A DNA stretch of 64,000 nt, taken from the sequence record PP496439.1; one strand, given 5' to 3'. How positions within the stretch are numbered: the first letter of the stretch is position 1; each line of letters opens with the position of its first letter. The notes beneath the pieces were generated by a model. The model saw nothing but the letters and a program-made list of their open reading frames with translations, was not told where the DNA came from and did no database searches. The translations under genes and the position numbers were made by a program. Shown here in pieces: positions 1 through 64,000 of this stretch.

Positions 1-11
1 CCGGAGGCTAC

Positions 12-755
12 ATGTCATCCCCGTATGGAAAGACAAGTGGCGGGTCAGACCAACCCGCCACCGCAGGATTCACCGACGAACAGGTGATGGACAGTTTGTT
101 CAACTCGTTCCGGCCTGTTCCGGTCAAATACACAGTGGAAGTAATCTCGCCCATATGGCTGCGCACCGAACCGGCTCACCCCTGTCTAGTTCCATGCGTG
201 CCCGTGATCCCGGCGCAGCCACTGGTGGGGGAGTACGAGGAAGCCCCCACAAGCTCGCAGGCGGACGATGAGGAGGATGACCCCGATGATGACCGGTTCA
301 AGCGGCTAGCGCTCGCCTATCCGGGGCTGACGCGCTCGGAACTGGAAGCCATTGAAGGTGAAATCGTTGACGTTCTGGATATCGATGAGGACTTCAGAGA
401 TGAGTTCCTTCGCGATACCCAAGATATGGCTACCAGTATCCGGGAATTCCTCTTCAAGCAAATCGCACCGATGGCTGTAGGTTCCAGTATTGCGTTCGAC
501 GAATTCAATCAGGAACTGTCTGCCGTCCTCGGGGACAAGAACGCCACTTCCAATTTCTCCACCGTCAAGCAGATGCTGGAGGACGCCATGACCATGAAGA
601 CTTTCGAGTTCCTGACCGAGCAGCTCAGCCTGTCGCCGGAAAGCTCGCGCCACGTTCTGTCGGTCTTCATGGCGAAGCGCATCTCCCCCGGAGGTAAGGG
701 CCGAAACACGGAGTCCTTGCTCAAGGATCTGCTTAACGCTACCAAAGGCGCATAA
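12..755 (+). CDS. Hypothetical acidic protein immediately upstream of TerL (possible small terminase or packaging partner)
   Basis: GGAGG RBS at 3-7; stop abuts TerL start; phage-like codon usage. Function is guessed from position only. Confidence 0.6.
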   Translation: MSSPYGKTSGGSDQPATAGFTDEQVMDSLFNSFRPVPVKYTVEVISPIWLRTEPAHPCLVPCVPVIPAQPLVGEYEEAPTSSQADDEEDDPDDDRFKRLALAYPGLTRSELEAIEGEIVDVLDIDEDFRDEFLRDTQDMATSIREFLFKQIAPMAVGSSIAFDEFNQELSAVLGDKNATSNFSTVKQMLEDAMTMKTFEFLTEQLSLSPESSRHVLSVFMAKRISPGGKGRNTESLLKDLLNATKGA

Positions 756-756
756 C

Positions 757-3138
757 ATGGCAGCCAAACCACCTGACAAGATCTCACGACGTAAGCTACA
801 GGAACTTCTGGACCGGAAGGAGGACCAACTAAAGTCTGATCGCCGATCCAAGAAGATCATCACCAAGCTCACGTCGTTCGAGAAGGCGAAAGCCGAAGCC
901 AGAGACATCACTAAGCCCTATCACAAGGAAGTGACTCTGGACGACATCATGGACCTTCGCGGAATGCTGGGCGGCAATCGCGCCATGGCCCCGTTGGAAG
1001 GTCAGTTCCTGATGACACCGGAGGAAGAACAGATCTCGGAACTGGGACTGTCGGAAACGCTGGATGAGATTTTCTCCAGTGGTATCGGCTTGCCTCCCGA
1101 CCTGAAGATCGATGACCGGGATCTGAAAGCGCTGCCCAACGTATTCGAGTGGACTACTTCGAAGATGGGCGCTAAGATGAAGCCGTACGCCCGGCAATAT
1201 GAGGTGATGATCAAGTCCTGCTCTGAGTGGTGCCCACCGTGCACTAAGAAGCGCTGGCCGAAACACAAGATGGGTTTCGCGAAATCGTTTCACTACTCGC
1301 CCGCTCTCCCCGTGGATTTTGACGTAGCCAACATTGACGACTACGTTCAGCACTTGGAGAACGGGCGTTGTCCGTGTTGCAAGAAAAGAAAATCGGAGTT
1401 GGTGCGCAGCGGGCAGTTGCCTCTGGTTACCGAACTGGACATGTGTCTGGGTCAACGGGCGGGTAAGTCTGCAACGATCTATTCCCTGATCCCCTATCTC
1501 ATTCACCGTTGGCTCAAGGTTCCTTCCCCGGTACAGGCGCTGGGACTGCTGGACAACACCCTGCTGTCTGGGGTAGTAGTAGCATTGACCTATGCCAAGG
1601 CCACGTCCCTTCTGTGGCAGCCGATCCACAACGCTATCTCGAACACCGGATGGTTCAAAGAGTACAACGCGCTGTTGAACCACTACCAAGAGTTCTACGG
1701 CGAGGAATTCTTCAAGCTGAAAGACTCGTTCGTGCAGTACGGCCACCGGAACATGATCTTCAGCCCCTCCGGCCCGAACAAGCGTACACTCCGGGGTGAG
1801 ACCCGTATCTGGACCGGCACGGACGAAATCGGTTTCTTCTACCATGGCGACGACGGCGACGACAAGGAACGTGCATCGGCCAACGAGGTATACGTATCGC
1901 TGGGTAACTCCCTGTTCACGGTTAAGAAGGCAGCGGAAACTGCCTTACTGTCCGGCATGGACGGTATCCCTATGACTCTGATGGCGAACATCTCCTCGCC
2001 ATCTAGCTACAAAGACAAGATCATGTCGCTGATCCGTGAGTTCGAGAACGAGCCCACCGTCGTGACCATGCACTTGCCCACCTGGGAGTTCAACCCCAAG
2101 ACCAGCAAAGGTGACTTCAAGAAGGAATATGCGGCTGATCCTGTCAAGGCAGACCGTGACTTCGGGGCTAACCCGCCGATGTCCGAGAACCCGTACCTTC
2201 CTGACCTCGAACCCATGAAGCGTCAGGTACTCAAGTCCCAGCGCAATATGGTAGAGTACGAATATAAGCTGATCAAGGCTACCAACGGTGCACCACAGCG
2301 CTATGCCAAGATCAAGCGACTCCGTGAGTTCATGGACAAGGTGCCGAAGCACGTGATGACCATCGACGCCGGGCACAGCAACAACTCCTTCGCCTTGACC
2401 GTTGGTTATCCAGAGATGTACCGAGGGAAGCTTCGTCTGGTGTGCACGGGTGTGGTGGAAGTGGCACCGACACATGGCCAGAACACTATAAACTTCACCA
2501 AGATCGCCAAGGAAATGATCTACCCATTGATTGAGCACTTCAACGTTGGTCTGGTGGTGACTGATCGCTGGAACTCTTTGAAGCTGCTGCATGACATCGA
2601 AGACGAGTACGGTATCTTCACGTTGCAGTACAGCTTGCGGCCTGACGACTTCAACTTCATCTACGACTACTACATGGATGAGGACTTCGCCTATGCCCGT
2701 ATTCCGGTGCCTGAGATTCCCATTGATCAGATCATGGACGTCGATATCGATGAGTACCCGAAGTGCTTCGGTCCCGGCAACAAGACCACGGGCAGGCCAA
2801 TGCCTGTAGCGCACATGATCCATCAGTCGCAAACGGTTCAGGTGAATAGCCGGGGCAGTGTGGACAAAGGCTTGGGTCTGACCGATGACATCTTCCGTGC
2901 GTTCAACTTGCTCACCTATGTCTGCGTGGATGAGGAATACGTGGAAGAATACATGCTGCTAACGGGTTCGGTCGCGGGTGAGAAGCGTGCCATTGGCGCC
3001 ATGGCAAGAGGTGGCATAACTCCGGGTAGTCGGGGCAGTGGGGGCAAGGCCATGACTACCTCCGTCGGTGCGGTCGCGGGGGCGAGCACAGCCTCCGGCA
3101 GCGGCGGGAACGGTGTATTCAGCCGTACGTCCCGCTAA
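757..3138 (+). CDS. terL: Terminase large subunit
   Basis: Walker A GQRAGKS, Walker B IWTGTDEIG, RNase H-type nuclease motifs VMTIDAGHSNNSF, VVTDRWNS, LTDDIFRA; followed by a portal-like gene. Confidence 0.9.
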   Translation: MAAKPPDKISRRKLQELLDRKEDQLKSDRRSKKIITKLTSFEKAKAEARDITKPYHKEVTLDDIMDLRGMLGGNRAMAPLEGQFLMTPEEEQISELGLSETLDEIFSSGIGLPPDLKIDDRDLKALPNVFEWTTSKMGAKMKPYARQYEVMIKSCSEWCPPCTKKRWPKHKMGFAKSFHYSPALPVDFDVANIDDYVQHLENGRCPCCKKRKSELVRSGQLPLVTELDMCLGQRAGKSATIYSLIPYLIHRWLKVPSPVQALGLLDNTLLSGVVVALTYAKATSLLWQPIHNAISNTGWFKEYNALLNHYQEFYGEEFFKLKDSFVQYGHRNMIFSPSGPNKRTLRGETRIWTGTDEIGFFYHGDDGDDKERASANEVYVSLGNSLFTVKKAAETALLSGMDGIPMTLMANISSPSSYKDKIMSLIREFENEPTVVTMHLPTWEFNPKTSKGDFKKEYAADPVKADRDFGANPPMSENPYLPDLEPMKRQVLKSQRNMVEYEYKLIKATNGAPQRYAKIKRLREFMDKVPKHVMTIDAGHSNNSFALTVGYPEMYRGKLRLVCTGVVEVAPTHGQNTINFTKIAKEMIYPLIEHFNVGLVVTDRWNSLKLLHDIEDEYGIFTLQYSLRPDDFNFIYDYYMDEDFAYARIPVPEIPIDQIMDVDIDEYPKCFGPGNKTTGRPMPVAHMIHQSQTVQVNSRGSVDKGLGLTDDIFRAFNLLTYVCVDEEYVEEYMLLTGSVAGEKRAIGAMARGGITPGSRGSGGKAMTTSVGAVAGASTASGSGGNGVFSRTSR

Positions 3139-3191
3139 TTCAGACCCTAATTAAAGCCATTAAACGGATAACCCGAGTCGGGAGACCTGAA

Positions 3192-3419
3192 ATGCTGAAC
3201 GTATTCGATTTGATCAAGAGTAAGATGCCTAACGTCCACATCGAAGAAGCCCGCGTGGCTGAGGAACGTGAGATGGCTACGGCAGGGCTGAGCAACGATG
3301 ACCCTCTGGTGTGCCCCGTGTGCAAAGAGCGGACCCAACCGATCATGGGGGGCAATAACGTACCCATGCTCATCTGCGAGAAAGACCGCGTAGCCATGCC
3401 TGTCCCTGAAGGGGTCTAA
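3192..3419 (+). CDS. Small Zn-ribbon-like protein between TerL and portal
   Basis: GGAG RBS; CPVC...LICEKD motif; tightly packed against the next gene. Confidence 0.7.
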   Translation: MLNVFDLIKSKMPNVHIEEARVAEEREMATAGLSNDDPLVCPVCKERTQPIMGGNNVPMLICEKDRVAMPVPEGV

Positions 3420-3420
3420 C

Positions 3421-5235
3421 ATGATCCGAATGAACAACCGCATGCGGTTATCAGACAAGAATGGTCGCATGACGACCATCGCGTCACCGCAGAGCATGAG
3501 TGGCAGCATGGGTGCAGGGGGTCACCCCATGACTCGCGCCATGGGTGGCAACGCGTCCACCCGAGACAGCCTGCTTGACGGCATCCTGAAGCTCGACCCG
3601 GATGTCATGCGTCAGATCTACATGGACATGTACCTGTTTGATCCGACCATCGGTGGTGCCACCGACTTGCTTGCCCAGAGCCCGTGGTCGGACTACGATC
3701 TGGTAGACGCTGAACCGGATCAACTGGACATCTTCTACCGGTCGATGGAACTGCTGAACTACCGAGAGCTGATGCCGGAGTTCACCATCGACTACCTGAC
3801 GCTGGGTGCTGCCGTAGGTACTCCGCTGTACAGCGTGTCGGAAAAGGCATTCACCGACATCATCCCGCACTCCATCGCCAGTATTCAGGTTCAGGAAGTT
3901 CCACTGTATTCCCAAGACCCAGTGCTGACGCTGCTGGTGCCGGAAGAAATGCGCACGTTCGCGACCAGTCAAGACCCGTACGTGGTCAAGATGCGGCAGC
4001 GTATGACACCGAAGATGGTGGAAGCGTTCCGAGCGCAGGAGGTTGCGCTTGATCCGGTGACCACGCTGTACGTACCCCGCACTTCGTTCTCGACAGTGCA
4101 GCAAGGCGTATCGCTGTACACCCGCTTGATCCCGATCTACTTGCTGGAACGTCTGCTGTACCGTGGCACGTTGACCGAGGCTACTCGCCGCCAGCGCTCT
4201 ACGTTGCACATTCAAGCTGGTGACGATCTGTGGAACCCGGACGACAATGAGCTGAACAGTCTGGTGCAGCTGTTCCTGCAAGCCGAGCAAGATCCAGTGT
4301 CGGCTATCGTCGCTACCCAGATGAACGTGCAGACTCAGGAGATTCGAGCTGCCGGTGACTTCTGGAAGTGGACGGATAACCTGGAGCAGTTCAACGACAT
4401 CAAGCTGCGAGGCATGGGGATCAACGAATCCTACATGTCAGGTGATGTGACCTACGACAACCTGAGTACCAGTGTTACCATGTTCCAAGAGCAGCAGGAC
4501 TCGCTCCGGGAAATGATGGTGCGTAAGACGCTGTACACCAAGGTGTTCCCGGTACTGTCGATCACCCACGACTTCCGCCGCAAGGAAGAGTCGAGTCATG
4601 CTCGCCGCGAGATGGCTACGGCCAAGGCTGCACAGAAGCGTACCCTGAACGATTCGTTCGCGTTCCAGGTGAACGACAAATCGTCGCTGGTCATCCCCAA
4701 AGTGGTGTGGCACAAGAAGCTGCGTTCCATGTACACCGAAGGTTCGTTCGACATCCTTGAGAAGCTGTCGGAAGCTGGTCTGCCGGTTACACTCCGGGCA
4801 TGGGCCGCTGCCGGGGGTTACGACCTGGATAGCGCCATGCAGGCAATGGCCGACGACGCCAAGCTGCGGAAGCAGGTGTCAGACTTCAAAGCCGAGAACG
4901 GTATCGACGCCGGTACGGAAAACGACTTCAACCTCGATGGTGATACTGAGCTGTCGATGGTCAGGTCCGCATCCGCGTTGCTGGACAAGGCAATGGGTGG
5001 CCGGGGTATGAAGCCGCTGGGTCTGCTGGGCCGTGAGTTCAGTGAGGCGGATTCCGAAGTGGTGCGCCATGATCACTCTGGCAAACGCAAGTGGGTTCCT
5101 GACCAGCACCGTGCCAAGCGAGAAGAGAACGACAAGGCAATGAAGGCTTTGAAGCAGTCCTCTGATCCGGACTTCCGTGCCAAGACGATTGCCGCCGTTA
5201 ACCGTAGACAAGGCGCGAGAAAGACTCGCGGCTGA
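3421..5235 (+). CDS. Probable portal protein
   Basis: 604 aa, mostly helical, directly downstream of TerL in a head module; N-terminal MYLFDP..IGGA.DL pattern seen in myovirus portals. No decisive motif. Confidence 0.65.
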   Translation: MIRMNNRMRLSDKNGRMTTIASPQSMSGSMGAGGHPMTRAMGGNASTRDSLLDGILKLDPDVMRQIYMDMYLFDPTIGGATDLLAQSPWSDYDLVDAEPDQLDIFYRSMELLNYRELMPEFTIDYLTLGAAVGTPLYSVSEKAFTDIIPHSIASIQVQEVPLYSQDPVLTLLVPEEMRTFATSQDPYVVKMRQRMTPKMVEAFRAQEVALDPVTTLYVPRTSFSTVQQGVSLYTRLIPIYLLERLLYRGTLTEATRRQRSTLHIQAGDDLWNPDDNELNSLVQLFLQAEQDPVSAIVATQMNVQTQEIRAAGDFWKWTDNLEQFNDIKLRGMGINESYMSGDVTYDNLSTSVTMFQEQQDSLREMMVRKTLYTKVFPVLSITHDFRRKEESSHARREMATAKAAQKRTLNDSFAFQVNDKSSLVIPKVVWHKKLRSMYTEGSFDILEKLSEAGLPVTLRAWAAAGGYDLDSAMQAMADDAKLRKQVSDFKAENGIDAGTENDFNLDGDTELSMVRSASALLDKAMGGRGMKPLGLLGREFSEADSEVVRHDHSGKRKWVPDQHRAKREENDKAMKALKQSSDPDFRAKTIAAVNRRQGARKTRG

Positions 5236-5259
5236 CAATTATATAACTGGAGAGCATAC

Positions 5260-6957
5260 ATGAAACACAATCCACAAGTCACGCGCCTTTCCGCCTTGGC
5301 TGCTGCCGGTATCAACGTCAAGTCAGGCTCGCCGGTAGATGTCGTGCACCAGCACACTCGCACTCTGGGCAACAACATCGACAAGTTGAGCACGCCTCGT
5401 CAGTGGGCCATTGCTCATCTGATGAACGAAGCGGCCGACCTGCTGGTTGTAGAAACTGGCAGCCTTCAAGACGACTACATCGACTACTTCAAAGGTGCAC
5501 TGGAGAAGTTCGGTGTGTCCTCCCCGGCGGAATTGACCCAAGAGAAGGCTTCCGAGTTCTTCAACTGGATCAGCGACAACTGGAAGAAAGGTGAAGGCCC
5601 GAAAGAAACGGCAGGCGCCTTCAACTCCGACAAGTCTCGTCGTACCCTTCGTGATCAGCTTACGGCGGTATTGAGTCTCTCCGGCTCGAAACGTAAGTCT
5701 TTTGTGGCGCAAGTACTCAAGACGGCCAAAGCTGAAGGCACCACTATCCCCGAGCCTCAGATGTATGATGATCGCGGGCTCACTGCGTGGATGAACTCGA
5801 AAGTAACTGATCTTCAGCTCACTCAAGATGTACTCACCGACATGGGTGTACTGAAGTGGGCAGAAGAGTCGGAAGCCAACGTGGAAGTTGAAACCGCCAG
5901 TCAGTTCTCCTTCGTCAAAGTCACCCAGAACGGTAACACGTATCGTCTGGAAGCGTCGGACACCGGTAACTTCAAATCCGTCATGATCTGGAAAGGCGGC
6001 ATGTGGACGAAGCCAGGTCCGGACGAAGCGTTCAAGGATAAAGAGCCACACCGCATGCTGGGTGCCCTGCGCACGCCCAACGGTGCAGAACTGGCTACCC
6101 TCAACCTGCCGGAAACCCCAGTGGCAAGCATGGAAGAGATGGCCGAGCTGTTCGGCGCCATGGGTATCGAAGAGAGCGAGATCCGTCGCTTCTACGGCGG
6201 TGGTCCAGAGTGGAATGATCGCAGCGTCTACGATGGCAACATCCCGAGCGTATCCCCGGCCAATCTGGGCGTGAGCCCAACTTACGCCTACACCGACATG
6301 CACCCGCTGCGTGCTTACGAGGCAGAGGACACCATCCGTATCAACGGTCTGGATGCCACGTTGCAATCCATCGACAACGGGCAGGCTGTGTTCACGGTTG
6401 ACGGCGTAGATACCACCACGGTGCCGCTGGACAACATCGTGGTCGCTGAAGGTGAAGCCTCGGTAGTAGCCACCGCCATGGTATCTCATCGCGTACTGGT
6501 CACTGCTGGTCACGAAGACCTGACTCAGTACAAGTCGCTGCGTCACGACTTCGAGGCTGTTACTGCGAACCACCAAGAGCTGTCACAAGTCAAGGTAGGC
6601 CCGGCGCTGCAAACCCTCGCCAAGGCGGGTAACCGTCGCGCTCTGGTACTGGCCCACGCCGGTGTGCAGCGTATCAACGAAGGTCATGCACTGCTCAAAG
6701 CCTCCATCGGATATGGCAAGGAAGCGGCGACCGCCAGTGTCATCACAGAGCTGGCCGATCTGAACAACCTGTGTGGCAAGGATCAGGTGTCGGCACAAGA
6801 CGTGATCGACTCCGCGCCGGTGGTCACTCATCTGAAGCAGGGCGAGTTCAAGGCCGACATGCCGGACGTGGTTGACTCTTCGGACTTCGAGCTGAACGAT
6901 CCGCAAGCCGAACAGGCGTCCACGCGCAAGAGCCGCTTCCCAAGCCGCAAGCGCTAA
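5260..6957 (+). CDS. Hypothetical head-module (probable virion) protein
   Basis: GGAG RBS; lies between portal and protease; several ETA(S/G)/ATA motifs shared with neighbours. Confidence 0.65.
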   Translation: MKHNPQVTRLSALAAAGINVKSGSPVDVVHQHTRTLGNNIDKLSTPRQWAIAHLMNEAADLLVVETGSLQDDYIDYFKGALEKFGVSSPAELTQEKASEFFNWISDNWKKGEGPKETAGAFNSDKSRRTLRDQLTAVLSLSGSKRKSFVAQVLKTAKAEGTTIPEPQMYDDRGLTAWMNSKVTDLQLTQDVLTDMGVLKWAEESEANVEVETASQFSFVKVTQNGNTYRLEASDTGNFKSVMIWKGGMWTKPGPDEAFKDKEPHRMLGALRTPNGAELATLNLPETPVASMEEMAELFGAMGIEESEIRRFYGGGPEWNDRSVYDGNIPSVSPANLGVSPTYAYTDMHPLRAYEAEDTIRINGLDATLQSIDNGQAVFTVDGVDTTTVPLDNIVVAEGEASVVATAMVSHRVLVTAGHEDLTQYKSLRHDFEAVTANHQELSQVKVGPALQTLAKAGNRRALVLAHAGVQRINEGHALLKASIGYGKEAATASVITELADLNNLCGKDQVSAQDVIDSAPVVTHLKQGEFKADMPDVVDSSDFELNDPQAEQASTRKSRFPSRKR

Positions 6958-7004
6958 TCATCTGGACAGGGGGATCGCAAGGTCCCCTCATCAGGAACTT
7001 GACT

Positions 7005-9026
7005 ATGACAATCAAGAGTGCTACGTTTGCGGAAGCTGAATCGCAAGCTCAAGGCCTAGCCAACTCCATGGGATGGCCGGGTGAGGTAATGGACAACGGT
7101 GACGGCACTGTCACTCTGTCGCCACCCGACGCATGGGACGATGAAGAGAACCCCGGCAAGGTGGCAGCGTCCAAGCTGACCGGCAACAAGGACTGTCACG
7201 TCTTCGCCAGTATGGTGGTGCCCAGTGAAGGTGAGTGGATGGCTGTCGTCATTCAAGGTACCCCAGCGCTGGTACTCATCGACCAAGGATCTGGTGAAGG
7301 CTGGTTGACCCTACAGGCCCCTGCGGACTTCGATGTCCCGGAGAGCGTGCTGATTCCTTTCCAACAACGCCTGACCCAAACGGAAACCGCTTCAATGGAT
7401 ATCGATCAAAACGTAGAACTGGCAGCAGGTAAGAAAGCGTCCGAGGTAGACGTATTGCTCAAGCTGCGCGCTGAGTACGACAGCATCAAGACGGCTAAGT
7501 CCCGCGTAGGAATCTTGCGCGCCAAGAAACCAGCCGAATACAAAAAGAAAGTAGCGGATCTGAACAAGCGGGAAGAAAAGCTGAAAGCTGCTATCGAAAA
7601 GATTATCCCGTCAGGCCGTATGCCTTCGCACGACAGTTTGGTTCGCCGTAAGGCAGCAGAGGCTGGCAAGCCCGTAGCGCCTGTTAAGCGGGTGAGTAAG
7701 GAGGATAAGGATAAGGCCGCGAAGGATCGAATCCACCAGAACATGCTTCAAGATTCCAAACGTACCAGCGATACGGTCAAGAAGCATGGTGTCTCCGAAT
7801 CAGAAGCCCGCACTTTGCACCGGGGCAAGTACCCCAAATCTTACATGCAGGCTGAAAAGGATCTGGATGAGCTTACCCACAAGCTAAAAGATCCGGACCT
7901 TACTGATGCGCAGGAAGCCAAGCTGGAAAAAGAGGTAAAGGAACGTCGGGCGCAACTGAAGTCGAAGAAAAAGAAATATGATGCCGTCCTCAAGGAAACA
8001 GAGGAATCCTCGGTTAAGCCGGTCACTCGTACTCAAGTTCTGGCTAACGTATCCAGCGACCCGGCCACTCCTGATTATCAGGAAGCCTCGATCACTGGTG
8101 TTACGCCGGAAGGTAACATCTCAGTAGCGTTCGCTGACGGTGACATCGGTGTGTACCAAGGTAAGTTCGACCCGGCTGGCCTTATGCCAATCGCGGAAGC
8201 GGCAGGCGTTGAAGTTGCCAGCTTCAAACACCACACCATGGTTCTGGCCAACGTTGGCACTGCGGCAGCACCTGAATACGCCGAAGCTGAGGTGGTTGGT
8301 TCCACCGAGGAAGGCCATCTGGAAGTCGCTTTCGCCGATGGTGACGTGGGTATCTACCGTTCCTTGTTCCACCCTACCGGTATCTTACCGCTGGGTGTGA
8401 CTGCCGAGACGGCCAGTGTGCTCATCGAGGTAGCTGCACGTACGGCAATGAGCCCGGAGCAGAAGCTCAAGCGTGCTGAGGACCTGCTCAAGCTGCGCAT
8501 CCTGCACGACAAGTACGAGACCAACACCGACGCCCTGAAAGGCAAGAAGGGTCCGGACAATAAAGCCAAGCGCGACAAGAACAACGCTGACAAGGTGAAG
8601 CTTCGTGCCAAGCTGGACAAGATGGGTGTCACGTCGCTGCCGAGCAAAGCTCACCTGCAGCGTACCATCAAGCAGCACAGCGATCTGCCGACTCGTATGC
8701 GTGCATCGGACAAGAAGCCAGCCGTCAAGCCGGGGGCTAAACCCGCTGCTAAGAAGCCAGCGGCTAAGAAAACTATCGTAAGCCTCAATGACGATATCAA
8801 GCTTGCCAAGTCACGGTTGAAGTCTGCCAAGTTAAGGGGGGATGAAAGTACCATCAAGCATGCAGAGGCTCAGATTGAAAAGTGGACCGACGAGCTGAAT
8901 GATCTGCTCAGGGCCAAAGGGCATGATATCCCTGTTCGCAAGAAACCAGCTGCAAAGGAAGCACCTGCCTCTAACACTCGGGAAGTTAACCGAATGGCCA
9001 AAATGATGAAGAAGTACAAAGGCTAA
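7005..9026 (+). CDS. Lys-rich putative internal head protein with two Tudor/SH3-like repeats (VLANV...VAFADGD)
   Basis: CAGGA RBS 8 nt before ATG 7005; internal repeat at 8025-8393; histone-H1-like KKPA tracts. Confidence 0.7.
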   Translation: MTIKSATFAEAESQAQGLANSMGWPGEVMDNGDGTVTLSPPDAWDDEENPGKVAASKLTGNKDCHVFASMVVPSEGEWMAVVIQGTPALVLIDQGSGEGWLTLQAPADFDVPESVLIPFQQRLTQTETASMDIDQNVELAAGKKASEVDVLLKLRAEYDSIKTAKSRVGILRAKKPAEYKKKVADLNKREEKLKAAIEKIIPSGRMPSHDSLVRRKAAEAGKPVAPVKRVSKEDKDKAAKDRIHQNMLQDSKRTSDTVKKHGVSESEARTLHRGKYPKSYMQAEKDLDELTHKLKDPDLTDAQEAKLEKEVKERRAQLKSKKKKYDAVLKETEESSVKPVTRTQVLANVSSDPATPDYQEASITGVTPEGNISVAFADGDIGVYQGKFDPAGLMPIAEAAGVEVASFKHHTMVLANVGTAAAPEYAEAEVVGSTEEGHLEVAFADGDVGIYRSLFHPTGILPLGVTAETASVLIEVAARTAMSPEQKLKRAEDLLKLRILHDKYETNTDALKGKKGPDNKAKRDKNNADKVKLRAKLDKMGVTSLPSKAHLQRTIKQHSDLPTRMRASDKKPAVKPGAKPAAKKPAAKKTIVSLNDDIKLAKSRLKSAKLRGDESTIKHAEAQIEKWTDELNDLLRAKGHDIPVRKKPAAKEAPASNTREVNRMAKMMKKYKG

Positions 9027-9047
9027 TCCCTCTGACTGGAGCAAGAC

Positions 9048-9806
9048 ATGAACGTGTTTGAAATGATTGCCCAGCAGAACGCCGCGATGAAACCCATCGA
9101 CGTGCACAAGCTGGTTAAAGGCAAGGATGTAGATCCAAAGCTCAAGGAGATGACCACAGCCAAAGTCGGTATGCCCGGCTTGGCCCAGGCCATTACGTTC
9201 GCGGAGTGGTTGCCGTTCGCGGCCAAGACGTATCACTGCTCGCCGGATCCGAAGGATTACATTCTGGTCCCGAACATCGTGATGCCATCGGAGATCCCCA
9301 ACCGGAATGGCGTGGGCTTCCCCTTGCAGCAACTGGTACGCTTCAACCCCGAGACTGGTTGCCAAGGCTTCCGTACGGCAGTCGGCAAGGGTACGTACGC
9401 GGACCACCAGAACAACACCGTCGCCCCGCTGGCGAAAGGCGTGATCGTGGATTCGTTCATGCGTCCGCTGGAAGGCTTCAAGGGCGGCGTGTGGAAGTTG
9501 CTGTTCCTCTTGGCGTACGACCGGTCCAAAGACCAAGCGCTCACCAACGCCATCTTGGCGGGCACTCGTACCAACTACAGCATGGGCGCCTACCTGACCA
9601 AGTACACGTGTTCCATCTGTGGCCGGGATCGGGGTCAGTGTGTGCACTTGAGCGCGCAGAAAGGTTCGGTGAACTTCCGCAAGGTAGGGAACCAGCTGGC
9701 GTACTCGCAGGCATACGAACCAATTTTCTTCGAGACGTCCTCGGTAGAAGATCCGGCTTTCGTATCGTCGATCACCGGCGCTGACCACCTGCTTATCACT
9801 CGGTAA
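9048..9806 (+). CDS. Probable prohead (maturation) protease
   Basis: YADH...GVIVD, NYSMG (candidate catalytic Ser), CSICG..C.H insert, FFETSSVEDPAF; position in the head module. Confidence 0.65.
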   Translation: MNVFEMIAQQNAAMKPIDVHKLVKGKDVDPKLKEMTTAKVGMPGLAQAITFAEWLPFAAKTYHCSPDPKDYILVPNIVMPSEIPNRNGVGFPLQQLVRFNPETGCQGFRTAVGKGTYADHQNNTVAPLAKGVIVDSFMRPLEGFKGGVWKLLFLLAYDRSKDQALTNAILAGTRTNYSMGAYLTKYTCSICGRDRGQCVHLSAQKGSVNFRKVGNQLAYSQAYEPIFFETSSVEDPAFVSSITGADHLLITR

Positions 9807-9838
9807 GCAGGAACCCCGTAAGAAGTAGAGGTAACATC

Positions 9839-9997
9839 ATGGGTATCACTACCATTCTCCTGATCGTGTTGATAGTTCTGCTCGTCTGCGGCTTGCCCGT
9901 GTTCCCGTACTCCACTGGTTGGGGCTACGGTCCATCTGGACTGCTCACGGTTATCGTCGTTATCCTGCTTATCCTCGTCTTGACCGGACGACTGTGA
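9839..9997 (+). CDS. DUF3309-family small membrane protein (52 aa; absent from the ORF track)
   Basis: Translated by hand: MGITTILLIVLIVLLVCGLPVFPYSTGWGYGPSGLLTVIVVILLILVLTGRL; GAGGT RBS; LP.(F/W)P.S..WGYGPSG signature; terminator follows. Confidence 0.8.
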   Translation: MGITTILLIVLIVLLVCGLPVFPYSTGWGYGPSGLLTVIVVILLILVLTGRL

Positions 9998-10002
9998 CAA
10001 CC

Positions 10003-10035
10003 GCCCGCTCTGGCAAACGCTGGGGCGGGCTTTTT
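10003..10035 (+). terminator. Rho-independent terminator
   Basis: GCCCGC/GCGGGC stem followed by TTTTT. Confidence 0.8.
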
Positions 10036-10083
10036 CGTATCTGCTAATTACAAAACATGGATAAATAAATTGGAAGATGGGAC

Positions 10084-11295
10084 ATGATCAAATTCGTGGA
10101 GATATCCGCACCTAGTTCGGACTTCGCCAAGACCCTCAAGAAAGGCATACGGGTCGTGGTTAACATGGGATCTACGAAGGAACCGTCCTATTGGATGGCG
10201 ACTGTAGCAAAGAACAATGCAGCGAAGGGCACCGTCAACCTGAACTTCGATGATGGAGACGTGGCCGAGTACAAAGCTATCAAGTCCAAGGTGGGTATTG
10301 TCGGGATCGGAGTTGCCAAAGTCCGCAAGACTGAAATCCCATTGTCTCAGGTTGGCAAGTGGCTTACTAGTGAGGAAACTACATCACCGTCCTCCTACCT
10401 GTCTGACCCTGTCCAGAAGTTTTTAGCTAAGTGGGTAGACTCCTTTGATAAGGACGGGGCCAATCCTTCAAATAAGAAATACTTGTTAAAGACAATGAAG
10501 GACTTATTACCTAGCATACCCGAAGAGTATAGAAAACATACGGGTATCCTTTTCCGAGGGGTTAGGCTACCAGTAGAAGCTGTAACTTCTATCCTCGCGG
10601 GTTCTCGACTAAAATTTAAAGATGAGTTCATTTCGTATTCCTCCGATAGAGATGCTGCTGTAAAATTTGCGGCCTACGTAGACTATGATAAAGGAAAAGA
10701 ACAAATAGGGATAGTAATAAAAGAGGATAGTAACTCTGTTGCGGTTAATATCTTTGAGGTATGGGATAACATCTCGTCAAAGTACAAAGATATACATTCT
10801 CAATCATTTGTAGATGAGGAAAAAGAAGTAGTACTTCAAAACTTCAACCTGGGACTAGCTACTTCACAGATTGATATGCTACTTATATCTAAAGGTAAAA
10901 TAAAATCATTAGGGAAGCAGGAGCCTCCCGGCTGGAATAAGTTTCTTAAATCAAGTGGAATACTTAAAGACATATATTGCATTCCCAACACTAAAGATAA
11001 TATTAAGGGTGTACAAGAAGTCCTTAGTTTGAACACGACAACTCTTATGAATCCGCAGAAGATGTCGGCTATACTAACCAAACTAGGATTTCCTAAATCT
11101 AACGGGGAAACATTTAGGACGGTGTACCTTCCTGACCTAGAGCTTTCTATAAAAGCGTCTATGGTTCCTCAAGGAATACTGTTCGAGACTGGTAAGGGCT
11201 GGCGATTTGCCAAGTTTGAGTATAAACAGGTAGGGATAGCAGAGGATGAAGCATCCGCTATCAATTTATTTAATATGATAGTCAAACAAAGATAA
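10084..11295 (+). CDS. Chimeric protein: N-terminal Tudor-like phage module plus R-S-E class ADP-ribosyltransferase domain
   Basis: LFRG, FISYSSDRDAA and EEKEVVL motifs; GC falls to about 30-38% in sampled lines after ~10420; N-terminus 68% identical (56/82 aa) to a segment of the next gene. Confidence 0.75.
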   Translation: MIKFVEISAPSSDFAKTLKKGIRVVVNMGSTKEPSYWMATVAKNNAAKGTVNLNFDDGDVAEYKAIKSKVGIVGIGVAKVRKTEIPLSQVGKWLTSEETTSPSSYLSDPVQKFLAKWVDSFDKDGANPSNKKYLLKTMKDLLPSIPEEYRKHTGILFRGVRLPVEAVTSILAGSRLKFKDEFISYSSDRDAAVKFAAYVDYDKGKEQIGIVIKEDSNSVAVNIFEVWDNISSKYKDIHSQSFVDEEKEVVLQNFNLGLATSQIDMLLISKGKIKSLGKQEPPGWNKFLKSSGILKDIYCIPNTKDNIKGVQEVLSLNTTTLMNPQKMSAILTKLGFPKSNGETFRTVYLPDLELSIKASMVPQGILFETGKGWRFAKFEYKQVGIAEDEASAINLFNMIVKQR

Positions 11296-11298
11296 TAG

Positions 11299-11328
11299 TT
11301 GCACGGGCTGTTTTGGGTGTGCTATAAT
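11299..11328 (+). promoter_or_regulatory. Sigma70-type early promoter (TTGCAC-18-TATAAT, extended -10)
   Basis: TTGCAC 11299-11304, TGC-TATAAT 11323-11328; near-duplicate of the promoter at 48888. Confidence 0.75.
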
Positions 11329-11381
11329 AGCACCATGGCACTATTCAAGCGCCGCCCACTGTCCCAATGAGGAAAGCAACC

Positions 11382-13034
11382 ATGGCCAGATTGACCCTAG
11401 CAACCGTTAACGCCGAGATCGCAAAGTCCGGTGGCAAAGAAACTCTGGTCAAGGGTAAGGCCTACTTCTACTGGATAGGTGGCCGTGCCGACGCCGATCC
11501 TCAAATCTGGACTTCCATTTACGTTGCTGCGCTAAACCAGATGACGCTGGCCCAGTGGCTGGAAGACTGGAAGCGCAATGACGACCAATACAACAAACCT
11601 ACTCCCGACAAGGAAACCCGCAAAATGGCTATCAGACACGTTCAGACCCTCGCAGCTCCTACTAAATCCGGTAAGACGGCATCTGCCAACCCAGCACTGG
11701 AAGCAGCCGAAGCTGAACTTAAAAAGGTTCAGAGCACCATTCAGGGTTTCAAAGCCCGTGGCCTGGTCCCTACTTCCCCGTGGGAAAGGAAACTCAAGGA
11801 CGCTAAGGCGGCTGTGTCCGCTGCCAAGAAAAAGAAGACCACTGCTGCTCCTGCACAGGAGACTGCTTCCCCGGCTACCGACTTCGCCAAGTCGTTGAAG
11901 AAGGGCGTTCGTGTACTGGTCAATCTCGGCAACACCAAAGAACCGTCCTACTTCCTCGGCGCCATCACCAAGAACAACGCCAGCAAGGGTTCGGTCAACG
12001 TGCTGTTTGACGACGGCGACGTTGCAGAGGTACGTGCGATCAAATCCAAGGTCGGCATCGTGGGCATCGCTATCGATAAGGTGCGCAAGTCGGAAGTTCC
12101 TGCTGCCCAGATCAGCAAGTGGCTGGCCGGTGCAACGCCAGCGACCAAGGTACCCGTAGAATTCATTCCGGTACCTACTCCGGTAGCTGAAATCCCCGAC
12201 GCAGGTCTGGAACAGGTTATTCAAGCCATACTCAAGCGTAGTGTATCGGGTGCCCTGTCAGTGGAGAAGACGCATAAAATGGACTTTACCAAAGAGGCCA
12301 TGCCTAAAGCTATGCGTACTAACTACCTGAGCGTAGCGAAAAAAGCAGGGGTGAAGACTGCTACCTTCGATAATAAATCCCAGAAGTGGGTACCAGATGG
12401 ACTTGCAACGGTTCCGGTTATCCCAAAAGCAGGTAAGTCCAAACCATTCAGCCCAGCGGAAGCCCGGAAGGTAATCGGTGCTATCCCCGGCTGGAAGGCA
12501 TCCAACGTGAAGAACAAAGCGTCGGCCACGTTCACCAAAGATTACCCGAACGGTGTAACTGCTACCGCATTGATCTTCCCGACTCACGTTACGTTCAATT
12601 ATCCTCAAGGTGAGAACGATCACGTCGGCGACTTGTCCAAGATCCCAGCCTATATCCAACAGATCGACGAGGATCAAGCCGCACCAGTAGAAGACGGCAA
12701 AGCACTGGATGATCTGGCCAAGGCATTGAAGGGCTGGCCGAACAAGGTCCTCCCACGGGATGCTGACGAAGACAACTTCCTGCTGCGCGGGTTTGAAGAT
12801 GATGACCTTCCGGCTGATGTGGAGCCAACCGCTGACGCCATCGAAGCACATGCAATCTCGATCTTCAAGAAGATGAAAAGTGTTGACAACTTCAAGAAGA
12901 GCAAGATGTACCACGGCGACAACACATACTCCTTCTCGGCTGGCGGCACCGTGGGCTACGTGTACTTCGATGAAGATGGCGTCGGCATGGTCCGGGCAAC
13001 CCCGTTCCAAGAGTCCACGCCGGGAAAGTCCTAA
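11382..13034 (+). CDS. Multidomain Lys/Ala-rich hypothetical protein containing the Tudor-like module
   Basis: GAGGA RBS supports ATG 11382; shared module at 11880-12125. Confidence 0.8.
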   Translation: MARLTLATVNAEIAKSGGKETLVKGKAYFYWIGGRADADPQIWTSIYVAALNQMTLAQWLEDWKRNDDQYNKPTPDKETRKMAIRHVQTLAAPTKSGKTASANPALEAAEAELKKVQSTIQGFKARGLVPTSPWERKLKDAKAAVSAAKKKKTTAAPAQETASPATDFAKSLKKGVRVLVNLGNTKEPSYFLGAITKNNASKGSVNVLFDDGDVAEVRAIKSKVGIVGIAIDKVRKSEVPAAQISKWLAGATPATKVPVEFIPVPTPVAEIPDAGLEQVIQAILKRSVSGALSVEKTHKMDFTKEAMPKAMRTNYLSVAKKAGVKTATFDNKSQKWVPDGLATVPVIPKAGKSKPFSPAEARKVIGAIPGWKASNVKNKASATFTKDYPNGVTATALIFPTHVTFNYPQGENDHVGDLSKIPAYIQQIDEDQAAPVEDGKALDDLAKALKGWPNKVLPRDADEDNFLLRGFEDDDLPADVEPTADAIEAHAISIFKKMKSVDNFKKSKMYHGDNTYSFSAGGTVGYVYFDEDGVGMVRATPFQESTPGKS

Positions 13035-13147
13035 GTCCCGCTAAGGGACAGACCCAAGACGAGCTGAAAGCTTTCTGTCGACAGATAGGGTTGTGGGTTT
13101 CCGGTTCTAGCGTAGCCCCTAGGAACTATCGTATCTACGACGGGGGT

Positions 13148-13339
13148 ATGGAAGGTAATAAGAAAGTGTTGGATGTAGTTCTGGGCGATGAGTTTATGGC
13201 TAACGCTGATGGATCAGGCAACAGTTATGATCGACTCCTCGATAAACTGAATGCCTTGAGCGACAAGAAGTTCATCGTCAGTCCTTGCGCTGGGGTGTAT
13301 GGAAACGTCGGTCAAGATCTGACCGGATTGTCCTACTGA
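13148..13339 (+). CDS. Small hypothetical protein (63 aa)
   Basis: GGGGG RBS-like run before ATG; protein-like composition; flanked by hairpin-rich sequence. Confidence 0.5.
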   Translation: MEGNKKVLDVVLGDEFMANADGSGNSYDRLLDKLNALSDKKFIVSPCAGVYGNVGQDLTGLSY

Positions 13340-13452
13340 GCCAGATACGGTAAATGATCCATGTATCGGAGGTACCGGGGCTAGATTCATAGCTGGTTCC
13401 GGGAGTCACCCTAAGAGGTGTAGGGTCAAAGGGTTTAACCCCCTTAGGTTTC

Positions 13453-13488
13453 GTCCGCGCTTTCCTTACCGATTGCGCGGACTTTTTT
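13453..13488 (+). terminator. Rho-independent terminator
   Basis: GTCCGCGC/GCGCGGAC stem plus T6. Confidence 0.8.
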
Positions 13489-13514
13489 ATCTGCAAAATA
13501 TATTCGAAAATAAA

Positions 13515-13544
13515 TTGTACACAATGATGCCCACGTGCTATACT
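13515..13544 (+). promoter_or_regulatory. Sigma70-type early promoter (TTGTAC-18-TATACT, TGn, AT-rich UP region)
   Basis: Direct inspection; GTGCTATA core shared with the promoters at 11299 and 48888. Confidence 0.65.
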
Positions 13545-13615
13545 GGAATCACGGGGGCGTGATGCCCCACCAATACCGGCCCGAACGGCCACCACTGTCC
13601 CAAGAGGAATGCACC

Positions 13616-13933
13616 ATGCCAGCGATGAAGCCTAAGACCACCCCAAGTGAACGCGACATCCAGATTGCGATCAGCCAACTGGAAAATTTGAAGCTGGTAG
13701 CGATGGGTGAGATGGATCCGGTATATCGCGATGATCTGCAGTCGTGGCTGGCCGACTGGTATCCAGACTTTTCGTGGAACCCTAACCAGTCAAGCGTTCA
13801 GATTCAAGCGATGGTTAGCCTTCCAGAGTTCGCTGACATCGAATTAAATCTTAACCGTCGGTATGATGTAGACTTCTACAAAGAGTTGGCTGACGGCGTA
13901 GCAGAGTCCTGTGACTATCCACTCTCGCGTTGA
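13616..13933 (+). CDS. Hypothetical early protein
   Basis: CACTGTCCCAAGAGGA leader/RBS before ATG 13616. Confidence 0.75.
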   Translation: MPAMKPKTTPSERDIQIAISQLENLKLVAMGEMDPVYRDDLQSWLADWYPDFSWNPNQSSVQIQAMVSLPEFADIELNLNRRYDVDFYKELADGVAESCDYPLSR

Positions 13934-13976
13934 CTCCCCGTTGTCCAATCAACCCTACCCCAAAGAGGAATGCACC

Positions 13977-14450
13977 ATGACTTTCAAGTACACTCCAGAC
14001 TTCGACGTTGCCAGCCGCACTTACCGTATCGAGTCTGACTTCGCTACCAAGGTGTTGACGTTCATTGAAACACTGTGGGGTCTGCCGGGCGCTGGTGGTA
14101 CGCCGATCATGGAACGCACCATCCAGATGTCCATGCAGAAGACCGAAAGCCACGAGATTCGTGTTACCAACTACTTCCAAGACAACACGCTGCTGAAGAC
14201 TGTCGTGGCCGTCCGTGCTTTCATGGACATGCGAGATGCGCCTAGCGCCGTGACCAATCACGTGTTCGTAGACGGGTTTGTCCCGAGCGAATCGTGGGGC
14301 TCAGACATCATGAGGACCTTCAACTCGATCATCATGGACGCCAACAAGTGGATGCGGGTAGCCGCTGAGATTGGTGTGGATCAGAGCATCCACTTGAATG
14401 AACTCCAGATGGACATGCAGGACAAGATGAACAAGGCCACTGGGCTCTGA
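13977..14450 (+). CDS. Hypothetical early protein
   Basis: CCCCAAAGAGGA RBS before ATG 13977. Confidence 0.75.
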   Translation: MTFKYTPDFDVASRTYRIESDFATKVLTFIETLWGLPGAGGTPIMERTIQMSMQKTESHEIRVTNYFQDNTLLKTVVAVRAFMDMRDAPSAVTNHVFVDGFVPSESWGSDIMRTFNSIIMDANKWMRVAAEIGVDQSIHLNELQMDMQDKMNKATGL

Positions 14451-14510
14451 TCCACAACCGGGACCGCAAGGTCCCACCCCAACTTCAATATCCCTAAGAG
14501 GAACGCAACA

Positions 14511-14996
14511 ATGAACAAGCACAATCTCGCAACTGGCTCCCTGATCCTTCTCGTCACCGGCTTTCTGATGGCAGGTGTTGTAACTCAAGCAAGCGCCGCA
14601 ATGATCGCTCCCCCGGTCCTCCAGACGAATGGTAATGGTCCGGCACCGTCCGCCAACTTCGCCCGCAACGAAGAGATGTTCTGCAAGAAGCTGGGCCGCG
14701 TGTCGTTCACCGCCGCACAGATGCGTGACGTGGACGCAACACCGGAAGAGACCACAGCTGCGGTAGACATGATGACTACCACGCTGCGCCCAGATACCCG
14801 TGAGATGATGCGCTCCGTGGTGTCGGCAGTGTACGGGGATGCGCAGAAGCTCAAGCCGGAAGAGATATCGCTGAATTTGTTCTCTAATTGTATGGGACGC
14901 GTTGATCCCGCAACCACGTACACCCAGAACGGACGCCCACCGGTACAGCAAGCACCGACAGCGGTTTCCACTACGCCCAGACCCATCACCCATTAA
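14511..14996 (+). CDS. Exported hypothetical protein (signal peptide, two Cys)
   Basis: GAGGA RBS; N-terminal hydrophobic segment ending QASA. Confidence 0.75.
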   Translation: MNKHNLATGSLILLVTGFLMAGVVTQASAAMIAPPVLQTNGNGPAPSANFARNEEMFCKKLGRVSFTAAQMRDVDATPEETTAAVDMMTTTLRPDTREMMRSVVSAVYGDAQKLKPEEISLNLFSNCMGRVDPATTYTQNGRPPVQQAPTAVSTTPRPITH

Positions 14997-15025
14997 CTCA
15001 CGCTGACCGCGTAAGGTAGACTACC

Positions 15026-15334
15026 GTGAAAGACAAAATCGCCCTCGTACTTTTTGCCGTGTATCTGATGTTCGTGCCAATCGCACAGGCCGCAGACACC
15101 AACGTCATCGGTACTGAATACGAAACGTGGGAGAAAGGTGTTGCCGCTTGCCTTCGCACTCAGGTGGTGGGTGGGTACGGATGCGACAACGGCAATGGCG
15201 TCAAGCTGTTCTCGCAGTTCGTGCAAGCGATTTTGGAGAGTAACGGGCGGGAAGCCTACAAGAGTAGAGTAGTCGCGCTGGACTATAGAGGTGATGGCGC
15301 GATTATCATCCACTACGTGTTCACTGGCAAGTAA
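15026..15334 (+). CDS. Small exported protein (signal peptide, Cys pair); probable paralog of 19487-19843
   Basis: AAGGT RBS, GTG start, AQA signal-peptidase-type site. Confidence 0.7.
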   Translation: MKDKIALVLFAVYLMFVPIAQAADTNVIGTEYETWEKGVAACLRTQVVGGYGCDNGNGVKLFSQFVQAILESNGREAYKSRVVALDYRGDGAIIIHYVFTGK

Positions 15335-15338
15335 CGTC

Positions 15339-15372
15339 AAGCCCGCCCGGATAGCCCCGAGGTGGGCTTTTT
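15339..15372 (+). terminator. Rho-independent terminator (near-duplicate at 30151-30180)
   Basis: AAGCCC...GGGCTT stem plus T run; both copies share GCCCGCCC..TAGCCCCGAGGTGGGCTTT. Confidence 0.75.
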
Positions 15373-15413
15373 CGTTTCCGGAGCACCATCGATGCTGGGA
15401 TATCGGCATCGCA

Positions 15414-15435
15414 CCGCCTGCGTGATCCTACGCGG
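15414..15435. repeat. 22-nt exact direct repeat, copy 1 (CCGCCTGCGTGATCCTACGCGG)
   Basis: Identical to 56359-56380. Confidence 0.85.
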
Positions 15436-15602
15436 TCGGGTACACTGCCAGTCGGGCACTGATCAACGTGGCTAAGGGCTAATTTAATCGGTAAATGATT
15501 GACAGTCCCACCAAGAACCATCCTACCTAAATGCATCTTGCAGGTAAGCACCGCCATTAATTCAAGGGGTCTGCGGCCCCACCGTTTCGGAGCACAAACA
15601 GA

Positions 15603-16781
15603 ATGACGAAGAAGATTGGTACAGCACTGGCCGTATTGGTGTGCATGTTGACACTACAAGGTCAGGCCCATGCCGACTACGACACCAAGGCTTGCAACGT
15701 GTCGTTCACGGAAGAGCAGGAACGAATACTGGGGACCGCCCATCAGGTAGGTTCCCCGGTCAACTTCGGAGTGACTCTCCAAGCCATTACATGGAAAGAG
15801 TCCTTTGTCGGGGACAAGGTAGTTCGCGCTAACCCAACCGACGGGCGTTACGGTTCTTATGGCATCACCCACGTGCAGCTCTCGACGGGCGCATGGATGC
15901 TTGACCAGAAGCCCACCAAACCATTCCGAACAGGTCTTCGTAACGATCTAGTCACCGACGACAGCTATGCGCTCCAGTTCGCTGCGGCCTATCTGGTGCA
16001 CACGGAAACCATCGCCAAGAAAATCACCCGTGACGGTAACCGCCAGTGGCGCGTCACAGTAGCATCTTACAACGGATCAGGTGCCCAAGCGCGCCGCTAC
16101 GTGGAAGACGTTGCCGACAAAGTATCCTACCTTAAATCATGTGGGTTGACCAAGACCATGAAACGAATCAGTACCCCTCTGGTTGCTTCCGATAGCACTG
16201 CCAAGAAGTCTGCCAAGCAGAAGCTGCGGGATCGACTTGCCGAGAAGCGAGCGGCCACATCCGTTGCTGAGACCAAATCCAAGCGCCCCAACACCAAGTC
16301 TCGCAAAGTGGCGGATGAGCCAGTTAAGGTGAAGCGTGCCCGTGACGTACTGGCCGACGCCGGGGCACTCCCGCGCAAGTCTCCGAAGTCAGTATTGCGT
16401 AACGCTGACCCTCTGACCAAAGAGTACATCCAGAAGAAGACGATGGACATCTACACCCGTGCACTCAAGCGCGCCAAAGGTGATCCTACCGTAATCGCAT
16501 GGGCCAAGGGGATGGCGGTCAAGCACATCAAAGATCCACTGGATCAACAATTCATGTTCTCAGTGCACACGCTGGCGGCATGCTGTGTTGCCGGTGGGCA
16601 GACGAAGTTTCAAGCCGATCTGGACTTCCTCAACTTGATGCTGGCAACCTATCTGAACCCGAGCGTGGCACTGGTGTTCAAGAACGGCAAGTTCGACGCC
16701 GCACTGGTCAGTAAGGAAGAAGCCGCCGAGCGCATGCACAACGAAGACGGCATCAGCGTCATCTACAGCGTTATCGTATAA
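15603..16781 (+). CDS. Exported lytic transglycosylase (SLT-like) fused via a Lys-rich linker to an unknown C-terminal domain
   Basis: Signal peptide; AITWKES (catalytic Glu), YGITHVQ, ASYNG motifs. Confidence 0.75.
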   Translation: MTKKIGTALAVLVCMLTLQGQAHADYDTKACNVSFTEEQERILGTAHQVGSPVNFGVTLQAITWKESFVGDKVVRANPTDGRYGSYGITHVQLSTGAWMLDQKPTKPFRTGLRNDLVTDDSYALQFAAAYLVHTETIAKKITRDGNRQWRVTVASYNGSGAQARRYVEDVADKVSYLKSCGLTKTMKRISTPLVASDSTAKKSAKQKLRDRLAEKRAATSVAETKSKRPNTKSRKVADEPVKVKRARDVLADAGALPRKSPKSVLRNADPLTKEYIQKKTMDIYTRALKRAKGDPTVIAWAKGMAVKHIKDPLDQQFMFSVHTLAACCVAGGQTKFQADLDFLNLMLATYLNPSVALVFKNGKFDAALVSKEEAAERMHNEDGISVIYSVIV

Positions 16782-16791
16782 GGAGAGCATC

Positions 16792-16962
16792 ATGGCAAGT
16801 TCCGCTAAGAAAGACAATTACCAAGACATTGACGTGGAACTTGCCATTCTCACCACGGTCAAGACGGTAACGACGGGGAAGCAGCTGACGGACAAAGTGC
16901 GAGAGGCGTTCCCTGACCTCTCTGCCGAACAACTCAAACGTTGCCTGAACAAGTTCTGCTGA
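16792..16962 (+). CDS. Small hypothetical protein (56 aa; absent from the ORF track)
   Basis: AGGAG RBS; MASSAKKDNYQDIDVELAIL...LKRCLNKFC fills the gap between neighbours. Confidence 0.7.
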   Translation: MASSAKKDNYQDIDVELAILTTVKTVTTGKQLTDKVREAFPDLSAEQLKRCLNKFC

Positions 16963-16971
16963 GAATATCCT

Positions 16972-17247
16972 ATGATGACCCCTATCCCTGCTAATCAGGT
17001 AACTGCACATTGCACGTGCAACCGTGACTGGATCTTCAGGCATACCAGCCACGCCCCAGATGGTGATCCGTTGGGCGGCAAGCTTACCTGCTACACGTGT
17101 GGGTTGACCACAAGGTTTGACTACTCCTTCCGGGAGTCAAGGCGTATAATATGGAAGCATGAGAGCCTTGGCAACGGTGTATGGCCGATACCTGATGATG
17201 TGTGGGTGGAATTGCAAAAGATGAATGCCCAGCGCGGGAAGAAGTAA
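16972..17247 (+). CDS. Small Zn-finger-like hypothetical protein
   Basis: HCTC...TCYTCG motifs. Confidence 0.6.
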   Translation: MMTPIPANQVTAHCTCNRDWIFRHTSHAPDGDPLGGKLTCYTCGLTTRFDYSFRESRRIIWKHESLGNGVWPIPDDVWVELQKMNAQRGKK

Positions 17248-17272
17248 CTACCCTAATCCGAGATACCCTACC

Positions 17273-18253
17273 ATGAAATACATCATCTTCGACGTGACGG
17301 TGAGCAAAGGGGTAAAGAAGAAGGTTCCTGTGATCTTCGATGAGTTCCTTGTGCACGCGGATGTCGCCCGTAAGCTTCAAGATGTATCCAAGCCGCTGAA
17401 GCTGCGCCCGGCCACGGCAGGCTTTATCGACTTCGATGTCAAGCAGACGTACGGGAAGTCTACGTCATTGGGTATCGGTATCGGTATCGATGATTGCGAG
17501 ATCATCGAGCGTATGTATCTCACCAAGGGATATCAGAGCCCGGAAATGGATGATTTGATATCCAGTCTGGTCAGCAAAGCGGAAGCGGTCGCCAGTAAGA
17601 TGGTAGGTAAGGTAGCCAACGACAACGGCCCGTTGATTTGCCCGGTGTGCACGCGCCCAGATAATCGTCCGCATGAAGGTTGGCACACTATCTACAACTG
17701 CCACTTCGACTGCATCGAAGGTTATGAAGCACTGGCGGAAGGCCAACCGCTCGCGCCACCAGCCAGCGTACCCAATCTCATGGCTGCCGCACGGCAAGCT
17801 CTTGACCAGTCCCGTGCGGCGAAGCAAGAGCCTACGCTGGCCCATGCGTTCACCCATACCTGCCAACTCCCCAGCGTGGTGCCGAACGTCCAGATGGACA
17901 CACGCACCGCCAAGCCGCTGCTATTCACATGCCAGCGAGCCGTCCAGGCGCTCGTTGCAGCGCGTCCGGCCAGCCCCCTATTCAAACGGGCGCACTGGCA
18001 CTCCAAACAAGCCCTGATGGCTTCACAGCGCTTCACACAAGCATACCTGTTCCATGCGTACCAGCTCGCGGCGATGTCGGCGTGGGAGGATAACGCGGAG
18101 AAGATCGAGTGCATGACCTTGATCAACTTGGTGCAGACCATGGACCCGCACAATGAATTACGTGACAAGGTTTTCACGGTAAATACTCAACATGGAACAG
18201 TGACTACTCACTCTCTATCCCAAGCTAAATCCTTTGCTAGCAGGCAGGTTTAA
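17273..18253 (+). CDS. Multidomain hypothetical protein with a central CPVC...H...CHFDC metal-binding motif
   Basis: ORF with phage-like codon usage; start chosen at MKYIIF. Confidence 0.7.
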   Translation: MKYIIFDVTVSKGVKKKVPVIFDEFLVHADVARKLQDVSKPLKLRPATAGFIDFDVKQTYGKSTSLGIGIGIDDCEIIERMYLTKGYQSPEMDDLISSLVSKAEAVASKMVGKVANDNGPLICPVCTRPDNRPHEGWHTIYNCHFDCIEGYEALAEGQPLAPPASVPNLMAAARQALDQSRAAKQEPTLAHAFTHTCQLPSVVPNVQMDTRTAKPLLFTCQRAVQALVAARPASPLFKRAHWHSKQALMASQRFTQAYLFHAYQLAAMSAWEDNAEKIECMTLINLVQTMDPHNELRDKVFTVNTQHGTVTTHSLSQAKSFASRQV

Positions 18254-18254
18254 A

Positions 18255-19457
18255 ATGACCACCAAGACAATGCTGTTGAACAACGTCACCGCCATCGATG
18301 TAGGCTTCCTGACCGCCCAAGGCGTGTTCGGGGCCAGCGTACGCCCTTCGTTCCTTATCACCGGCGAGATGTCCGAGGACGAACAGGTGGTTGTGGATTT
18401 CTCCACGATCAAGAAGTCTATCAAGGAACTGATCGACCACAAAGAGCTGGGCATCGATCACAAGACCATCGTCATCGGTCCAGCGTTTCCAAAACCTGAA
18501 GATGACGATAACTTCACCGTCACTATGGGCGGTCCTGTGGGCGGTTCCGTTCGCATGACTGCCCCGGAAGACGCTTTCGTGTTCTTGTCCGAACGTTGCC
18601 CCCACGCACTCAGCGAAGACTGGAACACCAAGGGTAAGCTGCTGTCCGATTGCGTTGTAGTAGATCGTCACGGCGGGCTGGTATCCCCAGAGCGCTTCGT
18701 CATTCCGTTGGTGCAAGAACTGCTGAGCCGCGAACTGCCAAAGCTCTTCCCCCCGTTGACCGACATCAAGGTGTTCTACAGCAAAGACGTCACAGCGCCG
18801 TTGCAACCTAGCCACATCCGTGTGGGCGCCATGTTCAGGGGTGCAGACCATGATCCGATGATGGACACGCTGGTGGAAGACAACATCCGCCTCACCTACT
18901 CCCACGGTCTGCCCCGCTCCACTAGCTGGGGCTGCCAGAACATCCTGCACGGTCACGTCAGCGTCGTGACACTGGCTATGCCTCATTCCCGAGCGGACCA
19001 CACCCAGGCTATCCTGCTGGAAATTCGCCACGATCTGGCGGGCAAGTACCTGGTGGCCGAACGCGACGTACTCCCGGCGGATGATGAACCGTCTGTACTG
19101 GACGACGAAGATGCCGTATTGGAAGGCACCGACGAAGATCAGGACGCTAACTCCGACGATCTGATGGACGCACATACCATGTCTGAAGACGATGCGCCGG
19201 ACGAAGTTGACGACGTAGCTATCCAAGGTACGAACATCGGGTTCGAGTCTATGTCTCGCGGCTCGTTCAGCCTGTTCCTGCCACACGGCAGCACCCAGAT
19301 CAAAGTGATGCCGACGGACACCACCGTTGAAAACATCGCCCAGTACATCTGGGACACTCACGTCCAGCCCGCCATCGAAGCCTACGAACTGACCGACGTA
19401 TCCATGTACGTCTCGGAAGGCTTGGACAAAGGCGCATTCATCCGTCAGCAGGTATGA
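18255..19457 (+). CDS. queD: Tandem T-fold QueD-like (6-carboxy-tetrahydropterin synthase-like) protein with an acidic insertion
   Basis: VVDFSTIKK..K.LIDH...IDHK in domain 1; YSHGL...GCQNILHGH and TDTTVENIAQYI...EG in domain 2 match the long gammaproteobacterial QueD-like form. Confidence 0.75.
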   Translation: MTTKTMLLNNVTAIDVGFLTAQGVFGASVRPSFLITGEMSEDEQVVVDFSTIKKSIKELIDHKELGIDHKTIVIGPAFPKPEDDDNFTVTMGGPVGGSVRMTAPEDAFVFLSERCPHALSEDWNTKGKLLSDCVVVDRHGGLVSPERFVIPLVQELLSRELPKLFPPLTDIKVFYSKDVTAPLQPSHIRVGAMFRGADHDPMMDTLVEDNIRLTYSHGLPRSTSWGCQNILHGHVSVVTLAMPHSRADHTQAILLEIRHDLAGKYLVAERDVLPADDEPSVLDDEDAVLEGTDEDQDANSDDLMDAHTMSEDDAPDEVDDVAIQGTNIGFESMSRGSFSLFLPHGSTQIKVMPTDTTVENIAQYIWDTHVQPAIEAYELTDVSMYVSEGLDKGAFIRQQV

Positions 19458-19486
19458 GCATGCTTGCACAACTCCGAGGTAACACC

Positions 19487-19843
19487 ATGATCAAGTTGGC
19501 GCTGGCCCTGCTGATGACAATGGGGGCCATGTACGGCCTTCCGATGGCACAAGCTTCCGAACCGTTACAAGGTAAGTACGAAGGTTATCAGTTCGGTGTT
19601 ACTCGGTGCGACGCCCGCAACATGTCTGACCTCGGTCAGGGTTGCATCATGCGTGAGAGCATGTTTGAAGCGCGTGCTTTCAACTGGTCCGACTGGATCG
19701 TTCGGCTGACCCAGAACCGAACGGCTATCGTCACCGACATCCGGTATCAAGACGGTAAGTCTGGCGCTGATCCTTTCATCAACGTCTATTACATCTACGA
19801 CCCGCACGCTCGGTACGATGAGTTGGCACCCAAGAAGGAGTAG
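19487..19843 (+). CDS. Small exported protein (signal peptide, Cys pair)
   Basis: GAGGT RBS; AQA cleavage site; weak paralogy to 15026-15334. Confidence 0.7.
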   Translation: MIKLALALLMTMGAMYGLPMAQASEPLQGKYEGYQFGVTRCDARNMSDLGQGCIMRESMFEARAFNWSDWIVRLTQNRTAIVTDIRYQDGKSGADPFINVYYIYDPHARYDELAPKKE

Positions 19844-19847
19844 TACC

Positions 19848-20420
19848 ATGATCATCTTTCCGCCGGGACTGGACGTAACCCAACGAGACAGCGCCGAGTG
19901 CGCCTATAATCGTCTGATGTTGCAGCTGGACTTAATGGAAGACGACAACGATCATACGCTCGAAATGGAGCAGATGCTGGCCGAACACCGTCAGCAATTG
20001 GAACTGTGGATCTGCATGTTCATGGAGAAGATTGCACTGGGGTTGCACTCCAGCCCGGTGTGGCAAGAGGCCGCAGTGCTGAACATGCAACAGATCCAAT
20101 CCATCCTCGACATTATGGTCGTCTTGGTTGGTAGCCTTGATCCCAAGGAGAAGATGGAGGGTGAGTTCCCGGAACGGCGGGCAAGATCATTAGCGTTGGC
20201 GCAAGCCTTTGAGAAACAACGCCGGTACAAGAACTACTTCGTTAGCACGGTAGAAAGTTTCTTTTGCTCATTGTTCCTAGCCGTATACCGATACAACTGG
20301 CCTTACGTGGGCAAGCTATCTCCCGAAGACGTTCGACTGGAACATCTGCTGGAAGAAGGGAAACGCTACGTACGTGCGTTGGAGATCAATCAAAGTCAGA
20401 TGAATAATGCTCGGGTCTGA
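19848..20420 (+). CDS. Hypothetical helical protein
   Basis: AGGAG RBS before ATG 19848. Confidence 0.7.
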   Translation: MIIFPPGLDVTQRDSAECAYNRLMLQLDLMEDDNDHTLEMEQMLAEHRQQLELWICMFMEKIALGLHSSPVWQEAAVLNMQQIQSILDIMVVLVGSLDPKEKMEGEFPERRARSLALAQAFEKQRRYKNYFVSTVESFFCSLFLAVYRYNWPYVGKLSPEDVRLEHLLEEGKRYVRALEINQSQMNNARV

Positions 20421-20521
20421 CTGTACTTTTCTACCTTTTCCTCCCGACTTACTACCCCTTGGGCAAGCTAATTCCAAGCATGTCCAACGAAATATATAAC
20501 CTGCTTTAGGAGTGCTACCAG

Positions 20522-23395
20522 ATGTATGTAATCCGCCGAGACGGAAGTCGTTCCTTGTTCCAGAGCGAAAAAATCCGGGCTGCTATTGAGCGAGCCTTCT
20601 TCGCGGTACACGGTCGTGATGCTGATATTCCCACACAGACTGGCCGTGTCACTCAGGCAGTAGAGTCTGGCTTATCCAGTCAAGAATCTGTCCACATCGA
20701 AGTCATTCAGGAAGGCGTACTCGCTGCGCTGATCGCGGAAGGCCACCCCCGCGTCGAGCATGCCTACCGCGTGTATCGAGACGCCCGCACTGCCCAGCGT
20801 GAGCTGCCCCAGGCTTACACTGACGAGAACGGTACTGCTATCAGCATCCCGGCTCTCACCGACATCCTCGCCCGCGTATCCTTCCGCCTGCCCTACGACG
20901 TGACGGTTCACTTGGACCTGGTGGCCGTGGCGCGCTCGGCGTTCCTGCAGATGTTCAACGGGATCAAGGCAGCTGACGTGCACAACGCACTGATCTTGGC
21001 AACCCGTGCGTTCATCGAGCGTGCCCCGGAGTACAGCAATCTGGCAGCGCAACTGCTGCTGGCCCAGACGGCGCGTGAAGTGTGGGACCTTGACGCCACC
21101 ACGTACCCCACCGCCGATACCTACGCCAAGTGCTACAAGCAGGATACCGTAAGGCTTCTGATTGTCGGCGTGAAAGACGGCATCTACGATCCCAAGCTGA
21201 CCACTGGTGGCAGATTAGGATTTGACTTGGACCTCCTCCGGTCAGCAATCAAACCGGAACGTGACCTGCAGTTCGACTACTTGGGTTTGCAGACCCTGTA
21301 CGACCGTTACTTCATCCGCCGCGCGGGCGAAGGCGTTCGTATCGAAATGCCACAGACGTTCTTCATGCGGGTGGCCATGGGTCTGGCGATCCTTGAAAGC
21401 GATCCAACGTCAGCGGCGCTTGAGTTCTACGATGTGCTATCCACGTTCGACTACATGGCCTCAACCCCCACCCTGTTCAACGCAGGCACCACCCACAGCC
21501 AGATGTCGAGTTGCTACTTGACCACTGTGCCGGACGACCTGCTGGGCATCTACGGCGCCATTCAAGACAACGCCATGCTGTCCAAGTACGCTGGCGGTCT
21601 GGGCAACGACTGGACGCCGGTGCGTGCACTGGGTAGCCTGATCAAGGGCACCAACGGCAGGTCGCAAGGCGTGGTCCCGTTCCTCAAGGTGGTTAACGAC
21701 ACCGCCGTCGCCGTGAACCAAGGCGGAAAGCGCAAGGGTGCCGTGTGTGCATATCTTGAAACGTGGCACATGGACATCGAAGAGTTCACCGAGCTGCGCA
21801 AGAACACAGGTGATGATCGTCGTCGTACCCACGACATGAACACCGCCAACTGGGTTCCTGACCTGTTCATGGATCGCCAGATGAAGGACATGGATTGGAC
21901 CTTGTTCACTCCGTCGGAATGCCCTGACCTCCATGAGATGTACGGCGAGGCTTTCAAAAACCGTTACGAGTTCTACGAGGCGGAAGCTGCCGCTGGCCGT
22001 ATCCAGACCTTCAAGACCGTGCGCGCCAAGGACTTGTACCGCAAGATCCTGTCCATGATCTTCGAAACCGGCCACCCGTGGATCACGTTCAAAGATCCGT
22101 GCAACATCCGCAGCCCGCAGCAACACGTCGGCGTCGTGCACAGCTCCAACCTGTGTACTGAGATCACCCTGAACACGAAGTCCTCCGCGCCTGAACTCAA
22201 GGACGGCGAGACGGCAGTGTGCAACTTGGGTTCGATCAACCTGCCGCGCCACTTGAAATACGTGGGCGAAGGTGGGCAGTCTCTGGACATCGACCACGAG
22301 AAGCTGAAACGCACCGTTACTCTGGCCGTGCGTATGCTGGACAACGTGATCGACATCAACTTCTACCCGACCAAGGAAGCGAAGAACAGCAACATGCGCC
22401 ACCGTCCGATCGGTCTGGGTGTCATGGGCTTCCAAGACGTGTTGTACGCCAACAACGTCGGCTATGACAGCGAGCTGGCTACGTTCTGGGCGGGCTACTT
22501 CCAGCGGTCCATCGCCTTGTACGCCATCAACGCATCATGTGATCTGGCCCAACTACGCGGTGCGTACGAATCATTCCAAGGTTCGGATTGGTCGCTGGGT
22601 GTTCTTCCAGTTCACACGTTCCAAACCCAGATCGATATCCGTCGTCGTCAGGGCTTCAAGGTGGAAGCAGCGCAGAAAGCCCAAGATCATGCGTACTTTA
22701 TCGGCAAAACCAAGATCAACGGCAAGACGCTGAACGAGTTGGAAAGCCAATTGGCGAACAAGGTAACTCACGGCATGCGTAACAGCAACGTGATGGCGAT
22801 TGCGCCGACGGCTACCATCTCGAACATCGTGGGTGTGACTCAGAGCATCGAGCCTACGTACGAGCAGGTGTTCGTCAAGGACAACCTGAGCGGCAAGTTC
22901 ACCGTGATCAACCGCTTCTTGGTTGAGCAGCTGCGTAATTGCGGTCTGTGGGACTCGGACATGCTCGACCAGCTCAAGATGAAAAACGGATCCATTCAGG
23001 GCATCCCTGAAATCCCGGAAGGCATCAAGGACGTGTATCGCACTGCGTTCGAGTATGAGCCTGAGGTGCTGATCAACTGTGCCATCCAGCGTCAGATCCC
23101 AATCGATCAGGCACAGTCGCTCAATCTGTACATGGCGAACCCGTCGGGTAAGAAGCTGGCGAACACGTACGACTACGGCTTCGAGATTGGGTTGAAGACC
23201 ACGTATTACCTCCGCGCCAAGGCTGCGTCGTCCATCGAGAAGTCCACCAGTCGTACCGGCGGCGAGTTGAACAGCGTCAAGAACGCTGCGAAGGTAGAAG
23301 CCCCCGTTGCTGCTCCAATGCCGGAAGCTGAAGGTGCTGCATGCTTCCTGCGTCCAGGTGATCCGGGCTTTGCAGAGTGCGAAAGCTGCCAGTAG
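20522..23395 (+). CDS. nrdA: Class Ia ribonucleotide reductase alpha subunit with N-terminal ATP-cone(s)
   Basis: YVIRRDG ATP-cone, TPTLFNAG, SSCY, SNLCTEI, CNLGS, TTYYLR and C-terminal CESCQ. Confidence 0.97.
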   Translation: MYVIRRDGSRSLFQSEKIRAAIERAFFAVHGRDADIPTQTGRVTQAVESGLSSQESVHIEVIQEGVLAALIAEGHPRVEHAYRVYRDARTAQRELPQAYTDENGTAISIPALTDILARVSFRLPYDVTVHLDLVAVARSAFLQMFNGIKAADVHNALILATRAFIERAPEYSNLAAQLLLAQTAREVWDLDATTYPTADTYAKCYKQDTVRLLIVGVKDGIYDPKLTTGGRLGFDLDLLRSAIKPERDLQFDYLGLQTLYDRYFIRRAGEGVRIEMPQTFFMRVAMGLAILESDPTSAALEFYDVLSTFDYMASTPTLFNAGTTHSQMSSCYLTTVPDDLLGIYGAIQDNAMLSKYAGGLGNDWTPVRALGSLIKGTNGRSQGVVPFLKVVNDTAVAVNQGGKRKGAVCAYLETWHMDIEEFTELRKNTGDDRRRTHDMNTANWVPDLFMDRQMKDMDWTLFTPSECPDLHEMYGEAFKNRYEFYEAEAAAGRIQTFKTVRAKDLYRKILSMIFETGHPWITFKDPCNIRSPQQHVGVVHSSNLCTEITLNTKSSAPELKDGETAVCNLGSINLPRHLKYVGEGGQSLDIDHEKLKRTVTLAVRMLDNVIDINFYPTKEAKNSNMRHRPIGLGVMGFQDVLYANNVGYDSELATFWAGYFQRSIALYAINASCDLAQLRGAYESFQGSDWSLGVLPVHTFQTQIDIRRRQGFKVEAAQKAQDHAYFIGKTKINGKTLNELESQLANKVTHGMRNSNVMAIAPTATISNIVGVTQSIEPTYEQVFVKDNLSGKFTVINRFLVEQLRNCGLWDSDMLDQLKMKNGSIQGIPEIPEGIKDVYRTAFEYEPEVLINCAIQRQIPIDQAQSLNLYMANPSGKKLANTYDYGFEIGLKTTYYLRAKAASSIEKSTSRTGGELNSVKNAAKVEAPVAAPMPEAEGAACFLRPGDPGFAECESCQ

Positions 23396-23479
23396 TCTGA
23401 TCCAGCTGTAATGTAAATGATAGGGCGGGCAGGCAACTGTTTCCGCCCTATTTCATCTGTTGCACATGGGGCTTACCTT

Positions 23480-24265
23480 ATGAGTGCTGTACCTAATCGT
23501 GTGTCCCTAGTGGACAAGCGCATCTTCAACGGAAAGGCTGATGTCAACGCCTTGCTACCGCTTCGGTATCCGTGGGCCTATGACGCCTACGTGAACGCGA
23601 ACAAGAACCACTGGCTTCCCGGCGACATCCACCTCGATCTGGATCGAGTCAACCATGAACATCAGTCGTACTGGCCTGCTGTCAGCCGGTTCCTGATCAG
23701 CGTAGCCCAGCGCGCCGAGATCGATCGACAGCACATGCTCTTCGTGTATCGGGCCACCACGGCGCCCGAGGTTCGTCAGCGCTTCCTCCGCATGGGGCAG
23801 GAAGACACCATTGCCATCATGCTGGCGCAAGACATGGGGCTGGCACTGGAAGACTTCATCCCGTCTCCAGAGGTGGTGTTGTACAAGACGGAGAAAGCCT
23901 ATCTGGCCGGGCTCATGGAACTGATCGAGCGTAAGCTCTTGTCCGTGGCCGAAGGCAAGTACATCCTCGAAGAAGTACCGGGGGTGCACCAGAATATACG
24001 CAAAGCAGTTGAGAACATCCACCGCGACGTGGACTCTCAGTTGGACTTCCTGTTCACCCTGCTGCGCACCTTCCTTGGCGAATGCGAGGTCAGCTCCTAC
24101 CGGGGTTGCAACACGCAAGCGTTCTGGCAGAGCAGCAACCAGTACCACGCCCACCTGAACTCGATTGTTCTGAACGTTCTGACGGGGGCGCCGGTTACCC
24201 CTACGCCGTATCAGACACAGGTGGTCGCAGACAACCAAACCAAAGACACACTGACCTGGGACTGA
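23480..24265 (+). CDS. Degenerate NrdB paralog (beta-prime): metal ligands and radical Tyr lost, L-x-W-D tail kept
   Basis: NHWLPGDI matches NHWLPQEI; EEAFHTESY becomes EDTIAIMLA; RDESGH becomes RDVDSQ; ends TLTWD versus GLEWD. Confidence 0.8.
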   Translation: MSAVPNRVSLVDKRIFNGKADVNALLPLRYPWAYDAYVNANKNHWLPGDIHLDLDRVNHEHQSYWPAVSRFLISVAQRAEIDRQHMLFVYRATTAPEVRQRFLRMGQEDTIAIMLAQDMGLALEDFIPSPEVVLYKTEKAYLAGLMELIERKLLSVAEGKYILEEVPGVHQNIRKAVENIHRDVDSQLDFLFTLLRTFLGECEVSSYRGCNTQAFWQSSNQYHAHLNSIVLNVLTGAPVTPTPYQTQVVADNQTKDTLTWD

Positions 24266-24267
24266 CT

Positions 24268-25242
24268 ATGACCGTTCTTACTCACGTAAACCCGCACGAA
24301 CATGAGTGGGCGTTGGAAAAGACCTTGGCGTCAAACTCGAACCATTGGTTGCCCCAAGAGATTGGACTGTCCACCGACATCCTGCAATGGAAGACCGGAC
24401 AGTTGAGCGACGACGAGATGCGCATGGTCAAGCGTAACCTCGGGTTCTTCTCCACCGCTGACTCGCTGGCCGCGAACAACATCATTCTTGGCACTATACG
24501 CCACATAAAGAACCGTAACTGTCGCCACTACCTGTTCCGACAAGCGTATGAAGAGGCATTCCACACGGAGTCCTACGCGTACGTGATCGAGAGCCTTGGT
24601 TTGGATCAGGGTGAGATCTTCAACGCGTACAACGAGATCGACTCGATCCGGGCCAAGGACGAATTCCTTCTGCCGTACATCGAGGTGCTGACCGATCCGG
24701 CGTTCCAAGCGGACACCATCGAGAACGTCCAGATCCTGCTCAAGTCACTTTTCGCTTTCGCGTGCATTATGGAAGGTCTGTTCTTCTACGTCGGCTTCGT
24801 CCAGATGCTGTCTCTGGGCCGTCGCAACAAGCTGCCCGGCTCCTCGCAAGAGTTCCAGTACATCCTGCGCGATGAGAGCGGCCACTGCAACTTTGGCATC
24901 GACCTGATCAACACGATCAAGCGCGAGTACCCAGGCGTGTGGACTGCGGAACTCCAGAAGGAGTGCACCGACATGTTGCGCACCGGCGTTGACCTGGAGC
25001 AAGCCTATGCGGTAGATACCCTGCCCAACGGTGTGCTGGGTCTGAACGCGGACAACACACGCCAGTACCTGGAGTTCATCGCGGACCGCCGCTGCATTCA
25101 GGTGGAGCTGCCAGTACAGTACAACCAGAACGACAACCCGTTCCCGTGGATGTCGGAGATGGTTGACTTGAACAACGAGGAGAACTTCTTCGAGAAGAAG
25201 GTGCTGGCATACCAGCAAGCCGCCGGACTGGAGTGGGACTAA
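24268..25242 (+). CDS. nrdB: Class Ia ribonucleotide reductase beta subunit
   Basis: Full ligand set: STADS, EEAFH, radical Tyr (HTESY), IMEG, RDESGH; C-terminal AYQQ...LEWD. Confidence 0.95.
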   Translation: MTVLTHVNPHEHEWALEKTLASNSNHWLPQEIGLSTDILQWKTGQLSDDEMRMVKRNLGFFSTADSLAANNIILGTIRHIKNRNCRHYLFRQAYEEAFHTESYAYVIESLGLDQGEIFNAYNEIDSIRAKDEFLLPYIEVLTDPAFQADTIENVQILLKSLFAFACIMEGLFFYVGFVQMLSLGRRNKLPGSSQEFQYILRDESGHCNFGIDLINTIKREYPGVWTAELQKECTDMLRTGVDLEQAYAVDTLPNGVLGLNADNTRQYLEFIADRRCIQVELPVQYNQNDNPFPWMSEMVDLNNEENFFEKKVLAYQQAAGLEWD

Positions 25243-25243
25243 C

Positions 25244-25345
25244 ATGATCTATACGTGTCCGAAGTGTAACCGGTTGCATTCAGATGGGACAAGCAACTTC
25301 GAGCTAGTCGTTCTGTGCCGGTATTGCAACCCACTGAAGGGGTAA
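25244..25345 (+). CDS. 33-aa Zn-ribbon micro-protein (absent from the ORF track)
   Basis: MIYTCPKCNRLHSDGTSNFELVVLCRYCNPLKG; GGAG inside the nrdB 3' end; two CxxC motifs. Confidence 0.55.
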   Translation: MIYTCPKCNRLHSDGTSNFELVVLCRYCNPLKG

Positions 25346-25357
25346 TACGGTCCGGTA

Positions 25358-25390
25358 AATAGGGGAGTGAGCAATCGCTTCCCTATTTTT
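25358..25390 (+). terminator. Terminator-like hairpin with GCAA loop
   Basis: AATAGGG...CCCTATT stem plus T run. Confidence 0.65.
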
Positions 25391-25407
25391 ATGTCTGGAG
25401 TTTGATA

Positions 25408-25650
25408 ATGGCTACCGAGACTAACGACATCTTCGTTGTAATGGCAGACGTGCAGTATGAATCGTCCACACCGGTTAAAGCCTTCCGGGTAAAGCGTACC
25501 GCCGAAGCCTTCCGCAAGAAATGCGAGAAGTATCAGGAGGGTTATTCCGCTGGATTCAATGATCAGAAGTGGAAGGACAAACACCCGGCAGGTATCAACA
25601 ACTACAACGCCGACAGCTACTCACTGGAAGTTATCCCCTTCGTGGGCTAG
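25408..25650 (+). CDS. Small hypothetical protein, paralog of 26506-26805
   Basis: GGAG RBS; shared FVV.A...YE...P.K.FR.K and W...HPAG....AD motifs. Confidence 0.75.
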   Translation: MATETNDIFVVMADVQYESSTPVKAFRVKRTAEAFRKKCEKYQEGYSAGFNDQKWKDKHPAGINNYNADSYSLEVIPFVG

Positions 25651-25659
25651 GAGTCTTCT

Positions 25660-26094
25660 ATGAAGCGGCCAGTGTGGATCACTTTGACCGGTAAGACCAA
25701 GAAGCACAACGTCCCCTACCTGATTGATCAGCGCTACGTGCGTGAGTGGATGCACTGGGGACTGAAGATGTATCCCACGCAATTCCCACCTCCACCGGAT
25801 ACACTGGTAGGTTCCCAATCTACTTCGTGGAAGTTCTGGGACATTCGCAAGTTCTACCTGTGGAGCGTTAAGTGCACTTGCATCTACACCGGTGAAGTGC
25901 ACCACCTTGGCGGCGGTTCGTGGCTGACCAAATCTCAAGCGAAAGTCCTGCAAGACGATGGGATCGAGCTGGGCATCTTGTTGAATACCATTCCAGAGTG
26001 GGTGGTAGATATGGGACTGCTCAAGACTTGGTGCTTCGTACAGGACCTGTTCGCGTTCCGTAATCCCTTCCCTCAACGGGAGAAGAACAAATGA
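25660..26094 (+). CDS. Trp-rich hypothetical protein
   Basis: AGGAG RBS; overlaps the next start (ATGA). Confidence 0.75.
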   Translation: MKRPVWITLTGKTKKHNVPYLIDQRYVREWMHWGLKMYPTQFPPPPDTLVGSQSTSWKFWDIRKFYLWSVKCTCIYTGEVHHLGGGSWLTKSQAKVLQDDGIELGILLNTIPEWVVDMGLLKTWCFVQDLFAFRNPFPQREKNK

Positions 26095-26321
26095 CTGCTC
26101 GTTCAGGCATTACCCATTCCTACAAGGAAACCAAGACGGTAGACATCACTAATCTGGAGTCCCCCGGTCGTGCCATGTCCAACGGCAAGATCGTGATCAG
26201 TGTGACGGATAAGGGAGAGTCCACCATCGAGTGTACCTTTGGTGGGCATCAGTGTGGTATGGTGACTGATAAGTCTTCACTCTACCAACTGCGAGACGCC
26301 CTTACTGATCTTCTGGACTAG
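26091..26321 (+). CDS. Small hypothetical protein
   Basis: Translationally coupled to the upstream gene. Confidence 0.7.
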   Translation: MTARSGITHSYKETKTVDITNLESPGRAMSNGKIVISVTDKGESTIECTFGGHQCGMVTDKSSLYQLRDALTDLLD

Positions 26322-26328
26322 GTGATCT

Positions 26329-26502
26329 ATGACCAACATAGTCAACTTCCCGAAGAAGGATACCACTGAGCCGGAGAGTACTGAGCTTGTGCTGAACGAT
26401 CAGCAGATGGATGAGTTCGAACGTAATCTGGAGCAGCGGCCTCCCGAAACCAATCTGTCACTTCAGCGCTTGCTAAGGCGCCCTACCCGCTGGAAGGAGT
26501 AG
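26329..26502 (+). CDS. 57-aa protein resembling only the C-terminal toxin-binding half of TacA/AtaR (DUF1778) antitoxins (absent from the ORF track)
   Basis: AGGTGA RBS; LVLNDQQMDEFERNLEQRPPETNLSLQRLLRRPTRW; no RHH domain; no GNAT toxin nearby. Confidence 0.7.
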   Translation: MTNIVNFPKKDTTEPESTELVLNDQQMDEFERNLEQRPPETNLSLQRLLRRPTRWKE

Positions 26503-26505
26503 ATT

Positions 26506-26805
26506 ATGCCGGACTGCTTTGTGGTACATGCCGAAGCGATGTACGAAGCCCCTGTACCCATCAAGGTGTTCCGGCGCAAGTACAAAGCCAAACTCTTCAT
26601 CAAAGAACTACGCGCGTATCATGCGCAGCGTCCCGTCTTACCCTCCACGTTCAACGAGTTAGGTGTGGGGTATCCCGAAAGCATCTACGCCGCGCACATG
26701 GATGCGTACCACATGGATCACATGGACTGGTCTAGTTCCCATCCGGCGGGTATGGCCGGAGAAGGTGCTGACGACTTCACATTCACCCAATTACCTTTGG
26801 AATAG
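26506..26805 (+). CDS. Small hypothetical protein, paralog of 25408-25650
   Basis: AGGAG RBS; shared motifs as above. Confidence 0.75.
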   Translation: MPDCFVVHAEAMYEAPVPIKVFRRKYKAKLFIKELRAYHAQRPVLPSTFNELGVGYPESIYAAHMDAYHMDHMDWSSSHPAGMAGEGADDFTFTQLPLE

Positions 26806-26808
26806 AAA

Positions 26809-27906
26809 ATGAACGATGATCTGAAAATCACAGAGGTTAACTCTGTGAAGGAATACGATGAACACGTAAGAAACCTGCTGGTTACCTTGTTGGGGCTCGG
26901 TTCTTCCGCCACCCGCAACGATCAAGGTACCCGCAAGCTCGGCGCCACGTCGATCAGCTTCAACCTGCTGTCGATGTACCCCTCGATCCCGATGACCACG
27001 CTACGCCCGATCTCGTGGGCCAGTATCCTCGGTGAGATGCTGGGTTTCATCCGGGGTGAGACCAATGTCGAAGCGTTCAAAGAACTGGGCACCAAAGTCT
27101 GGAATGCTAACGCTAAGGAACCCGCGTGGAAGAGCAATGCACTCGCACCTAACGAAGGTGACCTCGGACCAATCTATGGCAAGCAGTGGCGCAAGTGGGA
27201 TGACATCAAGGTAGCCCCCTATGACACTGATCTGTCCACGCTGGGCTACACAAAGATGGGCCGTCTGGACGATGAATTGGGATGGGAGACCGTAGGACTA
27301 CCGCTTAACGCGGTGTGGCGTCGTGAGGTTGACCAGTTGATGGAAGCCTTGAACCGCATCAAGGCCAACCCCAACGACCGCCGTGCCGTCATCTCGGCGT
27401 GGAATCCCGGTGACATGGATTTCATGGCTCTGCCACCCTGCCACGTGATGATGCAGCTGACCACGGTGCCTTACGCCCAGCACAAGTACGGCAGCTACAC
27501 AGATGGGGTCAACGAATACGAAGCTGACATCGAGGTAGTACCCGAGTTCGTACTCAATCTGGTCGTGACCCAGCGCAGCCAAGACACTCTGCTCGGTCGA
27601 GCGTACAACATCCCGGCGTATGCTACCCTGCTTCGCCTGTTCGCTCACCTGTTGGAAATGGCGCCGGGCAATCTGGAGTTCAACGTCGGCGACCAGCACC
27701 TGTACAGCAACCATGGGGCAGCCGCCGACGAGGTAACTTGCCGAGAAAGTCTGGACAAGGATGAGGAAGGCGAAAAGCTATTCCAACTCTCTATCGTCGG
27801 CGTGGACAAGTTCGAAGATTTGGACACCCTCACCGCCGACAACTTCATTCTGACTAATCAGGTTACGCATGGTAAGTTGGAATCCGACACCAAGATGACT
27901 GTGTAA
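26809..27906 (+). CDS. thyA: Thymidylate synthase
   Basis: DLGPIYGKQWR, NPNDRR, ALPPCH, QRSQD...YN (dUMP-specific Asn), GDQHLY. Confidence 0.93.
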   Translation: MNDDLKITEVNSVKEYDEHVRNLLVTLLGLGSSATRNDQGTRKLGATSISFNLLSMYPSIPMTTLRPISWASILGEMLGFIRGETNVEAFKELGTKVWNANAKEPAWKSNALAPNEGDLGPIYGKQWRKWDDIKVAPYDTDLSTLGYTKMGRLDDELGWETVGLPLNAVWRREVDQLMEALNRIKANPNDRRAVISAWNPGDMDFMALPPCHVMMQLTTVPYAQHKYGSYTDGVNEYEADIEVVPEFVLNLVVTQRSQDTLLGRAYNIPAYATLLRLFAHLLEMAPGNLEFNVGDQHLYSNHGAAADEVTCRESLDKDEEGEKLFQLSIVGVDKFEDLDTLTADNFILTNQVTHGKLESDTKMTV

Positions 27907-27917
27907 GGGGAATCGCC

Positions 27918-28655
27918 ATGAGCACCAATCCACCAATCAACGCCCGTATCCTCAACCTGAAACCCCGTTCCGTTCAAGTCTACGACTTGATTCTGGACGA
28001 CACGGATGATCGCACACTGCCCGAACAGATGCGAAGCGTGCTTCAAGGCATCTTCGACGACCATCCTGTAACCGAATATGGTGAGAAGAGTACGGTTATC
28101 GACACCGAGCACCTGACCAAAGCAACCATCGTCGCCGTGATCTACGACCCGAGCATCCGCGTCGCCTATTTGGTCGGGCAAGAGCGTCGGGACGAAATGA
28201 TCTCCGGCGTGTTCCCCGGTTCGCCGGCTAACCCTGACTTCTATCTGAGCACCGACGCTCAAGAGTGGACGTCGGCCTTCTTCAACATCAACGGCAACTG
28301 CCTGAAAGAACTGACCGAAGACACGTTGTTCGGCTGGTTCGCCAACGCCATCGAGCGTGGCAAGTCAGACGGCATCAGCGATACCTACAACACGCTGGGT
28401 ATCGTTCAGCCCGGCCTGCAAGGTATAAAGAAGGGCATCCCGCTGATGTCCCTGATCGAGGCCGGCATCATTCCGCACACTGCGTACTGGTCTGATCCGC
28501 AGGCGCCTGAATACGTCAAGTGGCTGGAGAAGCAAGGCCGGGTCGCTAAGCTCTGCGCACACGCCGACGCCATTGCGGCAGACGGCGCGGCAGCCCTGCT
28601 CGACGAGAAGCAGTCGTACGAATCTATCAACCCAAAGGAAGAGAAGGAGTCCTGA
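27918..28655 (+). CDS. Hypothetical protein
   Basis: GGGGA RBS; strong phage-like codon bias. Confidence 0.75.
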   Translation: MSTNPPINARILNLKPRSVQVYDLILDDTDDRTLPEQMRSVLQGIFDDHPVTEYGEKSTVIDTEHLTKATIVAVIYDPSIRVAYLVGQERRDEMISGVFPGSPANPDFYLSTDAQEWTSAFFNINGNCLKELTEDTLFGWFANAIERGKSDGISDTYNTLGIVQPGLQGIKKGIPLMSLIEAGIIPHTAYWSDPQAPEYVKWLEKQGRVAKLCAHADAIAADGAAALLDEKQSYESINPKEEKES

Positions 28656-28657
28656 TT

Positions 28658-29668
28658 ATGCAACAGTCATCTGGCCGTCAAGAGTTGTTCCTGACCCGCC
28701 CGGAAGAAGTACGGGTCCATTACATCGCCAACGGTGAGTCGGTAGACGAAGCCATGGTCGAAGTCCGGAAGATGTACCCCGGCATTCGGTCCCCGGACTA
28801 CTGGGTCACCCCCGGAGAAGACGCCACAGTTATCCTGATCTATATGCGCAGTGGTCAGGTAATCGTGGTGGACAACGAACATCTGCCGCGCTTCGTTATT
28901 CAGATTCCGCTGCGCGCAGACGGGTGCTTCGCCGTATCCCCAGACCATATCAATGGTATCGTCGAAGACCACGGGATCATGTTCGGTAACTTCGAGAACA
29001 ACACCGTCGCCAGCCTCAAGGTGAAAGGCACCGCGTTCCGAGTCCAAGGTGAATCCGGCTGCATTGATCCTGCTGCGTTCCGACATGACCTCGGTGAAAC
29101 GTACGCCATCGAGAATGCCAAGGACAAGATGTATGCGCTGGAAGGTTATGCGCTGGCACGCATGCTGGGGCTGGCCGGATTGACCACGGTGGATACCACT
29201 GCCGAGTACCAGACGGGCTTCACCCTCGATGGCAAGCAACAGATCATGTTCCCCGACTACGCCACACGGGAACCAGACGGGGGTATGGACATGGACGAGG
29301 TGGAAGAAGGCATTGATCAGACTACCGAGTGTCTGAACGCAATCGTCCGAGCGGCTGAGAAGTGCTGGAGCGCAACGGTAGAGAGCGGCGGCGACCGGAT
29401 GACGCAGGCCGTGGTGTTCCCCGGATTGCACGATGAATTGCTTCAGAAGGAAATGGGCACCTATCTGCTTGACCTAAATGGTCGCGTGCAGGAAGTCACT
29501 GAGAACAAAGCCATGTTCTTCCAGTGCACCATCCCCGGCAGGCACGGTATCCATCTGGTCCTGATGAACAAGGAGATCGGTGCGACGATGTATCCCGGCG
29601 AAGATGGCTACTTCCAGTTGTCTCGGAACTTCCCGATGACCAACTGCTTCGTTACTGACCTGCCGTAA
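28658..29668 (+). CDS. Multidomain protein with a central N4 Gp49/Sf6 gp66 (PF13876)-like domain
   Basis: VSPDHINGIV...FRVQGESGCIDPAAFRHDLGETYAIENAKDKMYALEGYAL fits GES.C..P..F...G...A..NA..K...LEGY.L. Confidence 0.75.
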   Translation: MQQSSGRQELFLTRPEEVRVHYIANGESVDEAMVEVRKMYPGIRSPDYWVTPGEDATVILIYMRSGQVIVVDNEHLPRFVIQIPLRADGCFAVSPDHINGIVEDHGIMFGNFENNTVASLKVKGTAFRVQGESGCIDPAAFRHDLGETYAIENAKDKMYALEGYALARMLGLAGLTTVDTTAEYQTGFTLDGKQQIMFPDYATREPDGGMDMDEVEEGIDQTTECLNAIVRAAEKCWSATVESGGDRMTQAVVFPGLHDELLQKEMGTYLLDLNGRVQEVTENKAMFFQCTIPGRHGIHLVLMNKEIGATMYPGEDGYFQLSRNFPMTNCFVTDLP

Positions 29669-29727
29669 TAGGCCTGTTCTAGCTACTTCCAAGTATTGAA
29701 TGAATAGTTTTTCACTTGGAGGTAGCT

Positions 29728-30138
29728 ATGAAAAGCCGGGTAGGGATTCCGGTCGGGGAAACCTTGGTTTTCGAAGACAGGACCAATGCCAACAATCTTG
29801 GTCAGCTCTATAAGATCACCGTTAAGAATGTGACATTCCACCACATTCAAGGTGAACTTGCCCGGACCGTCGAATTGTGTATGGAGATTGTGGATGGGAA
29901 AGGTGTTGTCGCTCGGCAACAGACTTTCTTCACCCAGCAGAACAGTCCTTTCCCGTTTGGTAAGCTCTCGCTAACCGTGGGGATGGTCAGCAAGTCAAGA
30001 GTCAGCAAGTCCATGGTAATCCTGGCCTGCATTCACCCGCACTGGATGAAAGTGTACCCGGAGAACCAAAGCTTCCCGCTCACCACGCGGGACGTGATCA
30101 ACCATGAGCCTGAGTTGAAAGCCCACGCATGTGTATAA
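29728..30138 (+). CDS. Beta-rich hypothetical protein with weak CsrA-like segments
   Basis: GGAGG RBS; PVGETLVFED and VILACIHPHWMKVYPEN are reminiscent of CsrA ends. Confidence 0.65.
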   Translation: MKSRVGIPVGETLVFEDRTNANNLGQLYKITVKNVTFHHIQGELARTVELCMEIVDGKGVVARQQTFFTQQNSPFPFGKLSLTVGMVSKSRVSKSMVILACIHPHWMKVYPENQSFPLTTRDVINHEPELKAHACV

Positions 30139-30150
30139 GCAGCGACCCAC

Positions 30151-30180
30151 GCCCGCCCCGGTAGCCCCGAGGTGGGCTTT
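30151..30180 (+). terminator. Terminator-like hairpin, near-duplicate of 15339-15372
   Basis: GCCCGCCCCGGTAGCCCCGAGGTGGGCTTT. Confidence 0.6.
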
Positions 30181-30219
30181 CCCGTTTTAGGGTCTTGGAA
30201 AATATTTTATACTGCCCAC

Positions 30220-30248
30220 TTGACACTATGAAATATACCTGACATAAT
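30220..30248 (+). promoter_or_regulatory. Sigma70-type early promoter (TTGACA-17-CATAAT, TGn)
   Basis: Direct inspection; AT-rich upstream region. Confidence 0.75.
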
Positions 30249-30337
30249 GGTGCCATGCTGGGGCTTCATGGGCTGGTAAACAATGATGCCAGCAACCCCA
30301 CCATCACCACTACCGATGTCCTTTAGGAGATGCACCG

Positions 30338-32260
30338 ATGTCCAATACTTCCAAGGTTACCGCGCTGTCCACCTTCAAGATTTCCAAACTGACCCAATCG
30401 ATTTTGGATATCCTGAAGAAAGATGGCTCGATGTCGCTCAGCGAATACGGCGAGCTGCCGTTGCAGGTGGGTTTGGCAACCGAGGTATTGCTTCACGCTG
30501 ATTGCCCCGCCAATACAGTGTTCAGCATCAAGGGCCGTTCCGTCGGTCGCTACGTTGAACTGACTCATCTCGATGTGGCCGACAAGATCAAGCCGGACCC
30601 ACTCGCCAGCATCGGTGCCACCAGCGCCGCTCAGGTACCCGCAGCATTCGACGGCGAAATCAAACTGATGTATCTCGCCATCCCTACTACCACCGAAATG
30701 GATGCAGACGGCCTGCTCGAATACGTCGAAGAGATGATCGACACCATTCGCGAATCGCTCGTTTCCGAAGGCTACTCCCCCGAGGAGCGTGAGACGCTGA
30801 TCGGCGTGCACAAAGACTTCGTCGAGCATACCAGTGAAGTGCACGTGTTCATCGATCTGGACATCCTCGAAGATGCGAAGTACAGCGTCACTCTCGATGA
30901 GTACTTCGAAGCTGATGCCTACGAGAAGTTCGACAGCGACGAGTACGACGAGAAGTATCGCTTGCCTGAACTGTTGCGCGGCCTGCCAGATGACGTCATG
31001 CTGCAACTGGCGGCGAAGCTCGACATCAAGAAGGGCACCACCAAGAAGTCGAAGCTGACCACGGCCAGCATCACCGAGGCCATCCTCAAGCTCGACACCG
31101 AAGTCGTCAAAGCGGCCATCTCCGAGCTGATCGATCCGGCTGCTGTCGAAACCACGGAAGGCGCCGACGCCGACTTGGCCGAGACCCTCAGCGGCTTGAC
31201 GGCCAAGCAACTGCGTGAGGTGGCAGAGCACATGGAGCTGGAAGTCGGCAAGAAGGACAAGTCCGAAGCCATCACCACGCTGATCCTCGCCGAAGAAGAA
31301 GGCGACGTGATCGATGCACTGGACGCACTGGGCTTGCTGGAAGATGAGACCCCGGAAGGCGGCGGTGTTTCCGAGGAAGAATCGTTGGAGGACATCCTGA
31401 AAGGTCTGGACGACGCCGACGTTCGTGCCACGGCCAAAGCGTTGAAGCTGACCGTGCCGAAGAAGACAACGCTGGAAGGTGTTATCGCCCTGTTGCTGGA
31501 AGAAGATGCGAACGACGTAGCGGAAGCGCTGGTTGATCTGGGCTTCGTCGAAGCGGAGGAAGAAGAGGAGCAACCGGAAACTCCACCGGCTGACGACGAG
31601 GAAGAAGAGGAGCAGGAAGAAGAGGAGGAAGAGGAACTCGACACCGTGGAGCTGGAGAACGCACTGGCCGAGCTGGACGTTGACCAGATGATCGAAGTGG
31701 CCGAGACGATGGAGCTGGAGCTGCCGAAGAAATCGACACTGGCAACCCTGACCAAGGTGATCATGGACTCCGTGACCGACGCTGCAACGCTGGAAGCGGC
31801 GACCGATGCAGTGGGCGAAGCGGCTGGCGAGGGTGAGGAAGGTGAGGGTGAGGAAGGTGAGTCGCTGGAAACGTTGTACAGCGTGCTGGCCGATCTGAAG
31901 GCAACCCGTGGCAATGCGGCAACCCGTAAGGAAGCACTGGCCGAGATGTCGGAAACCGACTTGACCGAAGCCAAGCGCAAAGACGTGGTCGCCCTGTTCG
32001 CCATCGCCGAGATGACCGAGCTGGACGAAGACGCTCAGGAGTTGATCGCTCGACTGGCCGGTGAAGAGTCGGAGCTGAACGAAACCGTGCTGGGTTACTT
32101 CACCAAGGTGTTCGCCAAGCTGATCGCTGACGACGCCCCGGAAGAAGTGGCAACGCCGAAGCCGACTGGCAAAGGTAAATTGGCAGGCACTGTCACTGCC
32201 AACGCAGCCAAACCGGCGGGCAAGGGTCCAACCACCCGCAAGCCAGCCAGCAAGAAGTAA
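30338..32260 (+). CDS. Very acidic 640-aa protein with 4-5 helix-extension-helix (Rho-N/SAP/LEM-like) repeats
   Basis: Repeats such as LSGLTAKQLREVAEHMELEVGKK, LKGLDDADVRATAKALKLTVPKK and LAELDVDQMIEVAETMELELPKK; poly-E linkers; AGGAG RBS. Confidence 0.85.
   Translation: MSNTSKVTALSTFKISKLTQSILDILKKDGSMSLSEYGELPLQVGLATEVLLHADCPANTVFSIKGRSVGRYVELTHLDVADKIKPDPLASIGATSAAQVPAAFDGEIKLMYLAIPTTTEMDADGLLEYVEEMIDTIRESLVSEGYSPEERETLIGVHKDFVEHTSEVHVFIDLDILEDAKYSVTLDEYFEADAYEKFDSDEYDEKYRLPELLRGLPDDVMLQLAAKLDIKKGTTKKSKLTTASITEAILKLDTEVVKAAISELIDPAAVETTEGADADLAETLSGLTAKQLREVAEHMELEVGKKDKSEAITTLILAEEEGDVIDALDALGLLEDETPEGGGVSEEESLEDILKGLDDADVRATAKALKLTVPKKTTLEGVIALLLEEDANDVAEALVDLGFVEAEEEEEQPETPPADDEEEEEQEEEEEEELDTVELENALAELDVDQMIEVAETMELELPKKSTLATLTKVIMDSVTDAATLEAATDAVGEAAGEGEEGEGEEGESLETLYSVLADLKATRGNAATRKEALAEMSETDLTEAKRKDVVALFAIAEMTELDEDAQELIARLAGEESELNETVLGYFTKVFAKLIADDAPEEVATPKPTGKGKLAGTVTANAAKPAGKGPTTRKPASKK
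31829..31861 (+). repeat. 15-nt in-frame tandem repeat (GAGGGTGAGGAAGGT x2.2, EGEEG)
   Basis: Direct inspection. Confidence 0.8.
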
Positions 32261-32280
32261 CTGACTGACCCGCAGCAACG

Positions 32281-32307
32281 TGCCCCGGTTTCGACTGGGG
32301 CATTTTT
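32281..32307 (+). terminator. Rho-independent terminator
   Basis: TGCCCC/GGGGCA stem plus T5. Confidence 0.8.
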
Positions 32308-32340
32308 CTCTCAAGCCCAACTGTCCCATTGAGGTGATCC

Positions 32341-32754
32341 ATGTTCAAGCATTATGTGTCTGGTCCTAGCAGTAACGAAACCGCCGATCTTCCCCCTCAC
32401 CTGGATCACTGGTATAAGCACTCGATCAAGGTGCTGCGCATGCTGTGGACGGTTAAGTCAACCCCCGAGCAGATGAAGGAGCGTCGGGTAGCTCATGGAT
32501 CTATCGAGCTGACGGAACTGAAATCTCAGGAAGGCGAAGAGGTAGGAATCCACGGGTACACGTACCCGATGCCAGACCGCTACCTGATTCACATAGGTAA
32601 CTGGGCGGTGTATCGCGGCAAGCATCCGAGCAACGAGATCAGGGATTGGCTGCACCCGGACCATTCCCATGAGGTGTACGAGTTCACCACGATCAATGAA
32701 GCATTTGCCTTCCTCGCCCTTTTCACCGCCGACAAGATCTGCGTCCAACGCTGA
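32341..32754 (+). CDS. Hypothetical protein
   Basis: CTGTCCCATTGAGGT leader/RBS. Confidence 0.75.
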   Translation: MFKHYVSGPSSNETADLPPHLDHWYKHSIKVLRMLWTVKSTPEQMKERRVAHGSIELTELKSQEGEEVGIHGYTYPMPDRYLIHIGNWAVYRGKHPSNEIRDWLHPDHSHEVYEFTTINEAFAFLALFTADKICVQR

Positions 32755-32783
32755 TCCACTCCCTGTCCCAATGAGGTGTCACC

Positions 32784-33020
32784 ATGCCAATGTCATTCCC
32801 AGATATGCAGTCCCTGATCAACCGTGCCGAACAACGAGGCTTCCGTCGCCCGCTCAAAGCGGAAACCGAAGAGGAGTTCCGCAACGCGCTGGCAGACCAC
32901 ATGCTTCACATCGACCGGGTGGAATCCGCGGAGATCCGTTCGGGCAAAGGCTGGGACCAGCAAGACCAGCGCTCCATGCTGTCGGCCATGGGAATCGATC
33001 TCAAGGATTTTGAGCTGTGA
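32784..33020 (+). CDS. Small hypothetical protein
   Basis: CTGTCCCAATGAGGT leader/RBS. Confidence 0.75.
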   Translation: MPMSFPDMQSLINRAEQRGFRRPLKAETEEEFRNALADHMLHIDRVESAEIRSGKGWDQQDQRSMLSAMGIDLKDFEL

Positions 33021-33310
33021 TCCGGGCGCTGCTGGTGCTGGCATTGGCTGGCGTACTGGCGGGCTGTGCGGGCAACCAATACGAGCCGTCGCAGGCGGCC
33101 GTTTACGGGGATTGCCGGACCCAAACCATACCAACGGTGGGCCATGGGCGGTACGAAGCGCCTGCGACGGCTCAGGAGCCCGTGGGCGGCGTGTACTATG
33201 ACCCGGAACTGGTCGCCATGCGCCCCAGCTTCGGCACTTCCGAGACCATGCGGCGTGTCCTGCCACTGATCCGCATCTTGATCGGTCCGACTTCCGACAT
33301 CTATTTTTGA
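33017..33310 (+). CDS. Small lipoprotein
   Basis: MIRALLVLALAGVLAG-C lipobox. Confidence 0.75.
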   Translation: MIRALLVLALAGVLAGCAGNQYEPSQAAVYGDCRTQTIPTVGHGRYEAPATAQEPVGGVYYDPELVAMRPSFGTSETMRRVLPLIRILIGPTSDIYF

Positions 33311-33318
33311 GGTGACAC

Positions 33319-34539
33319 ATGAACAACAATTCTGAATCTTTCGCTTTCGCGGAAGGCGGTGCAGACGAGCTGGCTAGGCTGATCAACCAAGAGATCGCGG
33401 AATGCCAGTCCATGGGCGCTGATGAAGGTTCGTTCGCCATTCACACGGTGGGACGCTATCAGGTACAGATTCGTGTCACCCGCGAATACGACAACAAGCT
33501 CGACACTCTTATGCCGGGTGTGGCAGTCCCCGCGTCGGACGAAGCCGAAGAATCGGATGACGACGAGGAAGAAGATGACGATGCGGACAACGAGGAAGAG
33601 CTGGCCGCATTCATCAAGGACGACGAAGATCGGGAGGAACGTGAAGAAGAGGAAGCGTTCGACCGGGAAGTGCATGACGAGATCATGGCCGGTCAGGACA
33701 GTCGGAACGTGGAAGAGCTGCGCACACCGCTGCTGGAACTGTCCATGCTAGGTCTTGTGACGTTGCGTAACCATCTGGAAAAGTCTGTAGGGAAACAATC
33801 CACTGCCGGGCTCTTCTTCACCCTCATGGGCAAGGAAGACCGTGTGGATGCAATTCTTGACTCCTACACGTCCGAGCAGATCACCGCAGCACTCGAAGCC
33901 GTTGGGCTGACTAAACCTCACCCTGACCGTGACGTAGAAGAACTGTTCGGGGAGACGGAAGACCTGGCGGCTGGAATCCAGAGCGAGGAAGAACTGGAGC
34001 GTCTGGAGGAAGCCCAGTACAGAGAGTTCCCTTCGCCCGAGGGTTACAACAAGGAGCAGACCGAGATTGCTGACATGCTGGTCAATAAGTCGGGTTCTAC
34101 CTTGAACTTGATCCACCGTGGCCTGAAGACGATGAGTCTGGATGAGTCGCCGTTTGACCCCATGACCAAGGTGAAGCGGATTCGTGCCATCCTTGCATAT
34201 CCAGTAGGTCATATCCGGGCTGTGATTAGATCTAGCAATCTGGATACGCGGACCGACTTCGAACGCCACGACCCGGACCACGCTCTGGTCACCAGTGCCA
34301 CCCGCACCAAAGAGCGGTGTGTCCAGTTGGCTAAGCTATCCCGTGAAGACCTGTTTCGACTAATCGAACTTATCGAGCAAGGCGAGGGTCAGGCAGGTAT
34401 CGTCACAACGGCGGGCACTCATATCTCCACACTCATCGATCATCTGGTGGACTACTACACCCACGCTCAGGTGCAGTCTGCGGCTAAGGAACTGGGCATC
34501 AAACTGGCGTCGGCCCCCGTAAAGGGTTCAGAGCTGTGA
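33319..34539 (+). CDS. Acidic multidomain hypothetical protein with HEH-like helical units
   Basis: GAGGT RBS; D/E-rich linker. Confidence 0.75.
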   Translation: MNNNSESFAFAEGGADELARLINQEIAECQSMGADEGSFAIHTVGRYQVQIRVTREYDNKLDTLMPGVAVPASDEAEESDDDEEEDDDADNEEELAAFIKDDEDREEREEEEAFDREVHDEIMAGQDSRNVEELRTPLLELSMLGLVTLRNHLEKSVGKQSTAGLFFTLMGKEDRVDAILDSYTSEQITAALEAVGLTKPHPDRDVEELFGETEDLAAGIQSEEELERLEEAQYREFPSPEGYNKEQTEIADMLVNKSGSTLNLIHRGLKTMSLDESPFDPMTKVKRIRAILAYPVGHIRAVIRSSNLDTRTDFERHDPDHALVTSATRTKERCVQLAKLSREDLFRLIELIEQGEGQAGIVTTAGTHISTLIDHLVDYYTHAQVQSAAKELGIKLASAPVKGSEL

Positions 34540-35084
34540 ACAGTAGAGGGAAGCAACTCATTCGGGCGATCACTCTGATCGAGATACGTAGAAGCCGAGA
34601 GTACCAGTTGATCAAGAAAGCCTACGGTACTCAAGTGGCACATCGTAGTCAGGTACCGTTGACCAATCATATCGACGAGGGTTTGCAGGTGTTATACGAT
34701 CTGCATGCGGACCCACATACCATGAAAGCGTTCTGCTTGCATCCGTTGCTGCAAGACTACGACATGCTGGAGCTGCACTGGCGCAAGCTGACAGGTGACC
34801 GACTGGTTAGCCGAGAAGCTCTAGTGTTGGCAATGGAGTATCGGCGTGCGGCTAACACGTATCTGTGCAGGCCAGAGACCGATGGGTATTCGTTGGAGGA
34901 CGCTCAAAAGGCTATCGGGTTGTTGCTCCCCGAAGTGAGACAGATGCTGATAGCGGACAAGCGACAGAATCAAAAGGACTTCCTCATTCATCACGCGGAG
35001 ACCCACCCACGTCGGAATCAGCTTGACGTCTACTTCAAACGATGGTTACTTATCTTGGAGGGACCACCCAGTGGAAAGCCCTGA
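34536..35084 (+). CDS. Divergent HD-domain protein, possibly RelA/SpoT-hydrolase (SAH/Mesh1)-like
   Basis: AYGTQVAHRSQVPLTNHIDE, AFCLHPLLQD and LIADKRQN loosely fit the HD_4 layout; canonical HD is replaced by HP. Confidence 0.5.
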   Translation: MNSRGKQLIRAITLIEIRRSREYQLIKKAYGTQVAHRSQVPLTNHIDEGLQVLYDLHADPHTMKAFCLHPLLQDYDMLELHWRKLTGDRLVSREALVLAMEYRRAANTYLCRPETDGYSLEDAQKAIGLLLPEVRQMLIADKRQNQKDFLIHHAETHPRRNQLDVYFKRWLLILEGPPSGKP

Positions 35085-35274
35085 CCTTATCTTCCCCGAC
35101 GGAATGCCCACCACGCCGCAAGGTTGGGACTGCTACATTCTGATGCTTCGGATGTTGATGACCCGACAGGAGGTGGCAATGGAAAAGGAAATGAAGGCAC
35201 TGCGCCGCCATCGGGCATTAACATATGCCGAAGAACCGATGTTCCCCGTTTACGACCCTGCTGATCACTATTGA
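35071..35274 (+). CDS. Small hypothetical protein
   Basis: GGAGGG RBS before GTG 35071. Confidence 0.6.
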   Translation: MESPDLIFPDGMPTTPQGWDCYILMLRMLMTRQEVAMEKEMKALRRHRALTYAEEPMFPVYDPADHY

Positions 35275-35283
35275 TCGAACCTG

Positions 35284-35315
35284 AACCCGCCGGTCCCAAG
35301 CCGTGCGGGTTTTTT
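35284..35315 (+). terminator. Rho-independent terminator
   Basis: AACCCGC/GCGGGTT stem plus T run. Confidence 0.8.
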
Positions 35316-35368
35316 CGTCTCCAGCGTCCGGTAAATGAGACGTATAAATCCACACTGGAGTCAATACA

Positions 35369-35563
35369 ATGAGACGTCCTTGGCGATTCATCGGTGCCTT
35401 ATTTTTCACCTTCTGCTTTCTCCTCTTTGCCATGGGCATGGGGTCTGCCATCACAACAGCGGGTTCTGAATACCCCAAACTGATAGGGATTACCTTTTCC
35501 CTTTTAACGACAACCCTGATTGCCATCTTGTGGCAGTACGTCCGTGACGGGGAGGACTTATGA
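35369..35563 (+). CDS. Small two-TM membrane protein
   Basis: GGAG RBS; two hydrophobic segments. Confidence 0.65.
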   Translation: MRRPWRFIGALFFTFCFLLFAMGMGSAITTAGSEYPKLIGITFSLLTTTLIAILWQYVRDGEDL

Positions 35564-35751
35564 AGCGCTTTCTAGTCATCATGATCTTTACGATAGGCTA
35601 CCCTCTGTTCCTCGAAGCATTAGTGGAAGCAGACGGGACTGTCGTGCACGTACCCTTTCTCTTGAAGCTGGTACTGCAAGTTGTTGTGTTCTTCCACGCG
35701 GCTAGTTCTTATGACATGCTGTTTCCAGAGGGTAGAGTCCGTGGCCGTTAA
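35560..35751 (+). CDS. Small two-TM membrane protein
   Basis: GGAGG RBS; overlapping start and stop. Confidence 0.65.
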   Translation: MKRFLVIMIFTIGYPLFLEALVEADGTVVHVPFLLKLVLQVVVFFHAASSYDMLFPEGRVRGR

Positions 35752-36811
35752 AGAGACCAGTGTCGTACATATCGGTGACCTTCACCTGAACAAGCTGGAC
35801 CGGGTGTTCGGCGACAAGTCACTGGACTACCAGTTCGCCGAGATCAGGAAGCCGCTCGACTACGCCGTGGAGAAGGGCATCAAGCATGTCATCTTCCTCG
35901 GCGACATCGCCGACAAGCCCCGCATGACAGAGGAAGCCTTGATCCGGCTGGTGCTCCTGCTCCGAGAATACACCGACAAGGATCGCGTCCTCCATCTGAT
36001 CAAGGGGAATCACGATGTCGAGAACAAGGAACGTCACTCGCTGCGCGGGCTGGAAGACCTGTGCAAAGCGGGCATGCTCCCCAATGTTCACATCTACACC
36101 GACCCCGCGCTGGTATGGATCGATGGCTGCCCGATCAACTTCGCCCCGTTCCCGTCCACAAGCGCGCAGGCGGACGCTTTGAACATCGGCCACTTCGATA
36201 CCCCCGGCACCATCCGGGATAACGGCCACGTGGCGCCTGGGGACTTGCCGCCCGCACGTGATCAATGGGTGATAGGCCATCTGCACACGCCGCAGGAAGG
36301 GAACCGCAGGCACTACGCGGGGACCTTGTACCAACTCAGCCGGGCCGAGCAGCGGATCAAGAGCTTCACCGTCAGCCGTCTCAAGTACGACACTAAAGCC
36401 AAGGTGGGTAGCCGACTGACCGTACGCCACCAGCGCGTACCTGTTACTCCCGAATTCCAGTTCGTCAACGTTGAGGTTGTTCGCCTACGTGACCTCGAAC
36501 AAGTGACGGACAACCCTTTGCATCTGCACACGGTGTGGGTAAAATCCAAGGTGGAACTTCCGGCCACGTGGTTGCAGCAACACCCCAACGTTATTGACCT
36601 GATCCCGTACAGCAACAAGAAGCAGCTCAAGGAACTCCAGAGTACGGGCATCGAGAAAGTAGACCTTGAGCTGGACAAGATGTTCGATCAATACGTCACC
36701 GATAAGTTCTCCCTGACTCCCCAAGAGTTGAAATTCGCTCAGTACACGGTGAACAGGTACCATGGTCAGATTACAAAGAGTACCCTATCTGATATTTCAT
36801 CAGAAGGTTAA
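35741..36811 (+). CDS. sbcD: SbcD/Mre11-like metallophosphoesterase nuclease subunit
   Basis: GDLH, GDIADK, GNHD, GHLH and YAGT motifs; SbcC partner at 43398. Confidence 0.88.
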   Translation: MAVKETSVVHIGDLHLNKLDRVFGDKSLDYQFAEIRKPLDYAVEKGIKHVIFLGDIADKPRMTEEALIRLVLLLREYTDKDRVLHLIKGNHDVENKERHSLRGLEDLCKAGMLPNVHIYTDPALVWIDGCPINFAPFPSTSAQADALNIGHFDTPGTIRDNGHVAPGDLPPARDQWVIGHLHTPQEGNRRHYAGTLYQLSRAEQRIKSFTVSRLKYDTKAKVGSRLTVRHQRVPVTPEFQFVNVEVVRLRDLEQVTDNPLHLHTVWVKSKVELPATWLQQHPNVIDLIPYSNKKQLKELQSTGIEKVDLELDKMFDQYVTDKFSLTPQELKFAQYTVNRYHGQITKSTLSDISSEG

Positions 36812-36939
36812 GGCTTGCAAGGTACAGCGTCCGGTGCCAATGGGCCGGGAATACGTCAATAAGAAAGGTGAGGTTGTTGGACTGGCTGAATACCATCGCC
36901 ATGACAGACCCATCTACTACATACCAATTGAGGTTAGCG

Positions 36940-37521
36940 ATGAACAGAACAGTAGTCAAGCTCGGGATTCGGGCGCTCAAGCTGCGAGAGATGTATACGT
37001 CGAGTGACTGGCACGTCTCGTTCGACTTGAAACTCGCCAAAGATTTCCTTGATAAGCAGGCTACGGAAACCTACATCAAGCTGGCGCAGTCAGTAGAAGG
37101 TTGCTACTTCCTCGACGTAGCGGAAGACGGGAACCCTATCAAGCAGGTTGATCCGGTGTACGTAGAGCTTAGTCTGGCAATTAAGTCTACAGCAATCATT
37201 TCGTTCGCCAAGGCACTGATGGCTACGGAAGGTAATCTGTTCAGTGGGATACTGGCCGAGCTTCAGAACATGGGGTTGATTGCGTTCGGGATGGTACAGA
37301 TTCCTGATCCTAGGTTCCTCATCACCCGGCCCACGCTGGACGAAGGTGAAGTGCCGGAAGGTAAGGTGTACTTGCTTCAAGGTCACGGGACGAAGCTGTT
37401 CAAGAAGCTTAGTATCGCCACCACGATCCCTGTAGACCCACAAGGTAATCCGATAGGTCTCGCGGAACCCGTGCACGTAAACTGGCCTGCTCAACTACTT
37501 GAGGTGCACTTCGATGACTGA
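36940..37521 (+). CDS. Hypothetical protein
   Basis: GAGGT RBS before ATG 36940. Confidence 0.7.
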   Translation: MNRTVVKLGIRALKLREMYTSSDWHVSFDLKLAKDFLDKQATETYIKLAQSVEGCYFLDVAEDGNPIKQVDPVYVELSLAIKSTAIISFAKALMATEGNLFSGILAELQNMGLIAFGMVQIPDPRFLITRPTLDEGEVPEGKVYLLQGHGTKLFKKLSIATTIPVDPQGNPIGLAEPVHVNWPAQLLEVHFDD

Positions 37522-38494
37522 GACATGGGAACAACGCCGCCGCCGAATCATGGCGGAGATCAATGCGGAGGAATCTGCCAAAGAGCAGGACCGCCAGAAG
37601 GTGACCGTCAAGCATACGAAGTGGATGCCGCCAGCAGGTATGGTTCGGGGTAGTCTGGCCAATCATACATTGTCGCCGCAACCGTTCAATCCCCAGGCCA
37701 ACGTTCACAAGCTGATCCATGTCTTGACTCATGCCAAGGAAGAGATCAAGCGCTCGGATCGACTGGTAACCCTGTTCCTACCCGGCGACAACACGACCCG
37801 AATGCTGGAGCGGGATGCCGCACTTACCTGCCTGCGTAGCAATGAGGAAGGTTTCCCTTTCGTACGAGGTCTGGTGCACAGTACGCCCGAGTTCGAGATT
37901 GACTTCTTATCCCTTCGGCTTGACGAATCTAGTCAGCAAGCGGCTTACGATAAAGGTGTGATCACTCCCGTATATCATCTCAGCCTAAAGGACAAGGCTA
38001 GTGTGTCGGGGTATTCGATCTACTCCGATGAGGATGTGATCACACCGTCGGTAGAGATTATCTACTGCATGGCTCGCTGTGTGTCGGCGATGTTCCGCAA
38101 GATCGTGGAACCTATCCTGACCGTGGATATGAAAACACTGATGCTGGCTATCAATGCCTTCACGGATGAGTTCAACAGGCTGATAGCCCATCGGTACATG
38201 CAAGGCTGGGCGGCGCGCTACGAATTGAAAGGGTATGAGATAGTTATTCGACTGGTGCACGAAAAGGCATTCAAGTCGTACACGCTCAATCTGGCGTTCG
38301 AACGGTCGGGTGTCCTGCTCCATCTGGTCACGCCCAACGACATCCTGACGGTCAACACCTACCGGTTGTTACTGGCGCTGCTCTATCCCGAGGTAAAGAT
38401 GCCAGCGATCCTGCGCCGGGATCAGACCACGGCGGGAGTCATGCCCTACTACTTCAACATCTTGCCCAGCGCCGGTTTCGAGCTGGATCTGTAA
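37514..38494 (+). CDS. Hypothetical protein
   Basis: GAGGT RBS; overlaps the upstream stop. Confidence 0.75.
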   Translation: MTETWEQRRRRIMAEINAEESAKEQDRQKVTVKHTKWMPPAGMVRGSLANHTLSPQPFNPQANVHKLIHVLTHAKEEIKRSDRLVTLFLPGDNTTRMLERDAALTCLRSNEEGFPFVRGLVHSTPEFEIDFLSLRLDESSQQAAYDKGVITPVYHLSLKDKASVSGYSIYSDEDVITPSVEIIYCMARCVSAMFRKIVEPILTVDMKTLMLAINAFTDEFNRLIAHRYMQGWAARYELKGYEIVIRLVHEKAFKSYTLNLAFERSGVLLHLVTPNDILTVNTYRLLLALLYPEVKMPAILRRDQTTAGVMPYYFNILPSAGFELDL

Positions 38495-38540
38495 ATAACC
38501 AGCAGCAAGCTTACACACCTACCGAATAAGGATCAGACAG

Positions 38541-39740
38541 ATGGCTCGCAGTAGCGAAGTAACCGTACCCAAGAAAGCAACGATCAAGGAGCGCCAGCTC
38601 GATCTCAAGTACCGCCCATGGCAGTGGTCTGACGTCGTTGGGCATGCACCCGTTCTCAACGAACTTAAGACCATCGTCAAGAATTCAGGCAAGCAGTTGC
38701 CAGCGGTACTGGGGTTCTTCGGTGAATCCGGTCGCGGTAAGACCACACTGGCCCGCATGATGGCGACCTACCTGAACTGTGCGACAGATGACGCGTGTGG
38801 GGAGTGTGAGTCGTGCACCTTGATGATCGACAACCGGCATCCCGACTACAAAGAAATCAACATGGCCGAGATCGGCACTGACGAAGTGGGCGCCATCGTC
38901 AACAACGCCAACTTCAAGCCTCGGTTCAAAACCCGCATCATCTTCCTCGACGAAATCCACAAGATCAAGTCTCAGGCCGCGATGGATAAGCTGCTCAAGC
39001 CGATGGAAGAACCGCCGGTTGGCACCATGTGGATCATCGCGACCAACCTGCCGGAAAAGATCCCGAACAACAAGGCAGTGATCGGTCGTGCACTGTCCCT
39101 CTGGCTGAATGCCCCGACGCCGGAAGAAATCTCCAAGCGCTTGCTGGCGATTGCCAAGCTGGAGAAGGTGGCGTGGATCACCAGTGAAATGACCAACACG
39201 CTGGCGCAGAATTGCAACGCCCAGGTACGTAACTCGGTCAAGTCGCTGGAACGTCTGATCAACGCCGGTACGGAGTTCTTCTCCAATGATCGCAAGGCCA
39301 AGCGTACCGGGAAGATCGACAAGAAGTCGCTGGATGTCATGCTCAGCAGCATCACGTCTGCGGGTATCGGTGAGGACGCCGAGGTCAACCAGCTGGCATC
39401 CGATCTGTTGATGGCGTTGTACACCAGTGATCCGGGCAAGGCCATGGTCGCCATCATGTCCAGCAAGGATCAGGTGAAGCTGGTCAACTCCATGATGTAC
39501 CTGAACCAGTACGTGATGGCCGTGCAGTTCACGCAGCGCTGCCCCGGCATCTGGCATTCGGACACCAACAAGGCGTTCGCGGCACTGGTCAAGAAAGTAT
39601 GCAAGGCAATACCGGCCAACGAGCTGGGCATGCTGCACAAGGCAATCATTGACCTGCGCATGGCAGTGGTCAGCGGCAACGTAGACGCCACCCAGCATAT
39701 GATCGCCGGTTGCATGAACCTGATGCTTCCACCGGAGTGA
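38541..39740 (+). CDS. dnaX: DNA polymerase III gamma/tau-like clamp-loader ATPase
   Basis: LKYRP...VVGH, GESGRGKTT, LNC...CGECESC Zn module, IIFLDEIH, LLKPMEEPP. Confidence 0.9.
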   Translation: MARSSEVTVPKKATIKERQLDLKYRPWQWSDVVGHAPVLNELKTIVKNSGKQLPAVLGFFGESGRGKTTLARMMATYLNCATDDACGECESCTLMIDNRHPDYKEINMAEIGTDEVGAIVNNANFKPRFKTRIIFLDEIHKIKSQAAMDKLLKPMEEPPVGTMWIIATNLPEKIPNNKAVIGRALSLWLNAPTPEEISKRLLAIAKLEKVAWITSEMTNTLAQNCNAQVRNSVKSLERLINAGTEFFSNDRKAKRTGKIDKKSLDVMLSSITSAGIGEDAEVNQLASDLLMALYTSDPGKAMVAIMSSKDQVKLVNSMMYLNQYVMAVQFTQRCPGIWHSDTNKAFAALVKKVCKAIPANELGMLHKAIIDLRMAVVSGNVDATQHMIAGCMNLMLPPE

Positions 39741-39744
39741 GGCC

Positions 39745-39828
39745 ATGGATTGGTTATACCTAATAGGTATGCTCGCAGTAATTCTTGCCGGTTGCTACCT
39801 TCACGCCAACTGGTATCCGGGTGACTGA
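39745..39828 (+). CDS. 27-aa hydrophobic micro-peptide (absent from the ORF track)
   Basis: MDWLYLIGMLAVILAGCYLHANWYPGD; GAGG RBS; fills the gap exactly; LAGC lipobox-like motif but no basic N-region. Confidence 0.45.
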   Translation: MDWLYLIGMLAVILAGCYLHANWYPGD

Positions 39829-39829
39829 C

Positions 39830-40330
39830 ATGATCGCCGCACTGCATGTGAGTAAAGACGGGACAAATGAGATCCCAAAAGATGATGATGACTTCGGTTT
39901 GGTAAACCTTCGACATAATCACCCGAAGACAGGCCGAAGTGTTGCGTTCACTATCTCACGGGATGTGAACTACTTCTGGGTTAACATCCTGCCGTCAAGG
40001 CATAACGATCCGGGGTTGATCCCCCGGTTGACCGACTATTTGCGTTGCCGATTGAACGGAATGCAGACGTACCATTGGATATCAGGGTTCAAGATTCACG
40101 TCTTCGATAGCTACCGCGTCAAGCGGCATGGACCTCTGCGTGCTGATATCGAGTTCACCTGTTCGGAAACGGGATTGACGGTCACTAAGGCTTTCTTTGC
40201 CAGCACCGGGCGGCTGTTGAACTCTGTGGCGACTCACGCAATCGCCCGAGGCTACACCGTGATCGAATTCAGCCGGGACTATGAGCTAGACCGGCACTTC
40301 GTTCACCTCAACTTGATCGGGGAACTGTAA
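39830..40330 (+). CDS. Hypothetical protein
   Basis: ORF coupled to its neighbours. Confidence 0.65.
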   Translation: MIAALHVSKDGTNEIPKDDDDFGLVNLRHNHPKTGRSVAFTISRDVNYFWVNILPSRHNDPGLIPRLTDYLRCRLNGMQTYHWISGFKIHVFDSYRVKRHGPLRADIEFTCSETGLTVTKAFFASTGRLLNSVATHAIARGYTVIEFSRDYELDRHFVHLNLIGEL

Positions 40331-40800
40331 TGGCAGATGAATTGAAACGTGAGATGGTACCCGCGTACAAGTTCGATACGCTGGTGGCTCACGCGCAGGC
40401 GCAGGAAGAGACGATCGCCAAGCTGACTGCGCGCAACAACCACCTGGAGCTGTACGCCCGCGACGACGTATGGCATTGGCAGAAGGACGGCGGCAACTTC
40501 CTCAAGAGTTTGACGTGCCCCGTGGTGATCGACCCAGCTGAACTGCGAGCCTTCCTGCTTGAGAACAATCACGCTGCTCGCTTGAAGAGTGTCGCTGACC
40601 AGTTCGAAGCGTTCCTGTCAGAGGAGAAGCTTAAAAAGGAGGACCTTCAGGAACGGTTGACCCGACTGGCTACTCTGGCCAATACGTTGGTGGAATCAGG
40701 GGAGCCCCACGCCCACCCGGACTTTCCAGAGTTGCTGGATGCCATAGAGGGAGCGATCCCGAGTAAACTGGTCCCTAAGAATCCACCGAAGGGAAGATGA
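40330..40800 (+). CDS. Hypothetical protein with a DVWHWQ.DG.N.L.SL.CPVVI phage motif
   Basis: GGGA RBS; motif recognised from other phage accessory proteins. Confidence 0.75.
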   Translation: MADELKREMVPAYKFDTLVAHAQAQEETIAKLTARNNHLELYARDDVWHWQKDGGNFLKSLTCPVVIDPAELRAFLLENNHAARLKSVADQFEAFLSEEKLKKEDLQERLTRLATLANTLVESGEPHAHPDFPELLDAIEGAIPSKLVPKNPPKGR

Positions 40801-40801
40801 C

Positions 40802-41005
40802 ATGAGCAATCAAAAGATCTTCGAGGCTGCACAGGAATCTGCAGCTCAGCACCAACGTAACCGTCCGGCGCCAGAATCAAAGCTGGATCGTGTTCGGCAG
40901 GCTATGAGTTGGTGGAACGCCCAGACAATGGACGTACGTGAGGTATTGCGGGCTCACTCCAATCTGATCACATCCACCGATATAACCAGCTTCTACTGGG
41001 GATAA
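40802..41005 (+). CDS. Small hypothetical protein
   Basis: Tight packing and RBS. Confidence 0.65.
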   Translation: MSNQKIFEAAQESAAQHQRNRPAPESKLDRVRQAMSWWNAQTMDVREVLRAHSNLITSTDITSFYWG

Positions 41006-41007
41006 GC

Positions 41008-41490
41008 ATGACCATCAAGATTGGGGAATTCGAGGTACGATCCAACCAATGGGTGTGCCATCCAGAGACGTGTAACCACGACAGCCACCCGGCGTATATG
41101 ATCACCTACCGGGGTAAGTCGTATCGGAACGCTGACTCGGAGGAAGAGGCCCGGAAGCTCATAGAGTCTGACATCGCGAATGGTGCTGAGAAGGTGTTGG
41201 ACAGCCTATTCCATAAGGGTGTTCATATCTACCCGCAGGAAGACCTCAAAGGGTTCGTATGGGAGTCAGTAGCCCAACCGGAGTCTACTCACCTGAAACC
41301 GAGTCCACTGTCCTTTTACGAGAAGGAGGTGGTTAGTCTGCTAGCGGAGGCGTGGAACAAGTTCATGTTGCTCCCAGAGGAGCACCCCAACGACCGACAG
41401 ACTTTCTGCGACCGGATCAATGAACTCCAGAACATGGTCATGTGCCGCCCGGTGCGGCGAATAGGTTGGACGAAAAAGGAAGACGTATGA
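41008..41490 (+). CDS. Two-domain hypothetical protein (C-terminal LAEAWN.F..LP.EHP.D helical hairpin)
   Basis: ORF coupled to DHFR. Confidence 0.7.
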   Translation: MTIKIGEFEVRSNQWVCHPETCNHDSHPAYMITYRGKSYRNADSEEEARKLIESDIANGAEKVLDSLFHKGVHIYPQEDLKGFVWESVAQPESTHLKPSPLSFYEKEVVSLLAEAWNKFMLLPEEHPNDRQTFCDRINELQNMVMCRPVRRIGWTKKEDV

Positions 41491-42047
41491 AGATCAGCAT
41501 TATTGCAGCAATGGGTAAGAACCGCGTAATCGGCAAGGACAACACGCTGCCGTGGCACGTACCCGCCGACCTGAAACGCTTCAAAGAACTGACCATGGGC
41601 AAGCCGGTGGTCATGGGGCGCAACACCTGGGACTCCCTGCCGGACAAGGTACGCCCACTTCCCGGACGTCTCAACATCATCCTGTCCAACACCCTCCCAG
41701 CGGGAACAGACATCCACGGCACGGTGGTGTGTCCCGACTTTTCAGGTGTACTCCGACACCTACAGGTACTAAAGGACAAGTATCACTCAATGCAAGTTGA
41801 CCCTGAGATCCTATATGCGTGGAACCTGTCCGAAGTGTTCATAATCGGTGGTGCTCAGGTATACAGTCACCTACTGGAATACGATCTGGTGGACAAGATG
41901 TACTTGACGTTCGTAGAACAGGACGTGCCGGACGGCGACGCCTTCTTCCCCGAGTTCAACCGGATGGACTGGCTCGTCACGGAATCCGATGTGGACTATT
42001 CTGACCGCACCCTGTTCAAGGTGTTCGAACGCCGGGGCGAGCGATGA
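41487..42047 (+). CDS. folA: Dihydrofolate reductase
   Basis: IAAMGKNRVIG...LPWHVPADLKRFK, VMGRNTWDSL, PLPGRLNII, IIGGAQVY, GDAFFP. Confidence 0.95.
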   Translation: MKISIIAAMGKNRVIGKDNTLPWHVPADLKRFKELTMGKPVVMGRNTWDSLPDKVRPLPGRLNIILSNTLPAGTDIHGTVVCPDFSGVLRHLQVLKDKYHSMQVDPEILYAWNLSEVFIIGGAQVYSHLLEYDLVDKMYLTFVEQDVPDGDAFFPEFNRMDWLVTESDVDYSDRTLFKVFERRGER

Positions 42048-42358
42048 AAAAGGAGATCCTTGACCGTATTCTGGCACAGACTTCCATGTTCCAGCATTCC
42101 CAAGAGATGGATAGGTTGAACGCCACCATCGAGCACAACGATCTGAAGTTCCTGTTCAACTTCAAGACCAAGGAACTTCAGGTTGTCAACGCCGACGAAC
42201 TGGCTACCATCTTCGCCAGCCGTAAGCATTCATGGGTAGTCTTGCACAATTTCCCGGAATACCTGCGGCTGCTTCGAGACAATAGCAAGTTCGAAACCCT
42301 CTGGCCCGTGATCAAGGCTATCCTTGACCGCTACCCACCACCGCCACATAAGAGCTAA
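42044..42358 (+). CDS. Hypothetical protein
   Basis: ATGA overlap with folA. Confidence 0.7.
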   Translation: MKKEILDRILAQTSMFQHSQEMDRLNATIEHNDLKFLFNFKTKELQVVNADELATIFASRKHSWVVLHNFPEYLRLLRDNSKFETLWPVIKAILDRYPPPPHKS

Positions 42359-42362
42359 TCTC

Positions 42363-42962
42363 ATGATCAACGACTGGATCATCACTCATTCTGGCAAGCG
42401 CTTCGAACTGGCCGACCCCAGGCCGGAGATGGTGTGCATCGAAGACATTGCCATCGCGTTGGCCCGTCAGACCCGCTTCAACGGGCACTGTGACCGGTTC
42501 TATTCCGTGGCTATGCACTCGTACATCATCTCCAACCATCTTCCCAAGCACTTGCGACTGGAAGGTTTGTTGCATGACGCGGCGGAGGCCTATATCGGTG
42601 ACATCAGCAGCCCGCTCAAGAAGATCATCAAGGCACATTGGCCGGGGTTCAAGGCATTCGAAACCCGTATCGAGGAAGTCATCTTCGATGCGTTGGGCGT
42701 GCCGTTGACCAATGATCCGATGATCAAGGAATACGATCTACGCATGCTGGCCGTGGAACATCGTGACCTGATGCCTAAGACGGAACATGAATGGTCTATG
42801 TTGGTGGGTGTTAAACCCTTGTCCGATGTATTCCCTGAAAGGGAATCACTCGACGCGCAGCTAACGTCTCGATCTATGTACCATCCGGAGGTTATGGCTC
42901 CGACTTTTATCAAGACGTTTAACTATCTGAAAGCCAAGGGTTGGCACTTACCTAAAATCTAG
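42363..42962 (+). CDS. HD-domain 5'-deoxynucleotidase (YfbR/YfdR-like)
   Basis: IEDIAIALARQTRFNGH...YSVAMHS, LLHDAAEAYIGDISSPLK. Confidence 0.88.
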   Translation: MINDWIITHSGKRFELADPRPEMVCIEDIAIALARQTRFNGHCDRFYSVAMHSYIISNHLPKHLRLEGLLHDAAEAYIGDISSPLKKIIKAHWPGFKAFETRIEEVIFDALGVPLTNDPMIKEYDLRMLAVEHRDLMPKTEHEWSMLVGVKPLSDVFPERESLDAQLTSRSMYHPEVMAPTFIKTFNYLKAKGWHLPKI

Positions 42963-42972
42963 GGGAGCTTCT

Positions 42973-43182
42973 ATGTGGCGCAAGATCCTAGTCGTGATAG
43001 GCCTGCTGCTGGTTATGAGCGGGCTTGTCTACGCCAACACCATCTTCGGTGGGGCATCCAGCATCGGGACCGTGATAGTCTCCCTACTGTTCACCATTGC
43101 CGCCGTCTCAGCCATCCTCGTTACGGAAAAGGTATGGATGGATATTGACAAGAGTAAGGATAAGCGTAATGGGAAAAGCTAA
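42973..43182 (+). CDS. Small two-TM membrane protein
   Basis: GGGGAG RBS; two hydrophobic segments. Confidence 0.65.
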   Translation: MWRKILVVIGLLLVMSGLVYANTIFGGASSIGTVIVSLLFTIAAVSAILVTEKVWMDIDKSKDKRNGKS

Positions 43183-43363
43183 GTGGATTATCTGTTCGAT
43201 TGGGGTGCTAGTCGTTTGTCTCATCCTGTACCTTGTCCACGTAAAGGTTGATCTTGACACGAATAGAGGTCAAGTGGCTAGCTTGTTCTTCCTGATAGCC
43301 ATGGCCATGACCCTTATCTCCACGTTGAAGGCACTGGAACTGGTTGACGAAATGCGCCGGTAA
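43169..43363 (+). CDS. Small two-TM membrane protein
   Basis: AAGGA RBS; two hydrophobic segments. Confidence 0.6.
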   Translation: MGKAKWIICSIGVLVVCLILYLVHVKVDLDTNRGQVASLFFLIAMAMTLISTLKALELVDEMRR

Positions 43364-43397
43364 ATAAGCCGTATATGATTCATCTTAGGATAGTGCC

Positions 43398-45863
43398 GTG
43401 AACACTCTTCATTCGCTCGAACTCAACAACGTCATCTACATCGAGGAAGCCACGCTTGATCTGGATTACGAAGGCATCACTTGGATCACCGGTAAGAACC
43501 TGAACGCCAAGCTCAAAGGCCGGAACAACGGTGCGGGCAAATCTCTGCTCGTATCCCCACTGGCCCAGCTGATGGCTAACAGCCTGCCGACGCAGGAAAA
43601 GGGTCAACGGTCTTCCAAGAACGCCTTTTACCAAAACGGCACCTCGACCATCCTGACTCAGACCGTCAAAGGAATCACCTATCGTTCCACGAAGTCCATG
43701 GCCAAGAACAAGGTGTCGTGGACCGTGGCGCAGAAGAACGGTGCCGGTAAGTTCGTAGATATGGAATTCGCAACCCCAAGCAAGGCGGAAGCTTTCGCGT
43801 TGGGGCTTTGTGCGTTGTCCAATGAAGAAGTGTTCAGCACTGTATACCTGGATAGTCGTAAGCCCTTCGTGATGGTCACCGGCACACCGACCGAGCGCTT
43901 TAACTACATCTCCAACTTGTTCCGGTTGGAAGACTATGATCGGGTTCGCCAGATGGCACTGGACGACTTGGCCGCAGTCAACAAGCAAGAGGTGGAGCTT
44001 ACCGCCCTGCGTGAGACGTACGAAGGCACCGTTGTCAACCCCGCTGACCTGCGCAAGTGGAGGAAGCTGCATACCCGCAAGTTGGCGGAAGCAACGGCAG
44101 CGCGTGCAGAGGCCGACACCTTACGATCCCACGTTGACGCAATCAAGGTGTACCTCAAGTACAAGGACGACATCGAACTGCTCGACGTTGACCTGAAAGC
44201 GTTGAAACGTCAGTGGGCCAGCCATACGAAGCAGAAGCGCGCGTACGAAGACTACCAGTCCGTCATGGCCGAGGGCAAGACCGCCAAGCGCTCGCTAGAA
44301 AAGCTGGAGCGTAAGGAAGGTGAGTTCCTCATTCGTCTGAAGGAACTGTGCAACCGGGTGTCAGTACCCTTCTCGTTGAAGGATGACCCGCAGGAGGTCA
44401 TGAACGCACTGGTCAAGGTGTTGGATACCGCCCACAACCTGATGTGCGATCAGGAAGAGTTGGTCGGGACGCTGGACGACGAACGGCTGAGGATGGAAGC
44501 AGGCTACCTCAAAGTGCAGGACGCCGACAAGGCTCTGCGCATTGCCAAGCGCAAGCTGAAGGGTAAGCCTACGCATAAAGAGGTGTATGGCGAGCAACGG
44601 GTGACAGAGCATCGTATCGTGGAGCTGCGCAAGCATCTCGATGCCCACAACGATGGCAAGTGCACCACCTGCGGACACTCGTACCCGGCCCGGAAAGCCA
44701 AGAAGGACCTGCGGGTGCTGGAGGATCGACTGGCCGAACTGGATCTGTTGGCACGTCAGCACGACAAGTACGAAAAGGCGAGCAAGGAACGCGACAAGCT
44801 GTACGAAGGTACTGCCAAGCAGTTAGACTCTGAACTGGACAAGCTGGTTGAGAGTCTGGTAGTGGCTCAGAGTGTGCTGAACAAGATGAAGGATGAGCTG
44901 GCCGCTTCCGGCTGGGAATCCTTTGCAGTCGCCGCAGATACAGTCAACGCCGACTGGCAGGACGACTGGGAAGACATTGCCAAGGACAAGGCCGCGCTGA
45001 CCAAGCAGGCCCGTGCTGCGCGTAAAGCGACCAAAGTGGAGAAGCCTTCCACGGACCGCAAGCTGAAAGACACAATTATCCGTGCCGATAAGGTGCAGGA
45101 TCACGCTGACCTCATTCGCTCCGGTGCGTCAATCGCCCAAGAGTACGAAGTGTCCGGCAAACCAATCTCCAGTATCCTGCGTAGTCTTGAGCGCGGCGTC
45201 AAACTGGCTGAGAACAAAGTCGCCAGTGCCAGCGTCAACGCGGGTAAATACGAAACGAAAGTGATGGAAGGTCAGCGCACCATCCGTCAGCTCGCCAAGG
45301 TCAAGCACCGCATCCGTGAACTCCGTGAGAACGTGAAGTTCAAGCGTAGTTATGAAGCAGTGGCAGATGCCTATGGCAAGAATGGGGTGAAGATGTCCCA
45401 CGTGGATATCCTCTGCCAACGTATCAGTTCCAATCTGAACAAGTACTCCCATCTGTTGTTCCCGGAGAAATTCGAGTTCCAGATCGTGGTTGCTCCTAAC
45501 ACCTTCGACGTATTGGTCAAGCGCCCTACAGGTGAGGGACCAGCCAAGGTGTCGGACGCACTGCACTTATCCGGTTCGGAAGGTCGTTCGTTCCAGCTGC
45601 TATGGCTTATCTCCGTGTTGCCGTTCCTGCCCGCCGAGCGTAGGTACAACGTAGCCATCCTCGACGAGATGGAAGCGACCATGGATGAACCGAGCCGAGA
45701 GCTGATGATCCGTGACTTCCTGCCGGTGTTGAACAAGATCATTCCGCATATCGTCTTCATTAGTCCCAACTCTGACAACACGCCGGGTCACAACTACCGT
45801 CATCTGGAAGTGGTCAAGAAGGGTAAAACTTCCACCGTACACCTTATCAACGAGGTAGCCTGA
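43398..45863 (+). CDS. sbcC: SbcC/Rad50-like SMC ATPase
   Basis: Walker A NNGAGKS, coiled coils, Zn-hook CTTCG, signature LSGSEG, Walker B ILDE. Confidence 0.92.
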   Translation: MNTLHSLELNNVIYIEEATLDLDYEGITWITGKNLNAKLKGRNNGAGKSLLVSPLAQLMANSLPTQEKGQRSSKNAFYQNGTSTILTQTVKGITYRSTKSMAKNKVSWTVAQKNGAGKFVDMEFATPSKAEAFALGLCALSNEEVFSTVYLDSRKPFVMVTGTPTERFNYISNLFRLEDYDRVRQMALDDLAAVNKQEVELTALRETYEGTVVNPADLRKWRKLHTRKLAEATAARAEADTLRSHVDAIKVYLKYKDDIELLDVDLKALKRQWASHTKQKRAYEDYQSVMAEGKTAKRSLEKLERKEGEFLIRLKELCNRVSVPFSLKDDPQEVMNALVKVLDTAHNLMCDQEELVGTLDDERLRMEAGYLKVQDADKALRIAKRKLKGKPTHKEVYGEQRVTEHRIVELRKHLDAHNDGKCTTCGHSYPARKAKKDLRVLEDRLAELDLLARQHDKYEKASKERDKLYEGTAKQLDSELDKLVESLVVAQSVLNKMKDELAASGWESFAVAADTVNADWQDDWEDIAKDKAALTKQARAARKATKVEKPSTDRKLKDTIIRADKVQDHADLIRSGASIAQEYEVSGKPISSILRSLERGVKLAENKVASASVNAGKYETKVMEGQRTIRQLAKVKHRIRELRENVKFKRSYEAVADAYGKNGVKMSHVDILCQRISSNLNKYSHLLFPEKFEFQIVVAPNTFDVLVKRPTGEGPAKVSDALHLSGSEGRSFQLLWLISVLPFLPAERRYNVAILDEMEATMDEPSRELMIRDFLPVLNKIIPHIVFISPNSDNTPGHNYRHLEVVKKGKTSTVHLINEVA

Positions 45864-45864
45864 T

Positions 45865-46161
45865 ATGGCCCACCCCAAAGAAACAAAACCGGATCCACGG
45901 TTAGTGGATGACCTGGCCCGTCACTTGATCGCATTTTCACGGGAACAAAAGAACCCGGTGCGGCTGGTCGGAAACCTGCACGGGCGTAACTTCGTGTGGA
46001 CACCGGGTGGTACCCTGTTCTGGATACAGACTCCCGGAGCTACTATGCCGCGAGGGGAGTCCAAACTGATCGTGGATGGGGATACCCTCGACGGCTGGAT
46101 GCGCATGAAGGTATGCAAGGACGGACACGCCACCGTGGATCAGGAGTCTAGTCATGGCTAG
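45865..46161 (+). CDS. Hypothetical protein
   Basis: GAGGT RBS. Confidence 0.7.
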   Translation: MAHPKETKPDPRLVDDLARHLIAFSREQKNPVRLVGNLHGRNFVWTPGGTLFWIQTPGATMPRGESKLIVDGDTLDGWMRMKVCKDGHATVDQESSHG

Positions 46162-46330
46162 ACATCGCGGTCGTACCCAACCTGAACCCCGCCGCCCAGC
46201 GTCTCCCAAGATGAGTGAATTGCTCACCCTGAGCTATGCGCGTCCGGGCAGCATCACCCTCATCTGCCGTTTCCGTGAGATCTTCGGCATGAACTACAAG
46301 GAGGTAAAAGATGACCAACGCAAACGCTGA
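46154..46330 (+). CDS. 58-aa basic hypothetical protein (absent from the ORF track)
   Basis: CAGGAG RBS; fills the gap and overlaps both neighbours. Confidence 0.5.
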   Translation: MARHRGRTQPEPRRPASPKMSELLTLSYARPGSITLICRFREIFGMNYKEVKDDQRKR

Positions 46331-46754
46331 AGCTCCAGACGGGTGCGGTGTCCTTCTTCTGGATGTCACTAACCCGGACTTCTTCAAGTTTATGAGCTGC
46401 GGCCTGCGCTTCCTACGCGAAGCCCGCCAGATCACGTTTCCCACTAAAGCGCTGTGGGAACAGTTCTGCTTGGGTGAAGGCCGTCCATTCACTCCGTGGG
46501 TGTCTTGGTTGCCGGAGCCCATGGCAGAGATTCAGAAACTGGTCACGGGTAAGGTGGTAGCCACTGGCATCTTCGATACCCGGTCGTTCATCGAGGTACG
46601 TAAAGTTCCCGGTCTTCAGGAAAACTGGATGCGCGTCATGTACGCCGAGAGCAAAGCCCGGACGTTCAACAGCCGGATCGAAGCTCTGCGTGAATGCGGC
46701 ACCAAACGGGACGACTGGTGGGATGAGGTTGTTGTCGGCTGGAAGGAGGCGTAA
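46311..46754 (+). CDS. Hypothetical protein
   Basis: GGAGGT RBS. Confidence 0.75.
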   Translation: MTNANAEAPDGCGVLLLDVTNPDFFKFMSCGLRFLREARQITFPTKALWEQFCLGEGRPFTPWVSWLPEPMAEIQKLVTGKVVATGIFDTRSFIEVRKVPGLQENWMRVMYAESKARTFNSRIEALRECGTKRDDWWDEVVVGWKEA

Positions 46755-46756
46755 CC

Positions 46757-47287
46757 ATGGCTAAAGGAAAGACTGTCAAGTTCTACTTGGCCACCTCGTA
46801 CGAGCTGCATGCCTCCGCCGAACTATACGTGGACTGGATTCAGAACCATACGGATACCCAGCTCAAGAATACTGCGCGCTGGATCTGGGATGAAAACGAT
46901 ACCGACCACGTGGCGCAGAAAGCCAAGATGGACTTCGAGGACATCGACAAGGCAGATGCCCTGATCGCCTTCTGGCCGTTCGGCAAAGGAACCAGCGCCG
47001 AGATTGCCTACGCATACGCCAAGGGTTTGCAGATCATCATGTACATCCCGGAGGACTTCTACGACGAAGGGAAGATTGCGTGCATGCCGGTTGGCCTTGG
47101 TATCCCACTGGAATACGCGGAGTGGCATACAGGTGACGGTGGACCGGATGAAAGCTCAGAGCCGTGGGCGTCCGCTCGATACCACCCCTGTCACTACAGC
47201 AAGAAACTCCTACCCACCGAGCCGGTGATCGTCCACAACCTGAAGGGGCTGTCGTTCGCTCTAACGCTCCTTACCAAGAGACAGTAG
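46757..47287 (+). CDS. Nucleoside 2-deoxyribosyltransferase / dNMP N-glycosidase family protein
   Basis: KFYLA, DFEDIDKADALIA, GTSAEIAYAYA (catalytic Glu). Confidence 0.8.
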   Translation: MAKGKTVKFYLATSYELHASAELYVDWIQNHTDTQLKNTARWIWDENDTDHVAQKAKMDFEDIDKADALIAFWPFGKGTSAEIAYAYAKGLQIIMYIPEDFYDEGKIACMPVGLGIPLEYAEWHTGDGGPDESSEPWASARYHPCHYSKKLLPTEPVIVHNLKGLSFALTLLTKRQ

Positions 47288-47289
47288 CC

Positions 47290-47760
47290 ATGACCACCCG
47301 AGTCCGGCCACAAGGTACAGACATTCCGTTGTCCATTCGCTTCGGCGTGCGGGCAACCCTCTTGATGAACAACGTTGCAGCCGCTCTGGTTAAGTACCGC
47401 AACAATGTCGTAGCTCTAGCCTTCGCCGGACTACTCGCGACGTGTACTTACCTGTATCTGGATAACAGCTGCATGCGCCGCTGGGAAGGTGTACCGGTAC
47501 AGACCCGCTGGGCATGGGGTGAGTGCCAAGTCAAGGTAGATGAGCTGTGGCGTGAAGAAGGGTTCGCCGTCAACTACCTGAAAAGCAAGTTCGCAAGGGA
47601 CGGGTTCTTCATCCTGTCCAGTAGTGCCATCTACTCCGAGGAATTCCAAGAGCTGGATGTGCACAGCCGGGGAAAACACCTGGCACCCGATGTAACCCCG
47701 GAACACTCACCTACCGATAAACCCGCAAAGGAACAGACCAATGCTTCTTCAAAACACTGA
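47290..47760 (+). CDS. Single-TM membrane protein
   Basis: VVALAFAGLLATCTYLYL hydrophobic segment. Confidence 0.65.
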   Translation: MTTRVRPQGTDIPLSIRFGVRATLLMNNVAAALVKYRNNVVALAFAGLLATCTYLYLDNSCMRRWEGVPVQTRWAWGECQVKVDELWREEGFAVNYLKSKFARDGFFILSSSAIYSEEFQELDVHSRGKHLAPDVTPEHSPTDKPAKEQTNASSKH

Positions 47761-48829
47761 TAGCATTCACGAACAGATGGGCGAGACTGCTGAATCTCGC
47801 GTCCAGCACCTGATCACAATGCTGACCATGCAGTACGCTAATAACCAGATCCAGCACGACCCTTGCTGGGCGCACTTCGACAACTCGGTTCGCGCCGATT
47901 ACCGCATGGCTCTTATCGAACTGGGTGAAGTGTGGGATCACCTGCCGTCCGGCCAATGGTGGAAGAAGGGCGACCAGACCGAAGCTTTCCTCAATCTGGA
48001 GCAACGTGATCAAGCGGCGCTGGAGATCGTGGATGCGATGCACTTTGCTCTAAGCCACACCATCCGCAACTACATCGACGACCCAGACCACACCGTGATG
48101 GCCGAGGTCATCCCTGACATCGCCTCGTTGATCGCCAGCGTCAGCATGCAGGCATCGGTCGTGTACGAAGACTTCCTGCGCGGTGACTTCACCGTTGAAC
48201 AGATCATGGGTGAGTTCAACTCTCTGATCGACACGGCCATCATCAATACCAACTTCGAGGTGTTCCCGCTGGACTCGGTTATCGTGCCGTCCAACCTGTT
48301 GGGTAACGGCACGCACCAGAGCTTCACCAACTTCTGGTCGAGCGTGTTCCTCGCACTGCATCTGCTGGACTACAGCTTCGAGCAGGTCGTCGCGCTGTAC
48401 GTCACCAAGAACCGCCTCAACACCTTCCGCGTTAAAAACGGTTACACCAAGAAGGCCGGTGAAGACCGTTATATCAAGTTGGCGTATGATGGAGGTTCTG
48501 ATACCGTCCCAGTCGAAGACAACCATCACGTCCCGGCCATGGCCCGTTCGGCAGCAGAGGCTACTGCACTGCGCGGCAGCGACTTGACGATGGAGATCGA
48601 CAACGCCATCATTGCGATGTACCGTAACCGTCTGGCGCAGGTGTGGGGCGTGATCGATGCTATCTCTAGTCGCTCAATTGCTGCGACTCAGGATGCCTTC
48701 CCCGCTCATTGGCTGTTGCCAGTCGGTGGCTGGAACCTGGTTAACACCCAAGATGGCTTGGGGTATCACAATACTGATACGGAAGAGACGATCGTGTACC
48801 AAGGCGTGCACCCGCACTTCGTCAAGTAA
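47741..48829 (+). CDS. Dimeric (all-alpha) dUTPase family protein
   Basis: MQYANN, IELGEVWDH...WWKK, LEIVDAMHFALS, YVTKNRLN.FR..NGY. Confidence 0.85.
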   Translation: MLLQNTDSIHEQMGETAESRVQHLITMLTMQYANNQIQHDPCWAHFDNSVRADYRMALIELGEVWDHLPSGQWWKKGDQTEAFLNLEQRDQAALEIVDAMHFALSHTIRNYIDDPDHTVMAEVIPDIASLIASVSMQASVVYEDFLRGDFTVEQIMGEFNSLIDTAIINTNFEVFPLDSVIVPSNLLGNGTHQSFTNFWSSVFLALHLLDYSFEQVVALYVTKNRLNTFRVKNGYTKKAGEDRYIKLAYDGGSDTVPVEDNHHVPAMARSAAEATALRGSDLTMEIDNAIIAMYRNRLAQVWGVIDAISSRSIAATQDAFPAHWLLPVGGWNLVNTQDGLGYHNTDTEETIVYQGVHPHFVK

Positions 48830-48887
48830 GCTCTGATCCACCGAAGCGACAAAGGAACCCCGTGTAAAACTATCTGTCAAATGGTAG

Positions 48888-48916
48888 TTGCACGGGGTTT
48901 TTTCGTGTGCTATAAT
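48888..48916 (+). promoter_or_regulatory. Sigma70-type early promoter (TTGCAC-17-TATAAT, extended -10)
   Basis: Near-duplicate of the 11299 promoter, including the downstream GCACCATGGCAC. Confidence 0.8.
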
Positions 48917-48983
48917 GGCACCATGGCACCAGCCATGCCCGGAAACATTGAACTTCCGGCCACTGTCCCAAGAGGAACGCACC

Positions 48984-49472
48984 ATGATCAATCAAGACTT
49001 GCAAGTAACTGGCACCACTCCAGCCGTGGACGGGTATCAGGTTGAAGTGAACGACACCAAACATGGTTTCCGCTTTCGTCTGCGCCACATTCCTACTGAC
49101 CGGGTAACTCACTGGGCAGGTTACCAGAGCATCGTCATGCTGGACGACATCGCCGCGACCACCGGCTATTATGGCGGCGCCGGTGAAGATCTGGTCCCCC
49201 GTTCCGCTGCAGACATCCTGCGTCAGTTCGCTGTGCAAGACGTCACCATCAAGTTCGGCGATGAGTTCACCGAAGCAGGTGATGCGGTTGCCGACGCCAA
49301 AGTGTCTCTGTTGGACACTGACGAAGTGGAAGAGATGCAACAGTCGTTCACCGAGTCACTGGCAGGCGCCCTTCGTGGTTCCGGTGACTTGCTGGAGAAC
49401 ATGTCTGACGACGACTTCGCCGCTGGCATGAAGGCTTTCGACGCAGCTACTCCGCTGACGAAGAAGAACTGA
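48984..49472 (+). CDS. Acidic hypothetical early protein
   Basis: CACTGTCCCAAGAGGA leader/RBS. Confidence 0.8.
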   Translation: MINQDLQVTGTTPAVDGYQVEVNDTKHGFRFRLRHIPTDRVTHWAGYQSIVMLDDIAATTGYYGGAGEDLVPRSAADILRQFAVQDVTIKFGDEFTEAGDAVADAKVSLLDTDEVEEMQQSFTESLAGALRGSGDLLENMSDDDFAAGMKAFDAATPLTKKN

Positions 49473-49516
49473 TAACCACGGGGATCGAAAGGTCCCCGAC
49501 CCTAAGAGGGTGTATC

Positions 49517-49876
49517 ATGAAGCCTGAGTATTGCGACTACTGCGATCTAGACACCAGCTCGGAGGAACTCGAGACCGTTGTGGAGGGCAAACACACTGTC
49601 TTCCCCGTGACGGGTAGCAAGAGCAAACAGTTCCCGGATGCACAGCCCGTTGAAGTTGTCGCCGGTCTGGAACTTTCGTACCGCAACTGGTCGATCATCC
49701 GCAATAGCAGAAATGACGTATGGGAGATATTTCACCCGGATACGCCAGACAGTACTGAAGATGAGTATCCACGTGTCTGGGACTGCATGCGTTGCATAGA
49801 CAAAGAGATTGAAGACGGTCGCCATCTTGGCGATGCCATCACCCCCGAAACTGAAGACTGCGTACTCCGAGCCTAA
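49517..49876 (+). CDS. Hypothetical protein
   Basis: CCCTAAGAGGG RBS. Confidence 0.7.
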   Translation: MKPEYCDYCDLDTSSEELETVVEGKHTVFPVTGSKSKQFPDAQPVEVVAGLELSYRNWSIIRNSRNDVWEIFHPDTPDSTEDEYPRVWDCMRCIDKEIEDGRHLGDAITPETEDCVLRA

Positions 49877-49920
49877 GCTACTTCTTGAGAGTTCGCCCCT
49901 ACCCCAAAGAGGATTGTACC

Positions 49921-51075
49921 ATGGCCCGAGTCAATACCGCCCGCTACGCTTCCCAACTCCTTAATCTGGAAGGCGTCACTATTAAGATCGTTCCATTGGG
50001 CGAAGCAGGGGATAAAGCCCCCGTCAGTCCGATGATGGACGCGTACTTCTGGACCCGCAAGCTTCCAGACAACGCCACGCTGCGCCAGTTGATCAACCGC
50101 ATTCGTACTTCGTCTGGTCACGTCAAACAAGGTGACGAAGCACAAGGGGCACCGGGCAACGTCTTGTTGGTCGGTAAGCATACATGCCAGCTGCAGGTGT
50201 TCACGGCCAAAGGTTCGCCGTTGACCAAGAAAGAGATGTCGGTCGCCACTATCACCATGGGCCAGTTACGAAAGCAGGCACCAGCCAAGGTCATGCGTAA
50301 AGATCACGTCGCGTCGGCCAAAGGATCGATGGAACAGATAAAGAAAGACGATCCAGAGCTGTATGCAGCAGCGACCGGCAAGACGTTCGATCCGGCCAAA
50401 GCCCAGACGGCAGCGAAAGCTTCGACGATGGACGCCATCACCGGCATGCTCGCCCAGTTCTCTAACAAGCCCCGCAAGGGTGAGAAGAAAGCTGACACAC
50501 TGCCGACCGACCCCAAAGAAGCCGTGCAGTTCCTTCTACAGCACTGGCACAACACCGGTGGCCCGAAAGAGGTTAGCACCACGGTGTCGAAGGAAGGTGC
50601 CCAGTTTGTCGATGACATGTACAACAGCTCGTATCCAGAGATGATGCAGGACGTAGGCCACCCGCCTACTGAATACCTTCTCAAGTTCTGGGAAGTGAAC
50701 CGCTACCGCTTCGGCATCGGCCACCCGGTTAAGATTCCACCCGCTGATCTGCCGGTCAAGTCCACGATGACGGGTAAGGTGTTGTGGCTGGGTGGTAAGC
50801 AGAAGAGCGTGATCAAGAAAGTCGTATCGCGTCAGCTACCGGGTCGTCCAGAGGGTGAGCGTACCGAGTTCGCCATTACGGTGTCGGGTGAAGAGGTGCA
50901 AACCCGTCATCTGATCAAGCACAAGGGCGACTCGTACCAGATCAATGACTTGGCAATCATCTCGGATGGCATCCTCCGTCCTGAGACGTCAACGGTCACC
51001 CCGAAGCCCGGCCCGACCAAACCGAAGAAGCCCGCGCTGGAAATCAAAGCCAAGAAGAAAGGTAAGACGAAATGA
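49921..51075 (+). CDS. Basic multidomain hypothetical protein
   Basis: CCCCAAAGAGGA RBS before ATG 49921. Confidence 0.8.
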   Translation: MARVNTARYASQLLNLEGVTIKIVPLGEAGDKAPVSPMMDAYFWTRKLPDNATLRQLINRIRTSSGHVKQGDEAQGAPGNVLLVGKHTCQLQVFTAKGSPLTKKEMSVATITMGQLRKQAPAKVMRKDHVASAKGSMEQIKKDDPELYAAATGKTFDPAKAQTAAKASTMDAITGMLAQFSNKPRKGEKKADTLPTDPKEAVQFLLQHWHNTGGPKEVSTTVSKEGAQFVDDMYNSSYPEMMQDVGHPPTEYLLKFWEVNRYRFGIGHPVKIPPADLPVKSTMTGKVLWLGGKQKSVIKKVVSRQLPGRPEGERTEFAITVSGEEVQTRHLIKHKGDSYQINDLAIISDGILRPETSTVTPKPGPTKPKKPALEIKAKKKGKTK

Positions 51076-51317
51076 GTCGGTTCAAGATGATGTACGGTAA
51101 CGTCAAGGTGTGGGGCATGTTCATTCTGGCTATCCTCCTTGCCGTGATCGCCGCCGTCATATGGCTGATTGGTGCCGGTATGGTGCTCGTAGGACGCGCA
51201 GGCCGGGTTTTGCAGCGCATCGGTGCCGGGAGTTGGGGCGCGAGCGCTAATGCCAGTGAGCACAGCCTCAGCATATACAACCGTATCCGGCCTAAGAAGC
51301 CTAACGACCCGTCTTGA
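51072..51317 (+). CDS. Small membrane protein
   Basis: Long hydrophobic segment; ATGA overlap. Confidence 0.65.
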   Translation: MSRFKMMYGNVKVWGMFILAILLAVIAAVIWLIGAGMVLVGRAGRVLQRIGAGSWGASANASEHSLSIYNRIRPKKPNDPS

Positions 51318-51375
51318 CCCCATCCACTAAGACACCGGTAAATGAGCCGGTGTCCTACCGCTTACCGAGGTAACC

Positions 51376-51699
51376 ATGAGTACGCCAGACACTGACCAAA
51401 CCACTGCGGATGTCGAGGCAGTTGTTGTTCGACTTGAACGTGGGAATGATAAAGACGGAAACCCCGTTCATTACTTCCTGACGTACCGAGGCAAGGATGT
51501 TCCGATGGGTGAACGTGAGGTTCGTACCACGGCCAACATCAAGCACGCCTTCCGCTTCAACACGGAAGATGAGGCAGTCGCTGCCACGCAGTCGGAAGGC
51601 TTCCAGCAGTTGGTCGCCAAGATCAACCGGTCCGGCCCCGGTGTCACCAACGTGACAACGCCGAAGATGAGCATTCGTTACGCTCTGCTTCCTGAATAA
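51376..51699 (+). CDS. Hypothetical protein
   Basis: GAGGT RBS. Confidence 0.75.
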   Translation: MSTPDTDQTTADVEAVVVRLERGNDKDGNPVHYFLTYRGKDVPMGEREVRTTANIKHAFRFNTEDEAVAATQSEGFQQLVAKINRSGPGVTNVTTPKMSIRYALLPE

Positions 51700-51749
51700 C
51701 CAAACCCAATCTCAATAGCAACGTCTAAAGTCCCGATAGGAGTTACACC

Positions 51750-53402
51750 ATGACCGTTCCAGCACGATTCGCAGCAGCAGAAGCAAAACTTTACGTCGGC
51801 AACAAGGCTGACAACATCCGTATCCAGCTGAAAGGCAACGTTGCCTTGATTCAAGGCTGGAAGGACGACAAGGAAGATACCGAAGTTGCCCGCGAGGAAT
51901 TCAAGACCGCCAAGGATTTGACTGACCTGATCAAGTCGGCCCGCAACGAAGTCAATGCCCCCGACGGCCAGATTCGTGTGGTCAGTGACGACGCCAGCAT
52001 CATCGTCATCGATCTGGATACTGAAGCGGAAGAGATCCGTAGCTTCGGCAAGTCTGGAGCCAAGCTGTTGGACGCTCTGATCACGCTGGCTAAAGCGGAA
52101 GAAATCGAAGGTGAAGCGGCTCGCGGTCAACTGGCAGATAAATTGGCCGAAGCGTTGGCTAAGCCTGAGTCGGACCAAGGTGAAACCGCTGTGGAAACCG
52201 TAGCAGGCAAGCTGACCACTGCACCGGCCACTGGCACTGACCTTGTCGGAACTCCGCTCAACTCCCCGGTACAAGGCGCGGGTATTGAGTTGAAACAGGA
52301 AGCTGATGCACAGGGTGACGAACTCGGTCTGGTCGAAACCATGGAAGAACAATTCCAGCATCCCGGTCTGGTTCACCGCTTTGGTTTCCCGGCTGGCATC
52401 ACTCTGGGTGGCGCCGTGGATGTGACCCTGCCAGATGGTAGCGTTACCGAGCACTACACTTTCTCTGACATGGACGGTGACCCCGCCGACGACAGCGCTG
52501 AAGGTACCGTGTTCGTCGAAGTGCGTACCTACGCCACGGATGCAGACGAGGAAGCGGAAGACGATCGCATCTCGCTGGAACTGCCGACCCTCACCGCGAT
52601 CAATCGTCTGCTCAACCTGATCGAGACGTACGGCGACGAACTGAAATTCAACATGGTGTCTTTGCTAACGCTGGACGTGCCCGCCCTGGAACTGGAGTAT
52701 CGCTACGCCCCGGACAAAGGCAAGCTGACCAGCAAGATCCGTGTCGAGTTCGCCGAAGCCTTCATCGCAGACCTTCGCGCCATAGCTGTACCAACGTACA
52801 CCCCGTTCGATCTGCGCATGCACGGCGAGTTCAGCTACGAAGACTTCGCCCACGTCACCAGCAACTACGCAGCCTCGTTGAGCGCCCGCTGCCGCAACTC
52901 TTCCCCGGCAGCTGTCCTGACCGGCAAGATCGAACTGATCGGCTGGGCAACGCTGGTGGTAGATGGTGAGCCCGTCACTCTGATGTTCGATGGTGCATCC
53001 GCCAGCAACTCCCAAGGTGATGAAGTTACCATGCAGGTAGCAGTGGCCCAACTGCTCGCCGCCGACAAGATCACGTTCTTCCCCGACACCCGCTTGATGA
53101 AGATCGCCAAAGCGTCCACCGCCAAGGACAAGTCTTTCGGCCCGGAAGCACTGACAGGTATGGCGGTCAAGCTTAACGGCAAGGATGAAGGAATCATCTA
53201 CACCACCAAGGGCTTGGGCACCCTGCTCAACAACTTCCATCAGACCCAAGTGGCCGCAGTCACCGAGGAAGTGAAGAAGGTGAACGAGCTGGTTGATACC
53301 GAACTCAGCATCGTCTTGAGCGAGCTGATGGTTGATCTGCCGCAGGACGTCCCTGAGAAGAAGATTAAGTCGGTCCAAACCAAGCCTCGCATCATTAAGT
53401 AA
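51750..53402 (+). CDS. Large acidic hypothetical protein
   Basis: AGGAG RBS; strong high-expression codon bias. Confidence 0.85.
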   Translation: MTVPARFAAAEAKLYVGNKADNIRIQLKGNVALIQGWKDDKEDTEVAREEFKTAKDLTDLIKSARNEVNAPDGQIRVVSDDASIIVIDLDTEAEEIRSFGKSGAKLLDALITLAKAEEIEGEAARGQLADKLAEALAKPESDQGETAVETVAGKLTTAPATGTDLVGTPLNSPVQGAGIELKQEADAQGDELGLVETMEEQFQHPGLVHRFGFPAGITLGGAVDVTLPDGSVTEHYTFSDMDGDPADDSAEGTVFVEVRTYATDADEEAEDDRISLELPTLTAINRLLNLIETYGDELKFNMVSLLTLDVPALELEYRYAPDKGKLTSKIRVEFAEAFIADLRAIAVPTYTPFDLRMHGEFSYEDFAHVTSNYAASLSARCRNSSPAAVLTGKIELIGWATLVVDGEPVTLMFDGASASNSQGDEVTMQVAVAQLLAADKITFFPDTRLMKIAKASTAKDKSFGPEALTGMAVKLNGKDEGIIYTTKGLGTLLNNFHQTQVAAVTEEVKKVNELVDTELSIVLSELMVDLPQDVPEKKIKSVQTKPRIIK

Positions 53403-53460
53403 TTCAAGCAAGGACAATCAGGCCATGGATGGCACTCACGGACAACGCAGGGTTAGTAAA

Positions 53461-54213
53461 ATGAAGGTTTCTACGAAACGACGTATTCTCTACTGGGCAC
53501 CATCGGTACTGGTTCTGCTGGCGTCAATGTCACTGGTCGGTCTCGCTGCCCACGCCAACACCGCGCGAGCTGATGAGATGGCGCCACCTATGAACTCTGA
53601 AGTTCACCGGGCAGCAATGTCGGTACAAGCGGCGCAGGGGTTCAATGGTAATGCCAGCCCACTGACGCTGGATCGCCAGGCCTATCCGTCGGACGTCAAA
53701 GCCAAGATGGACGAAGTGATGCGTCAGTGTCCAGTGGACGGCTCGCTGAAACAGGTGCGACTGTTCCGCTATTCGGAAGGTGAAGTCCCCTCCCCGAGTA
53801 TGTTCGACGCCATCTGTAGTTTGCTGGTTCTGCCACCCGACGTGTACCACAAGACTGATCCGATGCAGTGGCGCAAGTTTACGCAGAAGGTTACCCCGGT
53901 CAGCGCCGAGATCCTGATCGAAGTGGATTCGAGCAAGCCTCAGGATGAGAAGGCGCGCTTCCTGTTTCAGCAGGTGCTGAACAATCCCGACTGGTTCCAA
54001 CTGGTCGAAGTGAAAACCATGAAGGTGAAGGGCACTGCGCTGGAGCGTACGGTGATCTTCCAGATCCAGCAATCGGTAGGTGTGTATTACGACATGCTGG
54101 CGGCGTACGTTAGCCAACAAGGTAAGCCTGTCGTCGAACCCATCCCGACTATCCAGAGCGGGAGCCGCAGCACGGACAACCGACCCATCACCATGTTGAC
54201 CGAACAGAAGTAA
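53461..54213 (+). CDS. Exported hypothetical protein
   Basis: Basic N-region, hydrophobic core and AHA/ARA cleavage site; alternative start at 53425. Confidence 0.7.
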   Translation: MKVSTKRRILYWAPSVLVLLASMSLVGLAAHANTARADEMAPPMNSEVHRAAMSVQAAQGFNGNASPLTLDRQAYPSDVKAKMDEVMRQCPVDGSLKQVRLFRYSEGEVPSPSMFDAICSLLVLPPDVYHKTDPMQWRKFTQKVTPVSAEILIEVDSSKPQDEKARFLFQQVLNNPDWFQLVEVKTMKVKGTALERTVIFQIQQSVGVYYDMLAAYVSQQGKPVVEPIPTIQSGSRSTDNRPITMLTEQK

Positions 54214-54248
54214 CCTGAAACACCCACTGTCCCAATGAGGTATCTACC

Positions 54249-54611
54249 GTGAATAAGTTTACCGATTTCAAGAAAGAAGGTCAGATAGTACGTATGCTCC
54301 CCGACTGGCCTGCTAAGCCTGCGTTCGTTCGTCTAAAGGAAAGACCGGATACAGATGATCTAATCCCTGTTGACTTCTCCTGTACACTGATGTCACTGCC
54401 TAAGTCTTTCACCCTCCCGATTGTGACTGAAGATGGTAGCCACCACGTACTACGAACGGGCATCAAGGCCTACGCTCGCATCGCCGCTTTCATTCAGATG
54501 AGTGGCCCCTTCAAGGGTAAGGATGTGGGCTTCCGTGCGCAGGCTGATCAAGCCCGTGCTTTCAAGCTGGCCGACCTGGTACAGCGCAACATGATCAAGT
54601 ACGGGAAATAA
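54249..54611 (+). CDS. Hypothetical protein
   Basis: CACTGTCCCAATGAGGT leader/RBS, GTG start. Confidence 0.75.
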   Translation: MNKFTDFKKEGQIVRMLPDWPAKPAFVRLKERPDTDDLIPVDFSCTLMSLPKSFTLPIVTEDGSHHVLRTGIKAYARIAAFIQMSGPFKGKDVGFRAQADQARAFKLADLVQRNMIKYGK

Positions 54612-54614
54612 GAC

Positions 54615-55646
54615 ATGCGCAATCAAGACATGGACAAAGTGGAACTGCACGTAGCCGTGACCGATGAGATTCAAGGTGCTTTCACCGACGGCACAAAAGA
54701 TTACCGGGGTTGCACACGCGAACGTATCGAAGATACCCGTGCCCTGATCAAACGGTCTTACGTGTCGCTGCGTGAGGTTGGTTACTGGCTGGTCAAAGCG
54801 TTCGGTGTGGAGACTGCCCATGACAAGAAGGAGCGTGTCTACCGCTTCACCGAGGAAGCTCTGGAGCTGGGGCAAGCCACGGGACTGACAAAGGAAGAAG
54901 CACTGGCGCTGGTGGACTACGTATTCGAAAGGCCTGTCGGGGAAATCAAACAGGAGGTAGGCGGCGTGATGACCACTCTTGCGGCACTGTGCTTCGCCCA
55001 CGAGATAGATCACCACGAATGCGGGCGCATCGAGCTGGACCGTGTTCAAGATCCTGCTGTACTGGAAAAGATAAGGATCAAGCAAGCCAACAAGAAGATT
55101 CGCAGTCCGCTGCCGGGCATCGTGAAAGAAGAGTGCCAAGCGGAACCGTCACTCAAAGGTTTCGATCCAGTGTGTTCCTGCAAGGAGTGCGAGGTTATTC
55201 GATACGGCCATCGACACTCTCAACCGCAGAAACAAGCGGTGTCCTACGTGGAAGACGTGATCGACAAGTTGAAAGCCGATCAGGTGGCTGGGCACACCGG
55301 GGTTACTCTGGTGGTCGTCCGCACCCTGATGGCGATTAACCGGATCAGGGAAGCCATGGACGATAAGGGCACCGTGTGCGTCGTAAGAAAGATGGGGGAC
55401 TTTGAAGGCGCAATGGGCAGTGTTGAAGGGTTAAGGGAAGGAGAGCAACTGTACATCGTAGGCACCAAGGGTATACTGTGTGCCGGATGGTCGCTGATCA
55501 CCCCCTTCGATGTTCGCGTGTACAGCACCTGCCCGCTAGGGGATGACCACTACGTCCAGCTGATGGCGCGCTGGTTCAAAGACGGAGTGCGGACACTTCC
55601 GGTCTACCACTATGTTCCGGGCCGCACAGACAATCCCGGACTGTAG
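54615..55646 (+). CDS. MazG-like NTP pyrophosphatase domain protein with a C-terminal accessory domain
   Basis: ERVYRFTEEALELGQ...LVDYVFERPVGEIKQEVGGVMTTLAAL. Confidence 0.75.
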   Translation: MRNQDMDKVELHVAVTDEIQGAFTDGTKDYRGCTRERIEDTRALIKRSYVSLREVGYWLVKAFGVETAHDKKERVYRFTEEALELGQATGLTKEEALALVDYVFERPVGEIKQEVGGVMTTLAALCFAHEIDHHECGRIELDRVQDPAVLEKIRIKQANKKIRSPLPGIVKEECQAEPSLKGFDPVCSCKECEVIRYGHRHSQPQKQAVSYVEDVIDKLKADQVAGHTGVTLVVVRTLMAINRIREAMDDKGTVCVVRKMGDFEGAMGSVEGLREGEQLYIVGTKGILCAGWSLITPFDVRVYSTCPLGDDHYVQLMARWFKDGVRTLPVYHYVPGRTDNPGL

Positions 55647-55701
55647 TTCTTAATTACAGCGGTCCACTACGGGCTTTATACAATCCGATGGAGATAAGAT
55701 C

Positions 55702-56220
55702 ATGGCTTCGAAAAAGCGTGGCAACACCCCCGTTGCAGAATCCACTGGCGCTGGTACGCCGGTCACCGAAAACGAAAAGACTTCACCCAACCTGATTCAG
55801 ACCCAGATTCCTTCGGCTGAGTCCAGTGCGGAGAAGATCGCTGAGTCCGATGTTGCGCCGACCGGTGAACCCGTTCAAGAGCGACACGAAGGCCAGCACG
55901 AAGATTCGGTCAGCTCGGAACAAGTTGGTGATCTGGCTTCCATCATGGGCAACGGAGACACCGCCAAGCAAGACGCCCCAGTGGAACAGGATCAGTCCGA
56001 GGACACCCAATCGGAACCGCGTCAAGAAGCTACCGAAGCCGGTATCGCACTGGCCGACAAGATCTCGGAACTGGAAACCAACGGTGACACCGCTGAAGAG
56101 CTGCGCCACAAAGTCAGCGGCGAAGGTGGCATCATGGATCAGTTGAACAAGCTGGCTGAAGGTAGCGAGCGTGAAGAGCTGACCCAGCGTGCACAAGCAA
56201 TTCTGGTTAACCGCGTCTAA
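55702..56220 (+). CDS. Acidic, largely disordered hypothetical protein
   Basis: GGAGA RBS. Confidence 0.8.
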   Translation: MASKKRGNTPVAESTGAGTPVTENEKTSPNLIQTQIPSAESSAEKIAESDVAPTGEPVQERHEGQHEDSVSSEQVGDLASIMGNGDTAKQDAPVEQDQSEDTQSEPRQEATEAGIALADKISELETNGDTAEELRHKVSGEGGIMDQLNKLAEGSEREELTQRAQAILVNRV

Positions 56221-56233
56221 ATCTTCGGCGCGC

Positions 56234-56275
56234 AAAAAACCCCACTCGCGTACATCACGGGTGGGGTTTTGTTTT
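56234..56275. terminator. Bidirectional terminator between convergent genes
   Basis: AAAAAACCCCAC...GTGGGGTTTTGTTTT. Confidence 0.8.
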
Positions 56276-56358
56276 ATCTACAGTACGGCTTCGCAGGCTA
56301 GCGTGTGGGCGCGTTGGCTATCCCAGCCCGGTCGATATGGCCCCAAGCCGGGGTAAAC

Positions 56359-56380
56359 CCGCCTGCGTGATCCTACGCGG
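56359..56380. repeat. 22-nt exact direct repeat, copy 2
   Basis: Identical to 15414-15435; overlaps the endolysin stop codon. Confidence 0.85.
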
Positions 56381-57047
56381 CCAGTGCGGCAGCGGCGATA
56401 TCCCACAAACGCTTCCGGTCGTCCGCGCCGATCTGACCGCCGTTGATGGCCTGGGTCACATCGAAGAAGCGCCCGGCATCAGCCAGCTTGTTGCAGTTGT
56501 TCTCATCCCAGTAGTCGGCAGCTGCCATGAAGCCTGCTTCGGGCAACGCCAGCAGATCCGGGTTGTTGATGAGTGGGATACCCAGCTTGTTCTGCAACTT
56601 GAGGTACTCCGCTTTGCCGGTACGCATGATCGGGCAACGACCTCGGTACTTCCACCCGTCACCACTCGCCTCGTCGCCGTTACCCATGCGGTTCGCATAA
56701 CAGTTGTTGGCGATGGCCTGGGGTTTGCGCGCCAGCTTGATCGCCAGTGCGTTAGGTGCAACGCGTACTTGCCCTTTGTCGTTGGTTATCTTGACGCGCT
56801 TGCCATTAGCGTCTACCAACCCGTAGCGAGTCGGCCAGGTGTTTGCCAATCCGTCGGCGCTGTAGTTCAAGCCTTCCTCGAACTTGGCAAGGTCACCCGA
56901 CTCATGGTCGATCTGGCCGAGGAACATCGCCATGCGTTGCTTGTTAAGGCTGATCAGGTACTTGTCCATGGCAGCTTGCAGTGGCTTAAGATAAGCCATG
57001 GGCGCCGACGGGAAGATTTTCTTGAATTGCAATTCAGTAAGCAGCAT
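56373..57047 (-). CDS. Glycoside hydrolase family 19 endolysin
   Basis: FLGQIDHESG, EGLNYS, YANRMGNGD..SGDGWKYRGR, INGG motifs; GGAG RBS favours ATG 57047 (57062 alternative). Confidence 0.9.
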   Translation of the reverse strand: MLLTELQFKKIFPSAPMAYLKPLQAAMDKYLISLNKQRMAMFLGQIDHESGDLAKFEEGLNYSADGLANTWPTRYGLVDANGKRVKITNDKGQVRVAPNALAIKLARKPQAIANNCYANRMGNGDEASGDGWKYRGRCPIMRTGKAEYLKLQNKLGIPLINNPDLLALPEAGFMAAADYWDENNCNKLADAGRFFDVTQAINGGQIGADDRKRLWDIAAAALAA

Positions 57048-57375
57048 GGGGTACATCTCCATTGTTCAGGGTAGACAACATTGCCTGCCAGTCTCCGGTG
57101 TTGGGCATTCCATCTTCATGGAACCGGAGGGGCACGACGGGGTGAATGGATAAGGCGTGGTCACGCATTCGCAGCAGAATGGTATCGATGGCCGTGTCAA
57201 CGGACTCACCTCGGTATTCCATTCGTTGCAGTATCTCTTCCCGGAACATACGGAACTGCTCCGGTGGGAAGTTGTACTCAAGACATCGGGCGTGGATGTC
57301 AGCCTTATTCCTCTGGTAGTACGTGACCATTGCGGTAACCCTCGGACATCTGGGGGTGTTGCGTGTTTTGCTCAT
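57034..57375 (-). CDS. Hypothetical protein co-transcribed with the endolysin
   Basis: GGAGAGGGAG RBS on the minus strand; overlaps the endolysin start; no TM segment. Confidence 0.7.
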   Translation of the reverse strand: MSKTRNTPRCPRVTAMVTYYQRNKADIHARCLEYNFPPEQFRMFREEILQRMEYRGESVDTAIDTILLRMRDHALSIHPVVPLRFHEDGMPNTGDWQAMLSTLNNGDVPHAAY

Positions 57376-57507
57376 TGCTCCCTCTCCATGAGGTGTGCTA
57401 AGTGGATGACGGACAGATTAATAATTATTTTGATGTCGCTCGGAATTACGCAAATGGCAGGCTGTAAATAGCTGTAAAATCCAACCACCAATAGCAAGGA
57501 CCTTAGC

Positions 57508-58275
57508 ATGGGCTCTATTCTCTATACCCACCGTCAGATCGTCAATACTCCCAACCTCCGTAAGGAAGCCCGTGAAAGCAAGAGCTTCAAGGAGTACAGC
57601 AAGACCGTCGCGAAGAAAGCCAAGCGCTTGCCGATTCCGGTCCTGTATGTAGACGGCACCCCTACCACCGAACAATTCAGCCGCCTGCTGAATGACCGCT
57701 TGATCTTTCTGGTGTGCTTGTTCCCCCCGACCGCCAGCATCGAGAAGCTTACCGAGCTGTCCAAGGTGTTCAGCAGCCAGCCGTGGTATCTGAACATCAA
57801 CAAGATCAAGGTGTACCAGCTGGACGGCTGCATGGTGACGCGCACCAACCAGACCACCAAAGAAACCACCGAAGAGTTCGACTTCCGTACTGCGCAGATG
57901 TACGCCGTGCAAGAGATCGACAAACTGCTCAACACGCAGGAAGGCCAGATTCTGGCGGCGGCTCAATGCCGTATCGTACCAGAAGGCCAGCCGGACACAT
58001 GGGCACAAGGCGGTGGTGTCACCACGAAGCTGCAAGGCGCACCCGCTGACCAGCAAACCAGCCTGAGTGTTGGTGGGAAGTCGGCGGCAGAGATTCAGGC
58101 GGGTGTGTCCGAAGGTGAAGCGCAGGATGAAACGGAGTATCTGCTTAGCACTCCGGCTAACGCTGAACGTCTTCGCCGGTCCATCGCTGAATTGAGCCGT
58201 AAACCTATTCGCGGTCTTGACGGCAAGTTCATCAAGATGGACCAATCTTCGTTCAAGAAGGAGGACGGGGAATGA
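57508..58275 (+). CDS. Hypothetical protein carrying a C-terminal YefM-antitoxin-like segment
   Basis: AAGGA RBS; ETEYLLSTPANAERLRRSIAEL at 58129-58194. Confidence 0.8.
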   Translation: MGSILYTHRQIVNTPNLRKEARESKSFKEYSKTVAKKAKRLPIPVLYVDGTPTTEQFSRLLNDRLIFLVCLFPPTASIEKLTELSKVFSSQPWYLNINKIKVYQLDGCMVTRTNQTTKETTEEFDFRTAQMYAVQEIDKLLNTQEGQILAAAQCRIVPEGQPDTWAQGGGVTTKLQGAPADQQTSLSVGGKSAAEIQAGVSEGEAQDETEYLLSTPANAERLRRSIAELSRKPIRGLDGKFIKMDQSSFKKEDGE

Positions 58276-58685
58276 GCCTGAGTTACCGTCCCGGCATTAC
58301 CCAAGCGCTCAACCTGCTGGATACGTACCCGGCGGACCGTGACCCACTGGAGGTACTGACCGAATACCGCGAGATGTTGGTAAAGGAACTGGACGACAAC
58401 CTGCCGACCCTGAAAGAGGTACAGGATTGGATGAGTCGCGTCCTGTATCAGAACCATGGCAATCCGTCGCGATCAGAATTTGAGCGCCGGGCTAAGGAAG
58501 AACTGGGTATGGACTTCAGGTTCACTCATGCAGATCGTACGGGCGCGGGTAAGCTCATCGCCGCCCTCACCTGCAAACGCCGCACGGTAAATATCACACT
58601 GGAACCTACCAAGGTACCTCCACGCGGTCAGATGTCCGAGGGCCGGGAACGGCTCCAGATTACCGCAATCAATGTAGAGGAATGA
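58272..58685 (+). CDS. Hypothetical protein
   Basis: GGAGG RBS; ATGA overlaps at both ends. Confidence 0.75.
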   Translation: MSLSYRPGITQALNLLDTYPADRDPLEVLTEYREMLVKELDDNLPTLKEVQDWMSRVLYQNHGNPSRSEFERRAKEELGMDFRFTHADRTGAGKLIAALTCKRRTVNITLEPTKVPPRGQMSEGRERLQITAINVEE

Positions 58686-59629
58686 CCATGGCCTTAGCAG
58701 CCAAGAAAAAGATCCGTCTGAAACGGCGGGATCGGGACAAGGCGGAGCAGCCACCGGTCGAGTCCACCAAGGCCTCGGTGCGCAACATCGTTGGCATCTG
58801 CAACCACAACCCGTATCAGGTAGGCCAGCTGTTGCCTAGCGAGCCTGCGGTTATGGGAATGGACGGGAAGATCACGGGTGCACGTCGCGCCCAATACCTG
58901 TTTGTGCCATATGTCGCCACTCTGCTCCAGTTCCGGGATACCGTGCTGGCGTTCAAAGGGACCGTGATCGTCTTCGATGATCCGGTCAAGCTGGACCACG
59001 TGCTTCAGATTGGTAACGTGCTGGACATCGTGACCAAGAACCATAGCTACCAGTACACCTTCGGCCCGCTTACTTCGGCCAAGCTGGTAGCCGCAGACGA
59101 GCCCCGGCGCCCAATTATGATCGATCAGGAACGGGTCAACGTTCTGCCGAACATGATCAATGCGGTGCAGGGCAGTATCGCTCAAGTTATTATGGAAGCC
59201 ACGCAGAGCCTGATCCCGACCGTCAAGTCGGATGTGCTCAAGACCATCTTCTCGTGGATCAGCGAGTCCGACTTGACCCCGGATCTGCTGTTGCAGGAAC
59301 TGGAAAGGTTGAACGTGGAGGATCCTGAGGTTATGATGGCGCCGTTGCTGGCGTTCCTTGGCACCGAGCAGGGTCAGAAGACATGCAAAGCTTTCGCAAT
59401 GGTGGCAGATTACAAGGCCAAAGGGAAAAGCGTTCCGTATCCGAAGATTGAAAAGGCGACCGGTGTTCCGTCATTCGATCTGCAGTTTGCCATTCGCTAC
59501 ATTCGCCGGACAACCTCTGTGCGTCGGCCAGGTATGACGTTGAGTCAGATCCATGCGGCGCGTAAACTCAAATCCAACAATGATGTTCTGGGCGGGATCG
59601 ATGATCCCGAGGACGAAGAAGATGTTTGA
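58682..59629 (+). CDS. Hypothetical protein
   Basis: GAGGA RBS; phage-like codon usage. Confidence 0.8.
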   Translation: MTMALAAKKKIRLKRRDRDKAEQPPVESTKASVRNIVGICNHNPYQVGQLLPSEPAVMGMDGKITGARRAQYLFVPYVATLLQFRDTVLAFKGTVIVFDDPVKLDHVLQIGNVLDIVTKNHSYQYTFGPLTSAKLVAADEPRRPIMIDQERVNVLPNMINAVQGSIAQVIMEATQSLIPTVKSDVLKTIFSWISESDLTPDLLLQELERLNVEDPEVMMAPLLAFLGTEQGQKTCKAFAMVADYKAKGKSVPYPKIEKATGVPSFDLQFAIRYIRRTTSVRRPGMTLSQIHAARKLKSNNDVLGGIDDPEDEEDV

Positions 59630-60536
59630 GACAATTATGCGAGGGGGCTTAGCATCCTTCATCTACATCGCGATTATCATCGTGGTTATCGTCTGGGTGG
59701 TCAATTCGATATACCGACAGAAAAAGATTGCCCAGATCCGGCAGCACGAACGGCAAGTCAAGCAGACGGAGCAGGACCGCAAGGACGTAATCTCCGACGC
59801 TGAAGACGCCCGTCCCATCGAATACGTGACAGAAGACACGGGCATGTCGGTTCCCAACTTCTTCCTGTCCAAGTTCATCGAAGAGCTGGCGCTGGTCACC
59901 AGTGCGTCGGTGCGCAGGCTCAGCCCGGTGGCCGGTGCAGAAAGTCTGGAGGACTTGCGAGTTGAGTTCTCCCGGCTGCAAGCGTTGCTCCACCTTCAGT
60001 TCGAGCAAGTCGTTGGTCCCGTTCTTGAAGAAGAGATGCGGTCCACGTACGAACGGGTTGAAGCAGCGTTGGCCGACGCCAAGGCGAAAGGCATGGTGCG
60101 AGGCGAACGTGAATTCGGTAGCCTGCCGCATACGCAACCGCCGCGTGAGTATCGCACCTACACCAATGAACGACTGGGTATCCGCGTGCACAGCACCATG
60201 TCGGACATCGAGGTTGCGGAAGCAGTAAAGTGGTCAGAGGGGTTGGTAATCGCGCCCGCTTCGGAAGCTGACAGGGTGGATAAGTTCCGTGAACTCTTGC
60301 AGCAGGGTCAGGTCAACGAAGTAAAGGTTGAACTGATCAATTCCCCGGAACCGCAGATCTATCGTCATCGGTTCGAAGGCTTGAACGTAACCACTACGCT
60401 GCCCCGTGAAGAGGTGGCCGCTGTGGTAAAACCCTATCTGGGGATGGCGGTCACCGAGTCGGTACTGGAAGAGATTAAGTTCATCCTCCAGCAGAAGACC
60501 AGTGACGCAGTAATCGTCGATACAGACGCTACGTAA
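59622..60536 (+). CDS. N-terminally membrane-anchored protein with two short C-terminal repeats
   Basis: TM segment LASFIYIAIIIVVIVWVV; repeats ERLGIRVHSTMSDIEVAEAVK and FEGLNVTTTLPREEVAAVVK. Confidence 0.75.
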   Translation: MFETIMRGGLASFIYIAIIIVVIVWVVNSIYRQKKIAQIRQHERQVKQTEQDRKDVISDAEDARPIEYVTEDTGMSVPNFFLSKFIEELALVTSASVRRLSPVAGAESLEDLRVEFSRLQALLHLQFEQVVGPVLEEEMRSTYERVEAALADAKAKGMVRGEREFGSLPHTQPPREYRTYTNERLGIRVHSTMSDIEVAEAVKWSEGLVIAPASEADRVDKFRELLQQGQVNEVKVELINSPEPQIYRHRFEGLNVTTTLPREEVAAVVKPYLGMAVTESVLEEIKFILQQKTSDAVIVDTDAT

Positions 60537-60541
60537 TACTC

Positions 60542-60570
60542 AGGGTGTTCCTTTCTGGAACACCCTTTTT
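60542..60570 (+). terminator. Rho-independent terminator
   Basis: AGGGTGTTCC/GGAACACCCT stem plus T run. Confidence 0.85.
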
Positions 60571-60585
60571 CATTTGGAGATCGTA

Positions 60586-60822
60586 ATGGCTAAAGCAACC
60601 TGCTACGGAATCTGCCCACAATGCGGCAGCGATGTCACCAAGGTGAACTTCCGCGATGACACCATGACCTGTTTAGGTGGGCACCAGTGCACCTTCGAGC
60701 GTATGATCAGTCTGGTGGGTGTAGTGGACGAACCACCTACGGCGGAACTGATTGACATGGCACAGAACGCCCACGTGTTGCGACCACCCTCTTGCTACGC
60801 ACGACTGCTTACTCGGGATTGA
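60586..60822 (+). CDS. Small Zn-ribbon protein
   Basis: GGAGA RBS; CPQCG...CLGGH. Confidence 0.7.
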   Translation: MAKATCYGICPQCGSDVTKVNFRDDTMTCLGGHQCTFERMISLVGVVDEPPTAELIDMAQNAHVLRPPSCYARLLTRD

Positions 60823-60884
60823 CAGCTCTGGTAAATGATGTCATACTAGTGGCAAAGCCACGTACTGCGCGGGAGCAGTGAGCC

Positions 60885-61283
60885 ATGAGTAAGCAACGCA
60901 CCACCAAGAAGCAACGCGAAGAACAGCAGGCACGACAGCGGGAGGAAGCCCGCCTGAAGAAGGAACGGGATCACGCATTCCGTCCACTCTTTGGGACTGG
61001 CGGTTCCGGGCGTAAGACACCTAACCGGGTGCCTACGCTGGAGACTCCAGTGTACGCCAAAGACAGCAAGCACGTACCCTCGCTGATCACGGCCAAGCCG
61101 TTCAACAATCAGGTGCCGGTCCAGTACGATGAAGAGATGTCGGTACGGGAAGCCGCTGCCCAAGTAGAGATTGCACAGAAACGCAAGCGGGTCGCGGTCG
61201 TCTGCCACAAGTCTGGCTACCAGTATGTCGGTGAAGCGGAAGATCCGAAAACGTTCGGCAAGAAATCTCAAGCACTGGAGTAG
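60885..61283 (+). CDS. Basic conserved-looking phage hypothetical protein
   Basis: EMSVREAAAQVEIAQKRKRVAVVCHKSGYQYV resembles a common myovirus family; not named with confidence. Confidence 0.75.
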   Translation: MSKQRTTKKQREEQQARQREEARLKKERDHAFRPLFGTGGSGRKTPNRVPTLETPVYAKDSKHVPSLITAKPFNNQVPVQYDEEMSVREAAAQVEIAQKRKRVAVVCHKSGYQYVGEAEDPKTFGKKSQALE

Positions 61284-61284
61284 G

Positions 61285-61446
61285 ATGATGGACAGTGAAG
61301 ACAGGCAACCGTGCCCTAACAGAGAGTGTCAGCACAAGACTTACGAGTCACACACCTGCCCGTACAAGGAAAGTGTGAATGACGATACAGAGTCCCTGTG
61401 CCATTGCTGTGAGAACTGCAAACAACAATGTGCGGAGGACATCTGA
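61285..61446 (+). CDS. 53-aa Cys-rich protein
   Basis: HTCPY...LCHCCENC...C; GGAG RBS. Confidence 0.65.
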   Translation: MMDSEDRQPCPNRECQHKTYESHTCPYKESVNDDTESLCHCCENCKQQCAEDI

Positions 61447-61862
61447 TGCTAGAAGTTCTTATGTGGGTCGTGGGAATAGTCGCATCTGTATGCGCGTTCC
61501 CCTTCGTGTTCATCTGGACTCATGATCTGTTAGTCAAGCCCACGACGAACAATAGAACCATCGACGGAGGGCATAGCTGTCCGTACGCGAACATGACGGA
61601 TGAAGAGTTGTACGACTTCGAAGCAGATTCCTTTCATGGTATCAAGCCAGAGAATCGTACATGGCCGACACTGGCAGCCTTCCTGATGTATCAAGACCGT
61701 AAGTCTGCATCGAAGGAGCTAGCAGTGGCGACGGAACCGCTGGAAGGTGAGTTGCTTTATCCCGAGATGGAAGTCAGGGAGAACACTGCGGTTATTGCTA
61801 ATGATGCCTGGCTAGCTACCAAAGGAATATACCGGGACCGAGATCCCAAGTGGCCCCACTAA
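61446..61862 (+). CDS. Membrane-anchored hypothetical protein
   Basis: GGAGG RBS; N-terminal TM segment. Confidence 0.65.
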   Translation: MLEVLMWVVGIVASVCAFPFVFIWTHDLLVKPTTNNRTIDGGHSCPYANMTDEELYDFEADSFHGIKPENRTWPTLAAFLMYQDRKSASKELAVATEPLEGELLYPEMEVRENTAVIANDAWLATKGIYRDRDPKWPH

Positions 61863-61894
61863 TCCTCTACACGCTGGCCTGATAGGAGATCCAC

Positions 61895-62371
61895 GTGAAC
61901 AAGATTGATGATGACATGCGACTGGCTCACGAACTGGCCGAGGTAATAGCGTCAGTTCCTTCCAGCTGCGAAAGAGTGGTTGTCTTGGTCCCTGACCACT
62001 ATGAAGCTCTGGGTAAGTCCAGCGTGCTGCTGGACACTGTAGACCGGCTACGGAATGCAGGTATCGTGGTGGACGTTATGAGCCCCGGAGATGTCCGTAA
62101 GCTGGAGGGGGTGGAGTCCAACCCCTTGGATGGTGTTCATCTTCCAATGGATTTCTCCGCCCTAGAGGAACGGGCAGCTCGGTCTATGTTCTTCGACTCC
62201 TATCAGGATCTGTCGGGTACGGATACCGGTTCAGACAGGAATCAGTTCAGACATACGCCGACCGCCCGCATCACCTCGCATCCGTTGAGAGCTCTGGACT
62301 ACATCCAGAAGGGCAGCGGCAAACTTTCCAAGGGCATGAAACTCATGCTGAAAAAGCAAAGGGGTTGGTAA
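61895..62371 (+). CDS. Hypothetical protein
   Basis: AGGAG RBS, GTG start. Confidence 0.7.
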   Translation: MNKIDDDMRLAHELAEVIASVPSSCERVVVLVPDHYEALGKSSVLLDTVDRLRNAGIVVDVMSPGDVRKLEGVESNPLDGVHLPMDFSALEERAARSMFFDSYQDLSGTDTGSDRNQFRHTPTARITSHPLRALDYIQKGSGKLSKGMKLMLKKQRGW

Positions 62372-62372
62372 C

Positions 62373-63002
62373 ATGATCATCAATACTGCGAAGAAGATAC
62401 TGGAGCAGGAAGTTCAGCCTGCTTTGTGTAAGCTCAACCTGTCGGACCGTACCGACATCGGCTGCTTCCTCCTGAATGATCTGGGAAGGATCAACGCCAA
62501 TCACGACATGATCATTGGTGGCCTGTTCAACCAAGAACTGTGTCTGGCTTTCTACATGTTGCTGAATTCAGATGTGGCGACTTCGCTGGAACAGGCTGTC
62601 AGTGCTGACGTGATCAAAGAAATCAATACCATGAAGGCGTATATCTATCACCAGAAGGGTTTGATCGGCGGGCGACTTCCCGAACCAACCTTGCTGTTAC
62701 GGGCACTGACCAACCCTCTGGTATCCCCTGCCGTGCGTGATCCATTCTTCAGTGGGCAGCGACATTATCAGACGTGTAGCGATACCCGGTTTCGCTTCAA
62801 TGCTCAACACGCCAAAGCACCGGAAGGGTCAGTAAAAGAACTGGCTGCGAAGTACGGGGTGTCGATCAGTGAGGTGCGCCGGTTGAAAGCTGCGGGCCAA
62901 CTACATACCCTCGGCCAGTCAGCCGAACCCCAACCAGACGCGGCTGCCGACGAACAAAAGGTAGCCCAAACCAAAGCCCTGCTTGAGAGCTTACTGCCAT
63001 GA
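62373..63002 (+). CDS. Hypothetical protein with a C-terminal helix-turn-helix
   Basis: SVKELAAKYGVSISEVRRLKAAG HTH pattern. Confidence 0.7.
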   Translation: MIINTAKKILEQEVQPALCKLNLSDRTDIGCFLLNDLGRINANHDMIIGGLFNQELCLAFYMLLNSDVATSLEQAVSADVIKEINTMKAYIYHQKGLIGGRLPEPTLLLRALTNPLVSPAVRDPFFSGQRHYQTCSDTRFRFNAQHAKAPEGSVKELAAKYGVSISEVRRLKAAGQLHTLGQSAEPQPDAAADEQKVAQTKALLESLLP

Positions 63003-64000
63003 CAGATGCAACGTTGGACACGTACGGTGACCTGCTGGTCGAAAATGCTACCAAGATCGTTGCTGATTTCTTGGAGAACGTGATCACTCCGGTTACACTG
63101 GCGTTGGAGAAAGACTACCCGGCCAAGTTCAAAATCCTCAAGACCAGGCTGGCTCAAATGGCTGGCAGCGCAATGAGCCTCCCCGTAGCCGTTGTGGCAA
63201 TGCGTAACCTTCCGTTCTACGTGTTGCTGAGTTCACCGCGTCAGGTCAGTCACATCATCACTCTTGCCAAAGCCATGATGCCCGAAGGATTGCCGTTGAA
63301 GGCTCTAGGGGCCAAGTACCACGAAGACGTTATTGCCGCTCTGACTAGGGTACTGGTTGAACGTGGTGTAGGTGACATGTTTCTCGGCAATCGAATAGCT
63401 GATCTGCCCAAGTCGCCGGTAACGGAAGCCGAACGGAAGGAAGATCCATTCGCCAACGTAGATCACGACTCCGATCACGTGCATGAATTGAGCGAGATGC
63501 TGTCTCCGGCTGGCGTCCCATGGTACATCTCCAACGACCGGATCAAAGCCGACCGCAAGGACGCAGGCGGTGCGATGGACGCTGCCATGGTGATGGTTAG
63601 CGAGCGCCACGCCAAACGACACCTGGTCGAGCTGGTGAACGCTGCGCTGCTATTCAAGCCGCCGGTCAAGCACCCGTACCCTATCTCGGAGTATTCCGCC
63701 GAAGATTGGTGGGTGAAAGAGATTGAGGGCATTGCGTCGTCTCTGGTGCCGTTGACTGCAGATCAGTACCGCGCTATCCACATCGCCCGGAACTTCGCCC
63801 GTCTGGTGTTCGACACCGTAGCGGCACCTAGCGATGACCAGATCGTTTATCAGTTCCGCTCGCGCTGGGAAAAGGAAGGAGAGTGGACTGACTGGATGAC
63901 CGCCCGGAAGGAAGATTTCGATACGCTAAAGAAGAAGTTCGCCGAAGACCTAGCCCTAAAGCTGTACGAGTTCCGTCTCCTGCGCGTTATTCCTGAGGTG
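62999..64000 (+). CDS. Hypothetical protein, truncated by the window end (absent from the ORF track)
   Basis: ATG overlaps the upstream TGA; frame checked open for 334 codons to 64000. Confidence 0.75.
   Translation, partial: MTDATLDTYGDLLVENATKIVADFLENVITPVTLALEKDYPAKFKILKTRLAQMAGSAMSLPVAVVAMRNLPFYVLLSSPRQVSHIITLAKAMMPEGLPLKALGAKYHEDVIAALTRVLVERGVGDMFLGNRIADLPKSPVTEAERKEDPFANVDHDSDHVHELSEMLSPAGVPWYISNDRIKADRKDAGGAMDAAMVMVSERHAKRHLVELVNAALLFKPPVKHPYPISEYSAEDWWVKEIEGIASSLVPLTADQYRAIHIARNFARLVFDTVAAPSDDQIVYQFRSRWEKEGEWTDWMTARKEDFDTLKKKFAEDLALKLYEFRLLRVIPEV

Follow-up and report, generated by a model that had tools for sequence, protein, structure and literature searches.

The window that we analysed is a stretch of 64,000 nucleotides in sequence record PP496439.1, from the 202 kb genome of vB_PpuM-Amme-1, a phage of Pseudomonas putida that belongs to a set of phages reported to be lytic (PMC7616413). 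The gene of interest, Amme1_00073 (57508..58275, + strand), is annotated as encoding a hypothetical protein of 255 aa. Beyond the open reading frame and the annotation, the gene is supported by purifying selection on the frame and by homologues in eight sister phages. The product is made up of a carrier domain, a linker, a YefM-like module and a tail. Its last codons overlap the ribosome binding site and start of the next gene, Amme1_00074 (58272..58685, + strand; 137 aa), with which it shares a 4 nt ATGA overlap. Two further annotated genes (58688-59629 and 59622-60536, + strand) make up the rest of an apparent operon, and a terminator scan located a terminator-like hairpin at 60542-60566 on the same strand. 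No sigma-70 promoter was found on the + strand upstream of Amme1_00073 in a promoter scan.

The N-terminal carrier domain (aa 1-165; 57508..58002, + strand; dN/dS 0.10) includes invariant VCLFP and PW motifs and is homologous to proteins of two Vibrio jumbo phages, GR11A (186 aa) and GR7B (174 aa). It is an ORFan that is shared with these two phages alone. Searches of Pfam, PHROG, NCBIfam and PADLOC, and sequence and profile searches of the PDB, returned no match to the carrier domain. When 1.84 billion representatives were searched exhaustively with phmmer, only its own cluster was returned, and scans of IMG/VR and of JGI metagenomes revealed no further relatives. The original prediction had described a YefM toxin-binding helix grafted onto an unrelated phage protein, and this is borne out by the distant Vibrio homologues of the carrier, neither of which includes a YefM-like segment. 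As the Vibrio homologues and natural alleles of Amme1_00073 itself (see below) do without it, the segment has been appended to the carrier as a unit and does not belong to its fold. The further proposal that the carrier domain stabilises or localises the helix is speculative.

The carrier is followed by a low-complexity linker (aa 166-199; 58003..58104, + strand) that is predicted to be unstructured, from its composition and from a low-confidence AF2 model with coil over residues 152-207. The YefM-like putative toxin-binding module (aa 200-231; 58105..58200, + strand) is a variably present unit that comprises a short acidic spacer, the C-terminal half of helix alpha3 and helix alpha4. At its core is the 22-mer ETEYLLSTPANAERLRRSIAEL (aa 208-229; 58129..58194, + strand), which sits 26 residues before the C-terminus; the segment as originally delimited (58126-58194, + strand) corresponds to D207-L229. 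The low-complexity sequence that had been noted ahead of it was confirmed as a Gly/Ala/Gln/Ser/Thr-rich stretch, with disorder-promoting residues accounting for 85% of the 40 aa preceding the 22-mer. The AF2 model of the full protein (mean pLDDT 42; four near-identical sequences aligned), of which secondary structure alone was used, contains helices at 208-212 and 216-230 with a break at the Pro. The C-terminal tail (aa 232-255; 58201..58272, + strand; dN/dS 0.05) is present without the helix in phages Aura and Illi-2.

Three independent libraries, Pfam, NCBIfam and the PDB, matched the same stretch of Amme1_00073 to the same part of the YefM family. PF02604 aligned aa 201-231 with positions 43-73 of its 74 (E 0.0015; 18.7 bits, below the gathering score of 29.8), and the YefM equivalog NF008499 aligned aa 201-230 with positions 43-72 of 83 (E 9e-4; 19.3 bits, below the threshold of 121). 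The 38-residue PDB chain 6l8g_A covers exactly the YefM-like region; our literature search did not find a paper describing this entry, from which we draw no conclusion. The matches in the three libraries all fall under the family cut-offs because the protein has just a piece of YefM. The beta1-alpha1-alpha2-beta2-beta3 DNA-binding and dimerisation domain of PF02604 is missing, and the Pfam alignment is restricted to profile positions 43-73. That the YefM N-terminal domain is absent, as had been claimed, is also seen with a YefM subfamily HMM, which aligned at positions 42-74 of 84 alone (47 bits).

Alignment to PDB 2a6q_A reproduced the 14/22 identity to E. coli YefM that had been noted. Natural 84 aa PF02604 proteins are 18-20/22 identical to the phage 22-mer, always at their own residue 50. 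When all 127,870 22-mers from the six frames of the window were scored against the same reference, the runner-up reached 8/22. We regard this difference as decisive. Among 5.8 billion proteins, the word-sharing candidates (8/8) were all PF02604 antitoxins aligned at residue 50. We conclude that the YefM-like segment is genuine, on evidence stronger than the original prediction supposed. The closest helices, in the best 80 genome-contig matches to the helix pattern, are from Alphaproteobacteria and Chloroflexota. Pseudomonas is absent from these 80 matches and from the organism names of the plasmid matches (ten listed by count, best 10 of 39). Among the plasmid matches listed, every one that carries a feature annotation is an antitoxin of the Phd/YefM family, and many have a Txe/YoeB toxin next to them.

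The natural YefMs closest to the phage segment adjoin precomputed matches to the YoeB family PF06769, and in 10/10 sampled cases the partner was a YoeB_toxin (E 1e-31 to 1e-40). Phd, the partner of Doc, aligns with the N-domain of the profile alone, and the helix is therefore specific to the YoeB branch. These alignments support derivation of the segment from the YoeB-binding region of a YefM-type antitoxin and not from one of the Phd/Doc type. The segment had been linked to toxins of the YoeB/RelE family; the origin in the YoeB-binding region of a YefM-type antitoxin stands, but 'RelE-family' is too broad for a motif specific to YoeB-partnered antitoxins.

In Staphylococcus aureus YoeB-YefM structures, alpha3-alpha4-beta4 of YefM wraps YoeB and blocks its catalytic sheet; YefM contacts YoeB via T51, Y53, L54, L64, I68 and L71, together with a salt bridge from E50, and alpha3 also takes part in dimerisation (PMC7544224). 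When mapped via the PDB alignment, the equivalents of all of these residues are identical in the phage segment. Every hydrophobic YoeB contact and the salt-bridge Glu have been retained in the 22-mer of Amme1_00073. A conserved Gly column that follows alpha4 is Lys in the phage (MAFFT alignment). The tail sequence DGKFIKMD resembles the last strand of some YefMs (tblastn alignments to matches L025 and L036), and an alternative gapped alignment pairs it with YefM ends of the DGKLVEVD type. These alignments are only suggestive of homology between the tail and YefM beta4.

Comparison of homologues, which had been proposed as a check on the original prediction, revealed that the presence of the helix varies. 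Four of nine near-identical phages have it, two lack it and keep the tail (Aura and Illi-2), and three lack both. The stretch present in 4/9 and absent from 5/9 phages is 31 codons long and coincides with the Pfam match. The shortest variant looks like a deletion derivative of the middle variant, with a short direct repeat at the edges, and we regard the natural in-frame length variants as intact allelic forms, not broken genes. The linker exists as two haplotypes among the sister phages, and part of it is duplicated in tandem in Peetri. In a comparison of Amme-1 with Peetri, the module has a dN/dS of 0.20 at a dS of 0.36. Residues 207-220 include no amino-acid change (14 codons, dS 0.24); all of the changes in the module are at polar positions in 221-230, which in alpha4 are 221, 224, 225, 227 and 230, and L222, I226 and L229 have been kept. 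The module is under purifying selection. The GC3 of the helix is 0.48, vs 0.78 for the carrier domain, a contrast that hints at a foreign origin for the helix.

The isolated helix was also found in two unrelated viral proteins, one in which it lies with a Zn-ribbon-like domain and DUF551 (L119) and another in which it lies with a wHTH and another domain (L142). Both retain the I and L contacts, though the search pattern did not require them, and no YoeB was found within 11-13 kb of either helix. Like Amme1_00073, both have the sequence E-T-x-H/Y-L-L...S-I-x-x-L followed by Pro, and have neither a YefM N-domain nor a YoeB nearby. They differ from it in having unrelated carrier domains and an internal helix, whereas the helix of Amme1_00073 is near the C-terminus. 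Positions 110-138 of phrog_7101 are matched by both Amme1_00073 and L119. All viral matches to a degenerate form of the motif (70/70) are YefM-related.

The original prediction had remarked that no YoeB-like gene is adjacent, and this extends to the whole phage: the best match to a YoeB HMM had an E-value of 0.35 in the window (848 ORFs) and 0.4 in the other 138 kb (1743 ORFs). A second YefM was not found anywhere in the 202 kb genome. The segment is an orphan, in a phage without YoeB. As the phage has no toxin gene, the helix is probably a phage device to disarm a host toxin.

Judged from its sequence, the graft is genuine, and mimicry of an antitoxin at the peptide level is plausible. The reading that we favour, with a little better than even confidence, is that the toxin-neutralising region of a yefM has been captured and fused by a linker to a jumbo-phage protein, with YoeB antitoxin mimicry as its most likely function. 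A piece of a bacterial yefM would have been joined via the flexible linker to a conserved jumbo-phage protein, and the C-terminal module (aa ~200-231, possibly with part of the tail) would represent the toxin-neutralising region of a YefM-type antitoxin. Infection would shut down host gene expression, and the labile host YefM would decay. Free YoeB-type mRNases, or YoeB-like effector domains, would then have their beta-sheet groove covered by the folding phage helix and their active site blocked, leaving phage mRNAs on ribosomes uncut. Here we infer YoeB binding, neutralisation, their timing and the identity of the natural target.

In P. putida, the yefM of PP_2940-2939 could not be deleted (PMC7280312), which points to a toxic YoeB in the host species. 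The isolation host of the phages was a PaW85 derivative lacking 13 TA systems, including yefM-yoeB, and no phage-host sequence homology was reported (PMC7616413). The wild type and the delta13TA strain were equally sensitive to all phages, helix-bearing or not, and the same was true of delta4phi and delta13TA-delta4phi (PMC7616413). As sensitivity is equal with and without the 13 TA systems, the YoeB of the laboratory host restricts neither helix-bearing nor helix-less phages. Several further points count against mimicry. The helix is absent from five of the nine sister phages, Amme1_00073 has no counterpart of the dimeric N-domain to which YefM owes its avidity, the YefM beta4 strand is at best weakly represented in it, and the conserved Gly that follows alpha4 has been replaced. 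The closest helices come from Alphaproteobacteria and Chloroflexota, with Pseudomonas absent from the best 80 matches, and type II antitoxins are usually highly specific (PMC11825919).

Four other explanations were considered. Chance resemblance of a short amphipathic helix might be suspected from the Pfam, NCBIfam and PDB scores, each under its family threshold, and from the roughly one match at such an E-value that is expected when the window is scanned in six frames against all of Pfam. It is refuted by the identity of 18-20/22 against a background maximum of 8/22, by the word-sharing candidates, all eight of which are PF02604 antitoxins at residue 50, and by the YefM-related viral motif matches. 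Alternatively, Amme1_00073 could be the antitoxin half of a phage-borne TA pair, with Amme1_00074 or another phage gene encoding the toxin; its upstream position and the ATGA overlap do mimic the layout of a yefM-yoeB operon. However, there is no YoeB-like ORF in the 202 kb genome, and the Amme1_00074 protein has no recognisable toxin signature, with no match in Pfam, PHROG, PADLOC or NCBIfam or to the YoeB HMM. The same Amme1_00074 allele is found downstream of both helix-bearing and helix-less genes, and the Amme-1 allele is 98% identical to that of Pori-4, which lacks both helix and tail. The neighbour of the Vibrio homologue is unrelated. Amme1_00074 was rejected as a toxin on the basis of the missing toxin-family match, the independence of its allele from the helix and the unrelated Vibrio neighbour, and we consider a phage-borne pair of any kind very improbable.

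The segment could also be a relic, a captured yefM fragment that has become a neutral passenger and is disappearing through in-frame deletions. Five of the nine near-identical phages are without the helix, their alleles forming two nested length variants, which fits this, as do the presence of only part of the antitoxin, the foreign origin hinted at by GC3 and the lack of any effect of host TA systems on infection in the laboratory. Against it, the module has a dN/dS of 0.20, with no amino-acid change in 14 codons at a dS of 0.24, the hydrophobic toxin contacts and the salt-bridge Glu are all intact, and the same minimal unit has been kept in two other unrelated phage proteins. Presence and absence among close relatives is, moreover, also expected of counter-defence genes, and we judge a relic to be unlikely. 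Slightly less likely still is a working binding peptide that serves another purpose: recruitment of a YoeB-type RNase instead of its silencing, binding of a non-YoeB partner, a protease-recognition tag or self-association of the carrier. The proteins with grafts differ greatly in their other domains (ORFan, DUF551 and wHTH), and the helix may be an adaptor in them; alpha3 has a part in YefM dimerisation, and the YoeB of the laboratory host is irrelevant to infection. But of alpha3 there is only the C-terminal half, and the beta-sheet core of the YefM dimer is missing; conservation coincides exactly with the residues that contact YoeB, and no other partner of the motif was found in the literature searched.

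Mimicry of a YoeB antitoxin remains our preferred reading. A broader form of it, which we put forward tentatively and rate at somewhat below even, is that a portable YefM alpha3-alpha4 peptide of ~25 residues serves as a plug-in warhead, grafted by domain accretion onto unrelated carriers such as the jumbo-phage ORFan, the DUF551 protein and the wHTH protein. It would act against YoeB-type mRNases and possibly the YoeB-like effector domains found in multidomain defence systems, the predicted PtuZ among them, with the polar alpha4 positions retuned between phage lineages to toxin specificity.

Relative to YefM of YefM-YoeB (Axe-Txe; PF02604, NF008499; PDB 2a6q, 6l8e, 6l8f and 7bwf), the segment is homologous to residues ~43-75 and the contacts have been kept. 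Unlike YefM, Amme1_00073 has no N-terminal domain and no YoeB gene near or far, the Gly and beta4 that follow alpha4 are replaced or weakly recognisable, and the segment is embedded at the C-terminus of a 255 aa phage protein. The T4 protein Dmd stands in for the labile antitoxins RnlB and LsoB and inhibits the RNase toxins RnlA and LsoA. Dmd is a small protein that stands by itself and is not known to resemble the host antitoxin in sequence. Amme1_00073 resembles it in being phage-encoded, in the absence of a cognate toxin and in the proposed direct binding of a host mRNase toxin freed after shut-off. It differs in that its activity is putative and it carries a recognisable piece of an antitoxin, tethered to another domain. 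Orphan DarG-like antitoxins are used by phages against TA defence, namely AdfN of T4-like phages, an antitoxin mimic of ICP1 and a DarG2-like protein of a chimallivirus (PMC11825919, PMC11481870, PMC13309987). There, as here, antitoxin-derived sequence has been co-opted by phages, for counter-defence in those cases and putatively so in ours, and its presence varies among related phages. However, the DarG-like proteins are complete type IV antitoxin domains with an enzymatic activity that undoes the modification made by the toxin, while Amme1_00073 contains a type II binding peptide of ~25-30 residues that would act by occlusion. A grafted peptide against YoeB would add a new form to the counter-defences of phages against TA systems.

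Toxin-antitoxin systems are now viewed as a large branch of bacterial antiviral immunity. To our knowledge, phages have been found to counter type II systems in very few cases. This is partly because the neutralising parts of type II antitoxins are short disordered peptides, which domain searches can barely detect (PMC11825919). The Amme-1 locus shows what a type II countermeasure may look like: a toxin-binding helix alone, tethered to another protein and variably present among near-identical phages. The two other independent cases suggest that such helices form a general class that can be searched for. The well-developed P. putida PaW85/CEPEST phage system gains a natural allele set for descriptive comparison, with the helix present, the helix absent, or both helix and tail absent, and one may ask which YoeB-type toxins or effector domains phages meet in nature. 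If the broader reading is correct, mimicry of a type II antitoxin by a grafted binding peptide would be seen here for the first time, and hidden anti-TA modules in other phage proteins could be sought in the same way.

The YefM-like segment lies near the C-terminus of Amme1_00073 (57508..58275, + strand), a 255 aa product annotated as a hypothetical protein. Nucleotides 58126-58194 encode D207-L229, and the core 22-mer (aa 208-229) is preceded by a Gly/Ala/Gln/Ser/Thr-rich stretch and followed by a 26-residue tail. Its 14/22 identity to E. coli YefM, given in the original prediction, was reproduced by alignment to 2a6q_A. Three independent libraries align this one stretch with the same portion of a single family: Pfam PF02604 (aa 201-231 on profile positions 43-73 of 74; E 0.0015, 18.7 bits), NCBIfam NF008499 'antitoxin YefM' (aa 201-230 on 43-72 of 83; E 9e-4) and the PDB YefM chains 2a6q, 6l8e, 6l8f and 7bwf, with scores that are all under the family thresholds and that alone would be unsafe for a whole-window scan. 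What we regard as the decisive evidence for more than chance came from a search of 5.8 billion proteins with the 57 C-terminal residues, where 8/8 word-sharing candidates were 84 aa PF02604 proteins sharing 18-20/22 residues with aa 208-229, each time at their own residue 50. Against the same references, the best other 22-mer in the window reached 8/22 (127,870 six-frame 22-mers).

A scan of species-representative genomes returned 151 relatives of the segment. Among the best 80 of these, 67 are an ORF of ~84 aa followed by one of 80-97 aa, and the sampled partner ORFs were all YoeB_toxin (10/10, E 1e-31 to 1e-40); again among the best 80, the nearest helices are alphaproteobacterial or from Chloroflexota and none is from Pseudomonas. 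The loci of the natural 84 aa relatives from the protein search carry an 88 aa PF06769 YoeB gene with a 4 nt overlap with the antitoxin. Among the plasmid matches listed, every one with an annotated feature is a Phd/YefM-family antitoxin, and those that reach the next gene adjoin a Txe/YoeB toxin. As the relatives' profile matches E. coli YefM over its full length (3e-28) but Phd, the partner of Doc, only at positions 1-48, the phage segment corresponds to the part of the C-terminus that is specific to YoeB.

In the S. aureus YoeB-YefM complex, the C-terminal alpha3-alpha4-beta4 part of YefM, which is disordered before binding, forms a U around YoeB that blocks the catalytic sheet, with contacts from T51, Y53, L54, L64, I68 and L71 and a Glu50-Arg69 salt bridge (PMC7544224). 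Residue-by-residue alignment places T51, Y53, L54, L64, I68, L71 and E50 opposite phage T209, Y211, L212, L222, I226, L229 and E208, all identical. The phage peptide is the part of a YefM-type antitoxin that binds YoeB, comprising alpha4 and the C-terminal half of alpha3, with every known hydrophobic contact intact. An AF2 model of Amme1_00073, poor overall (pLDDT 42), has coil at 152-207 and helices at 208-212 and 216-230 with a break at Pro, a helix-Pro-helix pattern that resembles YefM alpha3/alpha4. In the direct alignment the phage protein does not retain the conserved Gly that follows alpha4; a gapped alignment sets phage DGKFIKMD opposite the DGKLVEVD-type ends of some YefMs, as a tentative counterpart of beta4.

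The YefM subfamily HMM aligns to Amme1_00073 at positions 42-74 of 84 only, and the DNA-binding and dimerisation half is therefore missing. The N-terminal DNA-binding domain had been predicted to be absent, as had an adjacent YoeB-like gene, and neither the window (848 ORFs, best E 0.35) nor the other 138 kb of the genome (1,743 ORFs, best E 0.4) contained a YoeB-like or a second YefM-like ORF. With no N-domain, no score above threshold and no operon partner, Amme1_00073 is outside the Phd/YefM family as defined, but it contains a homologous piece, which probably works like the toxin-neutralising half of YefM.

For the carrier domain (aa 1-165), phmmer run exhaustively against 1.84 billion cluster representatives returned only its own cluster, and a word-indexed search only sister phages. 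Using tblastn, homologues of 186 and 174 aa were found in Vibrio coralliilyticus phages GR11A and GR7B (~195-208 kb); over the entire domain they share about 22-25% identity with the carrier and keep VCLFP and PW invariant, and they stop without linker or module. PDB sequence/profile, IMG/VR and JGI metagenome scans gave neither a family assignment nor a solved structure or additional relative. As judged from these comparisons, the base protein is an ORFan of unknown function that is conserved in jumbo phages. Because the Vibrio homologues end where they do, linker and module are an addition made in the P. putida lineage, in agreement with the claim of a graft onto an unrelated protein.

Nine sister phages, 88-100% identical in DNA sequence at the locus, carry three in-frame length forms. 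The long form, with linker, helix and tail, is found in Amme-1, Voja-6 and KoPa-5 (255 aa) and, lengthened by one more linker repeat, in Peetri (272 aa). The middle form, in Aura and Illi-2 (225 aa), keeps the tail and lacks a 31-codon stretch holding the helix, and the short form, in Pori-4, Lauda and SKa-4 (206 aa), lacks the 19 codons of the tail as well. Homologues thus vary in having the segment (present in 4/9, absent from 5/9). In the Peetri homologue (L006:1501-2319), a ~16-17-residue linker unit of the G-x-S-x-A-E-I-x-x-G type is tandemly duplicated. As the 31-codon stretch coincides almost exactly with the extent of the Pfam match, the YefM-like piece is a naturally separable unit, which places the helix outside the carrier's fold; burial within that fold, which would have spoken against the original prediction, is countered by the natural forms that have no helix. 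Species cluster 3A (Aura, Illi-2, SKa-4) holds both middle and short forms, and Pori-4 is Amme-1-like to about aa 165 and then like the helix-less phages, which shows that turnover is recent and involves recombination.

Between Amme-1 and Peetri, the two divergent long alleles, dN/dS values, which rest on small numbers, are 0.10 (carrier), 0.30 (linker), 0.39 (helix), 0.05 (tail) and 0.20 (module, with a dS of 0.36). The two do not differ in amino acid sequence over aa 207-220. Changes are confined to 221, 224, 225, 227 and 230, polar alpha4 positions of which three are equivalents of hydrogen-bonding contacts in S. aureus YefM, and L222, I226 and L229 are retained. This pattern, small numbers notwithstanding, is what a working binding helix would show, and not a decaying relic.

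When a degenerate DNA pattern of the conserved motif positions was used to query IMG/VR, 70 stretches of the motif subfamily captured by that one pattern were returned, 70/70 YefM-related by HMM. A near-full-length YefM with YoeB within 1.5 kb accounts for 64/70, and 6/70 have no nearby YoeB. L144:3947-4207 (- strand) and L155 are two copies of a full-length 86 aa YefM (PF02604 E 2e-19) with no YoeB in their 9-12 kb loci, a complete orphan antitoxin on viral contigs of GC ~0.70; L164 lies too near its locus edge for YoeB presence to be judged. In the case of L099/L166 (L099:1800-2108, + strand; 102 aa), a Cys/His-rich N-terminus precedes a partial YefM (residues ~23-77). The L099 protein, from an 86 kb, high GC, actinophage-like contig (IMGVR_UViG_3300035088_000013) with no YoeB found in the 4 kb locus, is a remodelled orphan antitoxin.

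Two of the 70 are helix-only grafts, in mutually unrelated proteins that have the isolated alpha3-alpha4 helix without the YefM N-domain. L119:696-1277 (- strand; IMGVR_UViG_3300031548_000020) encodes 193 aa with a Zn-ribbon-like N-terminus, the helix at aa 78-99 and DUF551, and L142:2384-3331 (+ strand; IMGVR_UViG_3300034025_000053) encodes 315 aa with a TrmB/MarR-like wHTH, Pro-rich linkers, the helix at aa 210-231 and another domain. Both retain S-I-x-x-L, which the pattern did not demand, and have Pro directly after the helix; YoeB was not found within 11-13 kb of either. The Amme-1 version of the helix was not found in 140-446 aa proteins outside the sister phages. In phrog_7101 (function unknown), positions 110-138 are matched by Amme1_00073 and the L119 protein, and 83-145 by full YefM. 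In Amme1_00073, then, the segment hangs by a flexible linker on a phage protein to which it is unrelated; it is an orphan, can be present or absent as a unit, is under selection and recurs in other proteins of phages.

Amme-1 belongs to the Estonian CEPEST collection and is a T4-like jumbo myovirus that infects P. putida lytically; its genome (PP496439.1) is 202,198 bp, the window matches the first 64 kb at 100% with identical coordinates, and its genes include those for UvsX, topoisomerase II, 7-deazaguanine and a sigma factor of the phage's own. Outside the window (86902-88002; 157207-162028; 193988-197668; L103-L105), an annotated 'CRISPR/Cas system associated protein' and a QueC/QueE/GTP cyclohydrolase set for 7-deazaguanine DNA modification are likely further counter-defence functions. 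Amme1_00073 is the first gene of an apparent four-gene operon closed by a terminator-like hairpin at 60542-60566. The region 5' of it (57331-57507) is 94% conserved in sister phages and contains repeated TGTAAA(T/A) motifs; as no sigma-70-type promoter was found on its + strand, it may be a phage-specific promoter. Upstream, a divergent GH19-type endolysin gene (56373-57047, - strand; phrog_181, E 2e-64) includes 75 nt that are 88% identical to the endolysin gene of Burkholderia phage vB_BglM_WTB. An antisense ORF (57418-58245, - strand; 275 aa, TTG start) covers almost all of Amme1_00073 and is probably a codon-bias by-product, since selection and homology favour the + frame. The downstream gene (58272-58685, + strand; 137 aa) has an ATGA overlap with Amme1_00073 and no match in Pfam, PHROGs, PADLOC or NCBIfam. 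In the window and sister-phage loci L002-L007 its C-terminal half comes in two strongly divergent versions (overall identity about 63-65%, in phages otherwise ~95% identical), which assort independently of the helix alleles, marking the locus as a mosaic recombination hot spot. The fourth gene (59622-60536, + strand) has a hydrophobic N-terminal segment and a very weak ZorB/MotB-like PADLOC match (E 0.015).

We somewhat favour the explanation that in infected cells the phage helix would fold onto free YoeB-type mRNases and block them, standing in for the decaying host antitoxin as Dmd does. T4 Dmd is an established phage antitoxin counter-defence. That the segment is instead a neutral relic is unlikely, being weakened by the selection, the intact contacts and the recurrence, and a binding peptide that serves some other purpose or binds some other partner is slightly less probable still. 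An antitoxin for a phage-borne toxin is very improbable, as YoeB is absent genome-wide and one downstream allele occurs both with and without the helix. Chance resemblance, set against the eight PF02604 proteins, carries next to no weight.

P. putida PaW85/KT2440 carries yefM-yoeB (PP_2940-2939), and as a yefM deletion was not obtainable, the host YoeB toxin is active (PMC7280312). The phages were isolated on PaW85 without 13 TA systems, among them yefM-yoeB. Sensitivity to all phages was equal in the wild type and delta13TA, which lacks these systems, and in delta4phi and delta13TA-delta4phi, and the strong barrier to the G3 jumbo phages is carried by prophages (PMC7616413). In that laboratory pair, the helix is thus dispensable and host YoeB ineffective. 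Domains related to YoeB have, in addition, been predicted to act as effectors in multidomain defence operons (PtuZ; PMC11980606).

Orphan antitoxins are established as phage counter-defence in the form of DarG-like enzymes (PMC11825919, PMC11481870, PMC13309987), and those of type II are hard to find and mostly highly specific (PMC11825919). The literature searched held no account of a phage protein with a grafted YefM-type peptide. As a phage device, Amme1_00073 groups with the phage-encoded antitoxin mimics; however, the known mimics are free-standing proteins or enzymes, whereas here a type II binding peptide sits on a carrier. Antitoxin mimicry by phages is already known, and the novelty is the grafting of a type II antitoxin binding peptide onto a carrier protein.
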